Notes under the pieces: model-generated | The model's database searches: none | Told to the model about the DNA's origin: nothing | Seen by the model: the letters and a program-made list of their open reading frames with translations, nothing else | Assembly: GCA_964035545.1 (NCBI GenBank) | Contig: CAXIUT010000155.1 | Location: 21,394 to 49,515 of the forward strand | DNA from: Bugula neritina | Taxonomy: Eukaryota; Animalia; Bryozoa | Length of the DNA stretch: 28,122 bases | Direction: 5' to 3' | Shown: positions 1 through 28,122 of the stretch, in pieces | Layout of the letters: every line of letters starts with the position of its first letter | How positions within the stretch are numbered: the first letter of the stretch is position 1 | Translations under genes and position numbers: made by a program

Positions 1-99
1 CCCAACCCCACCCCAACCCCAACCCCAACCCCAACCCCAACCCCAACCCCAACCCCAACCCCAACCCCAACCCCAACCCCAACCCCAACCCCAACCCCA
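1..99 (+). repeat. Left telomere, (CCCCAA)n
   Basis: About 16 tandem C4A2 units at the very start of the window, the Tetrahymena-type ciliate telomere repeat in C-strand orientation. Confidence 0.97.
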
Positions 100-100
100 T

Positions 101-101
101 A

Positions 102-148
<47 letters not shown>

Positions 149-149
149 A
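101..149 (+). repeat. Subtelomeric (ATAA)n microsatellite
   Basis: About 12 perfect ATAA units directly inside the left telomere, 11 bp from the stop codon of the first gene. Confidence 0.9.
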
Positions 150-160
150 GAGAATCATAT

Positions 161-856
161 TCATGGAGTTTTCTTTTCTTGCTTCGTTTTCTTATCTTCT
201 TCTCTTTATTGCTGACTTATTTGATTTCTTTACTATTGAAACTTTTAAAATGATTTAAATTCATTTCTTATATCCTAATAGTCTCCCATGGTAATCACTA
301 CTCCAGGTTTTGTATTTTTTTAAAGATGTTAAAAGCGTTTTAAACAGTAAGCCTATTTTTAACATTAATAAAGATATTGTTCTCTTTATTTTTTCCATTA
401 TTCAAGATAGTTAATTTATCTATCGAATAAAATATTTTCTTCAGGTTCTTAATCCGGTTCATGTTCTTTTATTTTTTGTTTATCACCAAAATAATTAAAT
501 CCTTTGAATACTTTTGATAAAAAACTTTGATTTTTTTTCCTTTATTTTTCTCTTTGCAGCCTTTAAACTTGTTCTCGAATATTTACTATTTCTGGTCCCA
601 GAACCTCATCATATTTTATTGGTCTTCTGCTTTTTATAATTTTAATTTCCACAGAAAATTGATATATTGTAGTTTGGTACTCTTTGAAAAACGAAAGTAT
701 TTTTTATGCAAGAAGTTTTCTTATTGGAGAATCAGAATAATCAACATTTTCAAGGATAAGGATTTTTTTTTCTACGTTTTTAAGCAAATTTTTTCCATAA
801 AAGTAATGCCATATTGCCTAGTCAGCTTTTAATCTTATTTCTTCTGCCTTTTTCAT
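161..856 (-). CDS. Hypothetical K/E-rich protein (~231 aa)
   Basis: With TAR=Glu the frame is open from ATG 856 to TGA 163-161 (MKKAEEIRLKADEAIWHYFYG...KQEKKTP). It stays open ~35 codons further upstream without an ATG, so the start is uncertain. No family recognised. Confidence 0.6.
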
Positions 857-1109
857 AAGAAATAATTTCTTTTGTTACTTGATTGAATGATACTATTTTC
901 CAAATTTAAAGGCCTTTCGTAAAGTTTATTTCTATAAGCAGCAAATAAAAATATATAAAAATGATCAAAACGATATATAAAATAATCAACAATATTAATA
1001 ATAGAATAAAATATTAGATTTAAAATTATATGAACAAAGTGTTGGGAATTTATATATTTGCTTAAGATTTTTATCTATTTTTATTGGCGCATTTTGATAT
1101 TATTTTAGA

Positions 1110-1739
1110 ATGTAACAAACTCAAGAGCTTTATGAAGTTTAATAGATACTCAAAAAAAGAACTTACTATGGATGTACTTTATTTTACTATTTAGAAATTC
1201 AATACGAAGTTAAATGGAAAAATTATTCAATCCACTAAACCACCTGGGAGCCAGAAGATCATCTGGCTCATTTAAAATAAGATCTGAAAGCATTCAACAA
1301 GAAAACGATCAAAAACAGAAAAGATCAAAAAAAAGATAAAAAAATAAATCATAAAAAACATTAAGCTAAACATTCAAAACAAATTAGAAAAAGAAATGTC
1401 GAAAAAATATCTAAGTATCTGTCTCAAAAGGAACAAACAACAAACCAAAAATAAATACCTCTTAACTCCACATAATTTTAATTTTTAAAACTAACAGAAG
1501 TTTTAAAAATATAATAAAGTGATAATCTAGTAAATTCTTTACCTCTGGAATCCTGCCCAAAAACTGAATAATGTCGAGTTATCGATAGTTGTTTTGATAA
1601 AAGATAAGAAACTACTTATCAGCTCTTATGGAAAGATTAAATCATAAATCTATCAGAAAAACAAACAAAATTGCTGTTTCCATCTGCACTTAGTCTTTAT
1701 TATGAATAGAAAATTAGAAAAATACTTCTTAGTAAATGA
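1110..1739 (+). CDS. HP1-like protein (chromodomain plus chromoshadow-like domain); 21-nt intron 1174-1194
   Basis: N-terminus LYEVEEILKKRTYYGEIQYEVKWKNYSIHETTWEPEDHL is a chromodomain with the Y/W/Y aromatic cage intact. A basic hinge follows, then C-terminal YQLLWKDEIINLSEKQTKLLFPSALSLYYEEKI resembling a chromoshadow domain. Ends TGA 1737-1739. Confidence 0.88.
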
Positions 1740-1768
1740 TATCTATTCATTATTTTAATAGAAAAATA

Positions 1769-3441
1769 TCAATTAATAACTCCATTTATTTAAGGTTCAA
1801 TTAATGGTCCCACTAATTTCTGAATCTGCCACATAGCTCCCAAACATTCCTCATCTTCCATATGTTTTCCAGTTATCTGAATTGCAAGAGGCAAGCCTTG
1901 ACTTTTTTTAATACTTTATTCAACTTTTTTCTCAAAAATATTACTTCCTCGATAAATAGTTTCACTTTATCGGACTAATCGAGTGGGAACTACTCCAGCA
2001 GGTAACTCCATAATATTTTGAAAGCAACAATAGGCTAATTGATAGACTAAGAGATCAGATGTCCCTATTAAAGGAGCAGTAAAAGGCATAACAGGACTAA
2101 TTAGAATATCTAGTTAATCATTAACCCATTTTTCGATAAATTATCTTTTAACTGACTCTAATTATAGATGTATTTTAAAAAATTACTTGCATGTTTGATT
2201 CTTAGAATACATAGAATAAATTTCTTTCATTTGTTGATCTAGAGATGTTCCTTTCCTCATTTTAGATGCAATTTTACCAAATAATTCAACATCATAAAAG
2301 CCTTTTACTTGTTAAGTAGAAATATGTCCTTCCATTCGCTTGTATATCGATTCAAAAAATCCAATTTCATAAACATATTTGAAAAAAAAATCTTTAAACT
2401 CATGTAATCTAGGAAATTTAAACTAGATAACTTTATGTTTATTCTCTTTTAGTTTGTTTATTGTCTCATCTATTGTGTTAATTAAACTAGGAGCCACCTT
2501 CATTTAATGGTTCTCGTACAAATGTCCCACTCTTAATTTCTTTCGTTTGGATGATTCATATATAGCCTCTTTCCATTCCCCTCCATACATATAAGGATCA
2601 GTTTATGATCTTCTACCCAATGTTTTTGAACACAACCAGACCAAATCTTCAACATTTCTGGTCACAAAACCTAGGCAAGGATCAACATCTCCAAGTTTAA
2701 TACCCTAAATAAAGTATTATTTACCTCAGATCCACTCGGTGAAACCCTGCCTTTAGTAGAAAGTCTTTTTGATCCAGTTGGCTTGTATCCATAAACTCCA
2801 CAGAATGCAGCTGGAATTCTTGCAGATCCTCCAGAATCAGAAGCAATTCCAAATACTGAAGCTTTGGTAGAGACTAATGATCCCTATCCTCCTGATGATC
2901 CACCACTAATAAATTCAGGATTATAAGGGTTTTTTGCAATCCCAAAAAGATCTTCACTTCCTGATTAGATTCCCAGAAGGCCTTGAGGTACATTAGTATG
3001 AGCAAAAGCAATACAACCTTCCTGTTCTAGCAACTATACAACAGTTGAACTGGTTTTTGAAGGTTTCAAATTATCAGCAAATCCGCAAGTTTAAATCATT
3101 CCATCGACCTTAAGATGATCTTTTACTGAGAAAGGTATTTTGCTCAGACCATCTTTATCCAAAACTCTTTCAACATTTACATCAGCAAGTGCATTTAATG
3201 ATCTTACTTCAGAATGAAGACACCTTGTAGCAAATGTTCCGAAAAGCTTGTTATTTTTATTTTTAATTAGATCGTGAATTTTGCAATTTAGAAATGATGT
3301 ATTAACCTTTGCTTTTAAAGGTTAAAGAAGACTGAGTTGTTAAGATTGTCTCTATTTCAGTTTATTAACATTCTTTATAAGATCAGACCTGAGACCAAGA
3401 ATACCAAACCTTCGAAACAATCTTATTATTTTATTCAACAT
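1769..3441 (-). CDS. Amidase-signature (FAAH-like) enzyme; 20-nt intron 2705-2724
   Basis: Motifs IPFSVKD, HTNVPQ, NPYN...GGSSGGEG and SDSGGSARIPAAFCGVYGYKPTG; Lys/Ser/Ser catalytic triad present. 551 codons after splicing, TGA stop. Confidence 0.93.
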
Positions 3442-3470
3442 GATAATAATAATAATATTCTACCAATCAC

Positions 3471-4607
3471 TCAAAAGGAAGTCTTCAAAAAATTAATATC
3501 GAAATCTTACAAACACTTAGCGTTCATCCTATTCTTTATCAACTTGGCATATGTATCGTTCAACATCTCTGATTTCAAATATTTCATCAATTGACTCTCA
3601 TCCTTAAAATTTAAAATTTTTTGCTCGTTCACAGACAACATACGAATCAAAAGAGAATGAACTACTGACTCACCATCAAGAAGAAATAGATCAAGAATGA
3701 CTGGAGCTAGATCTGGTGGACAGTTATAAAGACAAATAGTCACATAGTATTGAGCAAAAATACTTAAATCCCACTCCATCTCATGTATTCTTTGAAGTAT
3801 TTTTGGAACCTGTTCTTCCATCAACAACCTTAGTACCTCTAACATTCTTTGCACTCCTGTTAGATCAGCCTCAAACACTTCTGCCCATCCTTTCCACTTC
3901 ATAATACCGACCATAACCCAAAAGACTCTTTAAGAAAGTTACTCCTCAACAACAGCATGTCCTTTAATATTCACATCATTCTATATTTTTAACAATTTCA
4001 ATAAAACTCCTCCTATTACATTCATGCCCTGAATATATCCCTTTTTGCTCAAGTTAGCATAAGCTATTAAAATTTCTCTCAACTCCTGTAAATTGTTCGT
4101 AACTACACTGGTACGAACCACATCTTTATCTATACATTCTATATCGTATTTAGACAGTCTTTCAGGATTGCATAGCTAAAGAAATGTCTATTTTGCCTAT
4201 TTTTTCATTTATCGAGTATTTGCTAACACCTGCCAAACATCTTTTCTCACTGTATAGTCTATTCCTTGAAAAATAGAAAAGTAGAGATCTTTTTTGGAGA
4301 CCAATGATAAATCTGACTTCAATATAATTTTTTTCCACTGGTCAATGGAAAGCAATTTCCCTTCACATCTCTTACCTATGAGTAAAAATCCCTTCAGATA
4401 CATATTCTAGACTCCCTATGACTCGTAAGGTATTTCTTCCTATTTATTAAGATCTCCCAGCAAGACAAAGTCTTCGCTTGGAGGTTAGTCCAATATTTCT
4501 GATACGATAACCTCAAATGAACTTGAATTATGATTAGATTGTTTGATAGATTGACCATTTTATTCCTATTTTTTGAAGTAGGTAGTAATTTGTTTGATAA
4601 AGTTCAT
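3471..4607 (-). CDS. TBC-domain Rab GTPase-activating protein
   Basis: GIDYTVRKDVW, IDKDVVRT (IxxDxxR arginine finger), GYIQGMN (YxQ glutamine finger), ILDLFLLDG. One 379-codon ORF that joins two ORF-track fragments once TAR is read as Glu. Confidence 0.93.
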
Positions 4608-4645
4608 TAATAATGATAATAAACTATAAGTAAGAAGTGATATAA

Positions 4646-5546
4646 TCATTCAACAGACTTCTCTACAGTCCGCTCCATCATATTCTGATAATTTCCCTCA
4701 TAAAATTGGAACCACTTCAAATGATAATCAGCCATTATTTTCATATATTCAGGTTAGTATTGATTCGTCCCAAGCAAACCACCAACTGAGCTAACAACCT
4801 CTACTCGAGTCACTACTGGCAGACATTGAACTTTTATATTCTATTCTTGAGCTGAATATTCACTATGAGATGAAGGTTCAGGCGAGATAGAATCTGATGA
4901 AGCAATATTTTGCTTTTTAACAAATAGTTCAGTAAAACTTTAGAAAGCTAAATAATTGTCATTAATCAACTTTTAGCTCTCTTTCTTATTGACTCTATAC
5001 TTAAGTTGTTTAATTGTCTTCATTAGCAACATATCTTAAAATCCTATATTAAAAATGAAGTACCATTTCTGCCCTAATATATTTATAGTAATAACTCAGT
5101 TTTAAAATCGTTAATAAAACCTGTATTTTTTTTCATAAAATATTTAACAATAATCTTTAGTAAAAACCTAATATTTCCATAGAAGTAGTTCTTAATCTTA
5201 GTTTGAGTTCTGAATAAGGTCCAATTTACCTTCCTGGTAGATATTTTTGAATTAGGAACCATTTATGCCCAAACTAATTAAATTTAACGTAGAGAGTTTA
5301 AAGCTATTAATCACTCCATAGCTATTTATTAACAGATGGATCTAAATGGTTAATAAACCTCAATATTAATATAAAAATACCTTTATCGACATTAAACATC
5401 ACTTCTGAAGAAGCCTTTTTTTTTCAACTCATCAGATGCTGTCTTCCATTTCTTACTTTTTATAGAATGACTCACTCTAACCAATATTTAGTCTTCCTGC
5501 ATTAATTTAGATCTACCTAAGTGCCCCAAATTTTAAGTTTTCCCAT
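4646..5546 (-). CDS. R2R3-type Myb DNA-binding protein; introns 5497-5516, 5359-5380, 5210-5229, 5044-5063
   Basis: Spliced product WGTEEDEIL...KKWKTAS...RSDVECRERFINHLDPSVNKELWSDEELETL...GHKWFLIQKYLPGRTQTKIKNYFY gives two Myb repeats. Removing the four introns leaves 273 codons ending in TGA. Confidence 0.9.
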
Positions 5547-5921
5547 TTTGTAAAAATATTGTTATAATCAAACTATCAAAATTCAATAAAATATAGCATA
5601 TCTTAATTAAATCCATATTTTTCTATTTGTATCTGATTATGACCTCAGAAAAGACTTAGATAGTATCATCAGGCATTCATCGGAATATTATCCGATCAGT
5701 TTTCATCTAACTGTAGAGAAAAGTCAAATACTTTTTGAATCAACTTGTAACATCAAATATTTATAACACATAATTATAACCACAAAAAATTAACAATATT
5801 ATCCAGGTTACATTGAATCATCAAAAATTATCAATCCAAACTATTATACCTCACAACCACTTAGTATTAGTAATAACAAATAATCAAAATAAAGTCATAC
5901 ATAAATTCAATTATAAAGATA

Positions 5922-7877
5922 TCATTAGGGTAATATCTCCTATATTTCACTCCATTCATACATATTAAAGCATAATAAACGTTTTTGATTATTAGATAAC
6001 TCCTGACTTCCCATATTCTGTAAAATATGTAACTTACCCTTCCATAGTACTGGACATTGGTTTCCAAAGTCATCACCACTTATCAAAGGCTTCTCATTAG
6101 CCCATCGAACCGTAAACTTATACTGCTTTACAGTCTTTCCTCCCCTTATCCCACTACCTTTAGGCTAAGACCTTAAAACAGAATCAAACTTAACTCCTCG
6201 ACTCTCAATGTCAAACTACTAAACGCCAATAATATAACTATCAGCAGAACCTTTTGATCCAGTTGTAATTCCACCAAAAACAAATATTTCATTGGGATTT
6301 ATTTGATAAGCAGCCTGGTTAGCATTAAATAAAGTTAATCTTTAATTTCTATCAAATTCAGGGATCAATAATTCAACATAACTCCACCTAGGAAGCTGTG
6401 AATTTCTCTTAGAAGAGAACCATTCAGTCATATCTAGCCTCTAAACAACTTAAACCACTGCGATATCAGCCTTATTCTGATAAAGACCTCCTACTCTCAG
6501 TACATTACTCTTATTGAAAGCCACCAAAGTACCAGAATATGTTCCAAAATTAGTATCTTCCATACTAATCATCGACTAGTCAGTTAAATCCAAATATTAA
6601 CTACTCTTTAAAACTTATCCATTCAATCCAATACCTCCACTTATCAAAATACCATAATTATCACTATTATTTTTATCTTAAACCAAAACAGCCTGACATG
6701 AACTTCGGCCATTTCTCATCCTGGCTCTCAAATATCTCCAACTATTTTATCTATTATTAGGCTCATAAACCCAAATTCTATTAGATCTTTAAGCTCCGAC
6801 TCCTGGCTTATTTACACTACTGAATTGAAGAGAATTGCTATTATTCATGCTATTTCGCTCAGGAATACCTTATAGTTGGAAAGAATTATTCAAATTATGA
6901 TTTTTACTGCCTTCCATTCTTCCAAAATTACTCATATTCATCGCCAACTAACTAGATTCTCTTCCATATCCTCCCTACCTTCCACTTCTACTATTATCAA
7001 CAAGATCAATCCCTCCAATCCAAAAAAATCTATTTCTTTTCCAATCATAAAGAGCTGTCCCCTGCCGACTAACCTAAAAAGGAACATGAGTAGTATTCCA
7101 ATCATCATGATCAATATTATAGGTAAACATTTTTTTATCTTCAGTCGATAAAGAATATAAGGTATTTGAAGTATCTGAAGTATGGTCAATCAAAAAATAC
7201 AAAGGAGATTAGTTCATAACTCGTTTTATTTGTCTTGTCTTCTCATGAGTACGTTCTCGCATATCTAAAGGAGAAATCATCAATTCATGATGAGTACTTT
7301 GATAAACTTTGAATTTGTTTGATCGGTTATGAGCCTTGTTGTCCATAATTGTTTGGTTATGTCTTTGAATGATGTCTTCCATAAAGTGACCACTATCGAA
7401 ATTCAGTGCCTTTCGCAATGAAGATATTTTATGATCAAAATTGGGACTACCCAAACTATACAATTACTGCATTTTGAATTATAGAGTTTTTTTAATATTC
7501 ACCTCATCTCTATTCAACTAGGCTTAATTCGATGATTCAAGTATCTTTATTTATGAGTCTATTTTCTCAGATATTATTTATATCAACCTCAATTTTTATC
7601 TCTACAAATCCTATTTCTGCTTCTGAACTTGCTTTATCATACTTTATCTCGTCTTCAAAGGTTTAAGATACTTCTCAATTTCACTTTCTTGTCTTTGAAT
7701 GTTCGACTAGGCAATGAGAAAAGCCTTCTTGATAGGCACAAGCTCCAATTTGTTATGAGTAGATCTATGTTCTTGACAACAAATATCACAGAGAGGAAGA
7801 TAGTAACAAGCTTCAGCCGCACAAAAATATTTTATCTACTGAGCATGCACTTCACAATTCATTGATTTTTGATTCAT
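5922..7877 (-). CDS. B-box zinc finger / coiled-coil / Kelch-repeat protein
   Basis: N-terminal CEVH...YFC...C...LCDICCQEHRSTH (B-box-like), a coiled-coil, then Kelch-type GG repeats (FFWIGG, ILISGG, VLRVGG, IFVFGG). 652 codons, no intron needed. Confidence 0.82.
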
Positions 7878-7958
7878 TTCAAACTATCTTAACAATATAT
7901 CAACATATCATCAATTCAAATCATAAAAACCAATTAATCTCGATAAAGATATTGATCA

Positions 7959-8919
7959 TCATTCTTACAAGTCAAAATGAGGAGATTTCTAGTTTTATTT
8001 TAACCAATTGAAATCCTGTATTTCTCTCCATAAATTTTATTTGCCCTCTCTCTCCTCTTCGACTTCATGTTTGGCTCTCTCCTCATACTGATACTTATAT
8101 TGTCCAAAAATAACTTTATTACAATCTTCTATAATAGCCTTACTCATCACAAAAATTCCAAATCTACTTGAAAAAGTATTATGAATACGTAACTGATGAC
8201 AATTCAACTAGAATTTACAATTTTAACAATTATCAACAAAAACAGTTGATTTGACAATAGCAGCCTTTATTATACAGTCTTTCAAATTCTTTAAGAATAG
8301 AATCTATGTCTTCTACAACAAATCTATCTCAACATTCTAACAATTAAGAATCTTAAAAGAACCTCCTTTAGGGCATTCACTTGTTATTGTCAACTTTTAG
8401 TTCTTCTTGTTCTCAATACCAGCAATAGTAGTCTACTTTCGTTCAACTTTAGTGACTTCTTTATTTTGTATTACCTCCTTAACACCGAAATCTCCATCTC
8501 TCCTTGAAAATTTGAACTTCTTCTTAGGTTATGCCTTCTTTCTCAATTCAATAATGTTGGTATTTATTTTATCCAAAGCTTCCTTATAATACTGTCTATC
8601 GAAACTTGTCAACACATAGTTTATCTAAAGATAGTAGTTCTTTATTCTAGTATAGTGATCAGTCAAATCAATTACTGCTACTTCTTTCTTCTTATAACAA
8701 CCAATTAGTCTATCCATTTCTATCTTATGTGATAATTACCTTGAGTAAGAGTTCTAAATTATTTTTGAATAAAAAGCATATCTTCCTGAGGATTATTTTT
8801 TTTCTATTCAAGTAGCCTTTTTCTCTACATTTGAACTTCCCTTAATTTCTCTGATTTAGATATCAGGTACCTTGTTCTTTAAGGTGATCCTCAAATATTT
8901 TTCGCTTTTACTAATTCAT
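7959..8919 (-). CDS. TBCC: Tubulin-specific chaperone C (tubulin-binding cofactor C); introns 8851-8870, 8720-8739
   Basis: FDRQLYKEAL...PKKKFKFSR N-terminal domain; C-terminal CHQLRIH, AIIEDC and NLWREIQDFNWL...SPHF match TBCC consensus motifs. 307 codons. Confidence 0.88.
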
Positions 8920-9050
8920 TTTAAATAACAAGTTTTCAAATCCAACTAAAATAGTTCATTTATCATCAAAATATATTCTTTAATATTTACTTATCCATAT
9001 CAATTCATAAACAAAATTATCTACTCTTATATTCATTCATAACTCTAATT

Positions 9051-9376
9051 ATGGCTATCAAAATGACTCCAGATATGCTGCGTTTTCTTCAAAAAAGAGT
9101 CGGAAAAAACCTAATTCTCGTTCGCAAGTATTGCTTTATCAACTTAGAAACTATGAAGAACTCGATGTTGCTGTTACCAACCTCCAACAATAAATTAGAA
9201 AAATGTAAAGAAGATAAACTATGTACTATTTACCAAGAGAACTTTAAATGATGCACAAAGGATAAGAAAAGAAAAAATATTGGATCGACACTATTCGACA
9301 CTACAATCAGAAAAAAATGAGTTTCTATGTTACAAACGTATTAGCTACCAAAAAAATAACAGTTCCCATTCGTTGA
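9051..9376 (+). CDS. Small basic protein (101 aa), possibly mitochondrial ribosomal protein bS21m-like; intron 9128-9147
   Basis: Splicing a 20-nt intron gives MAIKMTPDMLRFLQKRVGKNLILVRKNYEELDVAVTNLQQEIRKMERRETMYYLP...RHYNQKKMSFYVTNVLATKKITVPIR. The gene model is solid; the S21 resemblance (size, ILV...A...L...YY.P...YN pattern) is weak. Confidence 0.6.
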
Positions 9377-9401
9377 TTCATAAATAACAAAAATAAACTT
9401 A

Positions 9402-9962
9402 TCACAACTGTTACGGTAAAACTTTCTTTTTAGAAGAACTCTACTATATCTTTTTCCAATCAAATTTAGACAATCTAGTTTTTATTGCCTTTAATTCATC
9501 CGCTTTCTCTCTTTTACTCATTGATAGCTTACTCCTATCATCTGATATATTGCTGATATCTCCGAATTAAAAACTATCACTGATAAAACTCTTACCATCT
9601 TGTTTTTGATTATTATATTTCTCCTTCAATTACAAATATTTTACATTTAATTCGATTAAATTTCCCTTTTTCCTCTGTAACTACCTACGCAATTCCTCTT
9701 TTTCTTGAGTCAGTATCTTTATTATTTAGTCTTTTTAATCTTCTGTAGAATCTGTGCCAATAGCTATCGAATTAGTTTCCTTTTTAATACCATTTTTTCC
9801 TGGAGAAAGTTCAGAATAATTTCTATGTTTAACAGCTACTGCTCTATGTGAAAAAAGAGAACTATTTTTACTTTAACTAGAATCTCTTCCAGTGAATTTT
9901 TTCTTCAAAAAATGTTTATGACCTATTTTAGATGCAGGATTAGTCATTTATATTGATTCCAT
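9402..9962 (-). CDS. Hypothetical coiled-coil protein (186 aa)
   Basis: ATG-to-TGA ORF of 187 codons that fills the gap between its neighbours; central EKDEIIKILTQEKEELRRELQRKK heptad pattern. Confidence 0.7.
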
Positions 9963-10017
9963 GATATTTTTATCAAAACTTATCGTTTAAATATTATTAT
10001 TATTTTATATCAATTAC

Positions 10018-10752
10018 ATGCTATATAAGTGGTCATTTATCGGTAACTTTTGTACAAACATAATAAAAAAACATTTAAATTCAATCAATCCCATTTCAGA
10101 GCACATAGTTTTTGGTCATTATTTTCCAAAATAATGGAATAAAGATCATATTTACTAACAAATCGATCCGTCTAGAAATAATATCAATGAAATACAACTG
10201 ATAAACAATCGTATGGGACAGCCATCAGGAAAAGTAGTATTAAAATTTATTAACTAATAAACAATGAAATCATATATCTAACGCTACAACTAAGATTTTA
10301 TTATTACCAAATAGGCTACTCATAGAGTAATTCTTCAACCATTTAATCTAAAAACAAAAGAATTAATATATGAGAATAAAGGGAAGAAGAGTAAACATTC
10401 AGTTAAAATAAAAAATTTAGATTTCGATATAAATTATGAAGAATTATAAAGAATAGCTAAAGATTTTGGAAAAATTACTTTTATCTAGATGCAAATCAGA
10501 CCCAATGGATTAAATAATGGATTAGCTACTATATATTTTCAAAAATAAAGATAAGCATAAGATTTTGCATACTTTTGTGATGGATTACTATACAAGTAAA
10601 GAAAACTAAAAGCATAAATAATAAAAAATCAATAAAAGAATAGTAAAAAACAATAATATCTAAAATAACCAACAACTACTTTATAATCACAAGAATATCT
10701 ATTTAAAAAATTAACAGCTTAATAGAAGAATATATAAAATTCATAATTATGA
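10018..10752 (+). CDS. RNA-binding protein with two RRM domains
   Basis: RRM2 reads VKIKNLDFDINYEELERIAKDFGKI...NGLATIYFQKEREAEDF; a degenerate RRM1 reads FPKEWNKDHI...GQPSGKVVLKF. 245 codons. Confidence 0.8.
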
Positions 10753-10800
10753 TATAACTACTTATTGTTATTCAAAATCATTATTAATATAATTCAAATT

Positions 10801-13006
10801 ATGTCATAGGAAGAACATCAAAGCTTCCAAAGCCTTAGAAATTCAGAATAAGAAGAAAGAAAAGGACAACTCATTCGACCACTTAATCATACATCTACCT
10901 TGCCTCATTCAGAAATAGTCATAGATCCCACCTTTAGAAGTTAAATCTCTCTTATTTTAGGTTGTTTTGGAATGAAATAAAGATTGTCTAATTGGTGTTT
11001 CAACTGCTGGAGATGCAGAAATACATAAGCATCTTTTGTCAATACACTTGATCAAGTCTAAACCAATAACCCAGCATCGCTATCTGAAGACACTAAAAAA
11101 TTATTAGGCAACTCTATTTTAAAGCTAAAAATTTTATAAACAAGTAGACTTCAGTTAGATGCCAACGTTATGCATCCTTTTGTCAAGTAATAAACTCTAT
11201 ATTAAGAGTACATATAGTAAATAAAAATACAGGATGCTATATCCAAAATTTATAAAAAACATAAGATCCAGTCATCTACCACAAATAACATCTCACCAGC
11301 TACAACAGAATATAAAGAAAATACTAATCCACCTAAAATGATATAATCTTGCCTCTAGCAACTTCTTGCTGTGATTTCAGAAAGCTAGGCAACTCCAAAG
11401 GAGTATGGAATCAAAGTATCCATCTTTTTATTTAGAATTTTATATCAATTATCCAGCTAGTCAAATAATGACTCCAGATACGATTTTTCTTTTCTAAATA
11501 CTAGATTTTAACCATCAAGCGTTACTTTATAGAAATGAATAGGGGCAATTTGATAGAAAAAATATGTATAGAGTAGCTTGGAGTTATCTTCGACCAGTAG
11601 GCATCTCGAAAACCCATCTAGGTAAAGTTCAACTCTAACTCTATAACTATAAATACAATCCTCAAACAACTTAAATTTCAAATAAAAGTTTTATCCCAGA
11701 TGTCTACTATGATTTCATTTGGAACAATCATTAAAAATACGAAGGATATCTACAGGTACAACTGGTTAACTGTCAAAGACCAAGAATAAGGTTTATATCA
11801 GAAGAAGTACGTCATCCTTCACATTTATTTTAAGAGTAACAGGATGATAGAAGATATTTGGATAGATTTATGAACTAAGATTTAGACGACCGAGTGTAAT
11901 AGACACAAAAAATAACTAAAGATTTATTTAAATTTTTTAGAAATAAACAAATATGCTAAATACCTAAACAACTCATCTATAAAACATAGTCATAAAGTCT
12001 TGGATGTTTTAGATTGAAATTTATAAGCAACTATTTGATTGCAGCTTGTTCGAGAAAGAAAACAACAGTATTCAAAGTATATGATCTCAGCAATGGATAA
12101 CATATCATGAACCTTCGAGGTCACAGAGGTGTAGCCTATAATATCTAAACCACACCTAACTAAAAAATAATAGTCAGTGCTGGTTCAGATCATATGGTCA
12201 GAATCATATCTTTCCCTTAATTTACAGGATAATTCATAGATTAAGACTAAAGTGAAGAATATATCATAGCTAATTGCACTCACTCAGCTGCAGTCTATTC
12301 AGTTTCTATCATCCATCAACCCCTTAAAGATGTTCTCTTCATTTTAACTTGCTGCTACGATGGATATATAAAATTATGGTAGTGCAAAATAGCAGATAAA
12401 TAATCATAAATCAAACAATAAATTCTAATAAATGACTACACCAGAACTTCAAAAGATATCTACCCTACAGCTTCAGCAGTCTCAGAAGGAAACATCTTCA
12501 TCGTAGGAGATTCAATCGGATAAATCAGAATTTATGATTTCAGCCAAGATAAAATAACATAAAGATGTCTCATCGCCAACGAATAAATCAAAAATGATAT
12601 GATCCTCAACATCAACATCCTCAATAAAAGCCATCTCCTCATACAAGCCAACGACAACCTCATCAGACATTTCGATCTACTAGGAAATAAACTAAGAATC
12701 AATCAAACCTACACAGGAGGAATCTTCTAAAAATAACTAGTACAATGCGCTGTATCTCCAGATAACAAATATCTCATCTCTCCCTCATAAGCTGGAAAAC
12801 CTCTCATGTGGGACGTATTCACAGGAAATCAAATTTCACTAGACCACTTGAATCTCAATGTCCGAGGGCATCTCGTGTGCAGTGACTGGCATCCCAGATA
12901 TAATCTAGTTGCCATTTCTGGATTCTTTAACTACTGTCCAGTTTTCATTTTTGGAAATATACTAGGATAAGCCTAAATTAAGATAGTATCAGCACAAATA
13001 TCTTGA
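10801..13006 (+). CDS. AHI1: Jouberin/AHI1 homolog (ciliary transition-zone protein, C2-like domain plus WD40); introns 11187-11206, 11416-11435
   Basis: HPFVKVHIVNKNTGCYI, ILPLAT..CDFR, FLFEILDF, YRVAWSYLRPVG, CEIPK...GCFRLKF, LRGHRGVAY and DWHPRYNLVA align with recalled AHI1 motifs. No C-terminal SH3 domain seen. 722 codons. Confidence 0.85.
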
Positions 13007-13049
13007 TTATTCTTCATAATTCATTCTTATAAATGATAACAATATTGAA

Positions 13050-14969
13050 TCAAAGGGAACTCTGGATCGATTCTGTCTTCCTAGAACTACCAATACTTTG
13101 TTTATAGCTGCTGATCAAACAAGATTAACTAAGAATAAGTTTGATAGTGACCATTCCGATCAATCTAGTCCCATTATACAATGGAAATTTATTACTGCCT
13201 GAAGAAGTCATTTATATTTACCCTTTTCCAAGACAAGAATCATAAAATTTATCTCTTTCCGATTTCATCACCCTAACCTACATATCTTCAGGCTACTCAG
13301 CTATCTAAATCGATCCTAAACTCTAATTCCAATCTACTTTTTGTTTAAATCCCACCAATTTAGAATTCTCCCTCTTTGATGTAAATTTTTGAACCTTGCT
13401 CAATTCCCCTTTCACCTACACTTAACAATATATCTCATTTATCTTCTACTTATAACTATCTTTGAATTACAACTCAACCAAAAACAGCTATAAATATTTT
13501 AAACCCTATCTTATAGGATATATTCTAGATTGCTTTTCAGATATTTTTGATTTCTTAGATTATGTCAACCTATCTCTTGGTTCCTTTTTGGCAGATGACC
13601 TAAATGATTTATCAAATTTGTCAAATGCACTATCCAATAATAAATCTTCATCATCATTGCCATAATAATGATTTACTTTAGGACTCAATCGACCTTGAGG
13701 TATATTTTATTCATAATCCAATAGATGAATTTCGCTTTAAATGGCTTTTATCTGGAATTATTTTTTTCTCATATTAGCCAATACCAAACTCTATAAATTA
13801 AATCCATATTATTTGCTATTACTATCATCTATCTGAGGCACAGGTTTTGTTCCCTTCAAAGATGATAACAAATTCCCTGATATCTATCCATTGCCAATCG
13901 ATTGCTACTCATTATGTGATTTAGTATAATCAAATATACTTTATGTATTTTTAGAATCAACCATTCCATCTATTATCTTCACCTATAAACCAACATTATT
14001 CTTCTATTTCTACTTCATCAAACACGAGTTAATTATTTACGGAATAATAGTAGATCTAGTATCTAGATTTGATATCACTCTGATAGTTTTATTTTCATAA
14101 TCAAAACTATTTATTGTTTTGCAATAAAATACACCAAATACATGACCCAATTCATTCACATGATTCAACATCTAGTTAAATTCATGTAATTTGTCAGATA
14201 GTTCTCTCATTATGTTCTATTATTCAATATCTTCATCTGCTGCAATCAATCTCACCTGCTAACTGGAAGCCTTTAAATTTACTACTATCTTCATCACTTG
14301 CTGACTTATCTATTTATTACTACTGCTCCTCTCTTTTTCTGATTAGTAAGATCCCAATATCTAACTTAATTCGTTTAAATATTTGTTTTTTTAGCCAAGA
14401 ATCTACTCAAGGATAGCTATTTCGTTCAATGCTTTCTTCCATCTGTTATGTGTAACATGCATAACTAACCTCACATATAGAGCTTATAAGTTATTTGGAC
14501 ATAAACCTATCGCTTTACCCAAATCTTTTTATCTATCTTTGCTTTAAGAATCTTTCGATAAAACAGCTTTAATCAGATAAAAACAAGATAAACAGCATTT
14601 GATATTTTCTAAAGCCAACATGTAGTTAAAGGATTGATAGTAGAGTGAAAAAAGATTAAAATAAGCCCAATAGTTAAGATTATCTAATTTAACAGCCGAC
14701 AACAAACAATCTACAAGCACACTATCACTACAATCTCCAGACTAACTAATCTTACATACACATTTATTCAAATAACACTCTGAAAGTATCTTTTTCAACA
14801 CCATTCCATCTTGACTTTGCATACTCCATCTCTTACTTTACAACTACTATATCAAATATTAGTAATTTTAACAAGCCTGACTGTATTCATTGTTCTTAAA
14901 CAACTTTGCACCCTATAAGAATCTCTACTCAATACTACTTTATACATTTTTAGTCCGATTATTATTCAT
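13050..14969 (-). CDS. TPR-repeat protein with C-terminal C2 domain
   Basis: N-terminal GAKLFKNNEYSQACENY, AVKLDNLNYWAYFNL and KAIGLCPNNLEALYVR are TPR-like. C-terminal YCEVEV...VDWNES...VRVM...DSCLGKGEI...FPLYNGTRLIGMVTIKL is C2-like. 640 codons. Confidence 0.75.
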
Positions 14970-14992
14970 TAAATTTTATATATCAAGTAACA

Positions 14993-15267
14993 TCAATCAT
15001 TCTTATTTTGCTTTTGAATCTTAGATATTACAGCCAAATCTTTATGAATCTCGTCTAAATTAGCCCTTATCCGTCCTATAGCTTCTACTCCTTCCTTAAA
15101 ATGGTTGTAAGCATCTTAAATAAATTTATTTGATAGTTAGTTGACATTAGTCAACATGAGGTTTGTCTTATCCAACTCCTCTAATCTTAGTTCAAATAAA
15201 AATACATCTGATTTTGGTTTTTAACAATAGCTACATATTTTTACTCTTCTAATAACTATTTATCCAT
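14993..15267 (-). CDS. KXD1: KxDL-motif protein (KXD1, BORC/BLOC-1-associated); intron 15186-15205
   Basis: 84 aa; AIVKNQNQILEELDKTNLMLTNVNELSNKFIEDAYNHF...IRANLDEIHKDL matches the KXD1 pattern (Q..ML...EKTN.ML.N.N.LS......F......K.DLD.I). Confidence 0.75.
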
Positions 15268-15286
15268 AATAATTAAATATCAAAAA

Positions 15287-16975
15287 TCATGCCAAAAATT
15301 ATGATAAAGTGATTCTCTTGCTTCTATGCTTCCTTTCATATTTACGCTTCTGTTCTTCTTACAACCTCTCCTGCTCGTTAGTCCATCTATCTCTTAGTTG
15401 CTAAGAAAATGAAGTATTTGTCTTACAACAGACTACTATCTAATGAATACATGGTAACATTGTCTTTAAAGATTACTCACATTAACAACACCACTTTTCT
15501 TATTTCTTAATTACCTATAAATAGTGATTGTTCTCTTAAAAAACTTGATATTTTATGGGCTATATTTTATTAATTCTCAAACTGACAGAACCCAATACTT
15601 TAACAATAATGTAATCCATGACATTTTTACTTACTTGAGTTCGAATAGCATTCAGTTCAGGATAAATTGTCATCATCTTATTAGGATCAGCATATTCATT
15701 ATGAACAGTTTCACTTAAAGATATAATCATGCTCTTCACTTTACTATAAAAATTTTTACTTCTTTGACCCTTCTGAGCCTACTTATCATAAAGAACCTTG
15801 TAAAAAACTCTTATCACAGAATAATCATATTTCTTCCTTGGATTTATTTTATTACTTACAGTACGATATGGCCCCACTGGCACAGCTTCTATCTGAGACA
15901 AACATATTCTATCTGCCTGTTCTATCAGTTATTCAACGTCTATGTTTGAACCAATTCCATCCAATAACTTTAAAAATGTTCTTTTTTGAGGTTAACGACA
16001 TAACTAGCCATAACTCTTTCTAAATTTGCTATTATTTATATGATTTTTATCACCATATCTTGCATAATCATAAATATGATGAGCAGTCAGAAATCCCTCT
16101 TCTTTTAACCCAATTATAGCCTAATCAAAGTAAGCATTTGTTTAAGTAACGATAGTTTGAGGTTTATTTTATACAGGTTTCAAAAAGCTTTTAAGTAGAC
16201 CTTTCATGTGATCAGCATCTACAGTTTTAATCAAACAAAATCCAAAAAGTATCCTCTACATATCTCTTCCGATTCCCATCAAAGCACCAACTCTCCACCT
16301 ATTGATTTGCTGTCGATCATCAACAGCAATAAACAAAACTTATCCATATTTTTTATAATTTTTTTGCATTTGATCATCAACTATAACAATAGATTTCGTG
16401 ATGGTTTTAGGTTCTCTTTCTATTTTCGAAGTGATATAATCTCCATAGATGGTATATCTTTAGTTTTTTAATTTTTGAACTAGTTAATCGATTTATTTTC
16501 CATCATAGAGCAAAGCATTTCTTTTAAGTTTATCTACAGCTTGTGAATAAAGTTGTTAGAATTATTTTTATGTTATTCTATACTTACTACCTATATCTGC
16601 ACACAACTAATACTTCTACATCTTTCCATCATCCTGCTGAAGAAACCTTTCAATTTGCTCAATTATTGATTGATGATTCGAAAATGCCTGCTTCAAAACA
16701 TGTTGATGAGTATGATTGTATTACAATAAAGTGTAATTTTCTTACTCTTTCGTCTTCACGTACTTGAAAAAGGCCTAACATTGCTTGCATTGAATATTTA
16801 ATGTTTCAACTCCATCACTTCCTGTGATCACTGTTGATTAAAAATTAACTTCTCGATGTTCACGTTTGCATTCTTTTCTGATCTCATCATTGAAGTTCTG
16901 ACGACTCTTGATCTTATCGTAGGGTTTAATTTTGGCTGGAAAGCTAAAACCTTCTATAGGGTGAGAATAACTCAT
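15287..16975 (-). CDS. FAR1/FHY3-like Mutator (MULE) transposase-derived protein, probably domesticated and catalytically degenerate
   Basis: 562 aa with an N-terminal CKQCEAF...YNHTHQHVL zinc finger (FAR1/WRKY-GCM1-like), a MULE core NYKKYGEVLFI...MGIG...ILFGFCLI...LLKSFL...KPQTIVT...HHIY, and a SWIM finger WCCECEESLKTMLPCIH followed by RWT. Intact ORF; no TIRs seen. Confidence 0.82.
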
Positions 16976-17261
16976 GTCGAGTAGATTGATAAAAACTTCT
17001 AAAATCAATTATTAATCAAAGCTTTACTCATTTTCATATAGTGTTCATAGAACTATCCCTTTCTTTCAGCATCGAAGTTTTAAATAAAAATATAAGAAAT
17101 ACGATACTGAACTTCAGACAGATAAAACCAAATTCAACAAAAAATATACCAATACACTACTTTTGACCTGGAGATTCTGTTTTAGTATCTTTAAATAATG
17201 TATTTTTTAATTTTTATATTTAGTTTTTCTTTACTGTTTTATAATATAACTTTAATTTGTA

Positions 17262-17687
17262 ATGAAGAACTCCAATCAACTTTAAACAATTCCTGTAGCT
17301 TCAAGCCAAAAGAATTAAGCTTGCTTTGATTAGTCATAATCAGACTACTCTCTTTAAAAAATCAAAAAGCATTAAAAAAGAATCAATAAGAAAAGATTTA
17401 CTAAAGTAGTCCATACAACTTGTTTTGTTAAAATAAACTAAAATGGTGAAAAAGTTATTTTGTATCGCCAGAGCCATACTCAAAGCACAACTAAAGATCC
17501 TTAAAAGATAAAAAGATATGCATTAAAGCATTCAGAAGAGATCGATAAACAAATTATTTCTAACATGAAAACAAACTTTAAAACAATTCAGAGATAATAA
17601 AGCTTCAGACAAACCTACAATCTCAACTTTCCCTACCCTAGTTCAACACCCTTTATGTTCCCACAGAGATTTATTCCCTTAGCATGA
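17262..17687 (+). CDS. Hypothetical protein (141 aa)
   Basis: ATG-to-TGA ORF of 142 codons in the TAR=Glu code, divergent from the MULE gene and convergent on the TPR gene (29 bp between stops). Confidence 0.65.
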
Positions 17688-17716
17688 TTTATATTTCCAC
17701 TTTATATTCAAATATA

Positions 17717-19460
17717 TCAATTAAACTATCTCTCAAAAATAAATTATAAAATACTTGTTTTTGGGGGGGTTGGGTTGGGGTTGGGTTGGGGTTGGGGTTG
17801 GGGTTGGGGTTGGGGTTGGGGTTGGGGTTGGGGTTGGGGTTGGGTTGGGTTTGGAGGATCAATCCAATCAAGAAGAGATTTATTTATATTTTGTTTTATC
17901 TTCTCATTCTTCAAAGAATAACTACGCCTTCTTTATTCAGGATACTTCGAATGACTTTGGTGAGAGTTAAATATTCGATCTCTCAGTTTTCCCACCTTCT
18001 GCAGCTGATTCATTCTCACTTTATCCTGAATCTATCTCCACCAATCCTTGTTGGTTCTCTATGAAAGCGCCTCTTCTATTCTTTTGTCAAGAGATTTATT
18101 TTGTATTTTACTAAAGTCAAGTTTTCTCTCCTTTTGTCCCATAATTTTATGATATTCAGCTGTTTGCTAAAACACGCTATTTTTTCTAGGTTTTCCGAAC
18201 TTATGTTAAGCTATAAAACTTATTTGGACATCAGGACTAGGAATTTGAGTTTGAAATTCATAATCCTAATTAAATAATTTATATATTTGCTTCACAAGAT
18301 CTGGAAAATCACCAAACTACATGACCTTATTACCTTTTTTTCTTCTAGGTGATTGACCCTATTCATAATTCTCATAATTTCTTTTTGCCTCAGGAGGAGC
18401 TATAGTGCTCACTCCAACTATCGGTATATTCACATACTAAAGAAATAGACTTGTGATATTTTTCTTTTCCAAAGAACTAATATAGCTTTAGAACTAATTT
18501 AACATCTCTGCTGATATTTTTTTGATAGCAGAGTCATTCTTTTAAAAATCTCCCTGAAGAAATCTTTTGTGATAATACTGTGATTCTTTCAAAACTCCTT
18601 CATAATAATAAGCATTCCCCAACAAATCGTAAATAAGCAGCTAACTATCGATATTTTTTATTTTCCAAGCATACTGCAAAGCTTTCTTATATATTTTAAT
18701 CGCATCTTTATGACATTTAATATCCATACAAATATTTCCCATTGACATCAAAGCCTCAGTTTTAATATAAAACAAATCACTATAAGAAGCCAATAATTTC
18801 TATATTAACTATTATTTACTGCCTGGTTATAATAATAAAAAGCTCTATTATAATCTTTAAATTGATAACTAATATCCGCCGCCAATATCACCAATAAACA
18901 AAGTAACCTTAACTGATTAAAATCAACTGCTTCATTCATCAACTTATATACCTCTAAATATAATAGTAGTTACTCTTTAAAATACTATCCAAAGAATTTT
19001 GCTAGTATGTTTCCTTCAAATCTACAATTGCTCTCATCAAATACATTTACTACTCCTTTGGCTTTAAATTTTACTTTTAAATATAGTGCTTCACAATATG
19101 AAAAGTATTATTTATCTTCTTGAATCTTTCTCTTCTTTCACTCTTTACTCCAGCTAGCTACTATGTCACAGGCACTTTTTTTAATTTTTTTTTATCATCT
19201 TTCATATCCCCAACAGTTTATAAAAAAAAATTACTCACAGCTTCAGCAACTGGCTGATCAATAGTTTTAGAAGTATCTCCTCTCTTTTTTCTAGAATGCC
19301 TTCGCTATCTGTAAGCTTCTCGATAATTAAAATTAGTGAATGTACTGTACTTATCTTTAATTTGAACATGAAGAGACGGATCGATGGTTTTAGATGCCTG
19401 TCCAATGAAATCATCAAGATAGTTAAGATGAGAAGTGTTACTTACATATAGTGAGCTCAT
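17717..19460 (-). CDS. Tetratricopeptide-repeat protein; introns 18954-18973, 18800-18819; contains an in-frame telomeric tract
   Basis: TPR-like YNRAFYYYNQAK, EALMSMGNIC...HKDAIKIYKKALQYAW and IYDLLGNAYYYEG. The frame runs through 17761-17850 and ends KTSILEFIFEREFN-TGA (17719-17717). 568 codons. Confidence 0.78.
17761..17854 (+). repeat. Interstitial telomeric tract (GGGGTT)n with variant G3T2/G7T2 units at its edges
   Basis: About 15 telomeric units in the same orientation as the right telomere, flanked on both sides by non-telomeric coding sequence. Confidence 0.93.
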
Positions 19461-19633
19461 TTATTAATTTTATTATAAACCATCAATCATCAATAGAACA
19501 CAATCAATATCTTGATTCAAATATTGTTATTATTTATCCTCTATAATATCAAAATAAATGTAAATTGAAGTTTTTCTTTTCTTTAATTATCTTTATATAT
19601 TCTAAAAATATTCTATTTAATAACCTCAACCCA

Positions 19634-22600
19634 ATGCGCAACAATTTTGTTTCTAAGCAATCGAATACTTCTTAAAAATAAAAAATAATCCAAAAAAACA
19701 TAAATTCCTCAAAAATATAATCCTTTGATAGTTACTTCCAAGATATCATGTCACGTAAAGATAATGAATATGCAATAGTTGATTCACCAAATCTTAATCA
19801 AAGGTTAACAGATATTTAGTCAAATTATAATGATAAATATTTATCATCAATAAATACTCCATCGACAAAGAGTTTAAAAAGACTAGAAAGAAAACAATAT
19901 ATAGAAATTAAATAAAAGATAGTTAAATCAATAAAATAGTTTTAGAAGAATTCAAGATAGAATTTAAAAGATCTTTTCTAGTTCAAACAAATACTATTAA
20001 ATTAATTTCTTAATGATTTTACATCACAAATATAGAAATAATGCAAATAAAAAGGATAAATATTAAAATTTATATGGAATTCTATGTTTTCACTAATCTA
20101 ACACATCTCTTAACAACTAGCAAAAAACATTAAATAAAAATAATCAATATAACTCAAAAATAACATCAAACAGCATCATATCTATCAATAGTTAATATAA
20201 AATTATAAAACAAAACATTCTAAAATGAGATAACAAACAAAAAACTAACAATAAGTTATCAATTAACTCATTACTCAACTCAGATTCAAAAGAAAATAAA
20301 TACATAAATTATATAAAAGTCAAAAAATACTCACCAATAAAGTCAACTAAATCAAAAACTAAAAACTAGATTGGCAAAGTAACTACATTGACCTGATCAG
20401 CTCATATAGAGATATACCTCAAGCACAAGCATAACAAATGGTCAAAGCCAGATAGTAGATCAATAGAAATAAACATATACAACTTAAAGTAAAAGGTAGT
20501 AAAAAAAATAATATTAAATAAATAATAAATTAATTAAATTTATAATAAAAATAATAATATAAAGAACTATTCTAGTAAATAAAAGTTATTGTAAAAAAAT
20601 AGAAAAATTCTCCTCAAATAATAGGCACATTAATATAATCAGCTATCTAAAATTATGGCATTTCAAATGACGATAATAAAAATATAAAAGATAACAGTAT
20701 GCTTGAAATAAAACAAAAATTGATATCAATTGATGCATAGACTCAAATAGATTAGTATTCATGTCTTAAATCTCAGAAAGTAGATCAAATTGTTCAATTT
20801 TCATATGCAGATCAAATAGTATCAGGAACATTGTAATTATTAATATAATATAGACAAAATAAAATCACTCAGACCATTGATGATAAAGTCAAAAAGAAAA
20901 TATGTATCGATAAAGCCATTGGAGTAGATTCGTATAATTTTAATAAATATTATGCCAAAAAGAATTTTACTATTAATCCAGCATTTAGACAATCTTTCTT
21001 GTTTCCTAAATCAGAAATAATTAACTTCAAAGTCAATCCTGTTAGACATGATGTCATCATGAAGAAAAAACATGCTAGTGATCTTAATTTAAGATAGTAT
21101 AAACTAGAAAGTGGATTTTATTCTAACAACCAATCTTCATATTAACAAAAATAATAAAATAATTCATAATTTAATTAACTTAGAGTTTCATAAAATAACT
21201 CAATTGCTTACTAAGGCGTACATAGATAATTTGCTTAAAAAGATAAAAATATAGATATAAACTATCAAAAGAAACTTAAAAAGATGAATAAACCTGTTCG
21301 TATGAGCGTATTACCATCAAGAAAGTTTAAAAAATAAGGATATTCATAATTTAGATAATAGACATAAAGACGTTAGAATAACAGAAAATCACTATTGACA
21401 AGTAGTCAATTTAGTAATGATATAAAAAGTAGAAATGCATCGAATAAGAATTCACCTCAAATTAAATCAAGTAGATTTAAAAAATAATTTGCATCTACAG
21501 CAACAACTCAATTCACAAAAATAAGAAGCTAATTTGCAAAAACACTTAATCTTTAAAGTAGTAATAATGAAATGGGTATTGAAGATTTAAAAAAACAATA
21601 AATATTCAGCTATTTCATGAAAAAAGATCAAAATTAATGCTTCATTGATCTAGAATAAAGATCATGCTAAGACTAAAACTAAAATTATCTTTAAAGCTAA
21701 GTCATAGCTGCCACTCTTAATCGAATAGATAATCTTTCAGGATCAAATACACTTAAAAATGGATTACCCTTCAATATCACAAAATCTAATATCAGAAGAA
21801 TTTCTGCTTAACATTAATAGTTTAAAGATCAAAATGATCTCTTGATGAATGTATGTCGCAATAAATACTACAAAAAGAACAAAAAGAATCGAGAAGAAGG
21901 AAATATATTTTAGTATAAAGATTAATTTACAAGCGTAAAATAAAATATATAAAAAATAGCTCAAGATGTTAAATAGCTAATCATTAAAAAATAATAACTT
22001 CTCAAAAAGGCTATTAATAATAAAAACATCAAAAATATGTATAAAATTTTAATGATGACCTTTGCCAAAGCCTATGACTACTATAATAAAGGAATAGGCA
22101 TCAAAAGTCTTATTATTCCTCTTCTATAATCATTTTCTCTTGTTTATGGATCAATCAATCCAACTTAAATATACAAAAAAATGATTAATTTTATTGCTTG
22201 TCTATCACTTAAAAGCTAAAATACTATTTTCAGGTTTTTCCTCTTCTTTCTTGGACTTGATAGAAAATCATCATTATCCTAACATGTTACTGTTTCAGAA
22301 ATTTATCTATGTCTTGCCCTTTTGTAAAAAATATCAATTTAAGGGAAAGTAACAGTCAATATTTAGTCCATTTACACTGATACTAACAGAATAAAGTAGC
22401 AGTTGATAGATGTTCTCCAGATATAAAAGGTTCCAAGTCATTTATGTTTAATAATAAAAAAAAGAGTAGATTAATAACTATAAAATTCATCAACTCTTTG
22501 CAATTCAGGAGATAACCATGCTGATTTCAAGATCAACATCTACAATATCATCCTTTTAATTATCCAAGAAGTTCTAAAGTGTAAGTGCAATCTTCGATAG

Positions 22601-23101
22601 AGTTTTATGCCAATAATCTAGCACTGTGAAGAATACAAATAAACTAAAAAACTACCTTTATTCCTTTTAGATACAGTCTTGCTAGTCCATCATGAAAAAT
22701 AATTTTAAAGAGATATTCCACAGATTTTAACAGCTATAAAGAATAGTATACAAGATCAAACTATCAAAGTATAACAATTTTGTTCTATTTTGTTTTAACA
22801 TAATCTTATCCATCAAGAACAGCTAGTATAATAAAATAAGTTTTTAAATTACAGATGGAAAATACCTCAATAATTTATATTATCAGTCAGTGAAAAAGTA
22901 TCAAAAAATAAGTTTATAAATAGTTTATAAAACTTCTAGTTAACTTTGTTTTCTAAATTGACGGAAAATAAAAATAAATCACCCTAAGACTATAAAAGTA
23001 TATAAATAATGAAAATGATCATATTCATTAAATATTACTTCATAAAAGTCAAAGAACTCACTCAATATATTCTAGGATAAAATATGAAAGACTTTTTATG
23101 A
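19634..23101 (+). CDS. Large hypothetical coiled-coil protein (~1155 aa)
   Basis: ATG 19634 and TGA 23099-23101 are in the same frame, and the segments I read were open. K/E/N/S-rich with a helical C-terminal region. No family recognised. Confidence 0.75.
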
Positions 23102-23254
23102 TAAATCTTATGATTTTACTATTTTTTATATTTAAGTGTATTATATCATCTCGTAAGTTATTTTTTTACGTTTTTCATACTGAAAAACATATAATTTACA
23201 TAAATAAGCAATTTTATTAATCAAGATCTTTATAGTAATTAATAAACTTAAGCG

Positions 23255-23808
23255 ATGGCACATTAACTTGATATGTCTCTGACCAAATACCTCCAAATAA
23301 AAGATAAACTCGTTCCCAAACACCTGGCAGCCAACGATGTCCAACGCCGCAAAGATATCATTCGAAAACAAATACTATCCGATTCTCCTATCTAAATCAT
23401 TCAAAAAGCTAAACAAAAGTACCTTAGACCTATCAACTAAATCTAAACAATCATGGATCAATTCGATTCGTATCTTTTCTTTTATTAAGAAAATTTGGAA
23501 GCAGAGGAAAATAAAAAGAAGTCCAAAGTACTATCAAGTTCAAAAGAGTGAGAACCAATAGTAAATTAAGTTAGGGTAATACTTAAAGAGATCTATAACA
23601 AAAGATGAAATATTTAATCAACTTGCCATCGATTCATAATATCAAAAAAGAAGCAGATAAATATAGAAATTTCCTCAATGCAGATAAAATCAAATAAAAG
23701 TAAAAGAAAAAAGTTAAAATAATGGAATAGTTTAGCAACTACATGGAAGCCTAACTCAAAGGAAGTCCTAAAATCAGCATCAAAAGAAGAGTTAATACCA
23801 TTCAATGA
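23255..23808 (+). CDS. Hypothetical basic protein (177 aa); intron 23470-23489
   Basis: Removing a consensus 20-nt intron gives a continuous 178-codon ATG-to-TGA ORF. Confidence 0.7.
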
Positions 23809-23858
23809 AATATTTTTTATCTATATTAATAGTTTAATAATCAATATGAAGAGATCAC

Positions 23859-24892
23859 TCAACATAAAGGGTCTTCTCCTTTCCAAACTGGTATGTTTTT
23901 AAGTTGATAAGCCTTCAGTCTTCCTCCTTTATCCAACTTCTACAAGGCTATCACGTCTTCTTCCAACAACTAAAAATCAGTTATATCAAAGTTATCATGA
24001 AGATGATCAGCTTTCTCTGTTTTAGGAATAACAGCCACTCCTCTACAAATCTGATAGTTCAAAATGATTTGAGGAATAGATTTAGCGTACTTGACTGCTA
24101 TTTCTTTTAAAGTTGGTTCTCCCATATAATCAATTTTATCTCCCAAAGGAACCTTTTGATCTTTACCTCCTCGCATCAAAGGACTATAAGCCACCATCAC
24201 TATTTTTAACTTCTTGCATAAAGTAAGCATATTCTTTTGAATCAAATAAGGATGGCACTCGACTTGATTGACCACTGGTTTTTGATCCACAAAAGGATAT
24301 AAATTCAAAATAGCCTGAATAGTAAAATTAGCCAAACCAATACTTTTTACCAATCCTTTTTCCTTACATTTTTATAACAATTGCCATCCAGCTTTCATTG
24401 ACTGTCTCTTTACCTATGGCTTATCCTCTCCTTCAGCTGGAGGCTATCCTTCACCTTCCACCACAGGAGCAGGAGGAGGACTTGTCGGACAGTTTAACAT
24501 CACAAGATCAAAATACTCTAACTTCAAACCTTAATATCGTTATTGATACTTTGAAGAGCAGTAGTGATATTTTTTTAAACATCAGCAGTATTGTACACTT
24601 TATAGCTAATAAACATTTTTTCCCTAGGAAAAGATTGTTCAAACTGATCAGGTATTTTCTATCCTTCTTCATCTTCCACTTGTCTCTTAGCCTAAAAGAC
24701 CAATCTTAATGCTTATCCAACAGCACTTTAATTATTATTAACATCGAAGTGAGTATAACCAGCGTTGGCTGCTTTCATGAGGAAGTCATTGATGTTGAAA
24801 GATTTATCATTTGGTCTGAAATTAAGCATTCCAAGACCAAGTAGTGGTAAGAAAGTGCCATCACTCAATGGGACTTTAGGATTCGTGTCCAT
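23859..24892 (-). CDS. Aldo-keto reductase family protein, probable pseudoenzyme; intron 24530-24549
   Basis: LPLLGLG, GYTHFD, NESAVGEALR, REKMFISYKV, LEYFDLVML, GLVKSIGLANF, VNQVECHPYL, VAYSPL and GVAVIPKT are AKR motifs. 338 codons. Confidence 0.92.
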
Positions 24893-25074
24893 CAGTTATA
24901 TTATTTAATTTATAATCAACACTATTCATGCTCAGATTTCTTGAGAAGATATTTCACTTTCAATATTGGTATAATTTTTTTCATTTCTCAATATACTAGA
25001 AGTCAGTGATTTGTAATTAGAATAATCAGCGATATCAGATGTTGGTTATATTATCAATTATTATAAAGAAACAA

Positions 25075-25977
25075 ATGCTTCCATTAATTCTATCACTAAT
25101 ATTGTACAGTTATGTGCAAACTGCCATCATTCCTTACTCATCACAACCTCCTTCATCTCCTAGAAGCTCTTTATCCAATCAGGCCTATTACTCCTCATCA
25201 TTGGCAAGAACATACACATATTCACTTAGACTTTCAAAATAAATTGGACTCAAAACAAAAGAGTTCAGTGCATATGTCTCCTTTGCTGCCACGAAAAAGA
25301 ACTGTGAAGCTCATTAGTGTTACTATGGATGGATTCATAATTATACATCATAGTTTGAGGATTCAGTGAAAGGATATAGCTCTTAAAATAGAAATTCAGC
25401 CAATCCTATTTTCAAGATAGCACTATTCACTAGCAACAACACCTTTTCCCTTAGTTCAAATCCTACTTAAGATCCAAAAATGTAAACTCTGTTGAATCTA
25501 TCATCAACAATCCTAAATCCTTTATTCTCCCAAATAAGTTCACTCAACCCATTCAACAAAGATATAAAATCCCTCTCAGTCTATGAGTTTCTATCCATAG
25601 AACAGCTGGTTCAGAACTAAATCAATATCGACAAGTTAAACCTTATTCCACCAATTAGTGCTCTCTCAAATAAATCATCAGTCAATCATACATTTATGGC
25701 CTGGAATATCACTTCTAAATAATAAAGTAATATCTAAGATACTATCACGATTGATAATCGAACGAATAGCATCCTTTCTAGAAAAATATAGATGAAATAC
25801 AACAAAGATAATAGAAGTAAGATAGATATTGATCTAAAACTATAAAAGAATAGTAAATTTATGTCACTAGTTCCCATTCAAATTAATATCGATAAATATC
25901 AAAAATATCAATAAAACTTTCAAATACTTCCTTCAACTGTTCAACCCTCACAAATACTTATGTCTTTTCCAATATGA
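25075..25977 (+). CDS. Hypothetical secreted protein (300 aa)
   Basis: Starts with a hydrophobic signal-like peptide MLPLILSLILYSYVQTA (alternative in-frame ATG at 25039). 301 codons ending in TGA. Confidence 0.7.
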
Positions 25978-26028
25978 TTTTACTTTTCTTATTATTTTGA
26001 ATTTTAAATAATTAACTATAATTAACGG

Positions 26029-28002
26029 ATGATAAGAGGATAGACCTAGAACAACATGATAAGTTTCGTTCGCACCTACACATCAAGTCCAAACAACAGA
26101 TCAAAGAGCAAGAAGAAAGGAATAACAAGAATAGCCCAAATAAATTCAAACTCAAAATAAAAACAAATAGATTTCAAACCAATCTAAGTAAACAACTTCA
26201 ACGACTAAAACTACAACTCCAGTAACAGATAAACCCCACAGCTAAATAAATAATACCCATAATCAGCTATCAATAGATCACATCCATACTAATAGCAAAT
26301 ATCACAAGAATAGACAGAGAAGAGATAGTTTGCCAAACGATCAGTCAAGCGATAAAAATTTATCTAGAGTCAATATATAGCCTGCAATGAAGATATGGAG
26401 AAATTGATAAATTAAAAACAAGCAATGCAAGAACAAATCAATCAAATATAAGTATAAAATAATCTACTCAAAATGAATATGCACATACAGGAACAATATA
26501 TACTCAAAATACAAACAGAAGTTGACTACTATCGACGTAAATAAAATAATATCAACTATGTTAGTCATAAATAAACTATATAATAGTCTATGCAGTGCAA
26601 TATCGAACCAATAGTTAGTAAAAATAATGAAGAGATTCAGTGTGATTTGGGAGATAGTTAGAGAAAGAGATTTCAATAGTATGCTCATGAACTGTTGAAG
26701 CAAACTTAGGAATTCAATCAGATAATAAAAAATCAATAATTATAAAATAAATAACTAAAACATTAAAATAAGTAGATGTCAGTTCATGTAGCATAATTGT
26801 AACTATATCAACAACAATCTCTATCGTAAACCAATAGAAATCAATAATAGATAATAAAATTAAAAAATATTGAACATACTCTTTATGATAACTTTAAATT
26901 AAAATAGATCGATCTAAAAAATAAAATATTCTTTCTTTAAGACAACAAAAACATAATATAAAAAGAACTATAACTCAAAATATATCAACTAGAATAGGCA
27001 TAAAGATTTATTAGTAAATTATAACAATAAAGAAATGAAATATATTAACTAAAAAACAAAACTCTTCAACAATAACAATAAAACATAAAAGGTAAATAAT
27101 AACTAAATCAACTACTTATCTTCTTAGATCGACAAAGACAAATGCTATCTACTCAAACAAACCAATCATAAGTAGTATATTCACCTCTAAAATAAATAAA
27201 CAAAAAGGAATAAAATAAATTGAGTAATACAAAAAGTAAAATATAAATTATAGTTGGAGATCTAGTCAGATAGAAACAGTCATACAATATGAAAGGATAA
27301 ATAAGTAATCAATAGAATTAGAATTGGATAAAACAAAGATAAAATTAAAGATAAGATAAAAAATATCTTATTAAAAAATTAAATTAATTTTAAATTATTA
27401 TCAGTAAACTATAAAATTAAAATAAACGGTTGATTAGTAGTATAGATATTAGCTAAAAATAATTATAAATTAAAAGTAAAGCACTATAATAAACTAGAAA
27501 TTAACTTCTAGAACTAACAGAACTTACAGAATAAACGATTAATCAAGGTAAAAAAGAACTACTTAAATAAAAATCACTATATTAGTAAAATATCAATAAA
27601 GCTACCTCTTAAATAGCTAAATTATAAAGATAACTTCATAAAGCCAGGTCATAAATATTACAACTATCTTAAAAATATCAATAAAAAGCAAAACAATTCG
27701 CATAACTAAAACAATAAAAAGTAAACCTCTTATGTGAACTATAAAACTAATAAAAATCATTAAAACAAGAAACAAGAACTTAGCTAGATCTCATAAACAG
27801 AACCTATAGCAACCGCATCCACTAGTTATAACTTGACATAAAAAAGATATAATCCTAACTGCATCAATAGATCACCTCAAACAAACGAAAGGAATAATAG
27901 CATGACACTAGAATATCAACAGTAAAGAAAGATTACGACATCCTTTACAACAAATACATCAAGTATAAAAATATAGCAACAGTTTTGCAAAAAAAACATT
28001 GA
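26029..28002 (+). CDS. Hypothetical long coiled-coil protein (657 aa)
   Basis: ATG and TGA in the same frame 658 codons apart; very E/Q/K-rich, many TAA/TAG codons; ends 57 bp before the right telomere. Confidence 0.75.
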
Positions 28003-28059
28003 TCATATAATATAATATCTTATATACAACTATTTAATTAGATATTTTATTTGAAGTAT

Positions 28060-28122
28060 GGGGTTGGGGTTGGGGTTGGGGTTGGGGTTGGGGTTGGGGT
28101 TGGGGTTGGGGTTGGGGTTGGG
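28060..28122 (+). repeat. Right telomere, (GGGGTT)n
   Basis: About 10 tandem G4T2 units running to the end of the window. Confidence 0.97.

Follow-up and report, generated by a model that had tools for sequence, protein, structure and literature searches.

The window, by which we mean the whole stretch of 28,122 nt that was analyzed, corresponds to G000:C164:21394-49515 of a 216-Mb assembly. The gene under study (hereafter the target) occupies positions 15287..16975 on the minus strand, within a 17.8-kb unit that carries telomere repeats in the correct orientation at both ends. The main features of the window are as follows:

1..99, (C4A2)n telomere tract capping the 17.8-kb unit on the left
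2662-3597, minus strand, amidase gene in the same unit as the target
3471-4649, minus strand, RabGAP-TBC gene in the same unit as the target
15268..15286, unstranded, 19-nt spacer from the target to the next gene, whose ATG is at 15267 (minus strand)
15287..16975, minus strand, the target, a single-exon CDS of 562 codons plus a TGA stop in the peritrich code (TAA/TAG = Glu), collinear at full length with orthologues of 562-566 aa
17763..17854, (G4T2)n telomere tract capping the 17.8-kb unit on the right and lying within the contig
28061-28122, (G4T2)n telomere tract

Chromosome setting and reading frame of the target

The target belongs to a peritrich-code ciliate living with the moss animal and not to the moss animal itself. 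Peritrichs are an oligohymenophorean branch, and G4T2 telomeres fit an oligohymenophorean. C164 is a scaffold of three telomere-ended ciliate contigs joined by 200-N gaps at C164:21194-21393 and C164:49516-49715, with the window as the middle contig; scaffolding strung separate small chromosomes into C164.

Telomere tracts also occur inside contigs, away from the scaffold gaps (window 17763-17854, G000:C164:6316-6398, C164:13162-13249 and C251:8297-8362). Each contig reads like one complete C4A2...G4T2 chromosome followed by single-telomere fragments that all share one orientation. Past the internal G4T2 tract, the window continues for 10.2 kb and ends in G4T2 again, and the synteny with the orthologous locus L046 is absent beyond that tract (17763-17854). 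These internal tracts may reflect assembler misjoins or real telomere-to-break fusions.

We read the target in the peritrich code because both conserved genes (HSP70) and the orthologues put Glu at TAA/TAG. At five ciliate HSP70 loci of the assembly, TAA/TAG stands opposite Glu 22 times and opposite Gln 3 times when compared with a host HSP70. The target contains 31 such codons in frame (20 TAA and 11 TAG) before its TGA stop at 15287-15289; 18 of the 31 face Glu in the L046 orthologue, and Glu is the commonest partner of TAA/TAG in each orthologue. UAA is assigned to glutamate in peritrichs, as in NCBI table 30 (Sanchez-Silva et al. 2003, cited in PMC4967479).

Introns within the target were considered and rejected, because five orthologues align collinearly with the frame and introns of 20 nt, as in this species, would shift it. 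One such 20-nt intron (GTA...AAG) interrupts the next gene at the same position in the window (15180-15267, minus strand) and in L046:10530-10610. The start of that gene is backed by an N-terminus, M-D/N-K-E-L/M-L, common to the target species and L046.

Read in this way, the target encodes the following elements:

16700..16789, minus strand, N-terminal zinc finger C63-x2-C66-x23-H90-x-H92, with 4/4 ligands invariant in 5 species and synonymous codon changes
15776..16390, minus strand, MULE-like RNase H-type core, approximately aa 196-400, assigned by family HMM, hhalign, ESM atlas and motif spacing
16325..16327, minus strand, Ala217 in the column of the first catalytic Asp (hhalign, orthologue alignment)
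16316..16321, minus strand, acidic pair D219-D220, 2-3 residues past the lost first Asp
16142..16144, minus strand, TAA encoding Glu278 in the column of the second catalytic Asp (HMMER, hhalign, orthologue alignment)
16058..16069, minus strand, remnant of the C/DxxH motif, D303-Y-A-R (orthologue alignment)
15836..15856, minus strand, S-N-K-I-N-P-R (residues 374-380), aligned to MULE N-x-x-E
15443..15487, minus strand, SWIM finger C497-x-C499-x9-C509-x-H511, invariant in 6 sequences; in the target, it reads C497-E-C499-x9-C509-I-H511
15383..15385, minus strand, Trp531 of the post-SWIM RW motif (R-D-R-W531), invariant in the orthologue alignment
15290..15358, minus strand, K/R-rich basic tail with the conserved end T-L-S-E-F-L-A (orthologue alignment)

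A preliminary description of this locus had reported an intact frame only 19 bp from the next gene, with no room for a TIR. The frame is indeed intact (562 codons, no TGA before the stop, orthologues of equal length), the short spacing follows from the ATG at 15267 with its conserved N-terminus shared with L046, and no credible inverted repeats were found around the target. The coordinates given there are exact (Ala217 at 16325-16327 in VLFIAVDD; TAA at 16142-16144 in IVT-E), and DYARY, GPYRTVSNKIN, the SWIM finger C-E-C-x9-C-x-H and RDRWT are all present in the translation as claimed.

The target is a single-copy gene in the assembly, with one DNA match and one match to a 72-aa stop-free piece; a profile of the core matched only the target and a gene on C251. 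No multiple TIR/TSD-flanked copies, which would have spoken for a mobile element, are present in the assembly. The earlier view that the gene is domesticated rather than mobile is thus borne out by its single copy, the lack of TIRs and the telomere-capped unit, as well as by the orthologues, synteny and saturated silent sites described below.

The C251 gene (G000:C251:8219-10147, minus strand; loci L009 and L054) gives the ciliate a second MULE+SWIM gene, in which the D, D, E and DxxH motifs are intact. Telomere repeats truncate its frame on either side; the N-terminal finger is missing, as are a start upstream of the core and a stop ahead of the repeat. The gene could be a piece of a MULE that is catalytically intact.

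Orthologues and selection

A large HMMER search with the 72-aa piece led to two short gene calls, and their contigs together with a second metagenome scan provided the orthologous loci. A first metagenome scan with the same piece gave no match, and word-index protein searches with this piece and with a SWIM piece of the C251 gene returned no candidates. The loci are as follows:

L046, on a 123-kb contig with a GC content of 48%, full-length
L047, partial copy
L048, L049 and L050, from a single species, L049 being full-length
L051, record JACCDV011125706.1, full-length
L052, full-length

The hosts are peritrich-code metagenome lineages, four with a full-length and one with a partial orthologue. 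The full-length frames (L046, L049, L051 and L052) encode 562-566 aa, are 50-62% identical to the target and to one another, have their start Met at the same position and terminate in T-[LI]-S-[ED]-F-L-A. Gene order is conserved as well: window 7.9-17.7 kb corresponds to L046 8.1-19.5 kb and also to L048-50, including genes on both sides of the target. According to the L046 gene calls, these neighbors include WD40, RRM, CH-domain and TBCC-like proteins. At L051, L052 and L047, the neighbors differ from those of the target.

At L047:1-826, the contig opens with two C4A2 units, and immediately after them the gene sets in with its middle part, at the DxxH region; either the chromosome end is truncated or the assembly is at fault here.

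Silent sites are saturated (pS 0.86-0.96, compared with pN 0.31-0.39), and no dN/dS ratio is given for this reason. Across five species, the alignment of 551 columns has 174 that are invariant; more than one codon occurs in 160 of them. The eight zinc ligands and W531 are invariant while their codons vary synonymously. Judged from these alignments, purifying selection maintains the layout in five lineages or more, and a decaying relic is excluded because the protein has been conserved past a full turnover of its silent sites. The search for orthologues and purifying selection, which the preliminary description had proposed as a check, therefore came out in its favor, as did its statement that both zinc fingers keep their ligands (8/8 invariant across the orthologues).

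Mutator ancestry and the degenerate catalytic site

Pfam was applied to six-frame scans and to pieces, free of stop codons, from both the target and the orthologues, and at this scope it did not recognize the target. The MULE model (PF10551) gave 18 candidates in a six-frame scan of the ciliate's own genome assembly, with the target absent even at E 10, and the target was likewise unlisted in the six-frame scan with the SWIM model. The FAR1 model (PF03101) had no match at E 10 in the whole assembly, and the positive controls were equally unmatched. Ten stop-free pieces of the target hit nothing relevant in Pfam; the orthologue pieces gave no MULE match and no match of any model above its cut-off.

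The link to MULE transposases runs through the C251 paralogue, whose product (L009p) passes the Pfam cut-offs for both MULE (29.4 vs 27.6 bits) and SWIM (23.4 vs 19.6 bits). Its motifs are canonical (GFDLTF, IITDE, DMFH and N-V-N-E-Y-F), and the final Glu is encoded by a reassigned stop codon. The target and L009p can be aligned collinearly over the stretch that runs from the core through the RW motif (blastp E 8e-14). The family HMM scores L009p at 67.3 bits, compared with 6.4 bits for the best of 500 shuffles, and hhalign aligns the target family with it over 308 columns (98.8% probability, E 1.4e-16). Motif spacing is close to that of MULEs, at 61 vs 65-67 residues for D1-D2, 25 vs 20-25 for D2-DxxH and 101-107 vs 108-126 for D2-E.

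Weaker matches point in the same direction. For the core piece of L046, 30 of the 30 nearest named clusters of the ESM atlas are MULE or ZSWIM1-3 RNaseH-like (0.94). Below the Pfam thresholds, orthologue pieces matched ZSWIM1-3_RNaseH-like (PF21056; E ~0.02 in two pieces) and DDE_Tnp_IS240 (E 0.001), both of which are RNase H-clan families, and the L047 piece matched SWIM (E 0.058). The AlphaFold model of the stop-free L046 core piece has a strand-helix order that fits an RNase H fold, in that beta-1 ends at the first catalytic column and beta-4 directly precedes the second, at low confidence (mean pLDDT 51); the model of the L046 N-terminal piece is also of low confidence (pLDDT 60). PDB sequence searches with both profiles found no relatives. 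An ad hoc animal MULE profile, built from 3 matches to the host MULE L005, was too weak to reach either ciliate protein as a MULE and matched the SWIM region only.

We accept the target as a MULE descendant because its family matches the Pfam-positive L009p, that is, by transitive homology together with the sub-threshold and language-model matches, while Pfam itself does not assign it. The preliminary description, which had recognized a MULE core with FAR1/FHY3 architecture, thus needs qualification. The core is supported by homology to L009p, although the Pfam MULE model has no match; the proposed comparison with MULE, FAR1 and SWIM models reached the target with none of them directly but connected it to MULE and SWIM through L009p; and the architecture holds as the generic order of finger, MULE core and SWIM, whereas the Pfam FAR1 domain has no match.

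The N-terminal finger is likewise generic in profile searches. Pfam found no FAR1, WRKY or FLYWCH in the orthologue N-terminal pieces, and the ESM atlas returned only generic zinc-binding, IBR-like look-alikes. We take the C-x2-C-x23-H-x-H spacing to be reminiscent of the WRKY-GCM1-type fingers in MULE transposases.

The catalytic columns, mapped by sequence comparison (the structure models, at pLDDT 51 and 60, being of low confidence), depart from the DDE pattern at every position, as the preliminary description had maintained, and the orthologues share the degeneration or carry it further. The first Asp is lost, its column reading A/S/T/A/P across the family with Ala217 in the target; the acidic pair just downstream is DD or EE in every orthologue. 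The second Asp is replaced by Glu278 in the target and by Gln (CAA/CAG) in the four full-length orthologues. In the C/DxxH remnant, D303 is invariant, and the His column reads R/L/I/T/T. The column of the third catalytic residue, Glu, contains no acid: HMMER places P|R of the target and Q of the orthologues there, and hhalign places a conserved Arg/Lys. A few residues away, Asp384 is invariant. Glu278 is probably a derived state that arose by a CAA-to-TAA change, because a tree, albeit weakly supported, nests the target among Gln-bearing lineages. Since selection keeps the gene with Gln at the second position, its conserved function does not need a DDE metal site. In the target species, acids near all three positions (D219/D220, E278 and D384) may nevertheless permit some residual or altered chemistry.

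Putative role and relation to known systems

Overall, we consider it likely that the target is a domesticated descendant of a MULE transposase, most likely non-catalytic, and an ordinary single-copy gene of the somatic (macronuclear) ciliate genome. Two other origins were weighed against this one. An unrelated SWIM/zinc-finger protein with a convergent or compositional likeness to MULEs would explain why Pfam MULE matches neither the target nor its orthologues and why the small animal MULE profile reaches the SWIM region only. However, the score against the Pfam-positive paralogue is more than a shuffled sequence attains, the alignment is collinear over all 308 columns, every one of the nearest named atlas clusters is MULE or ZSWIM1-3 RNaseH-like, and the order of predicted strands and helices agrees with an RNase H fold, if with low confidence, so that we regard such an origin as very improbable. 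Even harder to credit is a resident or recently dead MULE copy, or a pseudogene, in which the frame survived since TGA is the sole stop. TGA-only stops do make long frames commoner in AT-rich DNA, and chance alone leaves several overlapping frames open here over 150-250 codons; yet 562 TGA-free codons have a probability of ~3e-6 at the window TGA frequency of 0.0224 per codon, orthologues of the same length persist in five lineages with saturated synonymous sites, synteny is conserved, and there are neither TIRs nor a second copy.

A further alternative concerns activity rather than origin. In this case, a shifted acidic site, composed of D219/D220 on beta-1, E278 after beta-4 and D384 on the following helix, would make the protein a nuclease- or transposase-like enzyme. 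The acidic pair, which is DD or EE in each of the five lineages, the invariant D384, the Glu at the second position of the target and spacings of 58-59 and 106 residues, near MULE values, would all suit such a site. Against it, four of the five lineages carry Gln (CAA/CAG) at the second position under purifying selection, which indicates that an acid is unneeded there; the His of C/DxxH is gone; HMMER and hhalign put non-acidic residues in the Glu column; and the weakly supported tree suggests that the Glu of the target is derived. An enzyme of this kind is therefore improbable in our view.

For the preferred non-catalytic MULE descendant, we propose a putative mode of action. The protein has kept the ancestral layout, namely an N-terminal zinc finger, an RNase H-type core, a SWIM finger, an RW motif and a basic tail. 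It would no longer cut DNA and would instead bind DNA or act as a scaffold in the nucleus. The basic tail appears to resemble a nuclear targeting signal. MULE transposases recognize the ends of their elements, and DNA would here be recognized through the N-terminal finger, while the dead core and the SWIM finger would serve folding and partner contacts.

Ciliates have repeatedly recruited transposases in making their somatic genome. PiggyMac-like proteins (PgmL) of Paramecium and Lia5 of Tetrahymena, which derive from transposases and are encoded in the somatic genome, have defective catalytic sites and function in genome rearrangement. They provide a functional model for the target, although they belong to a different superfamily (piggyBac, DDE_Tnp_1_7). 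The best Pfam and atlas match of the core is to the RNaseH-like domain of vertebrate ZSWIM1/ZSWIM3 (PF21056), with scores below the cut-off and no claim of membership; like the target, ZSWIM1/ZSWIM3 combine a MULE-like core and a SWIM finger in non-mobile genes.

Macronuclear MULE-domain proteins without TIRs, regarded as domesticated, have been described in Oxytricha, Stylonychia, Euplotes and Blepharisma, whereas the MULE domain is stated to be absent from Tetrahymena and Paramecium (PMC3558436; PMC9942806; bioRxiv 10.1101/2021.12.14.471607). Oxytricha has 9 MULE-domain proteins, one of which combines FAR1, MULE and SWIM, and the spirotrich and Blepharisma genes turn on in macronuclear development, several of them with full DDE triads (PMC3558436; PMC9942806; bioRxiv 10.1101/2021.12.14.471607). 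Like the target, these genes lie on telomere-capped somatic chromosomes without TIRs, and one Oxytricha protein has the same order of finger, MULE and SWIM. As far as published descriptions allow comparison, the spirotrich and heterotrich proteins are Pfam-positive, whereas the target family is Pfam-negative, has a degenerate triad and comes from peritrich-code hosts. Plant FAR1/FHY3 (FRS) proteins also derive from MULEs, have a zinc finger at the N-terminus followed by a MULE core and SWIM, and were co-opted for DNA binding (PMC3558436). They share the finger-core-SWIM layout with the target, in which the Pfam FAR1 domain is unmatched, and represent an independent domestication event in an independent lineage. 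A published peritrich genomics paper does not mention transposases.

As to the biological role, we lean, tentatively, toward a non-catalytic factor for recognition or scaffolding that takes part in programmed DNA elimination, or in the control of transposons, while the macronucleus develops. This role is favored by analogy with the PiggyMac-like proteins and with the development-specific MULE genes of Oxytricha and Blepharisma. A FAR1-like regulator of transcription is possible but rather less likely, and other roles make up the remainder. Exact-product look-ups for transcript-derived records of the target found none.

A broader proposal, which we put forward as speculation and think unlikely, is that a module built on MULE proteins serves peritrichs in programmed genome rearrangement or in the recognition of germline transposons. 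The dead-site protein would then recognize DNA or provide a scaffold, the part that PgmL plays beside PiggyMac, and its counterpart would be a catalytically intact MULE, for example, the D-D-E-bearing C251 copy. Across the whole assembly, which may be incomplete, the piggyBac model (PF13843) matched large host chromosomes only and no small ciliate contig. If true, the proposal would place a MULE module in a lineage for which the ciliate contigs of this assembly show no gene of the piggyBac type.

The target does not represent a new kind of system, as co-option of this type is already known in other ciliates; it comes from a new lineage, and its dead site recalls the PiggyMac-like proteins. Somatic MULE-derived genes, published for spirotrichs and Blepharisma, are now extended to peritrich-code ciliates. 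The target would be a clean case of an old, cross-species MULE derivative in which the zinc fingers were kept and the active site is gone, and, together with its five orthologues, it is a candidate for learning what non-catalytic transposase relics do in peritrich-code ciliates.
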